IMG/VR virus record: IMGVR_UViG_3300020577_012633 | Span: 32,001-96,000 of that record | Reading direction: 5' to 3' (one strand) | Length of the DNA stretch: 64,000 nucleotides | Origin: a virus | Lineage: Duplodnaviria; Caudoviricetes | In this document: positions 1-64,000 of the stretch, piece by piece | Position numbering within the stretch: position 1 is the stretch's first letter | Layout of the letters: each line of letters opens with the position of its first letter | Translations under genes and position numbers: made by a program | The notes under the pieces: model-generated | What the model was told of the DNA's origin: nothing | The model's database searches: none | What the model saw: only the letters and a program-made list of their open reading frames with translations

Positions 1-1
1 T

Positions 2-859
2 ACGCAAGGTTGCGCCAAGAGGCATGTTAGGAAGAAGCGCAGCCCAAACCTTCGGGTCGTTGGCGACTTCCTTTGGAACCAACTCGTGAGGAAGCTGATA
101 TTCCTCAACAATCTTAGCAACAATATTCGCGTTCGTCTGGCCCTTGATCTTGTTTGCTCCTTCGAGGATAGACAAACTCTCAGGAACCTTCTTAGGAAGT
201 TCACCGTCCTTGGTTACATAGTTATAGATCATATTGTGAAGTTCATCACCATGAGCGTGACACTTACGCAAGAGATCTGAGTGAGACCAGGCTGACTTTG
301 CGTTACCTTCCTCGGCTGTACGCTGAGGATACTTGACAACCTGAAGCGCAAGGCGATCAGGAGTCATACCGTTGTACCAGTTAGAGAATGCGTTACGAAG
401 TCCTGAACCCCAGCCACGAAGACCGTCAACATAGTGAGCGAATTGGAAAAGATGAGTACCAATACGCGCAACCTTTGGAAGAGAATCAAGAGCAAGGCGG
501 CGAGTAGGAAGATCTCCCTGAGAAGCACAGATTGCAAGCGCAAAGAGAGCAGGATCGTTCTTTGGAGCGCGACCTGAATCGCTAATCTCAACGATCTTCT
601 GAACGGTACGAGTACCGTTTTCTGCAACGCAATCAACGACATTCTTAGCGTTGTCAAGAGCCATCTTGTGCTGAGTGCAATACATAGTTGCACCATCAGT
701 ACCTAGGATGAGGAAGCGATCTAGGCGATCCCACTTGTCAATTTCATAAACATAACCACCTGCGTTATTCTTCACAGTGCCAGGAGTAGGGGTGGTTTGA
801 GAAGTGACCTTTGGGGTCTTGGTAGTAATCGCTGCTGACGCCTTGCTGAACTTTGCCAT
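2..859 (-). CDS. rsr: Ro60/Rsr TROVE-domain RNA-binding protein (C-terminal part runs off the window start)
   Basis: Not in the ORF track because it is truncated. Manual translation from ATG 859 (RBS AAGGAG): MAKFSK...VKNNAGGYVYEIDKWDRLDRFLILGTDG...EISDSGRAPKNDPALFALAIC...VARIGTHLFQFAHYVDGLRGWGSGLRNAFSNWY...LALQVVKYPQR...WSHSDLLRKCH...VWAALLPNMPLGATLR. These are typical Ro60 motifs. Confidence 0.95.
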   Translation of the reverse strand, partial: MAKFSKASAAITTKTPKVTSQTTPTPGTVKNNAGGYVYEIDKWDRLDRFLILGTDGATMYCTQHKMALDNAKNVVDCVAENGTRTVQKIVEISDSGRAPKNDPALFALAICASQGDLPTRRLALDSLPKVARIGTHLFQFAHYVDGLRGWGSGLRNAFSNWYNGMTPDRLALQVVKYPQRTAEEGNAKSAWSHSDLLRKCHAHGDELHNMIYNYVTKDGELPKKVPESLSILEGANKIKGQTNANIVAKIVEEYQLPHELVPKEVANDPKVWAALLPNMPLGATLR

Positions 860-872
860 ATCAAAACTCCTT

Positions 873-1436
873 CTAATCGACTTCAACAGGTGTTGTTGAA
901 GTATTCAAAACTGCCACCTCTGCTATTGAATTTGCAGATCGAGGTTCAGTATACGACTGAGCCTCATAGTGGTCAAGTATAAAATGATTGATTTCTTCTT
1001 TTGTCGGCCTCGGTGGTCTATTTATGAAATCTTCCACCGTATCCTTGAAAACAAAAATATCTTTTACTCTTACTTCTTTTCTCGGGTCAAATGGAGTAAA
1101 CCATTTTTCCTCAACATTTATTTCCATGTACCAGCTATATTGCCAATTTTCTATCGTAAATTCTCTAGGGTCTAAGAACTTTCTACCAGCTATATGAATA
1201 GCTGTAGCTCTATGAAGACCATCATGAACAAACAAAGCTCCATCTTCAAACCTGACAATCTTGATGAGATCGTCAATCTTGAGCAGTTTTGAAGTCTTTT
1301 CAATTTTCTTTTTAGGGAATATTGAAAGATTATCTTTTGTAAAGATTCCACCACTTTTAACAAAATTAACCATTTCTGGTATTTGTTCTGCGTTGCGCAG
1401 ATAATTTTGCATCGGAATGAGAGAATCTACTAGCAT
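873..1436 (-). CDS. ParB/Srx-like fold protein
   Basis: LFVHDGLHRATA resembles the ParB-N DGxHR motif; ends in TAG just upstream of the rsr RBS. Confidence 0.5.
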   Translation of the reverse strand: MLVDSLIPMQNYLRNAEQIPEMVNFVKSGGIFTKDNLSIFPKKKIEKTSKLLKIDDLIKIVRFEDGALFVHDGLHRATAIHIAGRKFLDPREFTIENWQYSWYMEINVEEKWFTPFDPRKEVRVKDIFVFKDTVEDFINRPPRPTKEEINHFILDHYEAQSYTEPRSANSIAEVAVLNTSTTPVEVD

Positions 1437-1440
1437 TTAA

Positions 1441-1564
1441 TGCGTCCGCCGGGATTCGAACCCGGACTATATCTTGGATAGAGATAACCTTTTCCTATCG
1501 ACCTGTTTTACCAGATGTGTTGTTGGTCAAGGGTTTTATGTGCTAGCCATTACACTACAGACGC
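1441..1564 (-). ncRNA. tRNA-like Y RNA (tRNA scaffold with a Y-type stem in place of the anticodon arm)
   Basis: Acceptor GCGTCTG/CGGACGC-A, D arm GTGT-AATGGCTA-GCAC, T arm CCGGG-TTCGAAT-CCCGG. The central ~70 nt has no anticodon arm but has TTGACC (1525-1530) pairing with GGTCGA (1498-1503), then GGTTATCT. Confidence 0.75.
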
Positions 1565-1575
1565 CTTATTCAATT

Positions 1576-1646
1576 GTCAAAAAGAAAACTCAGGTATGGT
1601 AATAGAAGACGGTTTAACTATGATCAGATAACCGTCTTCAATCGAC
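1576..1646 (-). ncRNA. Y-RNA-like module
   Basis: Terminal GTCGA/TTGAC stem, perfect GAAGACGGTT/AACCGTCTTC helix, GGTTATCT motif, pyrimidine-rich 3' linker. Confidence 0.65.
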
Positions 1647-1660
1647 TGGAATCTTCTTCT

Positions 1661-1695
1661 AAAACGGTTCTTGAAGTTGCCTTCAAAAACCGCTT
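1661..1695 (-). other. long GNRA-capped hairpin (processing site or terminator)
   Basis: AAGCGGTTTTTGAAG-GCAA-CTTCAAGAACCGTTTT. Confidence 0.6.
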
Positions 1696-1955
1696 GAATA
1701 TTTGGTTTACTGCTGTGCTTACTTAGGCCACCAAACAGTACGATGTAAGGGGTTCTCACCCTTTTTTGTCAAATCCTAAGACCTGACTTTGATCGTAAAC
1801 CGCCAAAATGCCACTTTTGACAATACCGTTCAAACCCTGGCTAGAGTCACCCTAGTCACCCGTCTACGACCTGTATAGGTTCAACACTATGCGTGTTTAC
1901 CATCGTTGCCCACTGTCCTTGAGCAATCAAGGACTTTCGAAAACCATCTATTCAA
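1694..1955 (-). ncRNA. unidentified multi-branched structured RNA (~260 nt)
   Basis: Closing stem TTGAATA..TGGTTT / AAACCA..TATTCAA; nested ACGATG/CATCGT and GGTCGTAGAC/GTTTACGATC helices; several local hairpins; no credible ORF. Confidence 0.55.
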
Positions 1956-1957
1956 AT

Positions 1958-2019
1958 GTCAAAGTACCGAATATGTTGTTGAAAAAAGACGTTTTTCAGG
2001 TTAATCTTTTCTCTTCGAC
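1958..2019 (-). ncRNA. Y-RNA-like module
   Basis: GTCGAAG/CTTTGAC terminal stem, GAGAAAAGAT/GTCTTTTTTC helix, GATTAACCT variant motif. Confidence 0.65.
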
Positions 2020-2051
2020 TCGATACAAATGCCTGCAAAGGCCGTCTAAGC

Positions 2052-2150
2052 CTAGGTCAGGAAAAAAGAATCGGAAAAGGTATTAATTGGCGAACGGGTG
2101 CCTTTCGGCGTACTTGCAAATTGTAAGTTAACCGTCCATCCTTCGACCAG
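2052..2150 (-). ncRNA. Y-RNA-like module
   Basis: CTGGTCGAAGG 5' end pairing with CCTGACCTAG, GGACGG/CCGTTC helix, GGTTAACT motif, GCC-GAAA-GGC hairpin, pyrimidine tract. Confidence 0.65.
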
Positions 2151-2206
2151 TTCCGTCTTATTCTATTTTACTGAAAGTTCTTTGGTAGGCGTTTCAGTAT
2201 TTCTTC

Positions 2207-2213
2207 TATCGGC
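2207..2213 (-). promoter_or_regulatory. GCCGATA putative promoter element upstream of the Y-RNA array
   Basis: TCAAG-N15-GCCGATA, similar to sigma28-type promoters; the motif recurs in other intergenic gaps. Confidence 0.5.
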
Positions 2214-2250
2214 AAGAATCAAAAAGAACTTGAATTCTTCCACGAATTTA

Positions 2251-3183
2251 TTATACGGCAGACAAAGAAGGGGAGTCAACAGTCCTCTCTATTTCTTGTG
2301 CTTTTTTGAGCGCAAAATCCTTGGCCTTAAACTCATAATCCAGATCTACATTATAGCCGTAAGTATTTGGAGTATATGTAGGATATTCTGCATGTTTTCT
2401 TGGATTATTTTGACCAGGAAGAGATTCGCAAAAATGAAACAAAGGTTTATAAGAACCCCAAGTCTGAGCGCAAAGCTCAAAAGCTTCTTTTTCTGTGAGT
2501 CCTCCACTATTGCAACGATGGTGCAAATAATCGAATGTTATTGGAATACCAGTAAGACTATGGATATATTCAACTAGATTGCGAGCGTTCCATATTCCTT
2601 TGTCCTCAGTCTCTACCACAAGACGGCTTTTAGCAGCCTCGTCAAGCCTCTCTAAACCATCTTTGAAGCGTTTGGCGATGTCTTTGGGGTCTCCGTTAGA
2701 ACCATTGATATGGATGTTTACAGGCGATTCTGGCGACAATGGAGAGCCAAGCTTAGACATGAACCAGCCATGATGATTCAATTCACGTATCGTGCTATCA
2801 ACTGATTTTTCATTTTTACTCGCAAGAACATTGAATTGGTCTGGATGACAAGAAAGTCTAACATGATTCAGTAAAGCTGCTTCTGCGCAACTAAGAAAAA
2901 GATTATCCAGTTCTTTTACGTTTGGAAGATTTTCCCATTTGATATTTGACTCAGGATGAGTCATAAGCGGGAAGATATCACTACTAACCCGATAGCACCA
3001 TCCATTTGCGATGCAATGAGTTAAAATTTTTCGTATAACTTTCAGATTGTTTTCGTATTTTTCTGAAAGAATAGAAAGAGCTTTATCTTCTAATTGAACG
3101 AATCGAGTCCATGTCATAGTTTGAAAACTATAACCAGACTCTTTTAGACCATTGTGAATGCAACAAAGACCTTTATTACCCAT
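2251..3183 (-). CDS. uvsE: UV-damage endonuclease UvsE/UVDE
   Basis: GLCCI start, YRVSSDIFP, RLSCHPDQFNVLAS, NIHING, LVVETEDKG, ITFDYLHH, PLFHFCES, RKHAEY, EFKAKD; start moved to ATG 3183. Confidence 0.93.
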   Translation of the reverse strand: MGNKGLCCIHNGLKESGYSFQTMTWTRFVQLEDKALSILSEKYENNLKVIRKILTHCIANGWCYRVSSDIFPLMTHPESNIKWENLPNVKELDNLFLSCAEAALLNHVRLSCHPDQFNVLASKNEKSVDSTIRELNHHGWFMSKLGSPLSPESPVNIHINGSNGDPKDIAKRFKDGLERLDEAAKSRLVVETEDKGIWNARNLVEYIHSLTGIPITFDYLHHRCNSGGLTEKEAFELCAQTWGSYKPLFHFCESLPGQNNPRKHAEYPTYTPNTYGYNVDLDYEFKAKDFALKKAQEIERTVDSPSLSAV

Positions 3184-3643
3184 TAGGTTCTTTCTTCTTT
3201 TTAATGCTTTCCATAAGAGAATCATAGGCTTGCAAATCGCTTGCAACCATAGATACAAGTGAATTATACTGTTCTGGAGCCAAATGTTCGAACAGCATTC
3301 GCCAATCTTCACAGGCTCTACTTGTGCCTTCGTATGAAGTTCCACAAGCCCAAACCGCTGTAGAAGCTTGACATGATTTATCAGGTTTTTCAGGCCAAGG
3401 ATAATCAGGGACATGTTTTTTAGCACAAAGATATGCGTTAGCAACATCGTTTTCAAGCGTTGCAAGTCTTGCCTGATCTACGTTAGCGAAATATCCACTA
3501 TTATAAACTGAATTCAAAAGAGAACATTCTTCTAGAGCTTCTCTTTCTGTATCCCATTTATTATCGCTTTGATATGGCCCTTCGCAAAACCATTTATGCC
3601 AAGAAGTTTTAACAACTTTAAATGGACTTGGACCAATAATCAT
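3176..3643 (-). CDS. hypothetical protein
   Basis: 155 aa ORF overlapping both neighbours in an operon-like way. Confidence 0.7.
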   Translation of the reverse strand: MIIGPSPFKVVKTSWHKWFCEGPYQSDNKWDTEREALEECSLLNSVYNSGYFANVDQARLATLENDVANAYLCAKKHVPDYPWPEKPDKSCQASTAVWACGTSYEGTSRACEDWRMLFEHLAPEQYNSLVSMVASDLQAYDSLMESIKKKKEPNG

Positions 3644-4347
3644 TTCGTGCCATTCCTTATTGCTGTTGAACTAAGCCTCAAAAGAGAATCATCAATTGGA
3701 AGACTAGAATCAAACATATTTTTTGGAGTTGCATAATACATATTTTGAATAGTTTCCAAAGAACAGACCTGACCACCAGTGTATCTTTTAGAAACAATGA
3801 AGTCAGCTTGAATACCTTGAACCCCAGCAATGCCGTGATGGTCCACAAGTCGTTGTGCTGTATCAAAACCGATGAAAAATGTAGGACGAATCCAATATGA
3901 AACTAGTCCTGCCTTTTCAAAGAAAAAAGATGCATTAGTAACCCAAACAGGAGCATAAGACTTAAATTGTTCAAGTCTTGCCCTAAGTTCTTCCAGCGAT
4001 AAATATGGCTTTTCTAATCTGTTTATAGATATTTCAAAAACCTTAGTTATTGGTTTTACCAAATGGCTAATACCTTTTAATGAAGTATTAGGATGAATGG
4101 TATCATAAATTTTGTCATAAATAAATTTATGAGCATCATGTAGAGGATTAAAACTTCCAGGAACAACAGCAAAGATTCCATTGTTCATTCCTCTATGACC
4201 CATATTAGGCAAGTCAAAATAAGAAAGAGGATTCTTGACAGAACCATCAGGAAGAACAACAAACGAATCGAGGCGACTGCGACTGCTCGCAATCACCTCA
4301 TAAAAAGATTCTAGCGTATCGTATGACATGGTTTTAGCAGGATGCAA
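3640..4347 (-). CDS. HIGH-superfamily nucleotidyltransferase, NMN/NaMN adenylyltransferase-like
   Basis: PGSFNPLHDAH, FEISIN, FFEKA, IGFDTAQRL, C-terminal LSSTAIR. Confidence 0.8.
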   Translation of the reverse strand: MHPAKTMSYDTLESFYEVIASSRSRLDSFVVLPDGSVKNPLSYFDLPNMGHRGMNNGIFAVVPGSFNPLHDAHKFIYDKIYDTIHPNTSLKGISHLVKPITKVFEISINRLEKPYLSLEELRARLEQFKSYAPVWVTNASFFFEKAGLVSYWIRPTFFIGFDTAQRLVDHHGIAGVQGIQADFIVSKRYTGGQVCSLETIQNMYYATPKNMFDSSLPIDDSLLRLSSTAIRNGTK

Positions 4348-4963
4348 GAATATCGTTATTGTTTACAACATATCCTGAACCTGAATTGTGCATACGCTGC
4401 ACAAACTCTCCATGTTCAAGTTTAGGGAAAAGAGAAACATCATTCATGATAATCGCAAGAGCAACTTGAGCAATACGACGATCTTCCTGAAAGCGAATAT
4501 CATCAATGTATCGCTGACCCTTAGCGGAAAGAATGTCGTATTCTTGCTGTTCTAGCTTGTTCATTTGGAAGATAAACATATCTCCCCTGCTTGTGGTAAT
4601 ATAAGCTCGATTATCTCCACGACGCCAGCGATCAGTAGTACAAGCACTGTTGATTACAACGTAAAGAAGATCCGGCTCACCACAGTAATTTGAAAGAGCG
4701 CGAAGAGCATCGTGCGTTCCTTCAGGATTTACAAAAGAGAATTTTTCAGGATCAGGGATATCCGATCCAGCATACTTGGTAAGGAAATTGGCTGTATCTC
4801 GGTTATACGGCTCAATAGCTGTATGATAAAGTCTGTTAGTGCCGGGGAAACGGCGGAAATCCAAGGCAGAGAAACCTCCGCCTGCGATGAAGAACGCAAT
4901 TTTTGGTCCCTGGTATTCAGTACGGAAAGTCGAAATTACTTGTTCAAGACTCGGCGAAATCAT
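4334..4963 (-). CDS. CinA C-terminal (PncC)-like domain protein
   Basis: FFIAGGGFSAL..FPGT..EPY..FVNPE..ACTTDRWRRGDNRAYI resembles the N-terminal half of proteins in which this domain is fused to the adjacent nucleotidyltransferase type. Confidence 0.55.
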   Translation of the reverse strand: MISPSLEQVISTFRTEYQGPKIAFFIAGGGFSALDFRRFPGTNRLYHTAIEPYNRDTANFLTKYAGSDIPDPEKFSFVNPEGTHDALRALSNYCGEPDLLYVVINSACTTDRWRRGDNRAYITTSRGDMFIFQMNKLEQQEYDILSAKGQRYIDDIRFQEDRRIAQVALAIIMNDVSLFPKLEHGEFVQRMHNSGSGYVVNNNDILASC

Positions 4964-5010
4964 AAATGTTTCCTTTGTTTTGGGGGTTCAACGTCTTATT
5001 TTTTGCGAAG

Positions 5011-5020
5011 AAGTCTAGAG
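5011..5020 (-). promoter_or_regulatory. conserved intergenic motif CTCTAGACTT (copy 1 of 7)
   Basis: Same 10-mer, same orientation, just upstream of seven minus-strand gene starts. Confidence 0.6.
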
Positions 5021-5033
5021 CCGTTTCCTAGAT

Positions 5034-6095
5034 TTACTCTACTCCAAAGTATCTCTGGTACAAAGCATCATAGACTCCATTCTCTTTCATCTTCAAAATG
5101 GAGTTGTCAATATCTCTGCGCAAATCACTTCCTTGAGGAAGCGCAATGCCATAAGGCTGTTGGGCGAAAACAGAACCAACAGCAGCAACTTTTCCAGCAC
5201 CAGCATTCTTTGCATAATACTGTAAAGTGGGAGCATCATAAACAATAGCGTCAACTTGACCAGCCATCAACATTTCATAAGCATCATTGATATCAGTAAC
5301 AGCTTTGATATTTGCGCCATATGAATTCAGAACAGGAACACTTGTTGTTCCAGAAACGGTAGCAACATTTTTACCGCGAAGATCCTTCGGTACAGAAAGC
5401 TGATATGTAAAATGGTCAGCAGTCATAGAGGAAGTCATAGACGCTATTGATAGAATGAGTATGAACGTAGTAGAAACAAATCCCACAAGCGTTAATAGTA
5501 TTTGTATAAAACGCATTGCTTTGGATTTTCTTTCTGCAACATCTTTTCCTTTGTAAAAAGCGCATTCTTTTTTAGAAAAAAATTGCTTATGCATCATACT
5601 GTCAATAAATAGCCAAATGAAAATAATAAATGCCAAAGAAAACAAATGAATCCAGGAATTTTCGATGCCTTTTGGAATGTCATTAGTAAAGAATGACTTT
5701 ACAGAATTAAGAACTGTATTAGAATCATTTTCTCGAACCATAATCATTAGACCGGAATTGAAGTATGGAGTCGAAAAATCCATAACTTTATGACGATCGC
5801 TGTTTATGGTAATACTGGACAAAGCAGCATCAGCTTTTTTATCCTTGATTCTATCGAGAAGATCAGGAAAGCTGTCAGTAGAAACAAAATTTGTTTGAAC
5901 TTTGAGATCTTGGGCAATTAGTCTCCAAAGCTCAATATCAAAACCAGAGTATTCTCCATTTGAGTTTTTCACTACAAAAGGATCTGTTTCGTATACTCCA
6001 ACATTTACTGTTCTTACAGGAACCTCTTGAGCTTTTACATTCTCAATAGAAAAAAGCGAAGAGATTGCTAGAACCGCAATACCGAAAATCTTCAT
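5034..6095 (-). CDS. GluR0/iGluR-like protein: split amino-acid-binding domain flanking two TM helices
   Basis: Signal peptide; S1 (GFDIELW, ITINSDRHKVMDFSTPYF); two TM segments; S2 (DLRGKNVATVSGTTS, VDAIVYDAP, YGIALPQGS). Confidence 0.85.
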   Translation of the reverse strand: MKIFGIAVLAISSLFSIENVKAQEVPVRTVNVGVYETDPFVVKNSNGEYSGFDIELWRLIAQDLKVQTNFVSTDSFPDLLDRIKDKKADAALSSITINSDRHKVMDFSTPYFNSGLMIMVRENDSNTVLNSVKSFFTNDIPKGIENSWIHLFSLAFIIFIWLFIDSMMHKQFFSKKECAFYKGKDVAERKSKAMRFIQILLTLVGFVSTTFILILSIASMTSSMTADHFTYQLSVPKDLRGKNVATVSGTTSVPVLNSYGANIKAVTDINDAYEMLMAGQVDAIVYDAPTLQYYAKNAGAGKVAAVGSVFAQQPYGIALPQGSDLRRDIDNSILKMKENGVYDALYQRYFGVE

Positions 6096-6130
6096 TGTTA
6101 CTTCCTTTTTGGTTTACTAACTATAGAGAA

Positions 6131-6161
6131 GACCCATCTCCAGTTTTACCCAGAGGTGGGC
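6131..6161 (-). terminator. possible intrinsic terminator after pspA
   Basis: GCCCACCTC...GAGATGGGTC imperfect hairpin followed by TTCTCT. Confidence 0.35.
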
Positions 6162-6170
6162 GTGGTGTTT

Positions 6171-6842
6171 TTAGTTACCAGTCGTTGATGGCTTCAGGTA
6201 CTTAGCCATTTCAGCATCAACATCTGCTGTGTCCTGGTATTTTTCAGTTAGGACCGCAGTTGAGTTTCCAGCACCTGCGAGTTCTTCCTTAGCCTCTGCA
6301 AGAGCCTCGTCCTTGTTGACTTTCTGCTCCCATTCATTGAGTTGAGCAAGAGCGCCGCCGGAAGCGTCGAGAGTGTTGCTTGCCATCGACTGACGAATCT
6401 TGGCGCTTTCCTGACGAACCTTGAGAGAATCGGCCTTAGCAGCGGAACGCGCGATAGAATCGCGAGTATCGCTCAACTGTTTACGCAGACGAGCCTCCAG
6501 CTCTCTGTCCTTCTCGATTTCTGCTTTAAGAGCAGTAACCTGAGTCTGGAAATTCAGCTTCTGTTTGACAGCCTCTCGAACATCATCAGCGTTACCAGCA
6601 GCGCCAGCCTTCTGAGCGATGTTATCGAACTTTTTGACGTTTGCTTCGAGAGCAGGAATCTGAGCTTCCTTCTGCTTCTTGCTAGCCATCAGACCAGCGA
6701 CGTTTCGCTCAAACTCATTGATCTGTTTGGTCGCATCTTCGATGACCTGACGACCTTTTTCAGGATCTGAAACATCTACAGACTTAGCTGCTTCGTTGTC
6801 AGCTTGGCGAAAACGACGAGCAATTGATTCCCAAAATTTCAT
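6171..6842 (-). CDS. pspA: PspA/IM30 family protein
   Basis: DPEK..QVIED, long coiled coil, EQKVNKDEALAEA, C-terminal DVDAEMAK. Confidence 0.85.
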   Translation of the reverse strand: MKFWESIARRFRQADNEAAKSVDVSDPEKGRQVIEDATKQINEFERNVAGLMASKKQKEAQIPALEANVKKFDNIAQKAGAAGNADDVREAVKQKLNFQTQVTALKAEIEKDRELEARLRKQLSDTRDSIARSAAKADSLKVRQESAKIRQSMASNTLDASGGALAQLNEWEQKVNKDEALAEAKEELAGAGNSTAVLTEKYQDTADVDAEMAKYLKPSTTGN

Positions 6843-6893
6843 GTCTTTTCCCTTTTGTTTAGTTCAAACTGTTATTGCGATTATTCTTGCACT

Positions 6894-7400
6894 TTAGGCG
6901 TTTGGCAGAATGATTGCAACTTGCTGGTTGTATGTCATGATCGCTTTACGAAGCGAGTTCATTTGATATGCAAGGTCATCCTGAACATGGCTGTGAATGC
7001 CAATATTGAATCGGTTTACCAAAACGATATTGACGTTATCTCCGACAGTCTTATCATCCTGAGGAGTGATAAGAGATGTAGCAAAGGGAGAAATAACGTC
7101 ATTCATGTTCACAAGAGTGAACAAAAAATCTCTTTGAACAAGAACCTGGTCATCAGGAATGTCGTTCAAGTTTCCAACATGGCAGCTAATGAAAACGTCT
7201 GTTCCATCTTCTGAAACCAAAAGGACTGTGTTCACCACCTTGTTGTCAACCTTATCCGCAACATTGATTGTATTGCGACCAGTTGAGGATACAGCATATC
7301 CAAGAGTGCTGAGCATCTGCGCAATAGCCTCTGCTTGCGGAGAAGGCTTAACTGGCTCTTTTGCTGTAACGATAACTTCATCAGATCCTGCACCGCCCAT
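6894..7400 (-). CDS. YjfI/DUF2170-like (T3SS-chaperone-fold) PspA-associated protein
   Basis: Adjacent to pspA; pattern VFISCHVG..DFLFTLVNMN..PFA; start at ATG 7400 with AGGAG RBS. Confidence 0.45.
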   Translation of the reverse strand: MGGAGSDEVIVTAKEPVKPSPQAEAIAQMLSTLGYAVSSTGRNTINVADKVDNKVVNTVLLVSEDGTDVFISCHVGNLNDIPDDQVLVQRDFLFTLVNMNDVISPFATSLITPQDDKTVGDNVNIVLVNRFNIGIHSHVQDDLAYQMNSLRKAIMTYNQQVAIILPNA

Positions 7401-7425
7401 TTTCATTCTCCTAAAAAGGACTCTC

Positions 7426-8094
7426 TCACTTCCGAACAATCGAAATCTCAAACTGGTTTACTTGATTTCCTACCAGGAAGAGAATTGAACCGCCATTTTT
7501 GTTCTTTACATTACCAACTTCAATGATCATCATTTCTGGTTCTGTTGCTTCAAGATCAGCAAGATATTCTGATACAGTTGCAATTAGCTTTTCATTTGCG
7601 AAATAATTTGGAGTATAAACAGCTTCTCCAGAAAATTCCATATTTCCCTTTTGGGTAAAAGGAATTTCTACTGGTCCTTTACCAAAATCAAAAGTCCAAT
7701 CAATCTTTTTAGCGTATTTTAGGCTAAGTAAATTGTTATGAGAATGCGGCTTGAAATTTTCAAACATGAATACATTTTGCGCATTTATCTGGTCTTTCCT
7801 GTCTCCAATAACAATGGATTCAGGATTGTAATACATTCGAAGATCTACGGCTTCTCCTACGATCTTTACAACCAGAAAAAGAACTTGTTTAGGATTTACA
7901 ATCTTGAAAACAAGCCATTCGCAAAGCTTGTTGCTTTCTTTGATAGAGAGTATTTCTTCGACAACAAAATCCATCCCTTGCATTCCTCTACCTTCTGCTT
8001 GCGAAGCTTCAAGCGCAGCAGTATCGGTAAGGTTTACCATGCTTTTTACAGTTACGGATTTCCAGAATTCTTTAGTTAGCTCAACCTTGTTCAC
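7426..8094 (-). CDS. hypothetical beta-rich protein in the pspA operon (YjfK/DUF4178-like?)
   Basis: Operon position; C-terminal MIIEV...LFLVG..V..EI pattern. Confidence 0.4.
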   Translation of the reverse strand: MNKVELTKEFWKSVTVKSMVNLTDTAALEASQAEGRGMQGMDFVVEEILSIKESNKLCEWLVFKIVNPKQVLFLVVKIVGEAVDLRMYYNPESIVIGDRKDQINAQNVFMFENFKPHSHNNLLSLKYAKKIDWTFDFGKGPVEIPFTQKGNMEFSGEAVYTPNYFANEKLIATVSEYLADLEATEPEMMIIEVGNVKNKNGGSILFLVGNQVNQFEISIVRK

Positions 8095-8096
8095 TT

Positions 8097-9041
8097 TTAG
8101 CTCCTAGAAGCTTTTACTACAGAAGCCATGCCGACAGCAACAAAAACAAGAACCGCAATAACCACAACAATCACTACGATTACGCCAAACGGAGTTTCAG
8201 AATATGGAGAAGGTCCGTAGTAGTATCCTTTTTGACTCATAAGTCGATCTCTTACAACCGCATCAGCCAAAGCATTATATAGTATGAATGAAGAACCATC
8301 CCAATATCCATATCCTCCATACTTCTGATTGTAAACAACGTTATAGCTGGTAGGTGAAGAACCTGTACTAGTTGACGGAGTGTATGTATTGGGTATATAG
8401 TTTGGTCTAGCTTTAGGCTCTTCCTTGAACGAAGTTTTGAATTCTTGAGCATATTTTGAAGAGAAAGATGCAACTGCTTTTTCTCTATCAGGGAAGGTAT
8501 TACCGCTTTTCTTTGCTCTATCATAAAGAGCTTTGTCAGCATCGCTCATTTTCGGAGCAGATGAAGATTTAGTTGAAGAATTCCTGCCACTACTATAGGC
8601 GTTACTTGGGGGAGGTCTTGGTCTTGTTTCGCCAGATAGTGCTGTTGCAGTTGGCTTTGGCGTACTCTTAGGAATAGATACATTTGAATTGCGACCGCTA
8701 CTGGTTGCATTATTCTTTGGAGCAGAAGGCAATGAAATCTCTGAAGGCTTACTTGGTTTGTTTGCAGGTTTAGTTACATTTGCACTAGAAGGTTTTGAAG
8801 CAGAAGAATTTCTACCAGAAGAAATAGCTGGACTATAAGGCTTAGATGACGGCTTGCTTACAGTCCTGGCTGGGCTTTTTGACGGAGTTGAAGGTTTAGA
8901 AGAAGGTCTAGATACAGATCTAGAAGGGCTTCCGCCTCTACTTCCTCTCTGCGCAAAAGCAGAATCAGTTAAAGAAAGAACAAAAACAATAGAGAAAAGT
9001 ATTGTGATCCATCTTTGGAAATTTCTTTTTCTATTAAACAC
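8097..9041 (-). CDS. membrane-anchored protein with Ser/Pro/Lys-rich low-complexity region
   Basis: Signal peptide (SAFA), repeated SKPS and SSGRNS units, YGGYGYW motif, C-terminal TM helix. Confidence 0.8.
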   Translation of the reverse strand: MFNRKRNFQRWITILFSIVFVLSLTDSAFAQRGSRGGSPSRSVSRPSSKPSTPSKSPARTVSKPSSKPYSPAISSGRNSSASKPSSANVTKPANKPSKPSEISLPSAPKNNATSSGRNSNVSIPKSTPKPTATALSGETRPRPPPSNAYSSGRNSSTKSSSAPKMSDADKALYDRAKKSGNTFPDREKAVASFSSKYAQEFKTSFKEEPKARPNYIPNTYTPSTSTGSSPTSYNVVYNQKYGGYGYWDGSSFILYNALADAVVRDRLMSQKGYYYGPSPYSETPFGVIVVIVVVIAVLVFVAVGMASVVKASRS

Positions 9042-9282
9042 TTTTTGCCTTTCTTGACCCGATCATTGCAGCAAGATCGAGACTTTGTGCTAACAATCGA
9101 GCGCATTCTTTCTTTGACGCTTTATTTTCTTTGCTATCGAATACGTCAAAGTAAGCACGAATAGCATCACGAATAGTTTTTGCTTTCTTGCGCTTTGATA
9201 GACCAGAAACGATAGCTTTGAAGTCTTGTTTTTTTGAATCTAAATTATTTTTTGGCATAAGCCCTCTTTTCGGTAAGCACAA
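9034..9282 (-). CDS. hypothetical protein
   Basis: Small basic ORF filling the operon gap. Confidence 0.55.
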   Translation of the reverse strand: MCLPKRGLMPKNNLDSKKQDFKAIVSGLSKRKKAKTIRDAIRAYFDVFDSKENKASKKECARLLAQSLDLAAMIGSRKAKSV

Positions 9283-9292
9283 GTATACTCAA

Positions 9293-10843
9293 TCAAGTAG
9301 CACTTGTAAGCTCTTTTAGTTCGGCATTCTTTCGTACTGCATCGAACATCCAATCGACAAGAATATCACCATCACGGAAGACCTCAGACAATAGGTCTCC
9401 AGATTCGTATTTTGAAGCATCTGCAAGTGGAACAGTTTTATGTTCTCCGTTTTCCAGAACAAGAGCCAATTGGCCTCTCTTGCTATTTTTCTTCGGGTCT
9501 GTCTTAGGCCTCTTGAATACTTCACGACCTTGGCCATCAAGGACAGCCCAGCAAGCTTTGAATGCAAAAGAAAACGTGTCTCTATTTACTTTTTGCAACA
9601 AGCCGCCGCCAGATCCAAAAGCGATATTCTCTACAGACCATCCAGCCTTGATAATAGCATCAAGGATATCTTTATGAGAAAAAACATTTACACCATCACC
9701 CTGGATAACTCTAACTTTATCATTCAGGATCTTGTATCCTTTATTGTTTGTTCGATATCCGAATTTGGAACCAATAGCTTCAAGAACCATAGGAACAATA
9801 ACAACCGGATCTCCAGAGTCCGGTCTAACGACCAGAACTCCGTTTCTATTAAGAACTTGATCCTTTAGTTTATTGCCCCAGATTTCTGTGATGCAATTGA
9901 AAAGATCAAATGAATCGCTGACGCAAGCAACAAATCCATCAGGGAATTCCTTAAGCAAGCTTTCACAAACTTGAGCTTCTCCCTCAGGACCGCGAATTGT
10001 CATTTGAGAATGTTCGGTTGCTGGAATGCTAAAACCAGGCATATGCTTGGCGTAGAAAGCATCCCACAATTCATAAGAACGATCATAATTCCACTCTTCA
10101 TCAGTCGAAGATGAATCATAATGGAAAATTTCTCTAAACTCATTTCCAGCATAGAATTGAGTAATCAATTCTACACCAACCGTAGTATCTGTTCCTGCAA
10201 AGTTCACCAAGTGAGCAGCACCGGATAGAGCAGCAGTCTCAGGAGAAGATACCCCTCGGAAACCAAAATCATGAACTCTTGAAGGCATAATCGCCTTAAT
10301 AAGAGCATCATCATCCATCGTTTCCTTCATTGCGACATACTGGTTTTTCTTCATTGCGCGAGACAAAGAAGCAACAGTAATCGTATTCCAAACTTCAACA
10401 AGAATAGTTTCCAAGAAATTAGTTAGCCAAGCGCATTCTTTATCAGTATTTTCAATAGTCATCATTACATGGCCAGTTTTCATAACTGTGCCTTCAGCAA
10501 CGGCCTTAATAGAAGCAGGAAGACGGCCTCCATGTTTCTCAATAATGTATTTCCATCCGTTTTCGTTAAAGAGACCATCAACTCCGTAGAAATGATGCTT
10601 GCAGAAAGCTCGAATTCTGGGAAGATCTCTATAAGTAACTACCTGACCAACAAGATATCGTTTGATAAAATACTGCAAACCAAAGAAGCAGGTTTCGTCG
10701 GAAAAATCAGAATCAGAACGCGCTTCCAAATAAGAATAAACCTTCGTCAAGCCTTTCGGCTTAAATCTCCAGTGAGTCAGCTTATAGCTGTCAGTCATAT
10801 TAGCTGCACAGATTTCGAGAAGTTGCGCCATCTTGTTGAACAT
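9293..10843 (-). CDS. nadV: nicotinamide phosphoribosyltransferase (NAMPT/NadV)
   Basis: TDSYKLTH, FFGLQY, HDFGFRGVSS, AHLVNFAGTDT, SIPATEHS, VSDSFD, VRPDSGDP, IQGDG, FGSGGGLLQKVNRDT, KNSKRG. Confidence 0.96.
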   Translation of the reverse strand: MFNKMAQLLEICAANMTDSYKLTHWRFKPKGLTKVYSYLEARSDSDFSDETCFFGLQYFIKRYLVGQVVTYRDLPRIRAFCKHHFYGVDGLFNENGWKYIIEKHGGRLPASIKAVAEGTVMKTGHVMMTIENTDKECAWLTNFLETILVEVWNTITVASLSRAMKKNQYVAMKETMDDDALIKAIMPSRVHDFGFRGVSSPETAALSGAAHLVNFAGTDTTVGVELITQFYAGNEFREIFHYDSSSTDEEWNYDRSYELWDAFYAKHMPGFSIPATEHSQMTIRGPEGEAQVCESLLKEFPDGFVACVSDSFDLFNCITEIWGNKLKDQVLNRNGVLVVRPDSGDPVVIVPMVLEAIGSKFGYRTNNKGYKILNDKVRVIQGDGVNVFSHKDILDAIIKAGWSVENIAFGSGGGLLQKVNRDTFSFAFKACWAVLDGQGREVFKRPKTDPKKNSKRGQLALVLENGEHKTVPLADASKYESGDLLSEVFRDGDILVDWMFDAVRKNAELKELTSAT

Positions 10844-10868
10844 TTTTCTTTATCCCTTATCGAAAGCC

Positions 10869-11876
10869 TTATTCGCCGGTTGCGTCATAGTCGCCGCACA
10901 TAAAGTCATCTGAAATGCACTTCAGTATAACTCTACCAATTTTCTCATCCAGTCTTTCTTTTACTGGACGAGTTACATTACCTTCTCTGATATGGTTTGC
11001 CCCATTAATCAAAGAATTTCCCTTGCTTAGTTCAATAATTTTTGCAAGACTGAACGGTCCTCTATACAATACTGGTACTATTTCTACTCCGCATGAAAAA
11101 GCCAATTGGCAAGTAGTATCCCAATCAAGATAAGAACCATCAATCATTATATCAAAAAGTCTAAAGCCTTTCGTTTCGGAAAGACCATAACGCATTTTCT
11201 TTTGAGTACCGTAAAGTTCTCCAAAAATAACAATTTGGCTTCTCGGGTCTCTTGCAAGCAAGCTACCAGCAAGAAGATTTATTTCAGGAGTTGACCAAGG
11301 AAGCCAGTGTGTAGATCCATCAATATTTTTACGCTGAACAGTCCTTCCACCAGCTACTTTTTCCCAATTTCCTTCTTCATTTAGAATAAGCCCAAGCCGG
11401 CAATTTTTGCCATGTATTTTTTCAGTAACAATAACTTCTTCATCATCTTTGAAGACTGCTGGGAAATTGCGAATATTTTCAATATCAGTATAAGTAGAAA
11501 AGAAAGGATTGCTAGGCATAGCATCCTTATCTCTAGAATCAAATGGAGGCTGATATCTGGTAATTCCAAGTTGATCTGCTACGTTGTCTCCTTCAGAGCC
11601 AACAGGATCAATAATAAGTCCAAAAGAAGGCTCATTACGGAGTCTCTTTGGGATTACTCTTCCGTTACTTAGCAATTTAGAAACACCAAGTTTTTCTGCT
11701 AGTTCAATCGGGATTATGGAATCTGGAGGAATGTATGTAACCAAATCTCCAGATTTATAGTTCCCTTTTTGTACGCAGCATTGCCAACCACCAACAACTG
11801 CCAGATCCAAACGATCTGCATTCGGGTGTGGAGAGACTTTTGTTATTTTGCAAGTCTTTACAATCGTGCTGCTCAT
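10869..11876 (-). CDS. RNA ligase, DRB0094-like family with N-terminal OB fold
   Basis: HPNADRL N-terminus, motif I TEKIHG, FGELYG, FRLFDI, REGNV, RVILK. Confidence 0.9.
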   Translation of the reverse strand: MSSTIVKTCKITKVSPHPNADRLDLAVVGGWQCCVQKGNYKSGDLVTYIPPDSIIPIELAEKLGVSKLLSNGRVIPKRLRNEPSFGLIIDPVGSEGDNVADQLGITRYQPPFDSRDKDAMPSNPFFSTYTDIENIRNFPAVFKDDEEVIVTEKIHGKNCRLGLILNEEGNWEKVAGGRTVQRKNIDGSTHWLPWSTPEINLLAGSLLARDPRSQIVIFGELYGTQKKMRYGLSETKGFRLFDIMIDGSYLDWDTTCQLAFSCGVEIVPVLYRGPFSLAKIIELSKGNSLINGANHIREGNVTRPVKERLDEKIGRVILKCISDDFMCGDYDATGE

Positions 11877-11896
11877 GTTTTATATGTCCCTTCAAG

Positions 11897-11906
11897 AAGT
11901 CTAGAG
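11897..11906 (-). promoter_or_regulatory. CTCTAGACTT motif (copy 2)
   Basis: 20 nt upstream of the RNA ligase start. Confidence 0.6.
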
Positions 11907-11912
11907 TAGATT

Positions 11913-13382
11913 TCAGACAGACGAGTTTTTTGGCCTCATAAACGGGAAAGCAATTACATCTCTTACACTGGTCTGCCCAGTGAATATCATGACCAATCTA
12001 TCAATTCCAATTCCAAGACCTCCAGTTGGAGGCATACCAACCTTCAATGCTTCGATAAAATCATCATCCATAGTTCGATGAGTTGATTCTTCGTCATCAT
12101 TCGATACCTGGTTTGAAAAGACTTCGTGTTGTATTTTTGGATCATTTTGTTCTGTATAGATAGTGCCTATTTCCATTCCTCCAATGAAAAGATCAGCACG
12201 TTGAGCAAATAGCGGCTGCTCAATAATAGCTTTTGTAAGAGGAGAAATAGCGCATGGATAACCATAAACAAATGTCGGAATTGTTGGATCAATCAAAGGT
12301 TCCGCCAATTGTTCAAATCTTTTATTTGCAGAAATCAAATCATCTGCATCTTCTTGAATATTTCTTCCTGTTGCTTTCTTATATAGATGAGAATATGCAA
12401 CAACTTGGAATTTTTCATGCAAATTGATTTTATGACCATTATATTCAAAAATAAGATCATTTACTGGATCTTCAGATCTAATAATAGAAGCAACTGACCT
12501 TATTATTGTTTCTACCATAACCATTAAAGTAGAAGCATTATGGGAAGTAGAATAAGCTTCAAGTGCTGTGAACTCAGGATTGTGAGTTGCATCAATCCCC
12601 TCATTTCTGAAATTTCGATTAATCTCAAAAACATTATTCATTCCGCCAACAATCAATTTCTTCAAGTAAAGTTCGGGAGCGACTCTAAGAAAAAGAGGAA
12701 TACCAAGGGCATTCAAATGAGTTTGGAAAGGACGAGCAGCAGCTCCTCCTGCTATAGAATGCAGCATTGGAGTTTCAACTTCAGTGAAGTTTATTTCCTC
12801 AAATTCTTTGCGAAAAAGATTTATGATTTTGGAACGGGTCTTTAAAACGTTGATAAATTCGCTATTAAAAGCCATATCAAGGTAACGCTGGCGATACCTT
12901 GTTTCTACATCTTGAATTCCTGCATGCTTATCTGGAGGGTGCGACAAGCTCTTGCATGCAATAGTTACGCCATGCGCCCAAATAGTTATTTCTTGGGTTT
13001 TTGTTCTACGGATATTTCCCTGAACAGTTATAATATCTCCAAGATCAAGAAGCTTTGCAAGCTGAAATGTTTTTTCGTTAATTACATCTTTCTTACTAAT
13101 AGCAACCTGTATCTCTCCGCTTTCGTCTCTAATTTTAAGCCATATAAGACCGCCATTATCCCTTAAAAGAACAATGCGACCTTGAGCAATAGGCTTTCTA
13201 TCCTGTATATTATTAGATGATATCTGATCAGGTGTTAAAGAAGATTCAATTGAAGTAAATTGAGCAATAATTGACTTTATTGAATCAATTCCTTGAATGA
13301 CCCTGCCATAAGGATCAAAGCCAAGATCAACGATTTTAGATAGCCGATCTTGCCTTACTTTTTCCAGATCAGTGAGATTCAT
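11913..13382 (-). CDS. lysS: lysyl-tRNA synthetase (class II)
   Basis: OB anticodon-binding domain, RYRQRYLD, GGAAARPF, LRVAPELYLK, FRNEGIDATHNPEF, GMPPTGGLGIGIDRL. Confidence 0.97.
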   Translation of the reverse strand: MNLTDLEKVRQDRLSKIVDLGFDPYGRVIQGIDSIKSIIAQFTSIESSLTPDQISSNNIQDRKPIAQGRIVLLRDNGGLIWLKIRDESGEIQVAISKKDVINEKTFQLAKLLDLGDIITVQGNIRRTKTQEITIWAHGVTIACKSLSHPPDKHAGIQDVETRYRQRYLDMAFNSEFINVLKTRSKIINLFRKEFEEINFTEVETPMLHSIAGGAAARPFQTHLNALGIPLFLRVAPELYLKKLIVGGMNNVFEINRNFRNEGIDATHNPEFTALEAYSTSHNASTLMVMVETIIRSVASIIRSEDPVNDLIFEYNGHKINLHEKFQVVAYSHLYKKATGRNIQEDADDLISANKRFEQLAEPLIDPTIPTFVYGYPCAISPLTKAIIEQPLFAQRADLFIGGMEIGTIYTEQNDPKIQHEVFSNQVSNDDEESTHRTMDDDFIEALKVGMPPTGGLGIGIDRLVMIFTGQTSVRDVIAFPFMRPKNSSV

Positions 13383-13611
13383 GATTTTCCTTAGCCCTTC
13401 TCTTTTCTAGTCTTTCTGCTTCTTTTTTATGATATTCAATAATGTATACAGAAAGAGTTATGATAAATAAAATGATACCAGCAAGACCAATCAATCCAAA
13501 TATGCATAGCAAAATGAAAGAATCAAATTCTATTGAGAATCCGTTTGGACAGATCATCTGAAATATATGTTCTTTTTCCATAAAAATCCAGGCAAGTTTA
13601 AACGTGTTCAC
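13369..13611 (-). CDS. hypothetical membrane protein
   Basis: Single hydrophobic helix. Confidence 0.55.
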   Translation of the reverse strand: MNTFKLAWIFMEKEHIFQMICPNGFSIEFDSFILLCIFGLIGLAGIILFIITLSVYIIEYHKKEAERLEKRRAKENHESH

Positions 13612-13951
13612 AAAGAATTAATTCATTCATTGTTTTTTCAAATTCTTTATCTGTTTCGGAAATCAAATCATTACAATGAATTTGCATAAAAGATCGACCA
13701 TTTTCAATAATTTTAAGTATATCCTGATTTTTGCCAAATAAGGCTTTCAAAAATCTTTCATGGTTGCCTTTGCTGACTTTCTTTATTTCTTTTCCATTAC
13801 TGTCAAAGCCTTGGAATTTATAACCAGAATTAAGCATTGCTTTAATGGTAATTCGAATTGAATCGCCAAACCTTTTAGCAGGACTTTTGCCAAAAGAAGC
13901 GTAAACGCAAGCATCGAATTCATTATTATTGAGGTAATCGCTTAGTGGCAT
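13598..13951 (-). CDS. hypothetical protein
   Basis: Operon-packed ORF. Confidence 0.65.
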   Translation of the reverse strand: MPLSDYLNNNEFDACVYASFGKSPAKRFGDSIRITIKAMLNSGYKFQGFDSNGKEIKKVSKGNHERFLKALFGKNQDILKIIENGRSFMQIHCNDLISETDKEFEKTMNELILCEHV

Positions 13952-13953
13952 AT

Positions 13954-14301
13954 TTATCCTTCAACGAATTGCTTTTTGATCTTGTCGTATTGCTCTATCA
14001 TTGGAACAATAGTTTTCCACTCTGTATCAGTAAGAGTTTGACAAGAAAAGAAACATGGATATCCGTTGATTGACATTGGACCAGCTTTGTTTATGTCTTC
14101 AAACAAGACTGTTACTTTTTCAGAGACCAGTTTGTCGAGATCTTTTTTCTCCATAAAAGTCAACACCATAAACACACTGTTAAGCATGCTTTTTTGCTCT
14201 GATGGACGAATTTGCATAGAACAAAAAATATTGCCGTCAGCAATGCCAACAGCAATCTTTTTTAATTCTTCAACTGGTCTATCTTTTCTTTCATCAGACA
14301 T
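13954..14301 (-). CDS. hypothetical protein
   Basis: Operon-packed ORF, AGPMSINGYPCFFS. Confidence 0.7.
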   Translation of the reverse strand: MSDERKDRPVEELKKIAVGIADGNIFCSMQIRPSEQKSMLNSVFMVLTFMEKKDLDKLVSEKVTVLFEDINKAGPMSINGYPCFFSCQTLTDTEWKTIVPMIEQYDKIKKQFVEG

Positions 14302-14314
14302 AAACTCTTCCGAG

Positions 14315-14668
14315 TTACAGATCTAGTTCAGGATTATGTTTTTCACCATGACAATTACTGCATAGCAAATCGCATTTATCCAATTCTTCTATTATTCTTT
14401 TCCAGCTTCTCAACCTCATCTTTGTCCAATCAAAGTCCTTAGTTTTAGGATCTCTGTGATGAAATTCTAAGGTTCCGTAATTTTTACAGTATCCGCAAAT
14501 CTGGCACTTGCCGCCTTTATAATTTACTGCATCTTTTTTCCTTTGAATCCATCTTTGGACGCAGTATTCATTAAAGCAGTTCTTACAAAGACTATTCTTT
14601 CTATCAGCTCTTTTTTCGTAAAAATATGAATCTTCTTTTTCTACCAAACATTTGGAACAGTTTTTCAT
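14315..14668 (-). CDS. HNH endonuclease
   Basis: CxxC pairs, GGKCQICGY, LEFHHRDP, KCDLLCSNCH; next to a tRNA gene. Confidence 0.88.
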   Translation of the reverse strand: MKNCSKCLVEKEDSYFYEKRADRKNSLCKNCFNEYCVQRWIQRKKDAVNYKGGKCQICGYCKNYGTLEFHHRDPKTKDFDWTKMRLRSWKRIIEELDKCDLLCSNCHGEKHNPELDL

Positions 14669-14730
14669 AAATCACCTCATAGAAGTGATTACGAACAAAC
14701 TGCTTAGAAATCCTCTTTCTATTCCAAAAA

Positions 14731-14804
14731 TATCCCCGACAGGACTCGAACCTGTGACTTTCGGTTTAGAAAACCGATGCTCTATCCAACTGAGCTACGG
14801 GGAC
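14731..14804 (-). tRNA. tRNA-Arg(TCT)
   Basis: GTCCCCG/CGGGGAT acceptor, anticodon arm TCGGT-TTTCTAA-ACCGA, T arm ACAGG-TTCGAGT-CCTGT; CCA not encoded. Confidence 0.95.
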
Positions 14805-14812
14805 AAATTATA

Positions 14813-14840
14813 CTGCTCTATCCAACTGAGCTACCGGGAC
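14813..14840 (-). repeat. 28-bp tRNA 5'-fragment direct repeat, copy 1
   Basis: GTCCCGGTAGCTCAGTTGGATAGAGCAG, identical to 15060-15087. Confidence 0.9.
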
Positions 14841-14845
14841 TCTTT

Positions 14846-15058
14846 TTACTTTTTGCTTTGTTCATACAGCCGTCTAATTACGGCTGCGTTAAGACTTTGA
14901 GAACAATATCCTCCCGTTAAATCCCGAATGGTTGGATGTTCTATCGTTATACCTTCCTGATGAATTTTATCCAAATTCTTTTTAGCTTCTACTGGTGTCA
15001 TTTTTGCGATTTTAGCAGCATAACGCCTTCGCACCGTTGTTAGTTCTGATTCTTTCAT
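14846..15058 (-). CDS. hypothetical protein between the tRNA-fragment repeats
   Basis: 70 aa ORF whose ATG directly follows repeat copy 2. Confidence 0.55.
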   Translation of the reverse strand: MKESELTTVRRRYAAKIAKMTPVEAKKNLDKIHQEGITIEHPTIRDLTGGYCSQSLNAAVIRRLYEQSKK

Positions 15059-15059
15059 G

Positions 15060-15087
15060 CTGCTCTATCCAACTGAGCTACCGGGAC
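15060..15087 (-). repeat. 28-bp tRNA 5'-fragment direct repeat, copy 2
   Basis: Identical to 14813-14840. Confidence 0.9.
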
Positions 15088-15267
15088 AAATGTTATTGAT
15101 TATTTTTTCTTTTCAAGGCTTTTTTCAAGGATCTTTATCATTTCTTTTTTGACTTTAATCCTTTTTTCCATATTACGGACTTCATCCTTGAACATTTTTA
15201 GCCAAAATTTTCTTTGCGGCTTACTGGCTCTTTTTATCAGCTTTTCCATATATTATTACGGTCGCAA

Positions 15268-15277
15268 AAGTCTAGAG
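15268..15277 (-). promoter_or_regulatory. CTCTAGACTT motif (copy 3)
   Basis: Upstream of a short ORF and the tRNA-fragment/tRNA-Arg region. Confidence 0.6.
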
Positions 15278-15318
15278 TCGATTTCATGACACTCTCAACC
15301 ACAAAACATGAATACATT

Positions 15319-15906
15319 CTAGCATGCATTTCGATTTTGACTAGAGAAAATGTGCTTTTTACGAAACTCCTGTTTCTTCAAAACAAATTGATCAGGTTTC
15401 CATCTTTTAGACCATTTCTGATAGTCTTGCTCAGAATTAAGCCATGTAATTCCTAATTGTTTTCTCAATGATGCTAAAGTCATATTTTGATAATTTTCAA
15501 AAGCAAAAGAAGAAAGATCTCTAACTCTTGATTTATGTGAAAGAATAAAGCCTCTTGCAAATTGCAGTAAATGGCGACTATCTAATCTGTAATTTTTAGG
15601 ATAGAACCAGGTTGTTAACCACATAAAGAATAGAGCTGATTTTCTGGTTAGTCTAGTATCGCTACCCATAGTAAAACCAATAACAAAAGCTTCATCCAGA
15701 GGATGAAATGAAGAGCAAGTTATAGCATGAATACAATCGTGTCTAAAAAGAGAAATTGCACCTGGAAATGCTATGGGGCTTTTTGGATTTTCAAGAAGCC
15801 ATATTTGCCAAGGAATTTTATCAGGAGTTACTCTTGGCATCTTAGCCAGAATATTCCCTAAAGTTTCCTGAGGATCGAGTTTAGGTTTCCATTCTTTCCA
15901 GTGCAT
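15319..15906 (-). CDS. Coq4-like HDxxH...E metal-binding protein
   Basis: RHDCIHAI-x7-DEAFVIGFTMG. Confidence 0.5.
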   Translation of the reverse strand: MHWKEWKPKLDPQETLGNILAKMPRVTPDKIPWQIWLLENPKSPIAFPGAISLFRHDCIHAITCSSFHPLDEAFVIGFTMGSDTRLTRKSALFFMWLTTWFYPKNYRLDSRHLLQFARGFILSHKSRVRDLSSFAFENYQNMTLASLRKQLGITWLNSEQDYQKWSKRWKPDQFVLKKQEFRKKHIFSSQNRNAC

Positions 15907-15917
15907 TGTTTGAAACC

Positions 15918-16331
15918 TTAAACAGAACTTGGCCCAATTATCTTGATTATTTCTAATCTGTTTTCTTCAACTTTTATTTCTACTTCTATTCCTTGTTCGC
16001 CATTATCTACAGCATTCTCAAGCAATTCTTTAAGATTATTAACAATATTGTGATCTCCCTGGCCTCGCATAGAAATACAAATGTATCCACATTCATTACT
16101 TATTAGTGCTTTCATTTTGACAGTTGACGTATTGACCAGCTTTTTCCCGCACCAAGGACAAAAACTAATCCCAATAGAGCTATCTCCTCCATCCCTAACA
16201 GGAAGGCCAAAACCACTACTATTTTGAACAACAACAAAATCAGGACAATTTATTTTATTAAGATGCTTTTCGCATTTTCCGCTAAGTTGTTCATTCATCA
16301 TTTCACAACAAGCGGTTATTTGAACTGTCAT
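15918..16331 (-). CDS. Cys-rich protein (DUF6980-like)
   Basis: CCEMM..CPD..GLPVRDGG..ISFCPWCG. Confidence 0.6.
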   Translation of the reverse strand: MTVQITACCEMMNEQLSGKCEKHLNKINCPDFVVVQNSSGFGLPVRDGGDSSIGISFCPWCGKKLVNTSTVKMKALISNECGYICISMRGQGDHNIVNNLKELLENAVDNGEQGIEVEIKVEENRLEIIKIIGPSSV

Positions 16332-16385
16332 TGTAATCTTACTCCGTTATTCTAATGAAATAGAAATGACGTACAATTATGGGTT

Positions 16386-16844
16386 TTATTTGTTTATAAT
16401 TTTAAAAGTAAATTTTTCAACTAGTGTTTCAACATCTTCTCTTATATGATTTTTACGAATATCATGTTTTTCTCTTTTAAATAACTCTATAGGACATATT
16501 GTTTCTTTAGGATTTTCATCAAACCATTTAATGCAATGAAAAATACTCTTTTCTGCAACTTCTCTAAGCATTTTTTCTGGAATATTTTTACTAAAAGGTT
16601 GGTCCTCTCCTGTAATCCATATATTAGTTATTTTATTACTATCTACGCTGTACCGTATATCAATGTCTCTTGCTATTTCAATAGCAGCTTGCTGAGAATC
16701 TGGAACAGATAAACTGGTTAATCCATACTTTTCAAAAAGTTCATTTGTTGCTATTGTGTAATCTAGTCCAATATATTTTTCTAAAAATTGATTATTTATT
16801 TCTGGATTTTTCATTTCATAATTCCTCAATAAAAATGATGCCAA
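16386..16844 (-). CDS. hypothetical protein
   Basis: 152 aa ORF. Confidence 0.6.
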   Translation of the reverse strand: MASFLLRNYEMKNPEINNQFLEKYIGLDYTIATNELFEKYGLTSLSVPDSQQAAIEIARDIDIRYSVDSNKITNIWITGEDQPFSKNIPEKMLREVAEKSIFHCIKWFDENPKETICPIELFKREKHDIRKNHIREDVETLVEKFTFKIINK

Positions 16845-16861
16845 TAATAGGCATCATTTAT

Positions 16862-17071
16862 TTATGGTTTTTCACATTTTGGGCAATACCAGTATCCGCA
16901 TTCTGGTCCAGCTTCAAGTATCAAATCCAAATTGTGTCTTTTGCATTTTCCTGCATATCTATCTCTTCTAAAAGCGATAAGTATCACAGCAAAAATCAAT
17001 AAACAAGTATATATGTCCATAAAATTTCCTAATATAAGTATTATTTTATCGACAGTATTTAGATACTCCAA
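16862..17071 (-). CDS. small membrane protein with Cys motif
   Basis: TM helix followed by CGYWYCPKC. Confidence 0.45.
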   Translation of the reverse strand: MEYLNTVDKIILILGNFMDIYTCLLIFAVILIAFRRDRYAGKCKRHNLDLILEAGPECGYWYCPKCEKP

Positions 17072-17826
17072 TGAACAAAATGGACAATTGATACTCCATC
17101 AGGGAGAATGTCTTTTACCTTTTTAGAAGAATCCATCACAAGAGGTTGCTCATTTAAAGCAAGTGTTGATTTGAACTTATTCAGTCCGCCTTCAACAATT
17201 TTGTCTTGGATATTCTGAGGCTTTCCTTGCGCCTTTTTAATAAAGAATTCGCGCTCATTTTGAATAAGACTATCAGGAACTTCCTCAGGCGTAATACAAA
17301 TAGGAGAAGGAGTAGTTGCAACGATATGCATAGCAATGGACTTTTTTACATCATCGCTAACTTTTCCTGAAAACAAAACAATCGAAGCTGTCTTTCGATT
17401 GTGATGAATGTAAAAAGATCCATCAGAAGCTTGAATAGTTTTATTTTCAAATTCTCTGACTACTATATTTTCTCCTGTAGAAGATCGAAGATCCTTTATA
17501 ATTGAATCATCAATTTCAGGACATTCTACAAGCTGTTGACAACCAGATATAACAGTTTGATTATTTGCAGAAAAATCTGTTTCCGTACCAATCTTGACTA
17601 TACAATATCTTATGTTACCAATTCCATATTCCAGATTAACAGCAATAAGTCCCTCTGAGCCATTATCTGGTTTTGTGGTATCAAGACTACCAAGTCTTTC
17701 ACGAAGAAGCTTTTTAGCTATATCAAAGTCGCCATTAGCGTCAATTAAAGCCTGTTTGCAATCAAGCATTGGACAATTGGTTTGAGAACGTAAATCTTTA
17801 ACGGAAAGTGCTGTGATGGTTGACAT
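17059..17826 (-). CDS. tsf: translation elongation factor Ts
   Basis: VKDLRSQTNCPMLDCKQAL, EGLI, ETDFSA, GENI, IAMHIVA, GKPQNIQDKIVEG, LNEQP. Confidence 0.95.
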   Translation of the reverse strand: MSTITALSVKDLRSQTNCPMLDCKQALIDANGDFDIAKKLLRERLGSLDTTKPDNGSEGLIAVNLEYGIGNIRYCIVKIGTETDFSANNQTVISGCQQLVECPEIDDSIIKDLRSSTGENIVVREFENKTIQASDGSFYIHHNRKTASIVLFSGKVSDDVKKSIAMHIVATTPSPICITPEEVPDSLIQNEREFFIKKAQGKPQNIQDKIVEGGLNKFKSTLALNEQPLVMDSSKKVKDILPDGVSIVHFVHWSI

Positions 17827-17828
17827 TT

Positions 17829-18050
17829 TTACTTCTTTCTTTTTATGTGTTCTCTTTTTAAGAGAATATTCTTAACTTCTTGAATGTTTTTTGCTCGTTT
17901 ATCGTTTTCGTTATTGAACCTATCCAGTTCGTATTTATCTAAACTATCTGTATTATAATTTTTGCGCGGATAAGGAAGGCTTTTTTTGTACGCTATCAAT
18001 CGAGAAGTAGATAACTTTTCTAATTCTTCTCTTGAAAGGATCTTCTTCAT
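17829..18050 (-). CDS. hypothetical protein
   Basis: 73 aa ORF. Confidence 0.6.
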   Translation of the reverse strand: MKKILSREELEKLSTSRLIAYKKSLPYPRKNYNTDSLDKYELDRFNNENDKRAKNIQEVKNILLKREHIKRKK

Positions 18051-18053
18051 AAG

Positions 18054-18127
18054 TGAGGCAGGCGGGACTTGAACCCGCTAGGACATGATTGAAAGTCATG
18101 GCACTCGACCACTTTGTATTCTGCCCC
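18054..18127 (-). tRNA. tRNA-Glu(TTC), atypical D arm
   Basis: GGGGCAG/CTGCCTC, CATGA-CTTTCAA-TCATG, GCGGG-TTCAAGT-CCCGC; A at position 8 and a weak D stem. Confidence 0.8.
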
Positions 18128-18131
18128 GAAA

Positions 18132-18206
18132 TGACCCTGGAGGAATTTGAATCCTCGTTACCGCCGTGAAAGGGCGATGTCCTAAACCAGTCTAGACGAC
18201 AGGGCC
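18132..18206 (-). tRNA. tRNA-Glu(TTC)
   Basis: GGCCCTG/CAGGGTC, TCGCC-CTTTCAC-GGCGG. Confidence 0.93.
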
Positions 18207-18223
18207 AAATATATTCAATTGAA

Positions 18224-18295
18224 TGACCCTGACGGGATTCGAACCCGTACTTTCTGACTGAGAATCAGAAATCCTAGCCGTTAGACGACAGGGCC
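18224..18295 (-). tRNA. tRNA-Glu(CTC)
   Basis: GGCCCTG/CAGGGTC, TCTGA-TTCTCAG-TCAGA, ACGGG-TTCGAAT-CCCGT. Confidence 0.93.
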
Positions 18296-18433
18296 AAAAT
18301 AAATCAGTTTTAGGTCTGTTGCTCAAGCCTTTAGGCGAGCCGAACCGCTTCCTTGCGCCTTTTACTGGCGTTCTAGGAAGTTCCTCTGTTCAGATTCTTT
18401 GAGGTTGCGGTTCATGGTAATATCCTTATACAA

Positions 18434-18462
18434 AGGATATCGGCTGAATTCCTCTGTGTCAA
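18434..18462 (-). promoter_or_regulatory. putative promoter for the tRNA-Glu cluster
   Basis: TTGACA-N17-TATCCT overlapping a GCCGATA element. Confidence 0.6.
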
Positions 18463-18470
18463 GTCAAAAA

Positions 18471-18857
18471 TCACCAAACGTCAGCAATTTTTATAGTTGG
18501 ATTTTTCTCCACATCAACAGATTCGCCAATCTTCAGCTCTCCAAAAGTGGAAGCATTTACTTCATAATAAGATCTATAATGAATTTTGCTATTATTCGGT
18601 AAAACTTCAATATTTTCAAGTGTTATGATAAACATTTCCGGAGTTTTTGCATAAACGCCGAAATCATAAAGCTGACCATTAACCAACCTGTTTTGTAATA
18701 CATTTAAAACTTTATGATTTGTAGGAGAAACAAAATTCTTTTCAATCAATGTTCCTTTTGTAATAGCAGGACTGGCTACTTTATATTGCTCAGTAGGCAT
18801 GTCGCAACCATTTATTATGGTTATAGCCAAAAGAGCAAAAGGAGCTAACTTTTTCAT
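18471..18857 (-). CDS. putative lipoprotein
   Basis: MKK + hydrophobic core + INGC lipobox-like site. Confidence 0.65.
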   Translation of the reverse strand: MKKLAPFALLAITIINGCDMPTEQYKVASPAITKGTLIEKNFVSPTNHKVLNVLQNRLVNGQLYDFGVYAKTPEMFIITLENIEVLPNNSKIHYRSYYEVNASTFGELKIGESVDVEKNPTIKIADVW

Positions 18858-19135
18858 TGCAGGTATTCCTTGAAGTCTAAATCTGATTTACGCTGTTGAA
18901 TTGTGGGAACGTTGTATATTTTATCAAAATGACAAAAATAACAGTTTGCATGTCCACAATCTAATGGGTGACGATTTCTACACTGTCCTATTCTTTTTTC
19001 AGGTATTTCGTATAATAAGCCTTTTATCTTACGAGAACTATACATTCTTTTAAGAAAAGCGATTCTTTTACGAACGATCTTGCTGGTACGATACAGTCTT
19101 TCTGCTTTTTTCATTACGGTTCTCCATGCGCCCAT
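18854..19135 (-). CDS. basic Cys/His-rich hypothetical protein
   Basis: HPLDCGHANCYFCH. Confidence 0.65.
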   Translation of the reverse strand: MGAWRTVMKKAERLYRTSKIVRKRIAFLKRMYSSRKIKGLLYEIPEKRIGQCRNRHPLDCGHANCYFCHFDKIYNVPTIQQRKSDLDFKEYLQ

Positions 19136-19189
19136 GCGAATTATTTCGCATGGGCATTGTCATGAAGAACTGGTTTTCAATTAAGTGTT

Positions 19190-20164
19190 TCATTGTAAAA
19201 AATAAACTCCGCCATTTTCGGCCCTGAAAACTAAACCTTTTTGCTTTATATATTTTGCAATAGCAGGAGGAACAAACTTTTCCCAAGAATAATCTCTATT
19301 TTGTACCTTTTCCCTAATGTCTGTTGCAGAAATACCTGCAATGTTTTCTGGAACTTTGTATTCATTTACTGCATAGCCTACATTCCTTCCTATGTTGACA
19401 CTTTCAATATCAGGTATTGGTATAACCTGAACATCTTCGCCTACATAGGTTGCTCGTATCATATCCACTCTTTCTTTCACAGTAAATGGGTTTTTTTCAT
19501 CAATCGGAGTATCCCTTACTGCAATAAGAACTGGAATACCTTCGTCCAATTTTTGACGAATAATGAAATCGTGTCCATTATGAAATGGTTGCCAACGTCC
19601 AATAAACAATGCTCTAGGAGAAGAAAATAATGGAAAAATATTTAAGCTTGTAATATGTAAAATTATTTCATTTACGCATTGATCTAACGTCAAAGAGTCA
19701 GTTTTAAGATGAATATCAGGATTTGTAGGAGGTTCATACGGGTCATTTATTCCAGTGAAATTTGATATTTCACCTGCCAAAGCTTTCTTATAAAGACCCT
19801 TTACATCTCTTTTGATACATTCTTCAACCGGGGCATCAACAAACACTTCAACGAAAGTGCAACCTTCAGCTTCTACGGCTTTGCGGGCATGTTCTCTCAT
19901 TACAGCGTATGGAGATATAAGACTGACAACGGCAATACCGCCATGCTTAACAATCTTAGATGCCAGGAAAGAAACAGTTTTACCGTTTTCTATCCTATCT
20001 TCCTTAGAGAAGCCTAGCGATTTTGTATACATCGCTCTAAGCAGGTCTCCATCAAGAAGGTCATGTTTAATACCTTCATCCTCAAGATATTGGCATATTT
20101 CTTGAGCTATTGTCGTTTTACCAGAAGAGGGAAGTCCAGTTAACCATATGCAGCATCCTGACAT
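19190..20164 (-). CDS. cysC: adenylyl-sulfate kinase fused to an HxGH nucleotidyltransferase
   Basis: WLTGLPSSGKTT, LDGD, SLISPY, RDVKGLYKKA, FTGINDPYEPP; C-terminal FIGRWQPFHNGH and ISATDIR. Confidence 0.92.
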   Translation of the reverse strand: MSGCCIWLTGLPSSGKTTIAQEICQYLEDEGIKHDLLDGDLLRAMYTKSLGFSKEDRIENGKTVSFLASKIVKHGGIAVVSLISPYAVMREHARKAVEAEGCTFVEVFVDAPVEECIKRDVKGLYKKALAGEISNFTGINDPYEPPTNPDIHLKTDSLTLDQCVNEIILHITSLNIFPLFSSPRALFIGRWQPFHNGHDFIIRQKLDEGIPVLIAVRDTPIDEKNPFTVKERVDMIRATYVGEDVQVIPIPDIESVNIGRNVGYAVNEYKVPENIAGISATDIREKVQNRDYSWEKFVPPAIAKYIKQKGLVFRAENGGVYFLQ

Positions 20165-20184
20165 GTTTTGTTCCTTTTCCTTTT

Positions 20185-20191
20185 TATCGGC
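20185..20191 (-). promoter_or_regulatory. GCCGATA element upstream of cysC
   Basis: GCCGATAA 20 nt before the ATG. Confidence 0.5.
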
Positions 20192-20216
20192 AAAGAAACA
20201 AAACTGATTTTTAGTA

Positions 20217-20738
20217 TCACTTACTTTTAAGTATTTCTTGACGCATTTTCACCCATTCTCTCATTTCGTCTTTCGCCACTTGAATATCAAAGAAATATCG
20301 AGAGAAGCCTTCTTGTTCGTCAGGAGACTCACAGCAAAGTCCATCAACCCCGACAATCCATCTTCCTCGATCGCAATAAGAAGGTCTCTGAGTAATCCAA
20401 ATTAACCATTCACCTTTTACCCCGTTTACCATAACAGGAAATTTAGCATACCAGGTTAAATCTCTTGAAACCCATTCCCAACTTATTCCAAGTTCTTTAT
20501 CAGGTTCATCTGTAGCATGATGAATATTGTGCAATGAATAATCAAGAATAGTCCATCCAAACAATTCAAATTTCAATTTGAATTGCGGAGTATGATCTAT
20601 CTCTTTATTAATTTCAATCCAGGTTGAAAAATTGAAAAAAGACCCTAGTTTTTGAAACAGGGTCAATTCAGTTGAGTAGTTCTTTCCAAGCATTGTTGAA
20701 AAGAACAATAGTTTTCCATCAAGAAAAGAAAATTTCAT
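20217..20738 (-). CDS. hypothetical protein
   Basis: RPSYCDRGRW...RYFF. Confidence 0.65.
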   Translation of the reverse strand: MKFSFLDGKLLFFSTMLGKNYSTELTLFQKLGSFFNFSTWIEINKEIDHTPQFKLKFELFGWTILDYSLHNIHHATDEPDKELGISWEWVSRDLTWYAKFPVMVNGVKGEWLIWITQRPSYCDRGRWIVGVDGLCCESPDEQEGFSRYFFDIQVAKDEMREWVKMRQEILKSK

Positions 20739-21013
20739 GGTTCATCCATTAGACATTCGGAAAGAGAACTTGCAACTCCCCATATAGCAGCAACCGCTAT
20801 ATCAACAAGTTCATCTCTTCTTTCGGGAGTTTCTTTTTGAACTTCAACCAGAAGTTCATGATGTTCTTCGTTGATCTTTCCAAGGATTTCGTGCCATGAA
20901 ACAAATCCGCCATTCCCATGCTTGTCTATGGCTTTTTTCAGCCTTGCTCTAGCGAGTTTGAATGCTGCTTCAAACGAGGCTTTATTGATTGGAGGGCGAA
21001 TAGGCTTCGGCAT
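20735..21013 (-). CDS. MazG-like all-alpha NTP pyrophosphohydrolase
   Basis: EEHHEL..E..RDELVDIAVAA (EExxE / ExxD pattern). Confidence 0.65.
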   Translation of the reverse strand: MPKPIRPPINKASFEAAFKLARARLKKAIDKHGNGGFVSWHEILGKINEEHHELLVEVQKETPERRDELVDIAVAAIWGVASSLSECLMDEP

Positions 21014-21392
21014 TAGAGAAATCCTTGAATAAGCATTGAGGCAATCCTTCTACCTCATTGTAGCCCAAGCCTTTTAGTTTGTCCATAATGATTGGGTTCA
21101 AAATTGATTCAACGTATACACAACAATTTCTTCTCGTTGCATCAACTTCACACGCTTTCAGTATTGAAGAAAAAACTCCTTTTCTTTGTTTGTCAGGAGA
21201 GACATCTATAGATGCTATGTCGATAGACGTTCTTTTTTTGCCATTTATATACCTTAGAGTAATCCTCAGGTACAATTTATACCCAAGAGATTCATTCTCA
21301 AACCATCCTCGTAATATAGGACCAAATTTGGGAGTTTTTATAGGTACAGATTCTAAAATGTTTTTAATACCAGAAAATACTTGATTATTCAT
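20982..21392 (-). CDS. GNAT-like acetyltransferase
   Basis: IDIASIDVSPDKQRKGVF (Q/RxxG acetyl-CoA motif), LGY. Confidence 0.65.
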   Translation of the reverse strand: MNNQVFSGIKNILESVPIKTPKFGPILRGWFENESLGYKLYLRITLRYINGKKRTSIDIASIDVSPDKQRKGVFSSILKACEVDATRRNCCVYVESILNPIIMDKLKGLGYNEVEGLPQCLFKDFSNAEAYSPSNQ

Positions 21393-21705
21393 TTACAAGA
21401 TCCTCTGGTGGGTCAAAATGATTACGAGGAACTGACAAAGCTATTGATATTTTCACTAGAGCAATATTGGATGGGCTTATTTCTGCGTTTGTTATTTTTA
21501 CTATATATTCTTCTGGTAAACCTGAAAGTAAGGATAGCATTCCGGTGCTAAACTTATTTTCATCCATGATAGTTGTGATTTTTCTGGAAATCCACATCTT
21601 CCATGCCAAGAATTTTTCACTTGGAGGATTACTTCCAAAATTGTCAAACGAATTAATTTGATCGTCCATAAGAATCCAATCTAGCCGCATCTTGGGAAAT
21701 TGCAA
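21385..21705 (-). CDS. XRE-family HTH protein
   Basis: LSLLSGL..YIVKI....SPS..LVKISIALSV. Confidence 0.6.
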   Translation of the reverse strand: MQFPKMRLDWILMDDQINSFDNFGSNPPSEKFLAWKMWISRKITTIMDENKFSTGMLSLLSGLPEEYIVKITNAEISPSNIALVKISIALSVPRNHFDPPEDLVNE

Positions 21706-21708
21706 GCT

Positions 21709-22380
21709 TTATTTTTTAGAATTACTGTCAGTCGAATCAAAAGACAGGTCTTCAGCGACTCCTCTAAAGACAAAGTTGGATACATATTGATAGGAACTAG
21801 AAACAAGGCGGTACATGGTTTCCCAGATACGACGGAAAACATCATCCATCAAAGACCAAAATGCGACAAAAGGCCAGTATCCCATCCAACCTATAATGCG
21901 GGCCTTATTATCCTTAGCACTGGGAATGATTTCTGCAATTCTAACTGGAGTTGGCTTAAAATCATCTTGTTCAAAATGATTCTTATGGGGATACTTTGAA
22001 CGAAGATGACGAATCCATTCATTCTTCAAATTATCTGGAATTGATTTTTCGCCTTTTTGTCCATTACGTTCAAGAAAATTTTCTTTTATTTCATCAAATG
22101 AATCTCTGGCGTCTCGAACATAGAAGTACCATTTTAGAAAAGAAGTAATCAATGCTCCAAGCAGGTAGGCGATTCCTCCGTAAATCAAAACTTGTTTATT
22201 TTCAGTGAAGAATGACCATTTTACTCCGCTAAACGCGAACAGAATGGCAAAGAATCCAAGTACGGTAAAGAAAGCAATACTGAATTTTTCATATACAACC
22301 TGAGAAAGCACTGCAATAAAAAATACAGCGACCAAAACCCAGAAGAATACTCCACCAAAAGTGAAAAGTTCATAGATCAT
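21709..22380 (-). CDS. multi-pass membrane protein
   Basis: Three N-terminal TM helices, NKARIIGWMGYWP. Confidence 0.75.
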   Translation of the reverse strand: MIYELFTFGGVFFWVLVAVFFIAVLSQVVYEKFSIAFFTVLGFFAILFAFSGVKWSFFTENKQVLIYGGIAYLLGALITSFLKWYFYVRDARDSFDEIKENFLERNGQKGEKSIPDNLKNEWIRHLRSKYPHKNHFEQDDFKPTPVRIAEIIPSAKDNKARIIGWMGYWPFVAFWSLMDDVFRRIWETMYRLVSSSYQYVSNFVFRGVAEDLSFDSTDSNSKK

Positions 22381-22383
22381 GTT

Positions 22384-23370
22384 TTATCTCTTAACCCCTG
22401 CCGTTCTTACGAAGAGTTCACTAACAGACAGGTTGTTATGAACTCTATAAATGGCTTCTGCAAGAAGTTGACTTACGCACAAGTCAATAAACTTCTCACA
22501 GACACGAGATGCATTTGATGCGGTCGGTATAGTGTTTGTTGTTACTATCTGGTTGATGGGACTTGCTACAAGCCTTTCAATTGCAGGACCAGAAAACAAG
22601 CCATGAGTTGCGCCTGCAATTATCTTTACCGCCCCTTCATTCATGACAAGATTAGCAGCTTCACAAACTGTTCCTGCTGTTGAAATCATGTCATCAAACA
22701 TTAGGACAGTTTTGCCTTTTACATCACCAATAATACGACGATCAATAGACACTTTAGATCCACTAACTCTCTTTTTATTGATAATCGCAAGATCACCATC
22801 AAGCATATTAGCCATAGCTTCTGCGACCTTGACATTTCCAACATCAGGAGAAACTAGGCAAAGATCTCCAAGTTCTTCTCTATTCTTAGTAAAATACTCA
22901 AGAAATACTGGAGTTGCGCTCAAGTGATCAACTGGGATATCAAAGAAACCTTGAATCTGCGCCGCATGCAAATCAATAGCAATGATTCTATCTGCGCCTG
23001 CTTCTGTTAATAGGTTCGCAACCATTTTAGCAGTAATTGGCACTCGTCCTTTATCTTTACGATCTTGACGACCATATCCAAAATAAGGTATAACAGGAAT
23101 AATCTGCTTCGCAGACGATCTGCGAAGGCAATCAATAAATATCATCAATTCCATCAAATTGTCATTTGTTGGATTTGAAGTTGAAAGTATGACGAAGCAA
23201 TCTCTTCCTCTTACATCTTCATCAATACTTACTATTATTTCGCTGTCAGGGAATATTTCTGTTCTGGACTTACCAACATCTATCATCAAGTGGTCACAAG
23301 TCTTAGTAGCAAGATTGGACGAATGTAGACCAGAAAATACTTTAACTTTATTTTGGCTAAGATTCTTCAT
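22384..23370 (-). CDS. prs: ribose-phosphate pyrophosphokinase (PRPP synthetase)
   Basis: FPDSE, PYFGYGRQDRK, DLHAAQIQGFFDIP, VSPDVG, DDMISTAGT, ATHG. Confidence 0.96.
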   Translation of the reverse strand: MKNLSQNKVKVFSGLHSSNLATKTCDHLMIDVGKSRTEIFPDSEIIVSIDEDVRGRDCFVILSTSNPTNDNLMELMIFIDCLRRSSAKQIIPVIPYFGYGRQDRKDKGRVPITAKMVANLLTEAGADRIIAIDLHAAQIQGFFDIPVDHLSATPVFLEYFTKNREELGDLCLVSPDVGNVKVAEAMANMLDGDLAIINKKRVSGSKVSIDRRIIGDVKGKTVLMFDDMISTAGTVCEAANLVMNEGAVKIIAGATHGLFSGPAIERLVASPINQIVTTNTIPTASNASRVCEKFIDLCVSQLLAEAIYRVHNNLSVSELFVRTAGVKR

Positions 23371-23438
23371 ATGCCTTCTTTCTTTTTTGATGATCTCTCA
23401 AAGGCGTATCGCCTATAAGCGAAAAGAAAGCATTCCTT

Positions 23439-24419
23439 TTACACAAGACAATTAAAGAATCTACGAGCCTCAGATGCAAAGGGTTTTACATCATCAGGGA
23501 AGGGATTCATTACGTTAAGAAGTTCAATGCCAGCTTGAGCGTATCTTTTTACTCTTTCAGGCTTCCAGTCCCATATTGCATCAGCAAGATTGTCATATCT
23601 ATCAGCAAGTTTAACTCGCTTAGCAATGTCATTGTAGTGTTTCGCATGCTCAAGCATGGAAGCTGTTTTTACCTGAAAACTTGTTCCGTCAGGAACAATA
23701 TTTGTGAGCTGCATAACAGCTTCTAAAACATTTTTACCAGCAACTTTTTCTATTTCTTCAGGAGTGATTTTAGTATCTTCAATAAGGTCATGGCAATAAG
23801 CAGTAGCCAATACTTCCTCATCTTGTATGCCGCAATTTTTGAGACGATTAACGACAGAAATAGGATGGGTTATATAAGGCTTTCCATTACTACGAGATTG
23901 GCCTTCATGTCCTCTTGTAGCAAGAGCCTGAACTTTTTCCAGGTATGTCTGTGGAGCAATAACTACTGATTTATTTTCATCAACACTAAGAAGATTCATA
24001 ATATGATTTTTGATTTGCTCTGGTGTTATTCCAATATCTTTAAAAAGAATTGAAGTAAGACCGTATTCAATTCTTGCCATTCCGAGCAGGATATGCTCAG
24101 TACCAATGTAATTATGATTCAATTCTTTAGCTGATTCTAGAGCTTCTAGAATAACTTTTTTCGCATGAGGAGTTTGAGGCAGATTCCTACTAAATACCGT
24201 AGGCTCTCCTGCTGGAACTACAAGTTTTGCGATTCTTGATCGCAAATCTTCCAACTGTATTCCCATGTTCTTTAGAACGTGAGCGGCGACTCCTGAACCC
24301 TCCTTGAGAAGTCCAATCAATATATGTTCAGGAGCTAGATACTCAAATCCAAGATTTGAAGCTTCAGATTGTGAAAACGCCATGACTTTTCTTGCGCGAT
24401 CAGTAAATCTCTCGTACAT
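23439..24419 (-). CDS. ClpC-type N-terminal domain fused to a RelA/SpoT-like HD (small alarmone hydrolase) domain
   Basis: MYERFTDRARKV..EHILIGL..HNYIGTEHILLG; then HEGQSRSNGKPYITHP, HDLIEDT, VKLADRYDNL. Confidence 0.88.
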   Translation of the reverse strand: MYERFTDRARKVMAFSQSEASNLGFEYLAPEHILIGLLKEGSGVAAHVLKNMGIQLEDLRSRIAKLVVPAGEPTVFSRNLPQTPHAKKVILEALESAKELNHNYIGTEHILLGMARIEYGLTSILFKDIGITPEQIKNHIMNLLSVDENKSVVIAPQTYLEKVQALATRGHEGQSRSNGKPYITHPISVVNRLKNCGIQDEEVLATAYCHDLIEDTKITPEEIEKVAGKNVLEAVMQLTNIVPDGTSFQVKTASMLEHAKHYNDIAKRVKLADRYDNLADAIWDWKPERVKRYAQAGIELLNVMNPFPDDVKPFASEARRFFNCLV

Positions 24420-24456
24420 GATTCACTATTCCTTTATACAGATAAAATCTTGCAAA

Positions 24457-24466
24457 AAGTCTAGAG
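24457..24466 (-). promoter_or_regulatory. CTCTAGACTT motif (copy 4)
   Basis: Overlaps the upstream stop codon; precedes the ClpN-HD gene. Confidence 0.6.
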
Positions 24467-24925
24467 GCGAGTTTTGAGCCAATCTTTTATTTGGATATTT
24501 AAAGATTCCAGACTTTCAACAACCTGTATCTCAGGATTTCTCAATCTCAATTGTATGCGAACATCTCTTATTCTTGCATAAGCAGGATCACAACCAACAA
24601 AGATTTTTTGGTTAGGGTTTTTATGACAAACAGTACCTAACTCAAATAGAGTAATAGGGCAAAAAGTTTGCGGGGTAAACCAAAAAGAAATAGCATCTGC
24701 CTTTATCAGATGAAAATGTTCCCAGGTTATCTGTTCTTCTTCCATTTCTTTATTGGAAGAATCAAAGTCATTTCTTCTTGGATTAAAAATGACAAGATCT
24801 TCTCCAGAAAGCATTTTCACAAGATTTTCTTGCCAATCTGGAGTGGAAGATATGCCTCCCGCCATAAAAAGGGTTGGAAGTTTGTTGTAATTGTAATATC
24901 TTGCTGGAGCTTTTATTTGAAACAT
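24461..24925 (-). CDS. nucleoside 2-deoxyribosyltransferase-like protein
   Basis: LFMAGGI..WQ, FNPRR, QITWE, CPITLFELG. Confidence 0.85.
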   Translation of the reverse strand: MFQIKAPARYYNYNKLPTLFMAGGISSTPDWQENLVKMLSGEDLVIFNPRRNDFDSSNKEMEEEQITWEHFHLIKADAISFWFTPQTFCPITLFELGTVCHKNPNQKIFVGCDPAYARIRDVRIQLRLRNPEIQVVESLESLNIQIKDWLKTRL

Positions 24926-24929
24926 TTGA

Positions 24930-25841
24930 TTATGCTTTTAGCAAAGACTGTACGATATCGCTGATTGTTTCCTGTCTTATCTGGTTGATAAAAGTTTTAT
25001 TGCTACGATTCTTTTTGGAAGCAGCTACTTCAACAAATGCCGAAGGTACAGAAATTGTTTTCTGCTTAGACAAAACTATGGCTTCATCAAGAATGCCTGC
25101 CCATTCCAATCTTTCTTGGGCTTCTTGACTAATGTTTTTAGCAGTATCTGCAACTACAGCAACACTATCTGTAACATTAGTTGTTATTGAATTGATTCTG
25201 TCTTTTACAGAAGAAGGCAAAGAATCAACAGCATCTTTAATGGAGACTGGAATAGCTTGAGCAACTTGATTTACAGTATCAACAGCTATGTCTTTGAGAG
25301 ACTTTTTTGTTCTGCTTGTGTTTTTGCAACCGCAATTAGTTGGACCGCAAGCAGTATTAGTCTTTGCTGTATCAGTTTTGGCAAACTCATCAAGTGAAGC
25401 TTTGACTCTGCTGTAATTTATGCCAAAATATGAGAGGTACATTCCTGCACCAGTATGGGGAGATCTCAGCATTGCCAAAACAATATGATCAACATCAATT
25501 ACTGTCTTATTGGAATGCTTTCTTTCAATCTCTGCATCTTCAATAAGCTTATTCAGTTCTTGTGAAAATTGTACAATCCCAGTGAATGCACTTGTTGAAG
25601 GAAGAGAGGTTACAGACCTGCTCAATGCGTTCTGTAGATCGGCCAAGTTAGTATGTTTTGAACACGCAGAATGTATTGCCTGAATTAGAGGATTAGAACC
25701 GGCTACACAAAAAATGACATAAAGCAAGTGCTGAGGATATACATTTGGAGACGAATCATGTTGAGCCTTTGTATTTGCTATGTCAATAATAGTCTTGAGA
25801 AGAGGGGAAAATTGAGTTGTTTTATCAGTTTTGACAGACAT
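24930..25841 (-). CDS. Clp N-terminal repeat domain protein without ATPase
   Basis: Two repeats VYPQHLLY / IDVDHIVLAML; no Walker motifs. Confidence 0.7.
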   Translation of the reverse strand: MSVKTDKTTQFSPLLKTIIDIANTKAQHDSSPNVYPQHLLYVIFCVAGSNPLIQAIHSACSKHTNLADLQNALSRSVTSLPSTSAFTGIVQFSQELNKLIEDAEIERKHSNKTVIDVDHIVLAMLRSPHTGAGMYLSYFGINYSRVKASLDEFAKTDTAKTNTACGPTNCGCKNTSRTKKSLKDIAVDTVNQVAQAIPVSIKDAVDSLPSSVKDRINSITTNVTDSVAVVADTAKNISQEAQERLEWAGILDEAIVLSKQKTISVPSAFVEVAASKKNRSNKTFINQIRQETISDIVQSLLKA

Positions 25842-25854
25842 TTTTTACCTTTCT

Positions 25855-26304
25855 TTACCAGTCAGCTTGGCTGTGAGTTCCGAAATCTATGGCAACAAGT
25901 TTATTCTTCAAAATACCACAATTTGGAGCGGCGAAATCTCCGCCAAGCCCTATTTTACGAAGTTTTTTCTGAAGACCTGATTGTTGTCTTTTGAATATTA
26001 GGTCGTTATCTTTTACGCTAATTGCCTTTTCTGTTTCATATCCATAGCAAGGCTGATTATTATTAGTCGGTTCTTTTACGCAAACAAATTTACCTACTTG
26101 AGGTCCAAGCCCATGCTGAGCAGCCAATCTTTGTCTTTCATAGCTTTTATAAGCGATTGAGAAAGATTTATATAGTTTGAGGCCATATTTCCTGTTACCT
26201 AGTTTATAGAAATAAGCTTCTGCTCCGCTATCAGAATGAATACCAGAAATTTCTATAAGAGATATTTCTAAATCAGATAGTTTTTTGATCTTTTGAAGTG
26301 GCAT
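25855..26304 (-). CDS. minimal protein-kinase-like protein
   Basis: SGAEA, GLKLY, GLGP, GDFAAPNCG, LVAIDFG. Confidence 0.6.
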   Translation of the reverse strand: MPLQKIKKLSDLEISLIEISGIHSDSGAEAYFYKLGNRKYGLKLYKSFSIAYKSYERQRLAAQHGLGPQVGKFVCVKEPTNNNQPCYGYETEKAISVKDNDLIFKRQQSGLQKKLRKIGLGGDFAAPNCGILKNKLVAIDFGTHSQADW

Positions 26305-26359
26305 ATTTTCCTCGTTTATTTTTGGATCACGAGGAAATCGGAAAAGTTCAAACCACTTT

Positions 26360-26848
26360 TTATTCTATCACGCTATTTTGGTTTTCCGATCTAATCTCTT
26401 CTCTGATATCCATCCACGCTTTTCCTAACAGATTTTTACCACTTCCATCAGCGCCAATACCCCATATATAATCATACGGAGTGTCTTCTGCTATTATCTC
26501 ATCACCTGTAGAAAGCAATTCAAATTTTATATCATTATGCTGGTCAACTTTGTATCTAAGCGCATCTTTCATTATTTCATATTTTACGCTTTCCCAATCA
26601 GCTCTTATGGTAGGCATTTTAATTTCTGTGCCATTTTCTATGTAGGGCTTGTCATTAGATGCTATGTCTTTAGCTTCTCTGGGAGTTTTAAGCAAACGAA
26701 TTATTTCCTGAAATTTTGGGTCTTCAAATTTCTTTGATTGATAGTAATGCTCAGTAGTTGAATACATTTTACCATCAACAAGAATTGAATGTTTTGAGAA
26801 ATTGCTAAAACAACCGTATTTTTCTCTTGTTTTCCAGAATTTTATCAT
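26360..26848 (-). CDS. NADAR family protein (YbiA-like)
   Basis: FSNFS, TTEHYYQSKKF, WESVKYEIM, LLSTG, DYIWGIG..GSGKNLLGKAWM. Confidence 0.93.
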   Translation of the reverse strand: MIKFWKTREKYGCFSNFSKHSILVDGKMYSTTEHYYQSKKFEDPKFQEIIRLLKTPREAKDIASNDKPYIENGTEIKMPTIRADWESVKYEIMKDALRYKVDQHNDIKFELLSTGDEIIAEDTPYDYIWGIGADGSGKNLLGKAWMDIREEIRSENQNSVIE

Positions 26849-26853
26849 GTTAA

Positions 26854-27024
26854 TCAATCGTCTTTATTTGAACTGTTTTTTATATTTTCACGAAGAATCA
26901 TTTGAGATTCTCCATAGTTTAGAATTTGGAGTTCTCCCAATTCATCCTCTACAACAGCATTGCAATTAGAAAGATCAGTCCAGCATCCGCAATTTACATA
27001 GTGCTTATTGTGAAGCATTTTCAT
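26854..27024 (-). pseudogene. C-terminal fragment of an LpxH-like metallophosphoesterase
   Basis: 56-codon ORF MKMLHNKHYVNCGCWTDLSNCNAVVEDELGELQIL resembles the YxNxGDW..CxAxVE..G C-terminus. Confidence 0.4.
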
Positions 27025-27045
27025 TAGCAATTAATATTTTTCATT

Positions 27046-27432
27046 TTATCGTCTACGCATAAAAAATACTGAAATCCATAATAATAAAATTATTCCTGGA
27101 CATGGTATAAATATTGGTGGAGGATTCAAAACAATGCTACTTGGAGTTAAAATAAAAGCATTATCATGTATTACAGGAATAAAGCCTTGAAAATGGATAT
27201 TATCAAAATCCGAAGGATTCATGGCTTCATAAACTCTAATCGTGCCTTTCGAAGAATGTATGAACCAATCTTGATTGAAAACCTGCAAAACGATACAATT
27301 ATAATTAGGCGTTGATAAAAGATCATTACCAGAAAGCTGAGTAATCTGAGAAATCGGAATTTTCGTCAAATTTGTCTGCCAGTTCTGCAAGAACAACGGC
27401 GTGACATCCTTTGGGTAAGCAAAAACAACCAA
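27046..27432 (-). CDS. protein with a PEP-CTERM-like tail (5' end uncertain)
   Basis: Ends IPCPG + hydrophobic helix + RRR; 5' part overlaps the DUF4326 gene. Confidence 0.4.
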   Translation of the reverse strand: MVVFAYPKDVTPLFLQNWQTNLTKIPISQITQLSGNDLLSTPNYNCIVLQVFNQDWFIHSSKGTIRVYEAMNPSDFDNIHFQGFIPVIHDNAFILTPSSIVLNPPPIFIPCPGIILLLWISVFFMRRR

Positions 27433-27643
27433 GTCTTTTTCCTTTTATTTCATGAAGATCTGCTATTAAATTTGGCTGGGCTAATATCCAAAAAGAATAT
27501 AGTCTAATCGCTTCGTCTCTTGACTCAACTATAAACTTAGCTTTGCTTTTAGGATCATGACTGTATGGATTTCCCCACTTCGATCCTCTGCCAACATCAA
27601 TATCAAAAGGTTCTTTATACCGATTTACAGCTATTGTTAGCAT
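27326..27643 (-). CDS. DUF4326 family protein
   Basis: VGRGSKWGNPY, LHEIKGKRLGCFCLPKGCHAVVL. Confidence 0.88.
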   Translation of the reverse strand: MLTIAVNRYKEPFDIDVGRGSKWGNPYSHDPKSKAKFIVESRDEAIRLYSFWILAQPNLIADLHEIKGKRLGCFCLPKGCHAVVLAELADKFDENSDFSDYSAFW

Positions 27644-28256
27644 TTTCGTCAGCCCATTCAGATTCTTCTGTCTTATGTTCTGGTCTATGATGATCAAAAG
27701 GTTTCCATAAAGAACCTTCTTTGGCCCATTTAATTCTTGGATCTTCCCATTTCTTTTTAGACATGATATTTTTAACTTCATCAATATTTATTGGAGAATA
27801 ATTATGGCAATCAACTCCTACATCAAATGCTTGAGCAGATTCATCATCAGGTAATCCTCCGTGACTATGACCATAAAGATGCCAAGATCCATAATGGGAT
27901 TTATTCCAAACTTTCAAAGCATAATGACAAAGAACAATATCTTTGTGTTGACCATCAATTTCTGTCTTCAATGTCAACATATCATAAACACCAGAGAACA
28001 AGGGGCTATTGTATCTTATTCTGTCATGATTTCCTAAAATGAGTACAATAGTTTTACAATTGATAGCATTTCTAAAATACTCTACTCTATTTTTAGCAAA
28101 ATCTCCCAAATGAAATAATCTATCATTGGGGTTGACTTTTGAATTAATATTTTCTATAAGCTTTTCATTCATTTCATCTACAGAGACAAATGGTCTCTTT
28201 GAATATTTAATAATATTTGCGTGATCAAAATGAGTGTCTGAAATAAACCAGTCCAT
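27615..28256 (-). CDS. calcineurin-like metallophosphoesterase
   Basis: FISDTHF, HLGDF, GNHD, LCHYA, HLYGHSH, DVGVD. Confidence 0.92.
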   Translation of the reverse strand: MDWFISDTHFDHANIIKYSKRPFVSVDEMNEKLIENINSKVNPNDRLFHLGDFAKNRVEYFRNAINCKTIVLILGNHDRIRYNSPLFSGVYDMLTLKTEIDGQHKDIVLCHYALKVWNKSHYGSWHLYGHSHGGLPDDESAQAFDVGVDCHNYSPINIDEVKNIMSKKKWEDPRIKWAKEGSLWKPFDHHRPEHKTEESEWADENANNSCKSV

Positions 28257-28322
28257 AAACAAAATCCTTTCATTGGCGAGTTTCATCTTCTGCCTCGCCT
28301 TTTTACATTGTTATTGAGTTAT

Positions 28323-28367
28323 TATCGGCAACGTGGTTGCAAAAGAACAAATAAACACAAGCCGATA
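28323..28367. promoter_or_regulatory. divergent pair of GCCGATA elements
   Basis: Minus-strand copy at 28323-28329 and plus-strand copy at 28361-28367, each pointing into its own gene. Confidence 0.55.
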
Positions 28368-28375
28368 TTTGTGTC

Positions 28376-29092
28376 ATGGAAACAATTATACCAAAAATAT
28401 TTCACCAAATATGGCTCAATGGGAAACTTCCTGAAGAACATTGTTGTTTTAGAGATCATATGTTAGAACTGCATCCTGGATGGGAATATAAACTTTGGAC
28501 AAAAAGAAATATGCCCAAACTCATAAATCAAGATATTTTTGACAAATGGCCTGAAATGTGTTTCAAAGCTGATGTACTTAGATATGAAATATTGTACAAA
28601 TTTGGAGGGATTTACATAGATACTGATTTTTTGTTCTACAAAAATATAGAAGAATGTATGCAAAAGGAATATCTTATAGTCAATGAATTTGATGAACCGT
28701 ATTTTCATGCGGGTTGTTATCATATGACGAATAATTGTCTTATAGGAGCTGTTCCAAAAAGCGCATTAATGCAATATGTTGTATACAAACTAAGAGAAAG
28801 TATGCAAAGATATGAGGAATTAAAGAACAAATATAATCATTTTGATGCAGGTCTTTCAACTGTTGGTCCATATTTTTTTGACAAATGCGTAGAAGAGATT
28901 ATTGGAAGAAGTTTCTCTTACGATACAAAATATTTCTGTCCATTTAGACCTCATGATTTGCCTCATAAACAATATGAAAATTTTCCTGATGCATACGCAA
29001 TTCATTTATGGAATAATAACTGGAGAACCTATGGTGGAGCTGAAGTTTATAAAACTCTTCCATGTTACAAAAGAAAACATGGAATAAAATGA
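28376..29092 (+). CDS. DXD glycosyltransferase (GT32/Gly_transf_sug)
   Basis: IPKIFHQIW, ADVLRYEILYKFGGIYIDTD, VGP, AIHLW. Confidence 0.9.
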   Translation: METIIPKIFHQIWLNGKLPEEHCCFRDHMLELHPGWEYKLWTKRNMPKLINQDIFDKWPEMCFKADVLRYEILYKFGGIYIDTDFLFYKNIEECMQKEYLIVNEFDEPYFHAGCYHMTNNCLIGAVPKSALMQYVVYKLRESMQRYEELKNKYNHFDAGLSTVGPYFFDKCVEEIIGRSFSYDTKYFCPFRPHDLPHKQYENFPDAYAIHLWNNNWRTYGGAEVYKTLPCYKRKHGIK

Positions 29093-29766
29093 TACCAAAA
29101 ATATTCCATCAGATATGGTTTGAAGGTAAAATTCCAGAACCGTTTTTTTACTTTTCTGAACATTTAAAACAACTTCATCCTGGATGGGAATATAAGTTTT
29201 GGAATATAAATAATATGCCAGAACTTATTAATCAAGAAGCATTTGAATTTTACAACAATGTAATATTCAAATCTGATATTCTTAGATATGAAATGCTTCA
29301 TAAATTTGGAGGAATATATGTCGATTTTGATTTCCTGTTTTATAAAAATATAGAACCGTTAATAACAGATGATTATTTTTTAGTTTTTGATGTTGACAAC
29401 TTGCATATAAATAACTGCATTATGGGATTCTCAAAAGAAAATGAAATAATAAAATCAGTAATTGATGAAATACCAAAATCACTCGCAATTGCTAAACAAA
29501 TAAAAAACGGAAGAGACAATTTACAAGTTGGATTAAATGCAGTTGGTCCAAGATTCTTACAAAGAACTATTTCAAAGTTTGATAAAATCAAATTTATTGA
29601 CAGAAAATTCACTCATCCATTCGGAACAGAAGAGGTAATAGAAAAACAATTAAATGAGTTTCCAGACTCTTACGGAGCGCATTTTTGGAGTTCTCATAAT
29701 GGAACATATTTTATAGAAGCTCATAAAAAGCTTCCATGCTACATCATGCGTGAGAATGTTCACTAA
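29089..29766 (+). CDS. DXD glycosyltransferase (GT32), tandem paralog
   Basis: IPKIFHQIW, SDILRYEMLHKFGGIYVDFD, VGP, AHFW. Confidence 0.9.
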   Translation: MIPKIFHQIWFEGKIPEPFFYFSEHLKQLHPGWEYKFWNINNMPELINQEAFEFYNNVIFKSDILRYEMLHKFGGIYVDFDFLFYKNIEPLITDDYFLVFDVDNLHINNCIMGFSKENEIIKSVIDEIPKSLAIAKQIKNGRDNLQVGLNAVGPRFLQRTISKFDKIKFIDRKFTHPFGTEEVIEKQLNEFPDSYGAHFWSSHNGTYFIEAHKKLPCYIMRENVH

Positions 29767-31012
29767 GAGATACAGGTCCACCAGTTTTATCATCGAGATC
29801 AAAATTGGCGTCTATGAAATTTATTACCTCTTGAGGATCAATGCCTTTGTTAAAGACAATATTTGGTCCATGATTGTCAAGATATACTGCATATAGATTG
29901 CCAAACTTAGCAAGCCCATTTGAAGTATTTTGACCGCACTGGTGAGAGCCACATTCGTATTCTCTTTGAGAAACAGTAGGAACAAGATCTCTTGGGTTTT
30001 GTTTCAACGGACAATGAAAATGTACAATACAATCGCAATCTGGATGTTCTGCAAAAACAATACGTTGAGATTGTCCGCCTACGGAAGGTTTAGCGCCATA
30101 AGCAATAACTCTATCCGGCCCATCAGTCTCAATCTTTACAAGACCATTCTTTTCAATATCATTGAAGTTTGTTTTGCGAATAGAAGTCAAGAAAGTTGTT
30201 GGACCAATTTTTGCAGCAAAATGGCCGACAGTCGCCCCACTAGGACCAACCTTATATGCTCCATTTGCAACACAATAGTCTACAACCGTTCTAAGAACCT
30301 CAGGAACAAGATCTGACTTCCAAGGAATAGGATCGCCAGCTATGACAGTAGAACGAGTAAAAGTAAGATGAGAACGAAGTTTAGTCATTTCAACAAGACC
30401 GCGAAGAGCTGCATCTCTGTCAAAGGTAACGTGATATCTTGCTTCTTCTGGCGTGATGACCATATTCAATCGCGTCTTTACGTCATTTGCAAGGACAAGG
30501 TTACAAGAAGCTTTCTTGCAAAGATCAAGACCTGCAATATATTGTTCATCTTCTGTTGCGTTACAGGTAGTCTTAAATCCAACAAGGAAAATATCCTTGC
30601 GACTATATTTTTCTGCGCGGAAAAATTTAATCACTTTCTTTTTCATGGATAGATCAATTTTATAACCATTCAAATTCCTTGAATTTAATCTGGTTTCATA
30701 TTTACCAGGAGAATTTTCTCCAACCTTTCCTTCATAATCACACATAGCGCAAGAAAAGAAAACAATCTTGACGTTCAAATCAGAGACTATATCCTTTACC
30801 CATGCTTCAACATCTTCATTTGTTTCCATAGCAGAGCCAGGATCTGCCATTTTAGTTAGGCACATTGAGGTAGTCATGCTAGGAATCAATTCTTCGCAAA
30901 GAGATTGAAGCTTTCGTGCTGTTTTACCATAAGCAGGAGCGCACAAAGCTAAATGAGCAGTGACATGAGAAACAGTTCCGCCGCCAAAGATAGCGATTTT
31001 CTTGGGGTTCAT
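29744..31012 (-). CDS. CoaB-like ligase domain fused to a class II aldolase/adducin-like domain
   Basis: GGGT..APAYGKTA, CAMCDY, LVGFKT, LVLANDV (CoaB pattern); C-terminal GHFAAK..FLTS, CIVHFH, NHG (aldolase II pattern). Confidence 0.7.
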   Translation of the reverse strand: MNPKKIAIFGGGTVSHVTAHLALCAPAYGKTARKLQSLCEELIPSMTTSMCLTKMADPGSAMETNEDVEAWVKDIVSDLNVKIVFFSCAMCDYEGKVGENSPGKYETRLNSRNLNGYKIDLSMKKKVIKFFRAEKYSRKDIFLVGFKTTCNATEDEQYIAGLDLCKKASCNLVLANDVKTRLNMVITPEEARYHVTFDRDAALRGLVEMTKLRSHLTFTRSTVIAGDPIPWKSDLVPEVLRTVVDYCVANGAYKVGPSGATVGHFAAKIGPTTFLTSIRKTNFNDIEKNGLVKIETDGPDRVIAYGAKPSVGGQSQRIVFAEHPDCDCIVHFHCPLKQNPRDLVPTVSQREYECGSHQCGQNTSNGLAKFGNLYAVYLDNHGPNIVFNKGIDPQEVINFIDANFDLDDKTGGPVSLSEHSHA

Positions 31013-31016
31013 TATT

Positions 31017-31862
31017 TTAACTCCAATAAGTGTAAATGCAGGGACGCAATTCGTTTACGGTTTTTGCCCAATCTTTGAATAATCCAACGTAATAAGTCCA
31101 CAGAATGACAGATGCATGAATTTCAGGTCGATATGTTTCATTCATTTTAATAATATCAGCATTAGAAAGAGATGGTCTTATTTTTTCGCTGAAACGTCCT
31201 GTAAGAATATTATATGTTCCGCCATTTATTCGATCAGGAAAAAATTCAAGATTATTTTCCATTAAAAAAGGAAGATCATGTACTAGATTTTCTTTAACAA
31301 TTCTGATTTTATCTTTGTACGGAATTCTTATCATCATTCCATAAGGGTATATACCACAGAGACCAGTCCTTTGATCAAGCCATTGAATCTTTACATCTAC
31401 TGAACCACCAGCTTCATAGTAATCAATCATATCATCGCTGCGATAAAATGATTTTTGTTCTGGAGGTATAATACCAAAAACGTTTGGAAATCCGAACTCT
31501 CCGCAGTAAGCAAATCCTAGATGGAAAATGCTTTCTATTTTAGACTTCTTTTCATTTTCAGGTAAAGCCATGAAATCTTTGGCATATTGATAAATACCCC
31601 AATTTATGCCAGAAATATCTCCTTCCGAAGGACCATTTGCTTGCGCAAGTATTTCTTTGTGTTCTGAAAGCTTAGACTCGTCTAATATCCATTGAAGAAA
31701 TGGAATAAACATCCTACGAGGACGCTCATAATCTTCATCATCATATTCCTCTTTTATTCCAAGCATCCATTCCTGGAATCTTGAATCTGCTAGTCTTGTT
31801 TTTTTGTTTGTTACAACGTTATCAAGAGCATAGCAAAGGTGTTTTTTAATCCTCATTCCCAT
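31017..31862 (-). CDS. hypothetical protein
   Basis: 281 aa, YRSDDMIDYYE, LRPCIYTYWS. Confidence 0.75.
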   Translation of the reverse strand: MGMRIKKHLCYALDNVVTNKKTRLADSRFQEWMLGIKEEYDDEDYERPRRMFIPFLQWILDESKLSEHKEILAQANGPSEGDISGINWGIYQYAKDFMALPENEKKSKIESIFHLGFAYCGEFGFPNVFGIIPPEQKSFYRSDDMIDYYEAGGSVDVKIQWLDQRTGLCGIYPYGMMIRIPYKDKIRIVKENLVHDLPFLMENNLEFFPDRINGGTYNILTGRFSEKIRPSLSNADIIKMNETYRPEIHASVILWTYYVGLFKDWAKTVNELRPCIYTYWS

Positions 31863-32521
31863 TAGGATCTCATCCTTAGTCCTTCAACAGCCCATTTTCC
31901 ACTAACAAACTGTGGATTTAATATTTCATGTTTCAAACCAATCGTAACGATACTACAATTCCCAGGAGTATCAATTGAGTCAAATTGCTCAACTGACAAA
32001 TGCATAAATCTCATTACAAAACATTTAATAATCATGCCGTGAGTAACAATTACAACGTCTTTCGTTGAGCCGTTTGGACCAATTTTTCTTTTCAGTTGTC
32101 TCATCATTGAATCAAGGAAGGTTGCGCATCGCTCAAAGCAATCTGCTCCGCTTTCGCCACCATCCATACGATACCAAAAGAAACCTTCATGTTCTCTTTT
32201 GTCTTTTTGGCTTTCAGGATCTCCATAGCCAAAATCAACCTCTCGCAAACGAGGATCTTCATAGACTCTTAGATTGTCTGTGTCTTCAGTAAAACCTGCT
32301 CCAACTTTTATGAAATGCATTGTTTGTCTTGTTCTTTTGTAAGGAGAACAATATAGTAATGAGTCCTGTAGGAATTCTTTTCCTAGTAATTTGCCAGCAT
32401 TTAAAGCTTGATCTACGCCTTCAGGTTCCACAATAGGAATCTGATGGTTTGGCATATCTTGATGCTTAATAAGCTTAGCATTTAATGCAGAAAGAGCATG
32501 ACGCACAAGTTTAATCTGCAT
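31862..32521 (-). CDS. histidine phosphatase (phosphoglycerate mutase-like)
   Basis: LVRHA, CSPYKRTRQT, LREVDFG, GGES, VTHG. Confidence 0.92.
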   Translation of the reverse strand: MQIKLVRHALSALNAKLIKHQDMPNHQIPIVEPEGVDQALNAGKLLGKEFLQDSLLYCSPYKRTRQTMHFIKVGAGFTEDTDNLRVYEDPRLREVDFGYGDPESQKDKREHEGFFWYRMDGGESGADCFERCATFLDSMMRQLKRKIGPNGSTKDVVIVTHGMIIKCFVMRFMHLSVEQFDSIDTPGNCSIVTIGLKHEILNPQFVSGKWAVEGLRMRS

Positions 32522-32526
32522 GATAT

Positions 32527-32985
32527 TTATCCAAGTTTCGCAGGATCAAAATTAAACTGTTTTTTGTATTTTACTTTAAGATCCTCGAAAACTTCTTTCG
32601 AGATCTGTTCCCATTCTGATTGCTTAATTCCTTTTACACCTTGAACACTTGAAACAAAATCAGTAGTTCCACTTATCATAAAATCTGAGGGCAAATAAAT
32701 ATTTGCAATAAGCATTTTTGTATTATTTTCATCGTTCATGAATCCCATTACATACAAAAGAGCAGGGTTTTGATTTTCTGTATTTTTAAACTTATAAAAA
32801 CAACCTTCTTTAAAGTTGTAGACACGAGTAGTTGGATCATCTTTTGTTGGGTCTATATTATCTGTGCCGCAATCTTCGCATGGATAAGACTGAGGATGTC
32901 TTTTTTGTACTACAGTACAATCTTCGTCTCCATACTTACAACCATGAACGATGCAACAATGTTCTGTGTGAACGTCTTTAGCCAT
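32527..32985 (-). CDS. hypothetical protein with Cys/His N-terminus
   Basis: HTEHCCIVHGCKYGDEDC; start moved to ATG 32985. Confidence 0.65.
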   Translation of the reverse strand: MAKDVHTEHCCIVHGCKYGDEDCTVVQKRHPQSYPCEDCGTDNIDPTKDDPTTRVYNFKEGCFYKFKNTENQNPALLYVMGFMNDENNTKMLIANIYLPSDFMISGTTDFVSSVQGVKGIKQSEWEQISKEVFEDLKVKYKKQFNFDPAKLG

Positions 32986-33153
32986 TGTTGTTTTTTCTTT
33001 TCTGTATAAGTATGCCAAGAACAGAATCGGCACGGACAGCAAGTATTTTATCATATACCCCTGTTTCTTTATTCCAAACAGGAACATGAAGCATTTTTAC
33101 CGTCTTAGCCTCGGTTCTGCAAATAGGACAGATTTTGGTTTCTTGTTTTTCCA

Positions 33154-34731
33154 TTATGCGGAAAATTCGACCAGGTAACGAAGCTGATGCTGATCTCGAT
33201 CAAAAGTAATGAACTCGTTGTTCATAACCTGACTTACATTTGCCTTTCCAAAAATACAGTGGTGGCCCTTTGGAGGTTCAGTATAACCGCGAGGACCAGG
33301 AGCTACGAAAGGATTGCCAAGTGCAGTATCAGAGACGAACATGAACGCATGGCGACCAGCAACGGAACCTCCTCCGCCGCCCCAACGAGAATATCCAGAA
33401 GTATAGCCAGCGCTCTTTTTCCAGTCATCAGCCCAATATAGACCGCCTCCGAACATAGCACCAGTAATAACAACGCCAACGAGAGTCTTAGGAAGGCGAA
33501 GGTTCTCTCGAAGAATACCAGGAACGTTCACAGAGCGAGTTCCGTGGAACATCATAGAAACGTTAGCTTTTTCATAGAAAGGAGCTTCATTCGGGTCAAC
33601 ATCATTGCGAGAATGAGGTTGGTGCAAAGCTTTTTCTGAAATCTTTGATTTACTGGCAGCGATTTCTTTGATAGCCTTTCGCCATCCATCAACATGAGCA
33701 AGCTGACGAACAGCCCACATGTTATGAATCTTCATTCCTCCAACGTCACTATGACGATTTCGCGTAGCATTAGGCATCCATCCAAGAATAAACTTGCCAC
33801 GCTCCGATTTAGGATCAATATAGGCCATTTCAATGTTGAAACCAGCAAGAGGATCAACATCTTTATCAAGGCCCATGTCAACAGCATATAGAGCAGACTC
33901 GAAAGCATCGAGATCCTGGTCCCATGCAGTAATGTTGTCTTTATTCAAAATCCAGTTAACATCGCCAACTCGCTTTACCTTCGGAATACGAGAGTAAAGA
34001 TGGTTGGTGAGAGCCTTAAGCTCTGTATCATTCATCTGGTCTTTTTCATTATCGCCAACTGCTTTGACCCGCTTACGAGCTTCGGTCAAGATTTCTCGAC
34101 CTTCATCAAGAGATGCCTGAGTTGGGATATTGCCACCTTGAACAACAGTCTTTGCATAAGCAACAGTACCTACGTTCATATCTCTCATCAATTTGAGAGT
34201 CTGCTCGTCCCATTTTGGCTTTGTATTTACGTTAGCTGTTGAAGTATTTGTAACCTGAGCCGTCTTTTTTGCTCCGTCATTGAAAGCAATCTTTTTTGCA
34301 TCAGGAAGACCAGTTGTACGAGTTGCAAGAGGACGAACAAGATAGCAATCCTCTCCAGATTTTGCTTGGAGAACTTTGCGACCAGCAATGGTTGTCCATT
34401 CACCTCTTTTATCATTCTTGGAATGAAGCTGTTTTTCGTATTCGCGTTGCGCTTCATCTTCACTACCGCATTCAACAAAAGTGAAATCAGCTTTTGTTGC
34501 GCCAGTGCGACCCCATTCAAAATATGCGAACCAGGAATTGGTTTTTTTACTCTTTACCACTGATCCGTGGTAATATTTGTTTGAATCTTTTCCGTCCTGC
34601 GTAAAGCAACCCATGTCAGCAAGTTTAGTGCCTGAGAAATTGCCGTCTTGGGTAGCGGGAGGACCAAAGCATTCAAAATCATCAACCGTGTGACCTTTAG
34701 GAAGCGTGCCTCGACCAAGTTTGGTTGCCAT
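33154..34731 (-). CDS. PARP-like ADP-ribosyltransferase with WGR and helical regulatory domains
   Basis: SNKYY..EWGRTG (WGR); LTNHLYSRIP; catalytic MFHGTR, GAMFGGGLYWADDWKKSAGY, NNEFI (H-Y-E triad). Confidence 0.9.
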   Translation of the reverse strand: MATKLGRGTLPKGHTVDDFECFGPPATQDGNFSGTKLADMGCFTQDGKDSNKYYHGSVVKSKKTNSWFAYFEWGRTGATKADFTFVECGSEDEAQREYEKQLHSKNDKRGEWTTIAGRKVLQAKSGEDCYLVRPLATRTTGLPDAKKIAFNDGAKKTAQVTNTSTANVNTKPKWDEQTLKLMRDMNVGTVAYAKTVVQGGNIPTQASLDEGREILTEARKRVKAVGDNEKDQMNDTELKALTNHLYSRIPKVKRVGDVNWILNKDNITAWDQDLDAFESALYAVDMGLDKDVDPLAGFNIEMAYIDPKSERGKFILGWMPNATRNRHSDVGGMKIHNMWAVRQLAHVDGWRKAIKEIAASKSKISEKALHQPHSRNDVDPNEAPFYEKANVSMMFHGTRSVNVPGILRENLRLPKTLVGVVITGAMFGGGLYWADDWKKSAGYTSGYSRWGGGGGSVAGRHAFMFVSDTALGNPFVAPGPRGYTEPPKGHHCIFGKANVSQVMNNEFITFDRDQHQLRYLVEFSA

Positions 34732-34803
34732 TTGAGATTCTTTCAAAACAGGTTTTAGTTGGAGATCTCAAACGATCTCTCGCACACCATATTTTAGCCA
34801 AAA

Positions 34804-34813
34804 AAGTCTAGAG
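34804..34813 (-). promoter_or_regulatory. CTCTAGACTT motif (copy 5)
   Basis: Upstream of the PARP gene. Confidence 0.6.
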
Positions 34814-34865
34814 TCAAAGGCTGAGCAAGTGACAGAACAATAAAGTTTCTTCAGGTTCTTTTATT

Positions 34866-35141
34866 TTACTTCATTTTATTTTTAAAATATCCAATACTAA
34901 ATCCCATGCTTAGGAATTCAGAAAGATTTCTTTTTGCATCTTTATTATTTATTCCAGAAAAAACAACGCCCTTTGTATCTATCCCTTCAGGGAATCTTGA
35001 TAAGCATTGATCAAATATGTCTTTTATAGAATCTCCAACAAGAGTTATAGAATCATCTGAATCTGTAACGAGTTGGCATACAAACCTTGGAGGGCCAGGA
35101 ATTTTTAAGATTTCAAAATCAAAAGCTTTCATTCTTTTCAT
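34866..35141 (-). CDS. hypothetical protein (paralog of 35592-35840)
   Basis: Shares DSITxxGxS..IF....xFPE....FSG. Confidence 0.65.
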   Translation of the reverse strand: MKRMKAFDFEILKIPGPPRFVCQLVTDSDDSITLVGDSIKDIFDQCLSRFPEGIDTKGVVFSGINNKDAKRNLSEFLSMGFSIGYFKNKMK

Positions 35142-35328
35142 TATTGTTTTCTTTTATATGAGCATCATAGAGATCAGATACTAGCTTTATCAAATCTTCT
35201 TTTGAGTTGAATTCAATAGAAAATCCAGGAATCCACAATTCCATATCTCCATCTTTCTCTTTTACTATAAATCTATTTACGTCTTTCATTTCTCTATCAG
35301 TAATTCCAAGACCACCATTTATAAACAT
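35119..35328 (-). CDS. hypothetical protein
   Basis: Small operon-packed ORF. Confidence 0.55.
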   Translation of the reverse strand: MFINGGLGITDREMKDVNRFIVKEKDGDMELWIPGFSIEFNSKEDLIKLVSDLYDAHIKENNNEKNESF

Positions 35329-35337
35329 AAATACTCC

Positions 35338-35595
35338 TTATACTAGATCATTGAATCCTATATCATTTTCTATATATTTATCTTCGCAAGATTTATATAT
35401 AGCATCATAAAGCAATTTAGGAATACTTAGAAGAAACTTTTTCCCATCTTTCTTTTCGACAATAATAGTTCTTTCTTTATCATCGGTAGATATAATAGAT
35501 TTTATTTCATTCCAATCAGATTGACTAAAACTATTTAATTTTAGTGGAAATGGACATTCCAGAGATCCTAAATCTATATCAAGATGCTTATTCAT
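35338..35595 (-). CDS. hypothetical protein
   Basis: Small operon-packed ORF. Confidence 0.55.
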   Translation of the reverse strand: MNKHLDIDLGSLECPFPLKLNSFSQSDWNEIKSIISTDDKERTIIVEKKDGKKFLLSIPKLLYDAIYKSCEDKYIENDIGFNDLV

Positions 35596-35840
35596 TGTTG
35601 ATTGTACCTGCTAATAAGATGCAAAAACTCATTAAGATACTGTTGTGATTCTTCTTTCGTTTGTCCAGAAAACCCAATAGCTTTGAATGGAAATTTTTCT
35701 GGAAATTTGCGAGAAAATTCAAAAAATATATGAGATACGGAATTTCCTCCTATTGTTATAGAATCATTATTTTCTAATATGAATTGTAAAACAATCGGAA
35801 ATTCAAATTGCTCATCATATTCATGTATATTATTTTCCAT
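35592..35840 (-). CDS. hypothetical protein (paralog of 34866-35141)
   Basis: Same shared motif as 34866-35141. Confidence 0.65.
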   Translation of the reverse strand: MENNIHEYDEQFEFPIVLQFILENNDSITIGGNSVSHIFFEFSRKFPEKFPFKAIGFSGQTKEESQQYLNEFLHLISRYNQQ

Positions 35841-36444
35841 TGTGATTTTGTTGACAATATGAATACATCGCTATCCCTGAAGCAACTCCAACATTTAAAC
35901 TTCTAACACTTCCAAATTGCTTAATATATACAATCTCTTTACATTCATTTATTACATCAGATGTAAGACCTACAGTTTCCTGACCAAAACACATAATAAC
36001 ATGTTTTTCTTTTGGCCAAACGTATTCGTCTAATGGTTTGGCATTAGGCAGATCATCAAATCCTATAAATACATTATCGCCCATAATATCTTTGATACTA
36101 TCAATATGTATTATGTTTTCATAATGATTTGTTCCTACCGCCCCTCTGGAATCAAATTTTCTTTTGCCCAAAACATAAAGATTCTTACCTAGAAACGCAT
36201 TTGAATTTCTGATAACGCTACCTATATTGAAATCATGAAAATGATTTGTTATAAGGACTGAAAAATTGTGTCTCTTTGTGTCAAGCTTTACCTTGATAGC
36301 ATCTGTTGTCCAATATTTATATACATCAATTATGTTTCTTTTATCTACCTGACATTTCTTTTTACATTCATAAGCTTCATCTATAGTGCTATAACGCTTC
36401 TTACAAGAAGTGCATTGAAATTTTATTGTTATTTCAGTTGTCAT
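35830..36444 (-). CDS. SpoU/TrmH-family RNA 2'-O-methyltransferase
   Basis: FNIGSVIRNSNAF, FGQETVGL, VRSLNVGVASGIAMY. Confidence 0.9.
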   Translation of the reverse strand: MTTEITIKFQCTSCKKRYSTIDEAYECKKKCQVDKRNIIDVYKYWTTDAIKVKLDTKRHNFSVLITNHFHDFNIGSVIRNSNAFLGKNLYVLGKRKFDSRGAVGTNHYENIIHIDSIKDIMGDNVFIGFDDLPNAKPLDEYVWPKEKHVIMCFGQETVGLTSDVINECKEIVYIKQFGSVRSLNVGVASGIAMYSYCQQNHNGK

Positions 36445-36503
36445 AAAAGAATAACGACCAAACAAAAAGAAAAGACCATGAATTCACCTTATAAATTTTG
36501 CAC

Positions 36504-36534
36504 AAAAAGAACAAGACTGCTCTCGCAGTCTTGT
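36504..36534 (-). terminator. intrinsic terminator after the porin gene
   Basis: ACAAGACTGC-GAGA-GCAGTCTTGT followed by TCTTTTTT. Confidence 0.8.
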
Positions 36535-36556
36535 CTTTGGATAATCTTATAAACGA

Positions 36557-37741
36557 TTAGAACAAAAGTTGGAACTGCATACGGAATGACATTTCGCCAT
36601 CGCCAGTAGATCCAAGAAGTCCTGTATTAGAAAAATTCGTCATATTTGCGAGATTCGAAGTATCATCGAATGAATAGACCATATCCGTAGTAATCTTTGC
36701 AGCCTGCCCATAAAGGTAGTAATTCAAACCAACAGTTGCAAATGCGAAATTGTTATTTGAAAAGCCTCTTGCCGAATCAGCAAAAACTTCATCATAGCGA
36801 ACAAATGGTTCAATTCTTTCTGTAACTCTGTATCCGCCTTGAGCAGCTAATCCAAAGTCTTCATATGTTGCAGCAGGATCTTCAACACTTCGTCCAACGC
36901 CAGAAACAAACGCATTCCATCCATGATTCTTCCAAGTCAAATCACCTGTGTAAGAATATGAAGTGCTTTGAGTTGAGCCTTCTTGATAATGGAATGCAGC
37001 TCCAGCTAGCAAAGCATTCTCGTCATTAGTTTCAGAAGTAAACTGGCTAAAATCTCCGTTATTTCCCAAAATGGAATATTCGCCTCTTACAGTAAGAGCA
37101 GTATTAGATTCAGAAGGATCTGTATATTCTGTGTTGACTGTATTAAAGCCATCAGAAACAGCTCCAACCAAACGGAAACTATCAGTATTGTAAGATAGCT
37201 GAACTCCCTGAGAACGTCCTTGACCAAAAACGTAAGAAACGATAGAACGATCTATTGCAAGCTGATAGCGATCAGAAACATTAACTTCCTTCATAAAAGG
37301 AAGCTTAAACTGTCCAACCTGGAATCTGCCACCATCAAAAGCCCTAATACCTGCATAAGCATCAAACAAAGTAAAATTTCCGCCTTGGCGATTAAATCCG
37401 CCTTCTAGCATGAAATCAATTTGTTCATTTATATTTCCGCTAAAACGGATTCGAGCAAGAGGATCACTAAATCCTACATTGTTATCACTATTGCCTTCGC
37501 GGTTTGTATTCCAAGTATAACGGAACTGCACATCACCGCCGATATTCAATCTCGCTCCATTGCCATTAGTAATGAAAAAGCCGTTGGCATCATGACCTGA
37601 ACTATTCAAATTAGAACGAGACTGAGCATCTGCTACCAAAGCAGCATTCTGCAATCTTGCAACATCTGAAGTCTGTCCGATTGCAACAGAACCAAGAAAA
37701 ACAGAAATCCCAAAGAAACCTAAACTAGAAATCTTTCTCAT
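36557..37741 (-). CDS. outer-membrane beta-barrel porin (OprO/OprP-like)
   Basis: Signal peptide, RLNIGGDVQFRY, DAY, VGQFKLPF, GRSQGV, alternating beta strands, C-terminal FRMQFQLLF. Confidence 0.85.
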   Translation of the reverse strand: MRKISSLGFFGISVFLGSVAIGQTSDVARLQNAALVADAQSRSNLNSSGHDANGFFITNGNGARLNIGGDVQFRYTWNTNREGNSDNNVGFSDPLARIRFSGNINEQIDFMLEGGFNRQGGNFTLFDAYAGIRAFDGGRFQVGQFKLPFMKEVNVSDRYQLAIDRSIVSYVFGQGRSQGVQLSYNTDSFRLVGAVSDGFNTVNTEYTDPSESNTALTVRGEYSILGNNGDFSQFTSETNDENALLAGAAFHYQEGSTQSTSYSYTGDLTWKNHGWNAFVSGVGRSVEDPAATYEDFGLAAQGGYRVTERIEPFVRYDEVFADSARGFSNNNFAFATVGLNYYLYGQAAKITTDMVYSFDDTSNLANMTNFSNTGLLGSTGDGEMSFRMQFQLLF

Positions 37742-37982
37742 TTCAAAATCCTTTAATTGGGTAATTACAAAAATTATACTAAACCTACCCTGGTCTAATA
37801 TAAATAAACTAAGCCATACGAAAAGGTATCGGCTGATAGCGAACGCTAACTCCTTAGCATTCACACAATCTCTTTCGGCTTTTGATGATATTTTTCTTTA
37901 GGAATAGAAACAGTCACATTTGGGTATGTTGTACATAAATCTTTACAAAATGAAATTTTAGGCTAAATTTTGCCAAAAATCA

Positions 37983-38192
37983 TTATTTTATTTTTTCATT
38001 TGGATTGTATTCGGTTCTTCCAGACTTAAGAGAATCCTTGATATAAGGAAAGCACAGTCTGCATTTTGTGCCGCATTTTAAGTTTTCTTGAACTTCCTGT
38101 GCGGACCAATTTTTTTCTTTTGCAATAGAAAGAATTTCGCTAAAAGTTTTGTTGAAGCATATACATTTGTTTATCATTAAAAAGCCATTCAA
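37983..38192 (-). CDS. Bfd-like [2Fe-2S] protein
   Basis: CIC..x..CGTKCRLC. Confidence 0.75.
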   Translation of the reverse strand: MNGFLMINKCICFNKTFSEILSIAKEKNWSAQEVQENLKCGTKCRLCFPYIKDSLKSGRTEYNPNEKIK

Positions 38193-38218
38193 GATTTCTC
38201 TTGAGTGGCCCTTGTGTT

Positions 38219-38671
38219 TTAGGACTCGAATTCTTCAAGATGAGCAAGCATATTGTCGATCTGATCAGGAGTCAGCCCAATAGATTTCACATCATCAGGA
38301 GTTGCATACGGATATCTTGCGATTGCGTAAGCAGCTTCAATGCCCATGCTATTAAGGGCATGGCATCCTTCAGGAACAAAATTCAATTTTCCAAAAACAG
38401 GATATCGCTGAGGCTCAGGCTTAGGACCAACAATTTCAAAGCCGGTTTTCTGACCATTCTCATTACGATACCACTTACGAAGAATGCGATTCTGGGGTTC
38501 TTTGCGATTCCATCGCTCCCATTCTGCATTACGACGAAGAGCCTTCCAGTAGAAGCTATAGAGTTTCTTGAGCTTCTTGAAAGTATCGAAATCGCAAGCA
38601 TGATAACCCCAACGACCTTGATAAGTATTCTGGTTGAACTTATTCTTCTGTGCATTCTGAATCGTAGTCAT
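38219..38671 (-). CDS. hypothetical protein
   Basis: GRWGYHACD, WERWNRKEPQNR; good RBS. Confidence 0.75.
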   Translation of the reverse strand: MTTIQNAQKNKFNQNTYQGRWGYHACDFDTFKKLKKLYSFYWKALRRNAEWERWNRKEPQNRILRKWYRNENGQKTGFEIVGPKPEPQRYPVFGKLNFVPEGCHALNSMGIEAAYAIARYPYATPDDVKSIGLTPDQIDNMLAHLEEFES

Positions 38672-38691
38672 AAATTTTCCTTTTTCTAAAA

Positions 38692-39255
38692 TTACTGGTT
38701 TCCGTACTTTTCTTTGAGACGAGCATATTCTTGTTTATCATGCTCTTCATTTAACAGTTTCATTCTTTCTTTTTCTTGCTGTTCTTCTTGTTTCTTTTTT
38801 TGCTCCTTTTCTAGTTTTTGTTTTTCCTCGTTTGCAAGCCTAATTGCTGTCGCATTTTTCTTTTTCTGGTTAACTATATTTAAGAGTTCTTCCCGATGTT
38901 CCCAGTCAGTCGGAGTATCTAGAGTTCCGTTTTCTCCGCTAATACAAAAATTTTCATCAGTGAAGCTATATTTTGAAATAATCAGGTGTGAATATTCGTA
39001 TTCAGGATCATGTTCTTTGGTCCGAGACTTAGCGATGCTTTCTTCAAACTCGCTATAGTATTTGCATCTGTGAACTTCATCATAGAATTCTCTATCAAGT
39101 TTAACAATATGATTGGCGATATCTTCAAGAGAATTGAAAATTTCAGTTACCATATTGGCATCCTTGGAGTGCCGCCAATCGCACTCGCCTCTGAAATAAC
39201 TTGCAAGTTCGCAGTTATTGATATGACTGATAACGATGACAGGAAAACTGTTCAT
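38692..39255 (-). CDS. hypothetical protein with C-terminal coiled coil
   Basis: 187 aa. Confidence 0.7.
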   Translation of the reverse strand: MNSFPVIVISHINNCELASYFRGECDWRHSKDANMVTEIFNSLEDIANHIVKLDREFYDEVHRCKYYSEFEESIAKSRTKEHDPEYEYSHLIISKYSFTDENFCISGENGTLDTPTDWEHREELLNIVNQKKKNATAIRLANEEKQKLEKEQKKKQEEQQEKERMKLLNEEHDKQEYARLKEKYGNQ

Positions 39256-40421
39256 GATCTATTCTCCATATTTGATAAGTTCAAAAGTTGATATTTACGA
39301 AAAAGATTTCTCTTTTTAGAATCAGCAGGAATCGGTTCTGTGGCAATGGCAGTCACTTCGTAATCCTCACAATTATTGTTTATTGATGAAACAGTCGATA
39401 CTACATTGTATGGAGGTTTATTATGACAAACATTACCGTTGGATCTTCCTTTGGGAAATGGAAAGTCATCTCTGTTGGGCATAGACCCGAAGGAAGCCTT
39501 TCTAGGGCCAAATATTTTCTTTGTGAATGCCAATGTCCTGCTAAAACTAGAAGAATGGTTATAGGGCGTAGTCTTCGCGAGGGAACTAGCAAAAGTTGTG
39601 GATGCATTGGTCCATCTCAAAATACTGGGAAAAATGAAATTAACAAAACGTATGGAAAATGGACGGTTCTTGATGAAGCTAAAAAACCTGTTCATATAAC
39701 TGGAAGAGGTAAGTATTTTTTGTGCGAATGTTCTTGTATTCATAAGACTAGAAGAATCATTTCTGGTCACGCACTCCGTAGCGGAGGATCTAATAATTGT
39801 GGCTGTAAATGGAGATATTCGATTAGAAATGTAGACGCTCCATTTAATATGTTGCTTGGAAATTATATAAACAGCGCGAATAAAAGAAACAAGTCTTTTA
39901 ACTTGTCTTTGGATGACATTAAGCGTCTTTCGCAAGATATTTGTTTTTATTGCGGACAACAACCAATGGCAACTTTGAAGCCATTTGGCAAGCATAATTT
40001 TGTTTATAATGGTATTGACAGGATAGACAATTCTCTTGGATATACCATTAAAAATTGTGTTTCTTGTTGCAAGAACTGCAATACCGCAAAACTTGACATG
40101 AACGTTGACCAGTTTAAGAATTGGATTACATCGGTCTACCTGAGACTTTGTAAGTGAATTCGAATTTCTTGGTCTATCAGGTTCTTGAAACTTGGCGACC
40201 TGAATGCCATAATATTGGAGACGATCGTGAGCTTTCAAAAGCTCGCTTTCGTTCTTTACGCCAATAAGAACAAGATGAGGATGTTCTTGGTTCTAACCAG
40301 GAGCAAAAGCTCTGATTGCCTCAATCACAGCGTGTGCGCTTTGAACAGCGATCTGCGACTGCGAGAGGTCTTCTCTAACGAGAACGTACATGTAAACAGT
40401 TTGTGATTGTACCTACGTCAT
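39252..40421 (-). CDS. Pth2-like peptidyl-tRNA hydrolase with two in-frame TAG codons and an 807-nt in-frame insertion
   Basis: AGGAG RBS, ATG 40421: MT*VQSQTVYMYVLVREDLSQSQIAVQSAHAVIE...PG*NQEHPHLVLIGVKNESELL...FQEPDR [insert 39366-40172] DYEVTAIATEP...LFRKYQLL. TAG at 40413-40415 and 40293-40295. Confidence 0.85.
39394..39400 (+). promoter_or_regulatory. GTCGATA element upstream of the HNH gene
   Basis: Followed by a GGAGG RBS and ATG 39423. Confidence 0.5.
39423..40157 (+). mobile_element. HNH homing-endonuclease-like gene inserted antisense inside the Pth2-like gene
   Basis: Two CECxC..SCGC repeats, CFYCG, GIDRIDNSLGY..NCVSCCKNCN. Confidence 0.9.
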
Positions 40422-40438
40422 ATTTTGTCTCCTAAGTA

Positions 40439-40466
40439 AGTCTATCGTCATTTTTCCCAAAGTCAA
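40439..40466 (-). promoter_or_regulatory. putative sigma70-like promoter of the Pth2-like gene
   Basis: TTGACT-N16-TAGACT, containing GACGATA. Confidence 0.5.
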
Positions 40467-40523
40467 GCCTTGTTGGAATTTTTTGTGAAAATTATTAGTG
40501 TTAGTAATCTATTTTTACAAGAT

Positions 40524-41441
40524 TTACGAAAGAATCCAGTTGCAAATTCTTTCCAGCAAACTTTTCTTTTTTACTTCCGGTTTTGGTGACACTGAAGGAT
40601 TCATTGAGAATTTGCCTTCATTTAGTCCATCTCTTATCATTTTAAGACCAATTAGGTGGGATTGAACTCTCAAAGATATTGTTTTGCCAATATCTGCATA
40701 TTCGTAATATTCTGAACCAAAAAAATCATCGCCATAATCTGACAAAAATTGCACCCAATTAAATTCGGTTTCACAAGCTCCGATTGCCTCGTGACGCAAA
40801 TCTTCAAAAACGTTTTTATTTTTAATGACTTCGTAACGATAATCAGTCTTATTCAAAGACTCCCACTTCCCGCTCGTATAAAGATCTCTGAGATAATCTT
40901 TAGAAACGGAAATTATTTTATTTTTCTCGTCAGCAGAAAGATCTTTCCAAGCTTTATAACCATCTTCAGTATAAAGAACAGCCATTTCAGGATATTTATT
41001 TTTCAATACATCTTCAATATGTCCATCAAGATAAAGATCGCTAAACAAAGAATCGCCTTGATCTTCTCCAAAAGTATGAGTTTCAATGTATTGTTTTACA
41101 AAATCAATAGCAACTTCTTGATTCCAGGTTTTGCCTCTTTCTCCACAAGAACTTGCTCGGCATTTCCCGTCAAAATAGTCCAAATCACAACCGCCTAAAA
41201 AGTTTATACTAATAGGAGAACCCCAACTATATACAGCTTCTCCCAGATCACCAGAAACAAAAAGAGTAGCAGAATTCTGGTCAATATAGTAAATAACAGC
41301 AAAGTTCCAATCGCCGGGCTTTTTCCATTTAATTTTAATTATGTTACCATCTTCAGAATAAGTAAAAGTAGGAACATGGTCTTTAAACCAGTTTTCTCGT
41401 ATATTTTTATCTTCTCTTTTGTAAATCTCATACTTGCTCAC
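40524..41441 (-). CDS. hypothetical phage protein
   Basis: WKKPG, LFVSGDLGEAVY, YFDGK. Confidence 0.75.
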   Translation of the reverse strand: MSKYEIYKREDKNIRENWFKDHVPTFTYSEDGNIIKIKWKKPGDWNFAVIYYIDQNSATLFVSGDLGEAVYSWGSPISINFLGGCDLDYFDGKCRASSCGERGKTWNQEVAIDFVKQYIETHTFGEDQGDSLFSDLYLDGHIEDVLKNKYPEMAVLYTEDGYKAWKDLSADEKNKIISVSKDYLRDLYTSGKWESLNKTDYRYEVIKNKNVFEDLRHEAIGACETEFNWVQFLSDYGDDFFGSEYYEYADIGKTISLRVQSHLIGLKMIRDGLNEGKFSMNPSVSPKPEVKKKSLLERICNWILS

Positions 41442-41656
41442 AGATCAATTCTCCGAGTTTCTGAGTATGGAGTCTGGTCACAAGAAGGACATGCAGGATA
41501 AACGAAACCATCACATGAAACCATGTTCTTGTCAAGTCTCAAAGAAAAATCATAAATCTTTCCACAAGCACAATGAATAGAACCTTCTCCTGCATCATTA
41601 TCTGAAATAGTTCTATGATCAAATTTGGTAATATTGACTTTACTTACGATCTTCAT
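41438..41656 (-). CDS. small zinc-ribbon protein
   Basis: CACG..CPSC. Confidence 0.55.
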   Translation of the reverse strand: MKIVSKVNITKFDHRTISDNDAGEGSIHCACGKIYDFSLRLDKNMVSCDGFVYPACPSCDQTPYSETRRIDL

Positions 41657-41766
41657 TGGATATGACCTTTTTAGGCTTGTGTTTTCTGAAAATAAACTTA
41701 ACAGGCTTTGGAACTTCCTTTTTCGGTTCTTCTTTATTATTTTGAGAATCTTTCACAGATTATTCC

Positions 41767-41976
41767 TTATTTTTTGTGTCCTAATTTATTGAAAATAGAA
41801 AGAGCTTCTTCAACAGAAACTCCATGTCCTGCAATTGCTATTTTGTCCTTTGGAAATTCAAAACCAACACGGATTTTTCCTTGTCCAATACTGACAATTT
41901 TTATTTCTCCAATCTTCTTACCGTCTTTAGTATAAAGAGTTGAAGTTTCCTCAGGTTTCATTGTAAAAACCAACAT
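41767..41976 (-). CDS. CsrA/RsmA-like protein
   Basis: MLVFTMKPEE..IKIVSIGQGKIRVGFEFPKD follows the CsrA beta pattern; the conserved HREE is absent. Confidence 0.65.
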   Translation of the reverse strand: MLVFTMKPEETSTLYTKDGKKIGEIKIVSIGQGKIRVGFEFPKDKIAIAGHGVSVEEALSIFNKLGHKK

Positions 41977-41981
41977 AACTT

Positions 41982-42359
41982 TTACTCCTTCAAAGAAGCA
42001 AGATATGCATAAAGATCTTCAACAGAATCAAACACTGGAATTTTTAGAAAATTTGCAATATTAATTTCTCTTTCAACACCAGAGCTTTCTCCTGGAAGGC
42101 GAAGGACCGCATGACAAAGAGGAAGGAAAGACATGCAATAAGCAAGCCAATCTTCATAGCTACGAGGTATGATGCAATGGTAAAAATGCGTCCACAACAT
42201 ATTGACAGGAACGCATTTTCCTTCATCCATCAACCTGTTAAACATCTTTACTGAAATGTTAATGTTTACAGCAGGATCAGGCTTGGTGTATGGAGAACAA
42301 ATGAAAACACGTTTCTTGTTCTTTGAATTCAGCAGGATTTGTTCAGCAGTAAGTTCCAT
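41982..42359 (-). CDS. DUF4406/N-deoxyribosyltransferase-like protein
   Basis: VFICSPYT, CHAVLRLPGESSGVERE. Confidence 0.75.
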   Translation of the reverse strand: MELTAEQILLNSKNKKRVFICSPYTKPDPAVNINISVKMFNRLMDEGKCVPVNMLWTHFYHCIIPRSYEDWLAYCMSFLPLCHAVLRLPGESSGVEREINIANFLKIPVFDSVEDLYAYLASLKE

Positions 42360-42373
42360 TTTAACCTTTCAAA

Positions 42374-42448
42374 TGCCCTCGGCGGGACTCGAACCCACAA
42401 CTCTCAGAATTTTAGAGATTCCGGTTCTGCCAATTGAACTACGAGAGC
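42374..42448 (-). tRNA. amber suppressor tRNA (anticodon CTA)
   Basis: GCTCTCG/CGAGGGC-A, D arm GTTC-AATTGGCA-GAAC, anticodon arm GGAAT-CTCTAAA-ATTCT, T arm GTGGG-TTCGAGT-CCCGC. Confidence 0.9.
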
Positions 42449-42452
42449 AATA

Positions 42453-42965
42453 TCAGTCACCTTCAAACGAAAGAGAAAAAGGCTTTCTCCACATTCCGTA
42501 ATTGTTCTTAATTTTCATACCATCAATAACTTCCTGGGGAGGAGAATTTGGAATGATAGTACACTGGTCTTCATGAACATTGAAGTCTCTATCTCCTTCG
42601 GCAGTTTTCGGGTCCATGACCTTGTAAATAGCGCCAAACCAGGAGAAAGCAAACTTACCGTCATCACACTTCCACCAGCCAATATCTCCAATTGCATCAC
42701 GATTCTTGCGAATCCTTCGCATAAGAGAAAGCGCCTCTTTAGAAACTTTAACCATTTCCTTAGAGTTTATAACAACGCATCCAAGGTTATCGTTCCCAGT
42801 AGGAAAGAAACCTTTGTTCTTCTTATGAGAAGAAGGACAAAAGACAATCTTGCCATCAATAGCAAAAATATTTACAGTAAATGGATTTGCCTTTTTTGTT
42901 GGTTTTTTGGTTTTTGTTTTACTGGTTAGAATTTTTGAACCAACATTTTTATTTTTTACTGTCAT
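42453..42965 (-). CDS. hypothetical protein
   Basis: DAIGDIGWW, FSWFG; start moved to ATG 42965. Confidence 0.7.
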   Translation of the reverse strand: MTVKNKNVGSKILTSKTKTKKPTKKANPFTVNIFAIDGKIVFCPSSHKKNKGFFPTGNDNLGCVVINSKEMVKVSKEALSLMRRIRKNRDAIGDIGWWKCDDGKFAFSWFGAIYKVMDPKTAEGDRDFNVHEDQCTIIPNSPPQEVIDGMKIKNNYGMWRKPFSLSFEGD

Positions 42966-42969
42966 ATTC

Positions 42970-43383
42970 TTATTTCCCGTACCAAGCCGCGATTGGTTTA
43001 ATAATAGCAAAAGCTGACCAACAATGATAAACATAGCCAAAATCGTGACAATTCATTCTAAAACCTTTACCAATCGTCCCGTCAAAATCTTTAATTTCTT
43101 TTTCCCAATTATTATCTAGATCAAAGTCATTCAAGTTTGCATTTTTCAACCATGCAATTACAAAATCTTTCCAGTCGATATCAAAAGTTTTTACTTCTAT
43201 TTTTCTGGCTTCAGAATTAATCGTAAAATATTGGTCTTTTGGGTCAGTCCAAAAAAGAACAAGACCTTTTCTTGGTACAATAGTATAATGAGAGGCTCCT
43301 TTAGGACAAAGAGCAGACAAATAATCAAGACACGCATTTAGTGTCTTATAATCGCCTCTAATATCGAATAATATGTTATTCAT
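42970..43383 (-). CDS. hypothetical protein
   Basis: DFDGTIGKGF..AWYGK. Confidence 0.7.
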   Translation of the reverse strand: MNNILFDIRGDYKTLNACLDYLSALCPKGASHYTIVPRKGLVLFWTDPKDQYFTINSEARKIEVKTFDIDWKDFVIAWLKNANLNDFDLDNNWEKEIKDFDGTIGKGFRMNCHDFGYVYHCWSAFAIIKPIAAWYGK

Positions 43384-43384
43384 T

Positions 43385-43735
43385 TTATTCTGGATCTTTT
43401 TCAATAGCGACAGAATGACCTGCTAATCCAAAGAAAACAACATCCGCAATTGAAAGCATGAACTCTCTATGTGGAGTCCTCTTAAACTCATGCAGGAATA
43501 CTTCGCAATTTTCAGCCTGAACGGCAGCTTGTTCCAGCCTAGCTTTGATCTTTTCAATTTGACCGCTATTTATGGCGATAGAACGATCAGCAAGAAGCTG
43601 TGTCATCTTGCTTCTAAAATATTCTTCTTGCTCTTTGTAAAAGGAAACTTTTTTAGTAGCAGCCTCTATCAGCAAAGAACCTGGATATGTAAATTTCCAT
43701 GTTTCCCGATTTCTGTCTTTGAATTCACTGTACAT
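43385..43735 (-). CDS. hypothetical protein
   Basis: 116 aa, AAGGA RBS. Confidence 0.7.
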   Translation of the reverse strand: MYSEFKDRNRETWKFTYPGSLLIEAATKKVSFYKEQEEYFRSKMTQLLADRSIAINSGQIEKIKARLEQAAVQAENCEVFLHEFKRTPHREFMLSIADVVFFGLAGHSVAIEKDPE

Positions 43736-43781
43736 TTTAAATTCCTTTTTGAAGTTTTTCTTACTCTAAATTCGCCTTGAA

Positions 43782-43791
43782 AAGTCTAGGG
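43782..43791 (-). promoter_or_regulatory. CCCTAGACTT motif (copy 6)
   Basis: Upstream of the gene run that includes the suppressor tRNA. Confidence 0.6.
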
Positions 43792-43832
43792 CCAATTTTG
43801 TTGATGGAGGCAATCTCAATAACCAGTCTGTA

Positions 43833-45065
43833 CTAAATGGTAATTTTATCTTTTGCTACCAGCATTGATTTTACGCAATCTCTTCGAGATCCTGAACTAA
43901 CATAAACTCTCAACACATTGCAAGATTTTGCAACAGTATGTATAAGATCATTATACCCTGAAACTTTTACAATTTCATTGTTATTCTTTATTTCTACATC
44001 AGGAGGAATTTGATCAATATGAGTTATTGCAACCTGATGTGAAACTGAAATTTTACTTGTATATGTTTGCTGCAAATCATTTTCTATGGTTTTTGACAAA
44101 AGATCCACATCCAGACATCCAAAACGCAATTTTCCCTGAAATTCATTTGGAACATTAGTGCTATCTTTATAGGAAAGATTAGGATCTTCTGTTGGAAATG
44201 GACCAAGACCATGACGAGTCATGTAAGCTCTAGTTACATATACCGTATCAAGATTTTTGATTTCAAATTCTTTGCAAAGACTAAGTACATTTTTTAGACC
44301 TGTTTTACTTCTTGTTACATGCGGGAAAAATTCATGATCTTCATCTAACAGAAGACCTTGAGCGCCTTCAAAAACAACAGATTCTGCTTGAGAGTCTTCA
44401 AGAACCTCTTTATCGTCAACTATTGTGCTATTTTCAATAAAAAGCTCAATATCACTAATGAAATTCTCTAAAAGATTATCTGAATCAAATATTTCAAAAA
44501 ACTTTTTATCTGGTTTTAGGTTAAGCTGTTCAATACGATTTCGGAAATACCCGTCTCTTAGATGTTCGTATTGTCTTTTTCTTTCTATACGATCTAAATA
44601 TGTTGCAATAGTTGTATGATATGTATCGTTTATATTTTCTATTCCACCAAGAAATCTGGTGACGGTTTCATTAATACCCATTCCACAAGAACCATGTTTA
44701 TTATTTCTTTCTCTCTCAACCTGTTGATTTATCAACATATCATATGGAAGAGTCATGCAAGCAAGATCAGAAACAAACAATTTAGGTTTTTTTATGCCTA
44801 TTCCATTGAGTATTTTGAATTCTTTTTTCCAGAGTATTGGATTGATGATAAAGTAATGACTTAGAAAAGTAGCAGCCCCAGCTAAGGAGCCGCTACCAAA
44901 GTGACTGAAAACATGGCGCAAACCTTCAGGAGTAACAACAGTATGTCCTGCTTGAGCGCCACCGTTATATCTGACAACCAGCGTATCATTGGAGCTAAAA
45001 TAATCGGTCATAAGGCCTTTGCCTTCATCACCAAAGTTCGCTCCAATGATCGCTGTAGCCTTCAT
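43833..45065 (-). CDS. purA: adenylosuccinate synthetase-like protein
   Basis: GANFGDEGKG, RYNGGAQAGHT, HGSCGMG, FEGAQG, TRHG, TNVPNEFQG. Confidence 0.88.
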   Translation of the reverse strand: MKATAIIGANFGDEGKGLMTDYFSSNDTLVVRYNGGAQAGHTVVTPEGLRHVFSHFGSGSLAGAATFLSHYFIINPILWKKEFKILNGIGIKKPKLFVSDLACMTLPYDMLINQQVERERNNKHGSCGMGINETVTRFLGGIENINDTYHTTIATYLDRIERKRQYEHLRDGYFRNRIEQLNLKPDKKFFEIFDSDNLLENFISDIELFIENSTIVDDKEVLEDSQAESVVFEGAQGLLLDEDHEFFPHVTRSKTGLKNVLSLCKEFEIKNLDTVYVTRAYMTRHGLGPFPTEDPNLSYKDSTNVPNEFQGKLRFGCLDVDLLSKTIENDLQQTYTSKISVSHQVAITHIDQIPPDVEIKNNNEIVKVSGYNDLIHTVAKSCNVLRVYVSSGSRRDCVKSMLVAKDKITI

Positions 45066-45080
45066 AACGATTCCTTACGA

Positions 45081-45986
45081 TTAGAGGCGAATGAGGTCGG
45101 TATTTGAACTAGAAGCCTTATCGAGGTTCTTGATTGCGTTACGAACAACAACAGAAGTAGTCCCGTCCCAGCTATCCGCAACCTTATCAGCATCCTCGCC
45201 TTCGATAACCTGAATGGTTGAAACAATTACTTCTGCCAACTTGGATTCGTCAGGAATTACAATAGCTCGCTGGCCAAGCAAGTCACGCCATACTTTTATA
45301 GCGCCCTGTGTTTCGGTAGCGCCGGTCTTAACAATGATATGGAAGACTTCCCAGTTCTTCTCAGCCAACTTGAGAAGATCTTTAATGGACATATCCGACT
45401 CAACATCATCACCAAAAAATTGCTTGATTTGGCTCTTGGAAAGCTTGATTGGGCATTCGTCGCCAACGGTAAAGAGATAACCCTTGCGCTTGCGCTTGGT
45501 GATGGCATCGCATTTGGTCTTATTAGCAGCAAAATACCATAGAATCGGGTACGATTCGCCACCGTTTCCTCCGCCGTTTCCTTCGATGTATATTTTTTCA
45601 ACCTGCTTGGTGATTTCGGTAACACCAGCTTCAAATTGAGTCACTTGAATCGGAGCGCGATCACAAGTTGCGTCTCCAATACCTGCAATAAGAATATGAG
45701 GATCAGATACAGGCTTTCTCTCGTAAATTTCCTTCATGACAATACCAAGACCTTTCTTGATAATGTCTTCCGCAAGACGACCCATAGAGCCAGTTTCATC
45801 AACGCCAATAATGAGAGGAGTTGAATTAGGATTCTTGTCTGAATCAACAGATTCACGGAACTTGAACTTAGAAGGATCAAGTCCGTTATCCATGCCAGAA
45901 CTTGTAAAAATAGCAGATGCTGGTTTAGATGAAACTGAAGAACTATAGCTGGTCCAATCACTTGCGTCAAAACGTGTGCCGCCCAT
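45081..45986 (-). CDS. vWA-domain protein
   Basis: MIDAS DETGSM, GIGD, QFE, EGNGGGNGGESY, FTVGDE. Confidence 0.85.
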   Translation of the reverse strand: MGGTRFDASDWTSYSSSVSSKPASAIFTSSGMDNGLDPSKFKFRESVDSDKNPNSTPLIIGVDETGSMGRLAEDIIKKGLGIVMKEIYERKPVSDPHILIAGIGDATCDRAPIQVTQFEAGVTEITKQVEKIYIEGNGGGNGGESYPILWYFAANKTKCDAITKRKRKGYLFTVGDECPIKLSKSQIKQFFGDDVESDMSIKDLLKLAEKNWEVFHIIVKTGATETQGAIKVWRDLLGQRAIVIPDESKLAEVIVSTIQVIEGEDADKVADSWDGTTSVVVRNAIKNLDKASSSNTDLIRL

Positions 45987-45989
45987 AAA

Positions 45990-47018
45990 CTACTCCTTGT
46001 AAATGTCGCTATCTTTTACCGTCATTTCAACGAAGCGACGTTCGCCGAAACTTTTATCTCTTACTTTTTCCCATTTTTTATATTCTTCAAAAGCATTACC
46101 GTTATTTGAATTTCTTAAGAAGTTTATAAATGGCTTCGGAAAAGAATCGTCATGTAATAGATTCATACCTGTTGAATCACCAAGACATTCTAAACCCACT
46201 TGTTTAATCAAAGTTAGATCCAAAACAGGATCAGCTATTTTTTTATCAAATATATCTGATGGACAATTATTCTTGGAATGAGCTGGTAAAGCAACAAGAT
46301 TTTTGCCGGCAGTTTGAGAATACCACCATCCTCCATAGAGCAATACACTATGGAATTTTGGAGAAATAAAACAAGTTGTAGTTGAAATGGCATTATGCGT
46401 AATGCCAATTGTTCGCATATAACATGCTAAGTTATGCAAAGAACTCATAATCCAAGCAACATGCTTTGGGTCAATCGGACCAAGAAAATCAATTACATCT
46501 TGAAGCAAGAAAACATCTGGAGTTTTCGCCAACACTAGAACAGATTTGCCGTCAGATGTTTCAAAATTATCAAGAACTACAGGCAAATATTTTTCAATTT
46601 CTTTTTTCAGTTTATCATCTTTGTAAACAAAGGAATGTTTTATAGTTTCAAGACCTCTACCGAATAGGTCTTTTGCAGAATTGTCAACAATATAACAAAG
46701 GACTCTTTTACCATAGGCGACTTCACCTAGTTCAAAAGCCCTTTTGCGAAGATATTTTATTGTTCTGATTTTACTATCAGCGCCTTTGAGTACAAGAGTA
46801 TTAGGTTCTGCCCAGGTTTTGTTTTTTATTTTTGAATTAACGAGATCGTATAATTGTCTAATATGTTCTACTATTTTACCTGAATTTTTTGATTTATTTA
46901 CATCAGGATGCCATTTTAGGAGAAGCTTCCTAAAAACAGCTTTAGCATCTTCTTCTGAATTAGGAAAAAGACGTTCTGGTTCGCTATTTGGGATACTAAG
47001 AATTTCTTCTTCTGTCAT
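45990..47018 (-). CDS. J-domain fused to a degenerate protein-kinase-like domain
   Basis: FRKLLLKWHPD; KHVAWI, ITHNAIS, LLYGGWWY. Confidence 0.8.
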   Translation of the reverse strand: MTEEEILSIPNSEPERLFPNSEEDAKAVFRKLLLKWHPDVNKSKNSGKIVEHIRQLYDLVNSKIKNKTWAEPNTLVLKGADSKIRTIKYLRKRAFELGEVAYGKRVLCYIVDNSAKDLFGRGLETIKHSFVYKDDKLKKEIEKYLPVVLDNFETSDGKSVLVLAKTPDVFLLQDVIDFLGPIDPKHVAWIMSSLHNLACYMRTIGITHNAISTTTCFISPKFHSVLLYGGWWYSQTAGKNLVALPAHSKNNCPSDIFDKKIADPVLDLTLIKQVGLECLGDSTGMNLLHDDSFPKPFINFLRNSNNGNAFEEYKKWEKVRDKSFGERRFVEMTVKDSDIYKE

Positions 47019-47066
47019 ATAGGCTAATGCTTTCCTAAAAAAGTCATTTTCAAAGACTCATCTCTT

Positions 47067-47327
47067 CTACGGATTTTGAGTCTCTTTTCTTGTTTCTTTG
47101 TTTTTTTTCGCTTTGACAACAGTTTTGTGTCTTATTTGCATTATGTTACTGGATGTTCTACCGCTATGCGATTTAATTATACTTGCAACAAAAGCAAACA
47201 CAGCCGCTATTATACAAGTAAAAAGAATCCAAATAACAATTTTTATCTGGTCTGCGGTCAACCCGTAAGGGTGAAGTTCGGAAAACTTTTCGTTCATTTC
47301 ATGTAAGTGTATCAAAGACATTTCCAC
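47067..47327 (-). CDS. small membrane protein
   Basis: One TM helix, basic tail. Confidence 0.5.
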   Translation of the reverse strand: MEMSLIHLHEMNEKFSELHPYGLTADQIKIVIWILFTCIIAAVFAFVASIIKSHSGRTSSNIMQIRHKTVVKAKKNKETRKETQNP

Positions 47328-47553
47328 TTTTTTGATATTTCGTGTCTATTTGAGCATTTACAAACGAATGGGATAGTCAGTAGAAATAAAGTAAGAAATC
47401 AGGAAATAAAATACAAAAAAAACAATACATATAATTATAGCAACTATAATTGATGAAGCAAATAAAAATAAACTAAACATCAAAGTCTTTTCAAGTTCTT
47501 CTATGAAGTTTTTCATCTAACAATCCTGAGTTTTTTCTCTAATACTTCTATTT

Positions 47554-47808
47554 TTAGTTTCGATGAAATATTTTTGCCAGCAAAATTCTATATTGACTTA
47601 GAATTTGAGCTGACTGTTCTATTCCCTGGTCTTTTGTTTCCAGTGACGAAAACTCATTCCAATCTTTTCCAGCCAATTCTCCAGCTTTATGATACAAATT
47701 GAGCAACAATTCCCTTTCTTCTGGGCTACCTTGTGATTCTATCCAAGCTTCTTTTCGAGCTTGAATATAAGCACATAAACTTTCGTTGTCTCCATATCCA
47801 ACATTCAT
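47554..47808 (-). CDS. hypothetical protein
   Basis: 84 aa. Confidence 0.6.
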   Translation of the reverse strand: MNVGYGDNESLCAYIQARKEAWIESQGSPEERELLLNLYHKAGELAGKDWNEFSSLETKDQGIEQSAQILSQYRILLAKIFHRN

Positions 47809-47825
47809 TTATTTCACCAAAAAAT

Positions 47826-48053
47826 GAGCAAGAACAACAAGGCCTCATAAATGCCGTTCTGTTTTTATCCTATCATTTCTCTAATGGCCTCAACCCGTCC
47901 TCATAGAGCCACCGACACTCTCAGACTGTTTGAGTTGCTACTTAGGTTGTTCAATCGACTTTTCAGGTCTCCAACCGTAGGTGGAGTAGCGGCAATTTTC
48001 CTCACGTCTTTTTCAAGATGGTGCGATAGGCCGGGCCTCGTTGTCCTATGCTC
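47826..48053 (-). ncRNA. rnpB: minimal RNase P RNA
   Basis: P1 GAGCATAGGACAACGAGGCC/GGCCTTGTTGTTCTTGCTC; P2 CCTATC/GATAGG; GAGGAAAATTGCCG and ACAGAACGGCATTTAT forming P4 with a bulged U; P5 GCTAC/GTAGC followed by AA; P6 CCACC/GGTGG; P15 CTCA/TGAG with GGGT; AGAGAAAT before the P2 3' strand. Confidence 0.88.
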
Positions 48054-48070
48054 GTAAATATCTTAGCGAT

Positions 48071-48078
48071 TTATCGAC
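48071..48078 (-). promoter_or_regulatory. GTCGATAA element upstream of the RNase P RNA
   Basis: About 18 nt upstream of P1. Confidence 0.5.
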
Positions 48079-48131
48079 AAGAAAGCAATCCTTATTGCAT
48101 TTTTTGTGGTTTTCTAAAAAATCGGGATTTA

Positions 48132-48443
48132 TCAACATTCAAGTATTGAATTTTCATCTGGTTTTGGTTGCATAGGAAGGTTTTCCGGTTTATAAAAAAC
48201 ACCTATCATAGAATGATTAACTAAAAATCTATAATATTTATATTTATCATTAAAGACTGACCAGCAACCAGTTTGATTCAGTTTCAGATTCATAAAAAAT
48301 ACAATATCTTTTTCGTTACTGGAAATGTTATAAGAAGAACCTCCAAATAATAAATCATTATAAAGACTATTAGCTTTACCTCCAACTACTATTTGGTTAT
48401 AATTAGAATCTGAATTTCCGCCATTCAAAATAAAGTTTTCCAT
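48132..48443 (-). CDS. hypothetical protein
   Basis: Repeated GG motifs. Confidence 0.6.
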   Translation of the reverse strand: MENFILNGGNSDSNYNQIVVGGKANSLYNDLLFGGSSYNISSNEKDIVFFMNLKLNQTGCWSVFNDKYKYYRFLVNHSMIGVFYKPENLPMQPKPDENSILEC

Positions 48444-48449
48444 TTTATA

Positions 48450-49082
48450 TTACTCTATTTTATAAATTAAATAACTTCCTGAAACAATAGTTGAGCTAAA
48501 ATCCATAGGATATATTCTTGATTGTTTTGTTTTCAAAGATATAATTCCAGAAGAAGATGTTTTAACAATACCGTCTATGTAAAAATAAAAATACTCATTT
48601 TCAGCATGAGACTCTAAATTAATTGAAGTTCCATAATCGGTTTCAATTAAATAATTGCCTTTAGGTCTTGTTGAATTTGAAATTATTTCATTAGTTAAAA
48701 TTCCTGAACTTCCAATTGGGGAATTAATTCCAAACAAAAAACTTGCATTAAAACTTGAATAATAGTTTGTATTTATTTTTATATAAGATTGAATGCGATA
48801 ATTTTTATTAGCTTCAGCTTCAAATGACAATTCATTAATAGAATACCATTCTGAATCCAAAACTATATTTTGATTATTTTGTTTTACTATTTTTGAAAAT
48901 AAACCAGGAATAAATTGAGAAGGAGGTAATACATAAGACAAAGAGTTCCATCTAGAAACTCCGTCTCCAATCTTGAAAAAATTTGAGCTAGTTTCAAATC
49001 CTATTTCTCCGCTTAGAAGAATAGGATTATGTAAAGACCAATTTGCAGCAGAATCGTGTCGAATTTGTATATTTGTTGCCAT
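48450..49082 (-). CDS. Mtd-N/hyaluronidase N-terminal-like domain protein (virion fibre-like)
   Basis: IQIRHDSAANW..NPILLSGEIGFET..FKIGDGVSRWNSLSY. Confidence 0.82.
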   Translation of the reverse strand: MATNIQIRHDSAANWSLHNPILLSGEIGFETSSNFFKIGDGVSRWNSLSYVLPPSQFIPGLFSKIVKQNNQNIVLDSEWYSINELSFEAEANKNYRIQSYIKINTNYYSSFNASFLFGINSPIGSSGILTNEIISNSTRPKGNYLIETDYGTSINLESHAENEYFYFYIDGIVKTSSSGIISLKTKQSRIYPMDFSSTIVSGSYLIYKIE

Positions 49083-49101
49083 ACTACATATTACTGTAGT
49101 A

Positions 49102-49443
49102 TTAATTATTCATCCTTCTTGCGAAAAGAAAAATTTGGTTTCCATCCATTTTTAAAAGCTCTAATTCAAATTTTAGTATTTCCCTATGGCAATTTACACC
49201 ATTTTCAACAATATCTCCGTAAACCATCATACTTCGCAATGGATCTTGTGCATGTTCAGATTTAAGTTCTTTTCTTATTCTTTCTTTTATATGTTCAGGA
49301 AGTTGATTATAAAATTTTCCTGGTTTTCTTTGTGGATCTAAAATATTTCTTTTGATAGATGAAAGATATCCAAATTTTACTTCACCATCATTTCGTGCTT
49401 GTTCGCAAATATCTAAAAACAAAGATTGTATGCTTATTTCCAT
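49102..49443 (-). CDS. hypothetical protein
   Basis: 113 aa. Confidence 0.6.
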   Translation of the reverse strand: MEISIQSLFLDICEQARNDGEVKFGYLSSIKRNILDPQRKPGKFYNQLPEHIKERIRKELKSEHAQDPLRSMMVYGDIVENGVNCHREILKFELELLKMDGNQIFLFARRMNN

Positions 49444-49449
49444 ATTAAT

Positions 49450-50535
49450 TTATATTCCCAATTTATTCGTCTCTCCAGAATTTCCAAAGAACCAATGTTC
49501 ATTTGCTGTAACGTGTCCTTTTCTAACAAATTTTGCTATAGACCTTGAAAAATCTTTATAATGAAAACTATCGGCCAACCGAACAACGTATCCCTCACAG
49601 TCCTCACCATTTATTACTGGTTTATAAAGTTCTTTAATCGTTTTTTCATTCCATATTCCTCTATAAATAATCGGTACTATTGGAATGCCAAGAAGTTGAA
49701 ACCATTCGTTAGTTGTATCCCAATCAAGACAAATTAGATTGTTCCAAGCTGAAATCCCATAGCAATAACTTTCCAAATTCTTATATGGAATGGAATGTTT
49801 TGCATAAAGATTTTCTACAACAAATCTCATGTTCTCAGGAATATCATGACAAATATTCCCGTGAAAATTCTTTATCCAACTTTTTGACCAGTGTTTCTTA
49901 TCTGCTAAAGAACGAGCATGAATATAGTCATTATACATTGTTGTATTTTCACCATCCATCTTGATGGTTACTACAACCTCTTTGCCATTAAATATGTCTA
50001 TATTCTTTATAATGCGATCATCGTCAGTAGCTCCAGGAGACCAAGGCAAATGCCAAGTTCTTGGATACTTTACATAACGACTAAATAAATTAAGTACATT
50101 GCCTTCGTTCAATACTTTTTGAACAGAAATATCATCAAAAAGCTCGCCTCTGAGTCTTGTCCCATTGGGCATAATAGGATTAGCCCATTTATCATACACT
50201 TGATCATCGTAAAGATGTTCTGGTATAATCTTATCTTTTTCTAGGATTCCGCAAGCTGCTCTAATCTCTTCAACACATAAAATTGTCATTTCAGCTTTGA
50301 TATGACATTCAGGGCAAAGGCTAGAGCCGTTGTTGATTAGATATCCACCGAAAGTTTCCGGGTCTATCCATAGTCGTCTTTCTAAGATATGATGAGCATC
50401 GAGATTCGTCTTAGTTGATGTCTTAAGACAAATAACGCATTTGTGATCATCACGAGCAAAAACCTTCTCTCTAAATTCGTTTCTAGAAAGAATTTTCCGT
50501 GACCGATTTACATAGTTGTTTGAATTTGACTTCAT
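49450..50535 (-). CDS. HNH-domain/RNA ligase fusion
   Basis: N-terminal RDDHKCVIC..DAHHI..LCPECH; KYPRTWHLPWSPG, motif I KMDGEN, EGYVVR, AKFVR. Confidence 0.88.
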   Translation of the reverse strand: MKSNSNNYVNRSRKILSRNEFREKVFARDDHKCVICLKTSTKTNLDAHHILERRLWIDPETFGGYLINNGSSLCPECHIKAEMTILCVEEIRAACGILEKDKIIPEHLYDDQVYDKWANPIMPNGTRLRGELFDDISVQKVLNEGNVLNLFSRYVKYPRTWHLPWSPGATDDDRIIKNIDIFNGKEVVVTIKMDGENTTMYNDYIHARSLADKKHWSKSWIKNFHGNICHDIPENMRFVVENLYAKHSIPYKNLESYCYGISAWNNLICLDWDTTNEWFQLLGIPIVPIIYRGIWNEKTIKELYKPVINGEDCEGYVVRLADSFHYKDFSRSIAKFVRKGHVTANEHWFFGNSGETNKLGI

Positions 50536-51214
50536 CAAAATTTCTTTTCATTAGGTTAATGTCCTTATGCGTCCATTGAACATTGCCCTCGATATATCCT
50601 TTACTTGAGTCTATGCGATCAAGAGAAGCAGTTGCGCTACCGTGACTGGTTTTTGGAAAGGAAATCTCCAAACCCGAAAGTGCGCATTTCCCTTTTTGGT
50701 CAAGATAGAGTTTCCAACCATATTGAATAGAAATGGAAAAGTCTAATTTTCGTTTTGATGCCTGAATTCTATACAAGGACCATCTACTTGCATTAATGTC
50801 TCCACAACCTTTGAATAGCGGATTGCTTTCACCGAATCTGCGAATTTCATTTCTGGCACAGCCGCAAGACTTGACTTCGTTTCGAAGAAGAACCCCAGGT
50901 AATCTTTCTACATTTTTCTTTCCGCAAGAACAATCACACATTGCGATCCATCGTCTTCCCCATTTACCCTCCTTGACTCGCATATCAATGACGGATAATT
51001 TACCAAAAACTTTACCGATAAGTTCTCCGTTGTATTCAGGAACATCTCGATTTTTTCTATCTATTGCTGAACAATTTTTGCGTTTTCTTAATCTATTTAG
51101 GGTGGTTTTACTAATATCAAATTTTGAACATATTTCTTCTATAAACTCCCCTGAACGATAAGCTTCTACTATCGCCTTTTCCTGCGATTCCGTAAGTCTC
51201 TTTCCTTTAACCAT
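50483..51214 (-). mobile_element. HNH homing-endonuclease-like gene
   Basis: N-terminal HTH, CDCSCG..KSCGC, GKCALSG, SLDRIDSSKGY..NVQW; AAGGAG RBS before ATG 51214. Confidence 0.88.
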
Positions 51215-51300
51215 AAATGCTCCTTTCGACAACATGAAAGGAATACAAAAATGATTAGTCTCATTCCTTCTTAGAAGATATCATTTTTACAAATTGCCAT

Positions 51301-51696
51301 TCACTTGCCATTAATTTGTTTATTTGCTTCAATGGCGTAATATGGTTGACTCCATTGACGATTTTTCTTGTCTATAGAAAACAATAAACCCCATATACGA
51401 TATACAGGAATATCCCCATCATCAAGATATCTTCCTACAAATCCTCTTGGATTTTCTATCCATCTTTTAATTATTTCTATATCGTTTGGATTATACTTTT
51501 CAAGAAGTCTAAGTCCTTCTTGTTCAAGATATTTAATCTCTATTTTGCTTCTTTGAATAAATTGACCAGAAGCTATTTTAACCTTCAAAAAGGGCGCAAC
51601 AACAGCATCAACATCTTTAATATATCTATCTCTTCTTGCAGCTTCTTTTATATCAGAATAAACTGAACCATCATCAGCTTGGAATACTTTTTTCAT
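51301..51696 (-). CDS. hypothetical protein
   Basis: RQWSQPYYA. Confidence 0.7.
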   Translation of the reverse strand: MKKVFQADDGSVYSDIKEAARRDRYIKDVDAVVAPFLKVKIASGQFIQRSKIEIKYLEQEGLRLLEKYNPNDIEIIKRWIENPRGFVGRYLDDGDIPVYRIWGLLFSIDKKNRQWSQPYYAIEANKQINGK

Positions 51697-51956
51697 ATTC
51701 TCTTACCGTCCTTTGTTACCGCACAAGTTTTTTGTTCAGCTTCAATATAAGGCAAACCCTTAATCCTAGACTCATGATATTTTTCACAATTAGCTAAAAA
51801 TTCTGATTTACCAGGAACTGTATCATGATTATATTGAGCATTAGGATCAATAACTCTCCAAAGTTCAAGATCATTTTCCCAGCAAAGACCATTGCCGCTT
51901 TGTTCTTTGTGTTTTTTAATAGCATTAACCAGTATCTCAACTGTTAGTTTTTGCAT
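51693..51956 (-). CDS. hypothetical protein
   Basis: CWENDLELW. Confidence 0.65.
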   Translation of the reverse strand: MQKLTVEILVNAIKKHKEQSGNGLCWENDLELWRVIDPNAQYNHDTVPGKSEFLANCEKYHESRIKGLPYIEAEQKTCAVTKDGKRI

Positions 51957-53010
51957 TTTTCTTAGCTTTCTTTTTAGGTTTATTAGAAATGATTACTTTC
52001 TTTTCAGGAGTAGCGTTATAGCCGTACAAATTATACGGTTGATATTTTTCTTCATGTGTTCTATTTGAATCTTTATCATATTCTATCTTAGCATTTTTGC
52101 AGGCTTTAAACTCTGCTGATAAAGCTGAAAGAAATTTCTTGTCAGAAAAATCCTTGTCTTTGCTAATAATTTCAATAAGATTTTTATGCTGATGATCATA
52201 ATAATGACGACGACCAGACATTCGCAAAGCAACAAGTATACGATTCCTTTTAAGCTCAACACCTTCTGAACCAAGCAAAATAAGATGCTGATTAACAATC
52301 CATTCTATATCTTCACCAGTGTCTGAAATGACTCTAGTTATGTCATGATGCATATTTTGATAATGCAACCATTCGTCAACAACATCTTTGTATTTATCCT
52401 GATAATTAATTCTATAATGATCCGCATAAAGAATCTTACATATTTGATGTACAATATAACATTTAGAAAAATCTGGATTTTCATAAAGAATAGAAAAACA
52501 GGTTCCCTGAATATTGGCTATTAAATCAGAAAACTCTTTCTTTTGTTCCAAGTATTCATCATTATATCTCCTAAGAGCATAAATGATATTTTCTACTAAC
52601 TCATATATTTCACAAATACATGCAATATCTTTTTTATCAGAGTCCACAAGCAATGACGGAATAGTAAGAACGTCTTTTATTGGATTATATCCATCATTAT
52701 CTGGTGTAATATCTTTACTAATTTTACCTTCATCTACCCTTGGAATTGAAGAAGTAACAGCAACAGACCACAAATCTTCATTATCAATAACTACTGGATT
52801 ATGGCTTGAAGAACCAAGTAACCAATGAACAGAATTACTTTCTGATCCGAGCAAAGTAGGCCAAAGGTTATTACAGAAAACAATTAATCTTTCAATCTTA
52901 TCCTTACAGGAATAAGATAAAGAAAATCCTTTAAGGCTTTCTGCCTTTTCAATTATTTCACGAACACAATAAAGAATTTTACCTGTACGTTCTCTGTTGC
53001 TCAGTCCCAT
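51937..53010 (-). CDS. hypothetical protein
   Basis: 357 aa, no recognised motif. Confidence 0.75.
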   Translation of the reverse strand: MGLSNRERTGKILYCVREIIEKAESLKGFSLSYSCKDKIERLIVFCNNLWPTLLGSESNSVHWLLGSSSHNPVVIDNEDLWSVAVTSSIPRVDEGKISKDITPDNDGYNPIKDVLTIPSLLVDSDKKDIACICEIYELVENIIYALRRYNDEYLEQKKEFSDLIANIQGTCFSILYENPDFSKCYIVHQICKILYADHYRINYQDKYKDVVDEWLHYQNMHHDITRVISDTGEDIEWIVNQHLILLGSEGVELKRNRILVALRMSGRRHYYDHQHKNLIEIISKDKDFSDKKFLSALSAEFKACKNAKIEYDKDSNRTHEEKYQPYNLYGYNATPEKKVIISNKPKKKAKKNAKTNS

Positions 53011-53037
53011 TTGATGCTTTCTCTTTTTAATGACTTT

Positions 53038-53496
53038 TTATACTATCTCAGGAGCCATTACATAAATACCTTCATATTCATGACCCGATCTATGAGAAAG
53101 AATTGAATATGCTGACCATCCATCATTATTTGAAAGTGCTGATTGAATGCTATTCCAAACAATTTTATTTTTCTCATGATATTTCAATTCGCCTTCGTAT
53201 AATTCCCATATATTCAAAAGAGCTTCTCTTAATATTTTAGGAGAAGCCTTGCCAGCTTCTTCTTTACTTATTGATGGAAGTTTAGGAAGTTCACTCTTTT
53301 CAGGATTTATGTAATACATTTCGCTTTCCAAGCGATCTTTCAATACGCTTAAGCAATATTTTAAAAAATTATCTTCACTTTTGATAAGAACTTCATGATC
53401 TCCATGCTTCCCATTAAGTACAAAAAGAATGATAGAACCTTCAGAAAACCATTTCTGAATATGTTTTTTAGATGGAGTATACGGTGTGAATCCCAT
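53038..53496 (-). CDS. hypothetical protein
   Basis: KHGD..HEYEG. Confidence 0.7.
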   Translation of the reverse strand: MGFTPYTPSKKHIQKWFSEGSIILFVLNGKHGDHEVLIKSEDNFLKYCLSVLKDRLESEMYYINPEKSELPKLPSISKEEAGKASPKILREALLNIWELYEGELKYHEKNKIVWNSIQSALSNNDGWSAYSILSHRSGHEYEGIYVMAPEIV

Positions 53497-53499
53497 AAT

Positions 53500-54099
53500 T
53501 TATCCTGGTTTTACAGCAATATGCCTTGTCCAGAAATCAACTGATTCCATGTACTTATTGCGGTCCAGAGGAACACCAGAGCCTCCCTCAGCTACCCCAA
53601 GCGCATTACGCATCATAGTTATAGGAGGCAAAGGAGGCTCTTCCAAGGTCATTGTACGAAGAATATTGACTACCGCAAAATCTCCATCAATAGGAGATCC
53701 CTCCTTCGCCATTTGATCTTTGTCATAAACAATAACACAAAGATATTTAGCGCGAAGAATTAAATTACCATCACTAGAATCTCGTATCAACGCTGGAAGT
53801 TCCAAATATCGCGTCAACACTGGAAGTTCAGTTTCACGACGTGCTTCATATTCGGTCCTAATAAATGGCAAAGCTTCATTTGTAAGTGGAACAATGCCAG
53901 CTTGAGCATTCGTCCAATTTTCAAACCATATAAGAGAACAAAAAGGCGCATATCCTTTTTCAACCTGAACAGGAACTCTTTCGTTTATTTCAGTCCTAAA
54001 CTGTTCGGGTGTAATGCCAGGAATAGCTGGGCTATGTTTTGTCCCATCAAAATGACTAAGAGCGAATTCTGGCAATACGATTTTTAGATAAGCCGCCAT
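53500..54099 (-). CDS. DUF3228 family protein
   Basis: GYAPFC, YEARRETELPVLTR, PITMMRNALG..GGSGVPLDR..SVDFW. Confidence 0.85.
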   Translation of the reverse strand: MAAYLKIVLPEFALSHFDGTKHSPAIPGITPEQFRTEINERVPVQVEKGYAPFCSLIWFENWTNAQAGIVPLTNEALPFIRTEYEARRETELPVLTRYLELPALIRDSSDGNLILRAKYLCVIVYDKDQMAKEGSPIDGDFAVVNILRTMTLEEPPLPPITMMRNALGVAEGGSGVPLDRNKYMESVDFWTRHIAVKPG

Positions 54100-54109
54100 A
54101 AAGATCCTT

Positions 54110-54337
54110 TTATGACATGATTGCTGCATGACGTTTTTGAAAAGCCAAATGAATCAAATCTACAGCGTTTATTGCTGATTCAAGTTCAAGTTTTTGATCT
54201 GTAGTAAGTCCTGAAGTATTTAGAACCTTTTCTTTTGTTGATTCTCCTTGCCTGCATATTTTATAGTCAAAATATTCTGCCGCAAGATTTGCAACATCCA
54301 TTATTTGTTCTTGCGATAAAGAAGTACCAGATTTCAT
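54110..54337 (-). CDS. hypothetical protein
   Basis: 75 aa. Confidence 0.6.
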   Translation of the reverse strand: MKSGTSLSQEQIMDVANLAAEYFDYKICRQGESTKEKVLNTSGLTTDQKLELESAINAVDLIHLAFQKRHAAIMS

Positions 54338-54377
54338 GTTTTTCCTTTAATTTTCTCAGACTCTTACTACTATGATA

Positions 54378-54866
54378 TCAAATAAATGATATCCTGTCAA
54401 AGAAGTGAACGCCTTCAGCAGATCCATCCTTAGCTGTAAATGTTTCCAATATTTTAAAATCTCGTCCAACAAAAATCCAGAGGCCACTTCTTTTTAATTT
54501 GCCTGGTTCATTTTTGGCAAAACCTTCCCAGCTTTTTCTTACTTCATCTTCTTTTTCGCCATATACAAAACAATTCCAACGTTGATCTGCTTTTGTCTTG
54601 CAGAATATAAAACATCTTTCTTTTCTCCATTTTGCATAATGATTTACAGCATCATTTATTGAAGTAAATCGAGTAGAAGAAATAAAATTATCTGTTCTAT
54701 TCGATGGACTGCTTTCATGTTCCCATTCACCAGTGTTCTTATCTAAGCAACGGCTCCAATGAACCAACGCCCAGGTATTTTCACTTCTACGTTCAAGCGT
54801 AACGTCGAAAAGAGGGTCAATGATAAATGAATTAGCCATTTCTAGAAATTCATCGTTTGTAAACAT
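54378..54866 (-). CDS. hypothetical protein
   Basis: GEWEHESSPSNR..TRF. Confidence 0.7.
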   Translation of the reverse strand: MFTNDEFLEMANSFIIDPLFDVTLERRSENTWALVHWSRCLDKNTGEWEHESSPSNRTDNFISSTRFTSINDAVNHYAKWRKERCFIFCKTKADQRWNCFVYGEKEDEVRKSWEGFAKNEPGKLKRSGLWIFVGRDFKILETFTAKDGSAEGVHFFDRISFI

Positions 54867-54868
54867 TT

Positions 54869-55501
54869 TTACCTCGTAAATTTAGACCACCCTTTTCCTA
54901 ACACAAAACCGTCTTTTTGCATCATTTTTTTAATTGATTTATAACCAGCAGGAGTATTTGAAAAACAAATAACATTGATAGGAGAAAGATCCAAACGAAG
55001 ATGATGAATACTATAATTTTCGTTTAATTTCTTTAATTCTGCTTGGATCTCTTCAAGAGATTTACCTCTAAAATCACCAACATCTTCAAATTCGGTTTTG
55101 TCTATAGGACTTTGATTTGAATAACGACAAGGAGCAAGAATCCTGTTTTGTTTAGCAAGAATTTTTAAATCACGGATTATTTCTTCTTTGCTACTAAAGA
55201 TTTCAGGAGAAGTAACATTGAAAGAAGACAAGAAGCCAAATAAAGAGTAGTCATTACATGAATAAAGCTTATCAAGTTTCCAATCAAGAACTACCAATCC
55301 GTATCCATTAGGAGCAACCCTATTTTGAGATTCAGGAGCAGCGTAAATGTTTGGTCGATTAATAACCTCATCTACAACAGAACGGTCTTTCTGGTATATC
55401 CTAGGGTCCATTAAGACATAAGGCATGGAATTAGTCCATGTCAATCTTTTATGAACAGACCCATCAGTATCTCGAAATACAAATTGAATAGTTCCGCCCA
55501 T
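54869..55501 (-). CDS. hypothetical protein
   Basis: MGG..WTN..APNGYGLVVLD. Confidence 0.7.
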   Translation of the reverse strand: MGGTIQFVFRDTDGSVHKRLTWTNSMPYVLMDPRIYQKDRSVVDEVINRPNIYAAPESQNRVAPNGYGLVVLDWKLDKLYSCNDYSLFGFLSSFNVTSPEIFSSKEEIIRDLKILAKQNRILAPCRYSNQSPIDKTEFEDVGDFRGKSLEEIQAELKKLNENYSIHHLRLDLSPINVICFSNTPAGYKSIKKMMQKDGFVLGKGWSKFTR

Positions 55502-55503
55502 TA

Positions 55504-55746
55504 TTACTTCTTTCTCAGGAAAGGATGATTATCAGCACTAATGTCATAATTGAGCATAAATTCATGCGCCCAATCTTGAGTGTATCCGCATTTATCTGGA
55601 CAAATCCAGCCTTCATTAGTAGCAACAAGGATTGAACGACAATATTTGCCGTCTTTTTGACCGCCGCAAGTGAATGGATGATAAACACCACAGTTTTGGT
55701 AATCATTTAGATTTTTAACTTGTTTATCTGTCCAATTTGCAGGCAT
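55504..55746 (-). CDS. small zinc-binding protein
   Basis: HPFTCG..C..GWICP.C.YTQDWAH. Confidence 0.65.
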   Translation of the reverse strand: MPANWTDKQVKNLNDYQNCGVYHPFTCGGQKDGKYCRSILVATNEGWICPDKCGYTQDWAHEFMLNYDISADNHPFLRKK

Positions 55747-56024
55747 TAAAACCTTCCTCCAGACCAAACACATTCGGCTTTGTCGTTATAAACATAGGCT
55801 TTGAGCATTTCACCAGAATGTTGTCTAGCGATTTCGATAGCTTTTTCTAGAGTTTTTTCATCTCCATGATTCAAATCAGATCCATCAAAAGTATCTACGG
55901 AAACAACTCTAAATTTCCCCTTAGGAGCTTTTAATTCAAATTCTTCTCCTGCTGCTCTATTACCACCTTTGCTTATTGGTCTTGGATCGTATGGCATGTT
56001 ATTTCTCGCTTTCATTGTTAGCAA
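55746..56024 (-). CDS. hypothetical protein
   Basis: KFRVVSVDTFD. Confidence 0.6.
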   Translation of the reverse strand: MLTMKARNNMPYDPRPISKGGNRAAGEEFELKAPKGKFRVVSVDTFDGSDLNHGDEKTLEKAIEIARQHSGEMLKAYVYNDKAECVWSGGRF

Positions 56025-56301
56025 TAGGCAATCTTGTTGGGTCTGTTATTCCTCTTTCAGCATTAGAAAGAATAACAGCATCAATTCCTAACATTTCAGC
56101 TTCTTTTCTAAGCGTATTACCTCTCTGTAGTCTATCTTTTCTCATTGTATTACCCAAATGAATCCAGGTTTCTTGAACATCAGGTACTTCTCCTGATTCT
56201 TCGCAACGATAACATGGTATAGAATCAATAAATTGTCCATATCTATTATATTTTGGTATAATAGCTATTTCTTTTGCGCCTTGACAATCAGGACATATCA
56301 T
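55999..56301 (-). CDS. DnaJ-type zinc finger plus XRE HTH protein
   Basis: CPDCQG, CYRCEESG, TLRKEAEMLGI..LSNAERG. Confidence 0.75.
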   Translation of the reverse strand: MICPDCQGAKEIAIIPKYNRYGQFIDSIPCYRCEESGEVPDVQETWIHLGNTMRKDRLQRGNTLRKEAEMLGIDAVILSNAERGITDPTRLPIANNESEK

Positions 56302-56567
56302 TTTTTGAACTCCCTTTTTATATTAAAATCAATAAGCATATCTCTAGCGTTTTTTAAATGATCTTTTACTTCTTGTGGTAACTCTGAAAATTCTTGTGGT
56401 GTAAGTTCCTCTAGTTGTAAATCTTTATTGAATCTAGCTATGGTCGTACAATACATACAAATTGAAATGTCGCCTGGAGATGGAGAAACATCTTCTCCTT
56501 TTGACTCCGTAGCTCCATTTAAGGACTTGCCACAACAAAGGCAATTATGAGTTTTATCAAGTTTCAA
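56298..56567 (-). CDS. zinc-ribbon protein
   Basis: CLCCG..PSPGDISICMYC. Confidence 0.65.
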   Translation of the reverse strand: MKLDKTHNCLCCGKSLNGATESKGEDVSPSPGDISICMYCTTIARFNKDLQLEELTPQEFSELPQEVKDHLKNARDMLIDFNIKREFKK

Positions 56568-56571
56568 AATA

Positions 56572-57057
56572 TTAGTCCTTTCTTTTTTGAACTAATCTAT
56601 TCCCTCTCCAATAAAACCTTTTAAAAGGAATATCTGATTTTTCCCAGCTTTTATCTATTTCATCATATGTATCAAGATTCCAAAAACTTTTCTTTTTTCC
56701 AGCCAAATTATTGGCAATTTTCCAAAGTTCAGGAACAACTTGCTTATGCCAATTTATTCCTTTTCCAGGAATACGAACCAAAACAAAATTGAGATTCGTT
56801 TCTCCATATGAGAATTCTCCGTACATCAAAAATGTATGATATTTAGGAGGCGGAGGTTTGATCTCAATTTCTTTTTTCCAGCACTTTAATTCAGCATTCC
56901 AAAAATAAGAAGTTCTATCAGTTCCAAATCCTTCGCCATCAGGTCTTGTCTCTGGAGGTTTTTTACCAAATGAAAAATCCATAAAATCTTTCTCAACTGC
57001 TCTATTCTTTGCAGGAGAAAGATCAACTAATTTAGTTTCAGGAAGTTTCCAGCCCAA
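56572..57057 (-). CDS. hypothetical protein
   Basis: 161 aa. Confidence 0.65.
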   Translation of the reverse strand: MGWKLPETKLVDLSPAKNRAVEKDFMDFSFGKKPPETRPDGEGFGTDRTSYFWNAELKCWKKEIEIKPPPPKYHTFLMYGEFSYGETNLNFVLVRIPGKGINWHKQVVPELWKIANNLAGKKKSFWNLDTYDEIDKSWEKSDIPFKRFYWRGNRLVQKRKD

Positions 57058-58974
57058 TCAAACTCCTGCCATTCTTAGGAATTGATCCTCAGTAATAAGC
57101 TTGATCCCAAGCTTACGAGCTTTTACTGCCTTGCTAGAAGTGCTATTCAAATCAGCAATTACAAGGTAATTCAAAGTATTATCAACACTGTCATACGGAG
57201 TTCCGCCATTATCTTCAACAATCTTCAGAAGTTCCTTACGAGGCTTATTGGCCGCGCCAGTAAAGCAGAACGAAAGACCTGACAAAGATCCCTTAGAATG
57301 AACCTTAGGAGCAGCCTGACCCTCTTTTACATTAAGAATAGATGCCAATTCTTCAATAGTCTTCCAGTTTGCCTTAAGACTCTTATGAATTCTGCCAGCT
57401 TTCGTGTCTTGAAAACCACCAAGCTTCAGCAAATCAGATTCTTCCATATTGCGCCAACTGGCAATAGTATAGAATCCTCCATCGACAATATTCTCTGCCT
57501 GAGATCTTCCAAGCAAATCAATAGACAAAGAACCAATCAAATCAGCGAGCGTAACATCCATAGATTTCTTGATTTCATCAAGAATCTTTTTGGACATTTC
57601 TTCTCCAAGACCAGCTTTGACCATTGATTCAACAGTAAGGAAATACAAATCCTTAACGCAAGTTACCGAACCAGCATCAATAAGCTTGTCAAGAGCAGAA
57701 TCGCCAAGGAACATGATTTCACGTTTCTTGATATACTTCATAATGCGTTTATTCAAAACGCCTTCGCAATTGTCGTTAGTGCAACGAAGGAAAGGCCCAT
57801 CCTGCTTGACAGAGCTATCACAAGCAGGACATTTTGAACAAGTAATAGTTTTGCGAATTGATCCTTGCTTGACAACGCGAACAATCTTTGGAATAACATC
57901 GCCAGCTCGAACAACTTCAATATCATCGCCAATTTGGATGCCAAGACGATCAATCTCGTCCATGTTATGAAGCGTTACATTTCGGATTGTTACGCCACCT
58001 ACTTCGACAGGCTCAATCAATGCCACTGGATTGATAGTCCCACGAGTTCCTACGTCCCATGAAACATCAAGAAGCTTACTGAAGCCTCCCATTGATGGAA
58101 ACTTCCAGGCTCTTGCCCAATAAGGCAAACCGTCTTTTTCTCCAAGACGATCTTGATGAATTACGTTATCTACGCTAATAACCAGACCGTCAATCTCATA
58201 AGCAAGATTGGCACGGTTAGCTAAAGTCTGATCAACAACCTGTTTTACCAAATTAGAAGTAACAAAATATGTTTGGCTCACTTCAAAACCATTATCATTC
58301 AACCAAGTGAGTTTTTCTTTATAGGTTTGCCATTTTTTCGCGCCAAGAATATTGAAAGCAACACAATGAATGTGTTCAGAATTGCGAGAATCTGTTCTAC
58401 GAACTGTTCCAGCACAGGCATTACGAGGATTCTTGCCTTCTTTATGAAGAAACTTATTCCAGTCAGAAAGACGAAACAAGGCTTCTGCTCGAACAGAAAT
58501 ATCAACTTTCTCATCAAGTTGTTTAGGAAAGCCTTTTGCGTTTTTAATCGTATGAGTTACATCTTCTCCGACTTCGCCATCGCCTCTGGTAATCGCTTGT
58601 ACAAATTTACCAGCTTTGTAGACAAGCTCAATGCTTGATCCATCTAGTTTCCAGTTTACAGAAAGAATAGGATTAGCACCAGTAACAGGAATAATCGAGT
58701 TCAACCAAGTTTGATATTCGCCTTCTGAGTTGTTGATCTTTTTCAACGAACCCATAGGAATTTCGTGCTTTACTTCTGTCAATTTATTATCAGAGACAGG
58801 AGCGCCAACCGTTTTCAAAAACGGGTTAGAAGGATCTAATGAAACCAGTTCGTCTTTTGCTATATCAAAAGCAGCATCAGACATTATAGGAGCATCGCTA
58901 TTGTAGTAGGCGTTACAGGCTTCTTTGAGCTTTGAAACCAGATTTTCTACTTTTGCTTTTGTCGTAGAGTCCAT
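57058..58974 (-). CDS. ligA: NAD+-dependent DNA ligase
   Basis: AYY..SDAAFD, KLDG, TRGDG, NPRN, IDGLV, AWKF, TLHN, RAGDVIP, zinc finger, HhH, BRCT FCFTG. Confidence 0.97.
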   Translation of the reverse strand: MDSTTKAKVENLVSKLKEACNAYYNSDAPIMSDAAFDIAKDELVSLDPSNPFLKTVGAPVSDNKLTEVKHEIPMGSLKKINNSEGEYQTWLNSIIPVTGANPILSVNWKLDGSSIELVYKAGKFVQAITRGDGEVGEDVTHTIKNAKGFPKQLDEKVDISVRAEALFRLSDWNKFLHKEGKNPRNACAGTVRRTDSRNSEHIHCVAFNILGAKKWQTYKEKLTWLNDNGFEVSQTYFVTSNLVKQVVDQTLANRANLAYEIDGLVISVDNVIHQDRLGEKDGLPYWARAWKFPSMGGFSKLLDVSWDVGTRGTINPVALIEPVEVGGVTIRNVTLHNMDEIDRLGIQIGDDIEVVRAGDVIPKIVRVVKQGSIRKTITCSKCPACDSSVKQDGPFLRCTNDNCEGVLNKRIMKYIKKREIMFLGDSALDKLIDAGSVTCVKDLYFLTVESMVKAGLGEEMSKKILDEIKKSMDVTLADLIGSLSIDLLGRSQAENIVDGGFYTIASWRNMEESDLLKLGGFQDTKAGRIHKSLKANWKTIEELASILNVKEGQAAPKVHSKGSLSGLSFCFTGAANKPRKELLKIVEDNGGTPYDSVDNTLNYLVIADLNSTSSKAVKARKLGIKLITEDQFLRMAGV

Positions 58975-59024
58975 TGCTTTTTCCTAAAAAATTTCGCTGA
59001 CCCATATCCTAAATATTGTATAAA

Positions 59025-59034
59025 AAGTCTAGGG
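59025..59034 (-). promoter_or_regulatory. CCCTAGACTT motif (copy 7)
   Basis: Upstream of ligA. Confidence 0.6.
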
Positions 59035-59177
59035 ATAAGTCATCAAGATTTTCGTCCAAAAACAGAAGACTTTTTACGAAACACAAATAACACTTCCTGA
59101 AGAATAGTATAAAAACAAAAGATATGCTGTAGTAAGCATATCCTTGGTTGATTTTATTTTCCACTTTTTGTGCAGAT

Positions 59178-60338
59178 TCAAATAACTGTAAATTCAATCC
59201 AATTTGTAATGCTGGATGTTTTAAAAACATTTGTATCTGGAAAACTATAAGCAGATCTTATCGCATAACGATATTTTCCAGGACTTCTAGGAGACCTAGT
59301 ATAAGAACTTCTATTTGAGGGTATTCTTATCATATCTTGTCTAATCCATGAATTATTTATCCATTTTTCTTCAAGTAAATGAAAGACAGTTTCATCTTTT
59401 GAATTATCTTGCCAAACAAAATAAATACTCTTATCAGATTTAGATGTTCCTCCAAAATTTGAAGGAGAAACTGGTTCTTTAAAATTTCCGTCTACTAATA
59501 TATAAACATAATCACTAATAGCAGAATATGTTATTGAAGAATCTGTTTTAAAAGTTACCTTTTGTAATGGATCTTTTGGATTTACAGATACTTTTCTATT
59601 AAAAGACCAATTATCTTCAGGAGTGGAAATAGCTGAACGTATAGAAAATCTATAATAACCCGGTTGAATAGGATATTCTAATTCTGTTGTATTAGCATTT
59701 GCTCTTATATATGAAGGTAGTCTTGTCCATTTGTCTCCAATATATTGATCTACAATTATATGGAAAGCAGTTTCATTATTTAAAGTATCATTCCATGAAA
59801 TTTTTACTTTTTGTTGACCAATACTCTTAACAGATAAACCAGTAGGAGTAATAGCTGTAATAACTCTTGTATCAATTACGAAACTCTCAGTTACTAGATT
59901 TGGTCCTCTTGACTGTATATAATAAACTCCTGACTGAGGAAGAGTTATGTCAAAAAATCCATTTATATTAAGATCAACATCATTAACTGTTGTTTGTTGT
60001 TTAAAAACTGTTTTTACTTCTTGAGAAGGCAAAGCATACCAATATTTACACTTTCCATCTACAATCACTTCATTTACTGTTTTCATATTAGAGCAAATGG
60101 GTTTTTCTTTTTGAGGAGTTAAGCAGTATATCTGAACAAAATGAGGGCTATTTAATCTTATGACATTATTGCCTAATTTTTCAAAAAGAGGTTTTGAATC
60201 ATAATTTTCTTGTATTGGCATCATTGAAACAAATAATGGAAAATCAAAACCATATAGTTCTGGATCTAATGCAGGATTTTCTACTTTAGATACAGTAGAT
60301 TTTGAAACCGATACCATTTTAATTTTGTCTGATTTCAT
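59178..60338 (-). CDS. protein with two fibronectin type III-like domains
   Basis: ISWNDTLNNETAFHI..PGYYRFSIRSA and FVWQDNSKDETVFHL..PGKYRYAIRSA. Confidence 0.75.
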   Translation of the reverse strand: MKSDKIKMVSVSKSTVSKVENPALDPELYGFDFPLFVSMMPIQENYDSKPLFEKLGNNVIRLNSPHFVQIYCLTPQKEKPICSNMKTVNEVIVDGKCKYWYALPSQEVKTVFKQQTTVNDVDLNINGFFDITLPQSGVYYIQSRGPNLVTESFVIDTRVITAITPTGLSVKSIGQQKVKISWNDTLNNETAFHIIVDQYIGDKWTRLPSYIRANANTTELEYPIQPGYYRFSIRSAISTPEDNWSFNRKVSVNPKDPLQKVTFKTDSSITYSAISDYVYILVDGNFKEPVSPSNFGGTSKSDKSIYFVWQDNSKDETVFHLLEEKWINNSWIRQDMIRIPSNRSSYTRSPRSPGKYRYAIRSAYSFPDTNVFKTSSITNWIEFTVI

Positions 60339-60678
60339 TTATATTTCCTTGATCTTTTTGCATTTTATTTATACCGATAACATCTTGAAATAGCTTTATT
60401 GAGGCTTTACTTCCTCCAGCAATAGCAGCAGCAGTTAGAATAAAACCAAGAGTTTTAACTCCTTGAGTATTTGTCATAAAAGATATTACATCTATTTGCC
60501 AAAGTTTACATACAAAAAAGCAAACAGAAAATGCTATAATTTCTTTTATAGCTTTATTCTTTATAAGTTTTATTATATGTTTTTGTTCAAATACTAAAGC
60601 TAGTGACCTTTCTACAAGGACTGCCAATATTGTTAATAACATAAAAGAATCAAGTATTGCAGTGGTGTTTATTTGCAT
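60319..60678 (-). CDS. three-TM membrane protein (holin-like topology)
   Basis: LVERSLALVFE, IAGGSKASIKLF. Confidence 0.6.
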   Translation of the reverse strand: MQINTTAILDSFMLLTILAVLVERSLALVFEQKHIIKLIKNKAIKEIIAFSVCFFVCKLWQIDVISFMTNTQGVKTLGFILTAAAIAGGSKASIKLFQDVIGINKMQKDQGNINEIRQN

Positions 60679-60760
60679 ATATTCCCTTTTGTTTAGGCAA
60701 TAAATCTCTAAGTCTTTATATTCAAGACAAAAAGATTAACAACCTCCAAGGAAATATCTA

Positions 60761-61168
60761 TCAATTATGATGGAATCTATTACCCATATTCCAGGATCTA
60801 GGCCAAGGACATACAAAAATATCCCATAATTCATGCCTATAAACAAAAAGACCGACTCCGCTACCATCAGGAATCTTCGGAGGAGGGCTTTCTATATTTA
60901 GGCCATTATTTACAGATTCTTCGTATTGATCACGAAAATCTTGATCTGCTATATCTTGTTTTCTTTGGTTCCCGCCCAAGCAATATTCGCAACGACAGCG
61001 CCAAGAATATCTACGATCCTTGCACTGTCCTTTTTTTCTTGCTTGTTCTTGCGCGTTATATCTACGAAAAAACCAGGATTCTGGAGTTCCATGATATCCA
61101 CAAAACAACTGACGAAATCGTTTTTCAGCAACGATTCGCGTTCTAAATCGACGTTCAGCTCTGTTCAT
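60761..61168 (-). CDS. basic hypothetical protein
   Basis: MNRAERR..CRCEYC. Confidence 0.6.
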   Translation of the reverse strand: MNRAERRFRTRIVAEKRFRQLFCGYHGTPESWFFRRYNAQEQARKKGQCKDRRYSWRCRCEYCLGGNQRKQDIADQDFRDQYEESVNNGLNIESPPPKIPDGSGVGLFVYRHELWDIFVCPWPRSWNMGNRFHHN

Positions 61169-61227
61169 TCATTTTTCCTTTGTAAGTTAAACAACCTACA
61201 AAGGAGCAAATGTTATCCACCTTTTCA

Positions 61228-62466
61228 TTATGACAATTTCCTAACTATTTTAACGTTTTTCTTTCCCTTTTTAATTATCAAAAATTTATCATAGAAAAAC
61301 TGATTAATTTTTACGATTGGTTCATTTACTTTTGCGCCATTTATTGTTATACCGCCAGATTCGATTATTCGAACTGCATCTGATTTGCTAGTCGCTAATC
61401 CGCTTTGAATAAGGACTGACACAACCGGAACAGTTTCGCTATCAATGTTTGCAGATCCAAGAACCTTACATGCCAACTCAAATTCTTCTTGGGTTAAATT
61501 ATCCCAATCTTCGTAGTACATTGATCTAGAAATATTCCTACATTTGTAGGCTGAATCTTTACCGTGAACAAGTTCTGTCATTTCTATTGCTAGCGCATTT
61601 TGCAAAATTCTAGCAGATTTGTCTTTATTATGTAGTTCTATATTTGTATCAAGCTGTTCATCTGAAGACAGACTAAACATTTTAAATACATTTTCAATTT
61701 CATCATCTTCAATATTCATCCAAAACTGGAAAAAATCCCATACTGAAGTTTTGGAAGAATCTAGCCAAACTGCTCCTTCAGAAGACTTGCCAAATTTTGT
61801 TCCATCTTTTTTAGTTAGAAGAGGGAAAGTTAATCCGAAAACTTCATTCTTTTTCTTTCTACAAAGCTGTATTCCAGAGCAAATGTTTCCCCATTGGTCA
61901 TTGCCTCCAATTTGAAGTATGCATCTAAATTTTTCAAATAGCATATCAAAATCTGAAGCCTGAAATAAAGTATAACTCATTTCGCCAAAGGTAAGTCCAC
62001 CATTTGACAATCTCGCATGAATAGCTTCATTTTCTAGCATGTTATTAACAGAAAATCTACAAGCAACATCTCTTATAAATTCTAGTATGCTCACATTTTC
62101 GTAAAATGAACCATTAAAAACAATCTGAAAAGGCGCTCCAACAATAAGAGAACACTGTACTGCAATCTTCTGAGAATTTATATGAATTTCATGTTCAGTA
62201 AGTTGAGGCCTATCAGTTCTCCGACCAGTTGGATCTCCAATCATTGCAGTAAAATTACCAACTAAAATTATTGGCATATGGCCATGCTTAGAAAACCTTT
62301 TAAGGGTTATCAATGCAAGAAGATTGCCTACAGTGAGGCTATCTGAAGTTGGATCAAATCCACAATAGACAGGTATAGTTCTATTATCAATGATTTGAGA
62401 GACTTTATCAAAGTCTGAACATTGAGCAATAAGATCTCTAGACTGTAGTTCTTTAAATAAACTCAT
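61228..62466 (-). CDS. tyrS: tyrosyl-tRNA synthetase
   Basis: YCGFDPTSDSLTVGN (HIGH variant), TAMIGDPTG, QIGGNDQWGNI, KFGKS, C-terminal S4 domain. Confidence 0.97.
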   Translation of the reverse strand: MSLFKELQSRDLIAQCSDFDKVSQIIDNRTIPVYCGFDPTSDSLTVGNLLALITLKRFSKHGHMPIILVGNFTAMIGDPTGRRTDRPQLTEHEIHINSQKIAVQCSLIVGAPFQIVFNGSFYENVSILEFIRDVACRFSVNNMLENEAIHARLSNGGLTFGEMSYTLFQASDFDMLFEKFRCILQIGGNDQWGNICSGIQLCRKKKNEVFGLTFPLLTKKDGTKFGKSSEGAVWLDSSKTSVWDFFQFWMNIEDDEIENVFKMFSLSSDEQLDTNIELHNKDKSARILQNALAIEMTELVHGKDSAYKCRNISRSMYYEDWDNLTQEEFELACKVLGSANIDSETVPVVSVLIQSGLATSKSDAVRIIESGGITINGAKVNEPIVKINQFFYDKFLIIKKGKKNVKIVRKLS

Positions 62467-62756
62467 TTTACCTGCCATTCAACTTCAACTGTTTCTGTAT
62501 CAATTTTGTACTTGCCAGAATTTGATCCATACAATTCTGTATCAAGTCCTCTCCAACTTAATGCAATGTTGTGCTTTATTGCAGTCTTTACAAGATGATC
62601 TTCTGGAACTTCTTCAATAGGAACAATGTCCCAAAATGATATATTATTTTTTGAAGAATAATTTATAAGTTCGCAAAGAATACTTCTTTTTGCAGTAAGT
62701 GTCCCAAAAATTCCTTGAATTTTTACTCTTCCTGATTTAGGAGGAATTTCAGCCAT
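62463..62756 (-). CDS. hypothetical protein
   Basis: 97 aa. Confidence 0.6.
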   Translation of the reverse strand: MAEIPPKSGRVKIQGIFGTLTAKRSILCELINYSSKNNISFWDIVPIEEVPEDHLVKTAIKHNIALSWRGLDTELYGSNSGKYKIDTETVEVEWQVK

Positions 62757-62757
62757 T

Positions 62758-63516
62758 TTAATTCCTGTTATTTACAACAAATGGTTCTGCTACTTCAAGA
62801 AAACGAGTTACCTTGTCTAAATCAAGTTTAGAATCATCTTCTGAACGAACTCTTCTTTCGACATCAATCCAAATACGAGAATCTCCAGCCACTAACTTGA
62901 TCTTTTCAATTTGTTCTGCTACATTATCTGGAGAAAGGCCTCCAGCATAGCCAGTATAAGATTCCTTAGCCTCAGGCCAATAGGATGGAAGGATTCCAGC
63001 TCCTCCTGATAGATCAAACAATGGGCTTGCGATAATCCCCATTTTCTTAGCTTCATCAAGAAGAGAATTATTTACGTTATCCATCTGAAAAATCAAAGAC
63101 GAATTATATACTTGAAGGAATTCTATTCCTCCATAGAAAAACTTTTCCCTATTCAAATTGTGAACTTGAGCATGAAAATTAAGCTGAAATCTTTGGAAAG
63201 AATGTAAAATATCAGACAAATCTGGAACCATAGGTAATTTATCTTTAACAATAGTCCAGTTACCTTCGCAAATATCTCTTACCCAACGACCACAAATATG
63301 ACCAGATAGATTTATAGTATTAGAATGTTTTCTTTCTTTAATTGCGTTTATAAGACTTTGTATCCACGTTCTTGTTGGGAAACGAAAAGATCCTTCGCTA
63401 CTCTTTGAAAAAAGTATACCCCACTCAACAAAAGGAAATCTAATAGAAAGTTCTATTAGATCCTCTGGTCTAGTGCTATCATCTGCTCCCGTAACGGTTA
63501 CTCTATCAAGTATCAT
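62758..63516 (-). CDS. phosphoribosylanthranilate-isomerase-like TIM-barrel protein
   Basis: VTGADD, EWGIL, RFQLN, LFDLSGGAG, GYAGGLSPDNV, WIDVE. Confidence 0.75.
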   Translation of the reverse strand: MILDRVTVTGADDSTRPEDLIELSIRFPFVEWGILFSKSSEGSFRFPTRTWIQSLINAIKERKHSNTINLSGHICGRWVRDICEGNWTIVKDKLPMVPDLSDILHSFQRFQLNFHAQVHNLNREKFFYGGIEFLQVYNSSLIFQMDNVNNSLLDEAKKMGIIASPLFDLSGGAGILPSYWPEAKESYTGYAGGLSPDNVAEQIEKIKLVAGDSRIWIDVERRVRSEDDSKLDLDKVTRFLEVAEPFVVNNRN

Positions 63517-63899
63517 CTTTCTTCTTTCTTTTTCGGATAAACCCAATATCTCTTTTTTACACATTGTTCAAATGGAATAACCCAGGATGTTCCTTCGCTA
63601 TCATTAAAGGAATAACATTCTAAGTTGCCACTATCCCATCCTCTATTCGGGAAGATGTCTCCACCTTCCCAAACAAACGACATTTCTTTCCCTTTATACA
63701 TAAAAGATAATTCTGTTCTTATATACGGAGCATCTTGTGGATTTGACACAGATTTAGTATCTTTTGTATCTAATACATTAAAAGAATGAATTGCAAGAAT
63801 TGCAAAAATTACACTACATAACGCAACGAATACATAAAATATTACATTTTTTGTTTCTAACCAATTAGATTTTGGAGTTCTTGAAACTAAAGTTGGCAT
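63513..63899 (-). CDS. membrane-anchored hypothetical protein
   Basis: N-terminal TM helix. Confidence 0.6.
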   Translation of the reverse strand: MPTLVSRTPKSNWLETKNVIFYVFVALCSVIFAILAIHSFNVLDTKDTKSVSNPQDAPYIRTELSFMYKGKEMSFVWEGGDIFPNRGWDSGNLECYSFNDSEGTSWVIPFEQCVKKRYWVYPKKKEER

Positions 63900-63913
63900 C
63901 GTGAATTTCCTAA

Positions 63914-64000
63914 AGGGGTTGACGGGACTCGAACCCGCATCTTCTTCGTTATGAACAGATGCTTTCGGCTTATTACGCCTTTTCCTTGGAGTCTTTTCTA
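63914..64000 (-). ncRNA. 3' part of a tRNA-like RNA (5' part beyond the window)
   Basis: T arm GCGGG-TTCGAGT-CCCGT and acceptor 3' strand CAACCCC; no complementary GGGGTTG within the 87 nt visible. Confidence 0.5.

What the first reader, a model, noticed from the sequence alone, without database searches (positions are those of the whole stretch)
39366..40172. Antisense HNH gene inserted in frame into Pth2, leaving 269 stop-free codons and no intron or intein signature
Seen: removing 39366-40172 (807 nt) restores FQEPDR-DYEVTAIATEP, the expected spacing near the Pth2 catalytic region. The insert is nearly all HNH gene plus its promoter and RBS on the opposite strand, with about 15 and 57 nt of flank, too little for a group I/II core. 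The translated ends lack intein C/S...HN motifs. Yet the Pth2 frame has no stop across it: the genes are codon-aligned and the HNH gene never uses TTA, CTA or TCA in about 16 Leu and 21 Ser codons (my count). Inference: a homing endonuclease tolerated as a translated antisense loop, removed by protein-assisted RNA cutting and ligation (two RNA ligases are encoded), or skipped by ribosomal bypass (GAT codons flank both junctions). Caveat: this genome favours CTT/TCT, so shorter antisense ORFs are common.
Basis: partly seen in the sequence, partly recalled or inferred. Interest (0 to 1): 0.8.

Follow-up and report, generated by a model that had tools for sequence, protein, structure and literature searches.

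The report
Backward endonuclease gene read through by Pth2
A selfish DNA-cutting (HNH) gene sits backwards, codon for codon, inside a huge phage's peptidyl-tRNA hydrolase gene, and in three diverged copies it avoids exactly the three codons that would stop the host frame, so the host protein is most likely made straight through it, with no intron or intein.

Summary

- **The insert.** A Pth2-like gene (minus strand, 40421-39252) is interrupted after ...FQEPDR by 807 nt (39366-40172). The insert is an intact HNH gene on the plus strand (39423-40157) with its own Shine-Dalgarno sequence. Uninserted alleles in related huge phages read EPDRNNEITAIA.
- **Replication.** Two further copies (66-67% HNH amino-acid identity to the window's copy) sit at the same site in other huge phages. 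All three leave the Pth2 frame fully open.
- **Codon avoidance.** TTA, CTA and TCA are absent from all 23-31 Leu/TCN-Ser codons of each copy, although A-ending codons make up 34% elsewhere (P about 1e-6). About 9 stops are expected per 244 codons. A same-strand paralog has 13, and 17 low-GC relatives have 6-49.
- **Which strand is selected.** The HNH protein is under purifying selection; the antisense peptide is not.
- **No splicing signature.** I found no intron, intein or bypass signature.
- **Structure model.** The two Pth2 halves assemble into a complete Pth2 fold, with the insert as a low-confidence loop leaving a beta-hairpin turn.
- **Mobility.** Mosaic similarity points to homing.

Best reading: an unspliced, translated-through homing cassette. 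The closest published case is the same-strand ShiLan element. Earlier unchecked AI notes of this scan report similar antisense HNH inserts in other phages.

The parts
39252..40421 (-). Pth2-like gene read straight through the insert: 389 codons, two in-frame TAG codons, stop TGA at 39254-39252
   Evidence: Translation has no TAA or TGA. Pfam PTH2 scores 27 bits against a cut-off of 23 on the N-terminal part. The profile matches both parts.
40173..40421 (-). N-terminal Pth2 part (83 codons), ending ...FQEPDR. M 40391 is an alternative start.
   Evidence: 88% identical to the uninserted homolog P0002. It keeps all family-invariant residues.
39366..40172 (.). 807-nt mobile cassette (net +269 codons), absent from uninserted alleles
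   Evidence: DNA and protein alignments with uninserted L003, L006 and P0002-P0005, and with inserted L004 and L010.
39423..40157 (+). HNH (beta-beta-alpha-metal) endonuclease gene, 244 aa, with two N-terminal Cys-rich repeats. It uses no TTA, CTA or TCA codons.
   Evidence: PHROG HNH / endonuclease VII families, E 1e-15 to 1e-12. tblastn hits to phage HNH genes, E 1e-28. PacI-like motif. Substitutions between copies concentrate at codon position 3.
39366..39422 (+). HNH leader with Shine-Dalgarno GGAGG (39412-39416), 6 nt before the ATG. It contains a block that is nearly identical in the window and L004.
   Evidence: The block is unique in the window. A promoter was not identified convincingly.
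39252..39365 (-). C-terminal Pth2 part, DYEVTAIATEP... (37 codons plus stop)
   Evidence: Aligns to the C-terminal third of uninserted homologs. Profile hit E 9e-9.
40293..40295 (-). In-frame TAG (codon 43), conserved in five related phages
40413..40415 (-). In-frame TAG (codon 3 from ATG 40421), conserved in relatives
42373..42449 (-). tRNA with anticodon CUA (amber suppressor), needed to read the two TAG codons of pth2
   Evidence: ARAGORN.
38692..39255 (-). Downstream gene whose ATG overlaps the pth2 stop (ATGA). It has its own GGAG.
   Evidence: The gene is conserved in L004 and L010.

Best explanation
The insert is a free-standing HNH homing-endonuclease cassette that has colonised the coding sequence of a Pth2-like gene without an intron or an intein.

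**How it avoids breaking the host gene.** It lies antisense and codon-aligned. In that phase only three sense codons (TTA, CTA, TCA) would make a stop in the host frame. All three have synonyms, so purging them costs the endonuclease nothing.

**What follows.**
- Ribosomes translating pth2 read through the 269 extra codons. They re-enter the C-terminal part in frame and make a 389-residue Pth2.
- The antisense-encoded segment is a poorly ordered loop leaving a beta-hairpin turn just after the conserved Asp.
- The endonuclease is made separately, from an antisense transcript with its own Shine-Dalgarno sequence.
- It spreads by cutting uninserted pth2 alleles during co-infection, with repair from the inserted copy.

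**Shown here:** the anatomy, the codon avoidance, its persistence through divergence, purifying selection on the HNH protein, uninserted alleles, and mosaic similarity.

**Inferred:** actual translation through the insert, retained Pth2 activity, HNH cleavage specificity, and the HNH promoter.
For: 1. **Three diverged copies at one site.** The window, L004 (=L005, L011) and L010 have HNH amino-acid identities of 66-84%. All leave the host frame free of TAA, TGA and TAG.
2. **Specific codon avoidance.** There are 0 TTA/CTA/TCA among the 31, 23 and 27 Leu/TCN-Ser codons. The same genes use A-ending codons at 34% in four-fold families and about 70% for Lys/Gln/Glu. P(zero) is 4e-8, 4e-6 and 3e-7.
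3. **Persistence through divergence.** Counting only codon states in columns that vary between copies (40 states), P is about 1e-6. It is 1.5e-3 even at half the genome's share of these codons.
4. **Controls.** About 9 stops are expected per 244 codons, and 0 of 95 ORFs of at least 150 codons are antisense-open. The same-strand paralog HNH2 has 13 antisense stops. Among 18 relatives in viral contigs, 17 (GC 0.27-0.61) have 2-49; for the 14 of these whose ORF is at least 180 aa the range is 6-49. The only one with zero is a 67% GC contig.
5. **Selection on the sense strand.** Differences fall at sense codon positions 1, 2, 3 as 56, 51, 106. Of the 149 differing codons, 67 are synonymous for the HNH protein and 16 for the antisense frame. 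The endonuclease protein is selected; the antisense peptide is only kept stop-free.
6. **Uninserted alleles exist.** They include P0002, which is nearly identical to L004's N-terminal part.
7. **Mosaic similarity.** L010 is 58-67% identical to L004 over most of the N-terminal Pth2 part but 82-92% in the cassette. Its C-terminal part is 94% identical to the window's.
8. **Structure.** The uninserted model has the Pth2 fold (TM about 0.7). In the read-through model, residues 1-86 and 352-386 reach pLDDT 80-91. They superpose on Pth2 3erj_A at Z 14.3 and rmsd 2.6 Å over 110 of 116 residues. The insert is below pLDDT 50.
9. **Intact host residues.** The window's Pth2 keeps all 22 residues that are invariant in uninserted homologs.
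10. **Independent samples.** River-metagenome contigs span both junctions.
Against: - There is no direct evidence of translation or of Pth2 activity.
- The insertion lies 1-3 residues after the conserved Asp, next to the presumed active site, so a 270-residue basic, partly hydrophobic loop could well inactivate the enzyme.
- L010's Pth2 has lost 3 of the 22 invariant residues, which may mean decay after invasion.
- AlphaFold assembling the two halves does not show that they fold in vivo.
- The benefit of an open frame could lie in the operon rather than in Pth2 (see the first rival).
- The three copies descend from one ancestor, so the evidence is for maintenance, not for three independent origins.
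Confidence: 0.6

Rival explanations
1. Same anatomy and same read-through, but Pth2 is inactivated. The frame is kept open only for the operon: an 800-nt untranslated stretch would invite Rho-type polarity or mRNA decay, or would uncouple the downstream gene whose ATG overlaps the pth2 stop.
For: - Almost all genes lie on the minus strand in long runs (145 of 155 crude ORFs).
- The downstream ATG overlaps the pth2 TGA.
- The insert sits beside the conserved Asp.
- L010's Pth2 has lost invariant residues.
- Unchecked AI notes of this scan describe backward HNH genes bridging neighbouring genes in other phages.
Against: - The downstream gene has its own GGAG. In L010 pth2 stops 26 nt before it, so coupling is not strict.
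- The window and L004 keep every invariant Pth2 residue and re-enter the C-terminal part in frame.
- The frame is also free of stops in the last 57 nt, where polarity would matter little.
Confidence: 0.22
2. The insert is removed by an undescribed mechanism. Either the RNA is cut and religated (two RNA ligases are encoded), or the antisense peptide is spliced or cleaved out of the protein. The conserved Asn-Asn-Cys lies three residues before the 3' junction.
For: - Two PF09414 RNA-ligase genes are present.
- I(N/E)NN-C is conserved in all three copies.
- The block around it is conserved even at synonymous sites.
Against: - Rfam finds no group I or II intron at E up to 10, and only 72 nt lie outside the HNH ORF.
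- The junctions do not pair better than shuffled controls (z -0.13, -1.34, +0.32).
- Pfam finds no Hint or intein domain in the read-through protein.
- The insert does not start with Cys, Ser or Thr (P, L, L), and the antisense peptide is poorly conserved (45%).
- RNA-level removal would not need an open frame.
- Conservation at the nucleotide level fits an HNH leader better.
Confidence: 0.06
3. Pth2 is a dead gene (two TAG codons plus an insertion), and the open frame is a by-product of codon bias or of a one-off filter at the time of insertion.
For: - The genome favours CTT and TCT.
- Stretches of 150-168 codons open on both strands occur seven times in 123 kb.
- TAG still ends 18 of 155 crude ORFs.
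Against: - The TAG positions are conserved in five lineages, including uninserted ones, and a tRNA-CUA is encoded.
- The frame stays open after 28-29% nucleotide divergence, with 40 changed codon states at risk and none a stop complement.
- There are no frameshifts, and the invariant residues are kept.
Confidence: 0.04

Closest known systems
ShiLan domain: 'hidden' HNH insertion in the DNA methylase of mycobacteriophages (Arsenault, Gosselin and Gogarten 2025, PMC11855218; Gosselin et al. 2023, PMC9957025)
   Same: - An HNH gene is inserted inside a conserved phage gene.
- The host frame has no stop across it, and no intron or intein signature is found.
- The distribution is patchy and homing-like.
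- The insert is predicted to be translated as a loop.
   Different: - ShiLan's HNH lies on the same strand, in another frame, with a GTG start and no ribosome-binding site.
- Here the HNH lies on the opposite strand, codon-aligned, with its own Shine-Dalgarno sequence.
- Here the open frame is explained by purging three synonymous codons, which I tested statistically in three diverged copies.
Inteins carrying a homing endonuclease, such as PI-SceI and HNH inteins (own knowledge)
   Same: They insert in frame at a conserved site of a host protein, are translated with the host, and spread by homing.
   Different: Here there is no Hint fold and there are no splice-junction residues. The endonuclease is not part of the translated insert, because it is read from the other strand.
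Group I intron-encoded HNH endonucleases of phages, such as I-HmuI and I-TevIII (own knowledge)
   Same: An HNH homing endonuclease interrupts a conserved phage gene, and alleles with and without it coexist.
   Different: Here there is no ribozyme, only 72 nt lie outside the ORF, and the host frame is kept open, which an intron does not need.
T4 mobA plus the gene 60 bypass cassette, and genes split by free-standing endonucleases such as mobE in Aeh1 nrdA (own knowledge)
   Same: A free-standing HNH cassette enters a coding region, and the damage is handled at the level of translation or subunit assembly.
   Different: Those cases split the gene or skip 50 nt. Here the gene stays one continuous frame of 389 codons.
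Rickettsia palindromic elements: selfish DNA translated in frame within host proteins (own knowledge)
   Same: Selfish DNA is tolerated as an in-frame, translated insertion in a surface loop.
   Different: Those elements are 100-150 bp and non-coding. This one is 807 nt and encodes a full endonuclease on the other strand.

Membership tests
Pth2 (PF01981) peptidyl-tRNA hydrolase | Sequence match above the curated cut-off | tested here: met
   The N-terminal part scores 27 bits against a cut-off of 23. NCBIfam and PDB profile matches are weak.
Pth2 (PF01981) peptidyl-tRNA hydrolase | Pth2 alpha/beta fold | tested here: met
   The uninserted homolog's model has TM 0.69-0.75 to 3erj and 2zv3. The read-through model aligns to 3erj_A at Z 14.3, rmsd 2.6 Å, over 110 of 116 residues.
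Pth2 (PF01981) peptidyl-tRNA hydrolase | Catalytic residues and hydrolase activity | not testable with these tools
   The Asp of EPD is invariant in the alignment. From memory, the catalytic Lys of archaeal Pth2 seems to be replaced (SQ in place of GK); I did not verify this.
HNH / beta-beta-alpha-metal nuclease | Match to HNH family profiles | tested here: met
   PHROG families annotated HNH or endonuclease VII, E 1.8e-15 to 1e-12. tblastn to annotated phage HNH genes, E 1e-28. There is no Pfam or NCBIfam hit.
HNH / beta-beta-alpha-metal nuclease | Catalytic motif with a Cys4 zinc site | tested here: inconclusive
   CxxC...GIDRIDNSLGY...CCKNCN aligns to the PacI motif only at E 0.14. The motif is conserved in all three copies.
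Homing endonuclease gene (mobile) | Alleles with and without the element at one site, with the element more similar than the backbone | tested here: met
   82-92% in the cassette against 58-67% over most of the N-terminal Pth2 part for L004 versus L010. The C-terminal part is mosaic.
Homing endonuclease gene (mobile) | Cleaves the uninserted allele | not testable with these tools
   This needs an enzyme assay.
Intein | Hint domain, and Cys/Ser at the N-junction with (H)N followed by Cys/Ser/Thr at the C-junction | tested here: not met
   There is no Hint or intein Pfam hit at E up to 1. The insert starts with P, L or L and ends ...C(E/D)xY before E. The insert is below pLDDT 50.
Group I / group II intron | Ribozyme core | tested here: not met
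   Rfam, both strands, E up to 10: no intron family. Only 15 + 57 nt lie outside the HNH ORF. The junctions do not pair.
Translational bypass (T4 gene 60 type) | Matched take-off and landing codons across a short gap | tested here: not met
   The gap is 807 nt. L010 has GAT at the 5' junction but AAT TAC at the 3' junction.
ShiLan-type unspliced in-frame HNH insertion | Host frame stop-free across an HNH-encoding insert without splicing motifs | tested here: met
ShiLan-type unspliced in-frame HNH insertion | HNH on the same strand, out of frame | tested here: not met
   The HNH is on the opposite strand and codon-aligned. For the definition see PMC11855218.

The most novel reading that the evidence does not exclude
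Antisense, codon-aligned, stop-purged cassettes are a general third route, besides introns and inteins, by which homing endonucleases colonise coding DNA. The host enzyme stays active while carrying a roughly 270-residue junk loop beside its active site. The endonuclease adapts only through synonymous codon choice.
Probability: 0.4. Interest if true: 0.8.

Novelty: new variant of a known kind. Interest (0 to 1): 0.7.

Why it matters
Homing endonucleases are thought to enter coding sequences only when an intron or an intein removes them. One published exception, ShiLan, is still unexplained.

This case is clean and replicated, and it shows how the cost can be avoided without any splicing. In the codon-aligned antisense phase, only three synonymous codons must be avoided for the host ribosome to pass.

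If the read-through protein is active, three things follow:
- Enzymes can tolerate very large unstructured insertions at conserved hairpins.
- Gene callers systematically mis-annotate such loci as broken genes.
- Depletion of antisense stops becomes a simple genomic signature for finding more such elements.

It also puts a mobile element inside an amber-gated gene of a phage that encodes its own amber suppressor tRNA.

Tried and rejected
- I used the search for related loci instead.
- **Searches that found nothing.**
  - blastn of the locus against the phage collection gave no match.
  - The single-protein scan of viral contigs with the HNH found nothing.
  - The protein database search with the antisense peptide found nothing, probably because gene callers call the HNH strand instead.
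  - The leader block occurs only in the L004/L005 phage in viral contigs and is unique in the window.
- **RNA structure.**
  - The Rfam E-value scan gave only a sub-threshold glutamine-riboswitch-like hit outside the element.
  - The leader's fold is not significant (z -1.9).
  - The junctions do not co-fold better than shuffled controls.
- **Promoter scan.** It gave no convincing promoter for the HNH gene.
- **Public reads.**
  - Only contigs were available. They showed no joints, so neither an uninserted allele nor a spliced form was seen.
  - One 198-nt contig from a metatranscriptome library is identical to 39589-39786. Its strand is unknown and DNA carry-over cannot be excluded, so it says nothing about expression.
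- **Alignment problem.** Alignment A4 misplaced the C-terminal part of the uninserted proteins. I replaced it with A5.
- **Literature.** An AI note mentions a 2025 preprint on inteins with opposite-strand endonucleases. I could not find it in five searches.
- **Split gene with reinitiation.** Rejected, because no conserved in-frame start precedes the C-terminal part.
- **Identity of the TAG residue.** TAG=Q was used only as a reading convention. The residue actually inserted is unknown.

Full report
**What is there.** The window is part of a 123-kb viral record that CheckV rates 24% complete, so it is a fragment of a huge phage. On the minus strand, a Pth2-like gene starts at ATG 40421, with a second possible start at 40391.
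- It runs to ...FQEPDR at 40173 and resumes at 39365 with DYEVTAIATEP..., ending at TGA 39254-39252.
- The N-terminal part passes the Pfam PTH2 cut-off (27 against 23 bits).
- A profile of uninserted homologs hits both parts (E 7e-37 and 9e-9).
- Between the two parts lie 807 nt. They consist of a 244-codon HNH gene on the plus strand (39423-40157), 57 nt of leader with GGAGG six bases before the ATG, and 15 nt after its stop.
- The HNH identity rests on PHROG families (E about 1e-15), on tblastn hits to annotated phage HNH genes (E 1e-28), and on a PacI-like metal-finger motif. Pfam and NCBIfam do not recognise it.

**Uninserted and inserted alleles.**
- The nearest protein homologs (P0002-P0005, 68-88% identical) and three viral loci (L003, L006, L007) read EPDRNNEITAIA without interruption.
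- A second phage carries a diverged copy of the same antisense HNH at the same site. It appears as two IMG/VR contigs of 494 and 371 kb and one ENA contig (L004 = L005 = L011).
- A third phage also carries one (L010, on a 465-kb contig).
- The HNH proteins are 66-67% identical between the window and the other two, and 84% between L004 and L010.
- In L004 and L010 the HNH stop codon directly abuts the Asp codon of EPD. The element is therefore essentially the gene plus its 57-nt leader.

**Is the open frame chance? No.**
- All three copies are free of TAA, TGA and TAG in the Pth2 frame.
- The two frames are codon-aligned, so only the sense codons TTA, CTA and TCA could make stops.
- Each copy has 23-31 Leu/TCN-Ser codons and uses none of the three. 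The same genes use A-ending codons at 34% in four-fold families and about 70% for Lys/Gln/Glu. That gives P(zero) of 4e-8, 4e-6 and 3e-7.
- From the phage's own codon usage, about 9 antisense stops are expected in 244 codons. None of the 95 ORFs of at least 150 codons is antisense-open.
- The longest other stretches open on both strands are 150-168 codons, against 255 here.
- The three copies share ancestry, so I also counted only codon states in alignment columns that vary. There are 40 at-risk states and none is a stop complement. P is about 1e-6, and 1.5e-3 even at half the genomic share of these codons. This shows maintenance, not just a filter at the time of insertion.
- The property does not belong to the family as a whole. 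The same-strand paralog at 50483-51235 has 13 antisense stops. Among 18 relatives in viral contigs, 17 have 2-49 (6-49 for the 14 whose ORF is at least 180 aa), and the only one with zero is a 67% GC contig. Further relatives in metagenome contigs have 2-49.
- The other two antisense phases of the window's HNH have 8 and 19 stops.

**Which strand is selected as protein?**
- Between the window and L004, differences fall at sense codon positions 1, 2, 3 as 56, 51, 106.
- Of the 149 differing codons, 67 are synonymous for the HNH protein but only 16 for the antisense frame.
- Amino-acid identity is 66% in the sense frame against 45% in the antisense frame (the other pairs are).
- The endonuclease is a functional protein. 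The antisense peptide is constrained only to lack stops.

**Mobility.**
- P0002 differs from L004's N-terminal part by one residue but lacks the insert.
- L010's backbone is only 58-67% identical to L004 over most of the N-terminal Pth2 part and cannot be aligned upstream of it. Its cassette is 82-92% identical to L004's, and its C-terminal Pth2 part is 94% identical to the window's against 51% to L004's.
- This mosaic is what homing with co-conversion produces.
- Low-coverage river-metagenome contigs span both junctions of the window allele.

**How the interruption is handled.**
- Rfam finds no intron on either strand at E up to 10.
- Only 72 nt lie outside the HNH ORF, and the two junctions do not pair better than shuffled controls.
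- The read-through protein has no Hint or intein domain.
- The insert begins with P, L or L and ends ...NNC(E/D)xY before Glu.
- Above all, RNA splicing or bypass would not need an open frame. Its active maintenance implies that ribosomes traverse the insert.
- The uninserted homolog's model (pLDDT 80) has the Pth2 fold (TM about 0.7 to 3erj and 2zv3). It places the insertion point in the turn P82-N86 of a beta-hairpin.
- In the model of the 389-residue read-through protein, residues 1-86 and 352-386 have pLDDT 80-91. They superpose on Pth2 3erj_A at Z 14.3, rmsd 2.6 Å, over 110 of 116 residues. Residues 87-351 are below pLDDT 50.
- The insert peptide is basic (pI 10-11) and rich in Ser, Asn, Ile and Phe.
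- The window and L004 keep all 22 residues that are invariant in uninserted homologs. L010 has lost three of them.

**Interpretation.** I conclude that this is an unspliced, translated-through homing cassette. What is not settled is what selection protects. It could be Pth2 activity, which is my preferred reading. It could instead be uninterrupted translation of the operon, since the next gene's ATG overlaps the pth2 stop, although that gene has its own GGAG. No tool here could test translation, activity or cleavage.

**Comparison with what is known.**
- The closest published case is the ShiLan element of mycobacteriophage methylases. It is an HNH gene hidden in an insert that leaves the host frame stop-free, has no intron or intein features, and is predicted to loop out (PMC11855218).
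- ShiLan's HNH lies on the same strand in another frame. That paper does not discuss an antisense arrangement (no occurrence of the relevant words).
- Here the gene is antisense and has its own ribosome-binding site, and the mechanism of transparency is explicit and statistically supported.
- Earlier AI notes of this scan report similar antisense HNH inserts in other phage genomes. These notes are unchecked. They led me to the ShiLan papers, and I do not count them as evidence.
- I could not find the 2025 preprint that one of those notes mentions.

**Context.**
- The pth2 gene has in-frame TAG codons at codons 3 and 43. They are conserved in the window, L003, L004, L006 and L010.
- A tRNA-CUA lies 2 kb away.
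- TAG still ends 18 of 155 crude ORFs. Read-through of TAG therefore looks selective rather than genome-wide.
- The insert also avoids TAG: none of its 27 CTN codons is CTA.

Noticed in passing
window 40413-40415 and 40293-40295 (-); tRNA at 42373-42449 (-): pth2 has in-frame TAG codons at codons 3 and 43. They are conserved in the window, L003, L004, L006 and L010, and a tRNA-CUA lies 2 kb away. TAG still ends 18 of 155 crude ORFs, so amber read-through looks gene-specific or timed. The residue inserted is unknown; the Q in database homologs probably comes from gene calling with code 15.
   Followed up: partly
L007:5001-5009: The most distant viral homolog of this pth2 has TGA, not TAG, as its third codon (ATG AAG TGA). 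Either it uses a different start or that phage uses another recoding.
   Followed up: no
window 50483-51235 (-) and 49450-50538 (-): A paralogous HNH gene (31% identical, same strand as its neighbours, 13 antisense stops) lies just upstream of a PF09414 RNA-ligase gene and overlaps it. A second PF09414 gene is at 10869-11876.
   Followed up: partly
window 39373-39410 (+): A block of about 38 nt in the HNH leader is nearly identical between the window and L004, even at sites that are synonymous in both frames. The adjacent coding DNA is about 70% identical. The block is unique in the window. Its function (promoter, leader or recognition element) is unexplained.
   Followed up: partly
window 28376-29766 (+): Two tandem DXD glycosyltransferase genes lie on the plus strand in a GC 0.31 island, against the almost uniformly minus-strand gene order.
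   Followed up: no
L003:5256-5537: The uninserted Pth2 of this related phage has a C-terminal Cys-rich extension of about 60 residues that looks like a zinc ribbon.
   Followed up: no
L010:2345-3484 (-): The inserted Pth2 of this phage has replaced three residues that are invariant in the family (H50S, L51V, V52I, in P0002 numbering). This may be decay after invasion.
   Followed up: partly
window 39589-39786: A 198-nt contig from a wastewater metatranscriptome library (X8) is identical to the interior of the insert. Its strand is unknown and DNA carry-over cannot be excluded.
   Followed up: partly
window 45081-47018 (-): Two ORFs of 301 and 342 aa are separated by a single TAG. They would fuse into 659 aa if TAG is read through. 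Another ORF outside the window (854 aa) would gain 190 codons in the same way.
   Followed up: no
window 35830-37864 (-): A SpoU-type RNA methylase gene and a gene with a Porin_O_P match (E 9e-11) lie near the locus. A porin-like gene is unusual in a phage.
   Followed up: no

What the first reader, a model, noticed from the sequence alone, without database searches (positions are those of the whole stretch)
47826..48053. Phage-encoded minimal RNase P ribozyme with rewritten P4 and almost no specificity domain
Seen: in a gap between genes, the catalytic-domain elements occur in the right order. These are P1 (~19 bp), P2, P3 with a GAAA loop, GAGGAA, P4, P5, the P6 pseudoknot CCACC/GGTGG, P15-P17 with the L15 GGU, AGAGAAAU and ACAGAA..UUAU. 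P4 is AAAU(U)GCCG/CGGCAUUU rather than the usual AAG(U)CCGGG/CCCGGCUU: changed on both strands, with pairing and a bulged U kept. Within P7 (GGTTG/CAACC) only ~22 nt with one small hairpin remain, and P18/P19 are absent; total length is 228 nt. Established: bacterial RNase P RNAs are typically ~350-400 nt and use the S-domain to read the tRNA T-loop; S-domain-less forms are known from Thermoproteaceae (type T). Inference: a viral RNase P of reduced type, with possibly relaxed or redirected specificity (phage tRNAs, the tRNA-like Y RNA, host RNAs), or a sponge for host RnpA. Standard models may miss it.
Basis: partly seen in the sequence, partly recalled or inferred. Interest (0 to 1): 0.93.

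Follow-up and report, generated by a model that had tools for sequence, protein, structure and literature searches.

The report
Phage-encoded miniature RNase P RNA
A giant uncultured phage carries a 228-base, stripped-down gene for RNase P RNA, the ribozyme that trims new tRNAs; it keeps the whole catalytic half, has almost none of the half that reads the tRNA shape, and belongs to a large phage family I could not find described in print.

Summary
On the minus strand at 48053->47826 lies a 228-nt RNA with the full helix order of a bacterial type-A RNase P catalytic domain: P1-P5, P15-P17 and the P4 and P6 pseudoknots. The motifs GAGGAA, GCAA, GGU, AGAGAAAU and ACAGAA..UAU are all present. The specificity domain is reduced to P7 plus 22 nt.

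Rfam finds nothing. I collected 47 relatives from phage contigs, including the 735-kb phage LR756501. Every helix covaries, including both pseudoknots, which were left out of the model. A model built only from relatives scores this RNA at 136 bits. The same model also hits (E 1e-8) a 314-nt phage RNA that Rfam calls class-A RNase P at 208 bits, which supports homology.

The "rewritten P4" is real. Near-identical relatives carry a different P4. This RNA departs from the family's 36 near-invariant columns only at the two sides of one P4 pair (C-G to U-A).

No rnpA gene was found in any phage genome checked. The 123-kb fragment has 24 tRNA genes on the same strand.

Cleavage activity is inferred, not shown. 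Earlier AI notes in this scan report this family on other DNA. I found no paper on it.

The parts
47826..48053 (-). Whole 228-nt miniature RNase P RNA gene (5' end at 48053)
   Evidence: Model R1, built without this sequence, scores it at 135.9 bits, E 6e-38.
48034..48053 (-). P1 5' strand (nt 1-20, U6 bulged). Pairs with 47826-47844 for 19 bp.
   Evidence: Read directly from the sequence and present in the MFE fold. In the family, 11 of 11 P1 pairs show changes on both sides.
48025..48030 (-). P2 5' strand CCUAUC. Pairs with GAUAGG at 47869-47874.
   Evidence: P2 covaries: 6 of 7 pairs, and 98.6% of cells paired.
48003..48023 (-). P3 hairpin: CAC..GUG closing UCUU-GAAA-AAGA
   Evidence: P3 covaries in 4 of 5 pairs.
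47990..48003 (-). J3/4 GAGGAA followed by the P4 5' strand AAA(U)UGCCG (bulged U at 47995)
   Evidence: GAGGAA is at least 95% conserved across the 48 members. The register is identical to E. coli rnpB. P4 covaries in 6 of 8 pairs although it was not part of the model.
47986..47989 (-). P5 5' strand CUAC. Pairs with GUAG at 47938-47941.
   Evidence: helix 5: 4 of 4 pairs covary and 97.4% of cells are paired.
47980..47984 (-). P6 pseudoknot 5' strand CCACC. Pairs with GGUGG at 47909-47913 in loop L17.
   Evidence: 5 of 5 pairs covary and 99% of cells are paired. P6 was not in the model.
47945..47976 (-). P7 (GGUUG/CAACC) enclosing the 22-nt remnant of the specificity domain: GA, hairpin GAC-CUGAAAA-GUC, then GAUUGAA
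   Evidence: P7 and the stub hairpin both covary in the family (helices 6 and 7). In the first ten sequences this was the longest invariant stretch.
47889..47937 (-). J5/15 (CAA; the GCAA motif starts with the last G of P5 at 47938), then P15 (CUCAA/UUGAG), P16 (GUCU/GGAC), P17 (AGAG/CUCU) and the GGGU that matches the CCA-binding GGU of type-A L15
   Evidence: helices 8-10. GGU is at least 95% conserved. The segment aligns to CGGGUAGG of an Rfam-validated phage RNase P RNA.
47875..47882 (-). AGAGAAAU, the counterpart of J18/2 (CR-IV). It follows P15 with only a 6-nt linker because P18 is absent.
47849..47862 (-). J2/4 ACAGAA plus the P4 3' strand CGGCAUUU (followed by AU)
47819..47844 (-). 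P1 3' strand (47826-47844), then AUUUUUU. Together with P1 this looks like an intrinsic-terminator-type 3' end.
   Evidence: Read from the sequence. Relatives end in separate hairpin-plus-U-run terminators. The consensus scanner did not call a terminator here.

Best explanation
This is a real gene for a reduced RNase P RNA.

SHOWN:
- It is a conserved, structured RNA with the complete secondary structure of a bacterial type-A RNase P catalytic domain. That includes the two long-range pseudoknots P4 and P6 and the conserved single-stranded core nucleotides.
- It is homologous to class-A RNase P RNA.
- It belongs to a large family confined, as far as I could see, to (mostly large) phage genomes.

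INFERRED:
- It is transcribed from the minus strand as its own short unit, with P1 plus a U-run as the 3' end.
- It folds into the catalytic core and cuts the 5' leaders off the phage's many pre-tRNAs, using the usual metal-ion chemistry at the P4 / J3/4 / J2/4 / J18/2 core.
- The substrate would be held by the acceptor stem, by the 3'-CCA pairing with the kept GGU, and by the leader. The T-loop/elbow would not take part, because the S-domain is gone.
- No phage genome examined encodes RnpA, so the cofactor is most likely the host's RnpA.
- The benefit would be a phage-controlled supply of tRNA 5'-processing capacity during infection. This genome is heavily invested in tRNA and RNA biology (at least 24 tRNAs, an RNA ligase, and Ro60/Y RNAs according to earlier scan notes).
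For: 1. Architecture and motifs are all present in the right order.
2. Covariation in 48 sequences. Nested helices are 93.6% paired, against 35-46% when the partner is slid. Of 59 pairs, 49 have double changes, and 0 of 500 shuffles reach the covariation score.
3. P4 and P6 were not in the model, yet they are 97.4% paired against 19-52% when slid, with 11 of 13 pairs showing double changes.
4. Model R1, built from 9 relatives without this sequence, scores it at 135.9 bits, E 6e-38.
5. R1 also hits L156:9812-10123(-) at E 1e-8 in 759 kb. That stretch is what Rfam RF00010 scores at 208 bits. The alignment puts L156's 130-nt S-domain where the stub lies.
6. Core nucleotides with no obvious role beyond catalysis or substrate binding are at least 95% conserved: GAGGAA, the second A of the J5/15 GCAA (the first A is >=80%), the GGU of L15, AGA.AAAUG, and ACAG.A (the last A of ACAGAA; the fifth base varies A/G). 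The bulged U of P4 is present in 44 of 48 members.
7. This RNA matches 34 of 36 such columns. The two misses are one compensated P4 pair.
8. Substrates are abundant: 24 tRNA genes in 123 kb, all on the same strand. In 15 of 47 family loci a tRNA gene lies within 500 nt, always on the same strand, and in 11 it lies within 100 nt.
9. A C-domain without the S-domain is catalytically active in vitro (abstract of PMC5839562). Natural S-domain-poor type-T RNAs are reported active (PMC7191817, citing Lai 2010).
Against: There is no expression or cleavage data.

Neither the Rfam RNase P models nor my model run against E. coli rnpB give a direct significant match. The link to RNase P therefore goes through a phage intermediate and a hand-built descriptor.

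There is no rnpA in the phage, so activity depends on an unverified host protein.

Loss of the S-domain normally costs affinity and cleavage-site fidelity.

None of the 24 tRNA genes encodes CCA. The GGU contact can therefore only act after CCA addition.

Here the gene is not inside a tRNA array; the nearest tRNA is about 5.4 kb away.
Confidence: 0.65

Rival explanations
1. RNase P-derived ribozyme with redirected or broadened substrates. Without an elbow-reading S-domain it may mainly cut tRNA-like or acceptor-stem-like structures other than standard pre-tRNAs. Candidates are the phage's tRNA-shaped Y RNAs, intron-containing tRNAs, or the tRNA-ORF junctions of polycistronic transcripts (mRNA punctuation).
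For: The S-domain is reduced to a 22-nt stub. Earlier scan notes, which I did not check, report tRNA-shaped Y RNAs in this genome. Ten of the 24 tRNA genes are followed 2-5 nt later by an ATG that opens an ORF of 53-215 aa, so tRNA processing would also shape mRNAs. The stub itself is highly conserved and covaries, which suggests a retained but different binding function.
Against: The GGU that pairs with tRNA 3'-CCA and the J5/15 A are kept across the family. A third of family members lie inside ordinary tRNA arrays. Both facts point to ordinary pre-tRNAs as at least part of the substrate set. This rival overlaps with the best explanation rather than excluding it.
Confidence: 0.17
2. Decoy or sponge. 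The RNA binds the host RnpA protein (or other RNase P partners) without productive catalysis. It would thereby throttle host tRNA maturation or redirect the protein.
For: No rnpA was found in any of the phage genomes searched, three of which are complete or nearly so. By my own knowledge of type-A holoenzyme structures, the regions that contact RnpA in bacterial RNase P (P2-P3, J18/2, J2/4, P15) are the ones retained. One viral RNase P-like RNA, from camelpox virus, was inactive in vitro (PMC3001073).
Against: A sponge would also starve the phage's own tRNAs (at least 24). Conservation extends to the bulged U of P4 and to the GGU that binds CCA. Protein binding alone would not be expected to constrain these. 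P4 pairing is kept by compensation through 31 sequence variants, as expected for an active-site helix.
Confidence: 0.12
3. Chance resemblance, or a decaying relic of a captured host rnpB with no function.
For: Rfam does not recognise it. The single-sequence fold is only moderately better than shuffles (z = -2.35).
Against: There are 48 homologs with compensatory changes in every helix. This RNA keeps 34 of 36 near-invariant columns, and the two misses compensate each other. The core of about 85 nt is nearly identical to L123 and L145 while P4 was rebuilt on both strands.
Confidence: 0.02

Closest known systems
Bacterial type-A RNase P RNA (Rfam RF00010; E. coli M1 RNA / rnpB, 377 nt)
   Same: Same catalytic-domain topology: P1-P5, P15-P16-P17, and the P4 and P6 pseudoknots. 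Same P4 geometry of 3 bp + bulged U + 5 bp. Same core motifs: GAGGAA, GCAA, GGU, AGA.RAAU and ACAGAA..UAU.
   Different: About 150 nt shorter. The S-domain (P8-P14, CR-II/III) is replaced by a 22-nt stub, and there is no P18. The P4 sequence is different (AAA(U)UGCCG against AAG(U)CCGGG). It is encoded by a virus with no partner rnpA gene. Rfam does not detect it.
Archaeal type-T RNase P RNA of Thermoproteaceae (Pyrobaculum; Rfam RF02357; Lai et al. 2010 as cited in PMC7191817; PMC13462272)
   Same: [quoted passage not shown]
   Different: Type T has an archaeal-type core that works with several archaeal proteins. The phage RNA has a bacterial type-A core with P15-P17 and P6. There is no Rfam hit to RF02357. 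The reduction is therefore independent.
Engineered C-domain-only / mini RNase P RNAs (e.g. Eco CP RPR, PMC5839562)
   Same: A catalytic domain without the S-domain. It cleaves substrates with reduced efficiency, which shows that the architecture can work.
   Different: Those are laboratory truncations. This is a natural, conserved gene with a retained, conserved P7 stub.
Camelpox/orthopoxvirus RNase P-like RNA (described in PMC3001073)
   Same: A virus-encoded RNA with RNase P-like secondary-structure features.
   Different: The poxvirus RNA showed no pre-tRNA processing activity and only partial structural similarity. The phage RNA keeps the whole bacterial core and shows covariation.
Reduced mitochondrial RNase P RNAs of fungi (my own knowledge: Seif et al. 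2003; not checked here)
   Same: Strongly shrunken bacterial-type RNase P RNAs that keep P1 and P4 and little else.
   Different: They are organellar, extremely AT-rich and depend on dedicated proteins. Their C-domains are more eroded than this one.

Membership tests
Bacterial class-A RNase P RNA (RF00010) | Scores above the Rfam gathering threshold (100 bits) | tested here: not met
   There was no RNase P hit at the gathering score or at E<=10, either for the window or for relative L001. The family search on G000 also found no match.
Bacterial class-A RNase P RNA (RF00010) | Catalytic-domain helices P1-P5 and P15-P17 with the P4 and P6 pseudoknots | tested here: met
   Covariation supports every helix.
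Bacterial class-A RNase P RNA (RF00010) | Conserved core nucleotides (CR-I GAGGAA-P4 with bulged U, CR-IV AGNNNAAU, CR-V ACAGAA-P4-UA, J5/15 A, L15 GGU) | tested here: met
   A descriptor shared with E. coli rnpB matches. The columns are conserved across the family. The motifs align to an RF00010-positive RNA.
Bacterial class-A RNase P RNA (RF00010) | Specificity domain (P8-P14 with CR-II/III) that docks the tRNA T/D loops | tested here: not met
   Only 22 nt with one 3-bp hairpin lie inside P7. L156's 130-nt S-domain aligns as an insertion at this spot.
Bacterial class-A RNase P RNA (RF00010) | P18 hairpin between P15 and J18/2 | tested here: not met
   Absent here and in 38 other family members (39 of 48 in all). 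Only the 9 LR756501-type members have two hairpins at this spot.
Bacterial class-A RNase P RNA (RF00010) | Statistically supported homology to accepted members | tested here: met
   R1, the model of this subfamily, hits L156:9812-10123 at E 1e-8. That stretch is an RF00010 hit at 208 bits. The direct search with R1 against E. coli rnpB was not significant.
Bacterial class-A RNase P RNA (RF00010) | Cleaves pre-tRNA at +1 and works with RnpA | not testable with these tools
   No assay is available. No PF00825 gene was found in G000, G001-G006 or LR756501.
Archaeal type-T RNase P RNA (RF02357) | Archaeal-type reduced core recognised by the Rfam model | tested here: not met
   No hit at E<=10. The core is bacterial type-A in style, with P15-P17 and P6.
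Phage miniature RNase P RNA family (undescribed; defined here by model R1) | Significant full-length match to R1, with the helices supported by covariation | tested here: met
   135.9 bits, E 6e-38, from a model built without this sequence. Its closest relatives are L123, L139 and L145.

The most novel reading that the evidence does not exclude
Phages run a private, RNA-only or host-RnpA-borrowing RNase P. Its elbow-blind mini-ribozyme would process not just tRNAs but any acceptor-stem-like junction: tRNA-shaped Y RNAs and the tRNA-ORF boundaries of punctuated transcripts. Its freely covarying P4 (31 sequences in 48 members, here including the pair next to the bulged U) would show that the near-universal P4 sequence of cellular RNase P is not required for catalysis.
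Probability: 0.3. Interest if true: 0.92.

Novelty: new variant of a known kind. Interest (0 to 1): 0.85.

Why it matters
RNase P RNA is one of the two universal ribozymes. By my own knowledge of the field, natural forms without a specificity domain have so far been reported only from one archaeal lineage and from organelles.

A large family of 190-245-nt bacterial-type versions carried by viruses would give three things:
- a natural minimal catalytic core for structural and mechanistic work;
- a natural mutagenesis series of the active-site helix P4;
- evidence that big phages take over yet another step of the translation supply chain, tRNA 5' maturation, alongside their tRNAs, RNA ligases and tRNA-repair enzymes.

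It also shows that current covariance models miss this class, so phage annotations under-report it.

Tried and rejected
- Rfam 15 at the gathering threshold and at E<=10, on the window and on L001: no RNase P family hit.
- Model R1 against E. coli rnpB with filters off: only noise, with a 2.5-bit hit inside rnpB.
- nhmmer with the family profile against E. coli rnpB: no output at all, so uninformative.
- blastn against GenBank phages: only LR756501 and LR756503.
- The first two pattern scans of IMG/VR returned mostly chance matches, which nhmmer filtered out.
- A genome-contig scan with the subfamily pattern gave 23 pattern matches. R1 confirmed none of them. This subfamily was therefore not found in the 185,579 species-representative prokaryote genomes, at least in this exact form.
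- The sigma-70 promoter and terminator scan gave nothing convincing on the minus strand. I saw a Bacteroidota-type TAnnTTTG motif upstream in L007 and L010, but not clearly here.
- I looked for a conserved neighbouring protein that could be a cofactor and found none. The neighbours differ: RNA ligase here and in LR756501, Tpt1 in L012, a tRNA array in L007.
- I considered a k-turn (L7Ae-type) reading of the stub's internal loop and rejected it by inspection. No tandem G.A arrangement fits.
- The small plus-strand ORF 47851-48057 that overlaps the RNA is taken as spurious, because the substitution pattern is helix-compensating.

Full report
**What is there**

Read on the minus strand, window 48053->47826 is a 228-nt sequence. 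It lies in a 323-nt gap between two small minus-strand ORFs and is richer in GC than its surroundings (0.42-0.46 against about 0.25-0.35).

From 5' to 3' it contains:
- P1, 19 bp with one bulged U.
- P2, CCUAUC/GAUAGG.
- P3, capped by GAAA.
- GAGGAA.
- The P4 5' strand AAA(U)UGCCG.
- P5, CUAC/GUAG.
- The P6 5' strand CCACC.
- P7, GGUUG/CAACC, around only 22 nt with a 3-bp hairpin.
- GCAA.
- P15, P16 and P17, with GGUGG in L17 and GGGU on the 3' side of the P15/16 loop.
- AGAGAAAU.
- The P2 3' strand.
- ACAGAA.
- The P4 3' strand CGGCAUUU, then AU.
- The P1 3' strand, followed by AUUUUUU.

This is element for element the order in E. coli rnpB, which I fetched for comparison. The missing parts are P8-P14 and P18.

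**Is it more than chance?**

The single-sequence fold is only modestly better than shuffles (z = -2.35), and Rfam 15 reports no RNase P family even at E<=10. The evidence has to be comparative.

- blastn found one partial relative in the 735-kb huge phage LR756501.
- Pattern scans of IMG/VR and of JGI metagenomes gave nine distinct relatives.
- I built a covariance model, R1, from those nine without the window sequence. It scores the window RNA at 135.9 bits, E 6e-38.
- A more generic pattern (GAGGAA .. TAGANAAATG .. ACAGRA) then pulled 86 IMG/VR loci. R1 confirmed 54 of them. Many come from contigs of 300-500 kb.

On a 48-sequence model alignment:
- The nested helices are 93.6% paired, against 35-46% when the 3' partner is slid by 1-3 columns. 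Of 59 pairs, 49 show changes on both sides, and no shuffle out of 500 reaches the covariation score.
- P4 and P6 were deliberately left out of the model, so the alignment is not fitted to them. They are 97.4% paired against 19-52% when slid, and 11 of 13 pairs show double changes (the ten-sequence version is).
- The stub hairpin and P7 also covary (helices 6 and 7).

**Is it RNase P?**

Three lines of evidence say yes.

1. One descriptor combines GAGGAA, AGA.RAAU, ACARRA and an 8-bp helix with a one-base bulge joining the sequence after GAGGAA to the sequence after ACARRA. It matches E. coli rnpB and all the phage RNAs held at that point, and nothing else in 1.74 Mb of held sequence. The window RNA uses exactly the E. 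coli register.
2. One of the new loci, L156, comes from a complete 169-kb phage with terminal repeats. It carries a 314-nt RNA that Rfam RF00010 scores at 208 bits. R1 hits the same coordinates at E 1e-8 in a 759-kb search. The alignment is end to end. L156's 130-nt S-domain falls as an insertion where the stub lies, and CGC, GAGGAA, GCAA, CCAAA, CGGGU.GG, CCUAGA.AAAUG, AAACAGAA and UAC are matched.
3. The columns conserved at 95% or more across the family are the known functional single-stranded nucleotides of the RNase P core.

Against this, R1 does not significantly hit E. coli rnpB directly. The statistical link therefore runs through a phage-borne intermediate.

**The "rewritten P4"**

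The closest relatives are L123/L139 (contigs of 494 and 370 kb) and L145. They are almost identical to the window RNA across about 85 nt of P5-P15-P17-J18/2. Yet they carry GUUCGCGA/UCGCGGCU where the window has AAUUGCCG/CGGCAUUU.

Across 48 members there are 31 different P4 sequence pairs. In 44 of the 48 the geometry is 3 bp + bulged U + 5 bp.

The window RNA agrees with 34 of the 36 columns that are at least 95% conserved in the other 47. The two exceptions are the two sides of one base pair, the C-G just 3' of the bulged U, which is U-A here.

**Context**

- The window is part of a 123-kb IMG/VR record judged 24% complete.
- The record has 24 tRNA genes, all on the RNA's strand. None has an encoded CCA.
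- An RNA ligase gene (PF09414, with an HNH insert) lies 1.4 kb upstream. In LR756501 an RNA ligase gene ends exactly at the RNA's 5' end. In L012 a Tpt1 gene lies upstream. In L007 a five-tRNA array ends 436 nt upstream.
- Family-wide, 15 of 47 loci have a tRNA gene within 500 nt, always on the same strand. In 11 the tRNA is within 100 nt.
- No PF00825 (RnpA) gene and no full-length RNase P RNA were found in G000, in the 98%-complete 494-kb relative or in LR756501. The complete 169-kb phage also lacks PF00825, but it carries the 314-nt RNA described above.
- The subfamily pattern found no R1-confirmed copy in 185,579 representative prokaryote genomes.

**Mechanism**

What is shown is fold and homology. 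What follows is inference.
- The RNA is made as a short independent transcript. In relatives a terminator hairpin follows immediately. Here P1 plus a U-run may serve that role.
- It provides the RNase P active site for 5' maturation of phage pre-tRNAs.
- It recognises the acceptor stem, the leader and, after CCA addition, the 3' end through the conserved GGU. The tRNA elbow plays no part.
- The host's RnpA is the most economical cofactor.

Published work shows that C-domain-only constructs cleave with reduced efficiency (PMC5839562). Natural type-T RNAs without most of the S-domain are reported active (PMC7191817). The T4 literature shows that phage tRNA precursors lacking CCA are RNase P substrates whose processing prefers CCA (PMC11143913).

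Rivals are a ribozyme with redirected substrates, an RnpA decoy (a poxvirus RNase P-like RNA was inactive, PMC3001073) and a functionless relic. The last is contradicted by the covariation.

**Novelty**

Six full-text searches and three papers read turned up no description of phage-encoded RNase P RNA.

Earlier AI notes of this scan report the same kind of RNA on other phage genomes. One concerns a 494-kb phage that, by its size and 208-nt RNA length, may be the genome of L123. The scan has therefore found this before on other DNA. I treated those notes as leads and re-derived the family independently.

I class it as a new structural variant of a known ribozyme in a new biological setting.

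Noticed in passing
Same genome outside the window: G000:C1 about 104,700-118,000 (window coordinates 72739-85853): Ten of the 24 tRNA genes are followed 2-5 nt after the discriminator base (often as TT-ATG) by an ATG that opens an ORF of 53-215 aa with no room for a Shine-Dalgarno site. This resembles tRNA-punctuated, leaderless mRNAs.
   Followed up: partly
Whole genome G000, including window 14730-14805, 18131-18296 and 42373-42449: None of the 24 phage tRNA genes encodes the 3'-CCA. One is an amber-suppressor-type tRNA with anticodon CUA. Relatives L099 and L090 also carry CUA tRNAs.
   Followed up: no
L156:9809-10122(-) and L156:6297-6630(-): A complete 169-kb phage with terminal repeats carries a 314-nt RNase P RNA that passes Rfam RF00010 at 208 bits. 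Part of its S-domain is deleted. It also carries a tmRNA gene among its tRNAs, and no rnpA.
   Followed up: partly
window 49450-50538 (-): An RNA ligase gene (PF09414) with an N-terminal HNH endonuclease-like segment lies 1.4 kb upstream of the RNA. In LR756501 an RNA ligase with a PHA02142 OB domain directly abuts the homologous RNA, and EF-G lies upstream of that.
   Followed up: partly
L001:489-520 and equivalent positions in L007, L010, L012, L089, L091, L093, L096, L099: The nine LR756501-type members have two covarying hairpins between P15 and J18/2 where type-A RNAs have a single P18. The second is capped by GAAA in four of them (L001, L012, L096, L099). The other 39 family members have neither hairpin.
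   Followed up: partly
window 48450-49082 (-) and 43833-45065 (-): A protein with an Mtd_N domain (major tropism determinant N-terminal, PF18454) and an adenylosuccinate synthetase gene lie near the RNA.
   Followed up: no
L169:14072-14421(-): Another phage contig that carries a mini RNase P RNA flanked directly by tRNAs also encodes a tmRNA.
   Followed up: no
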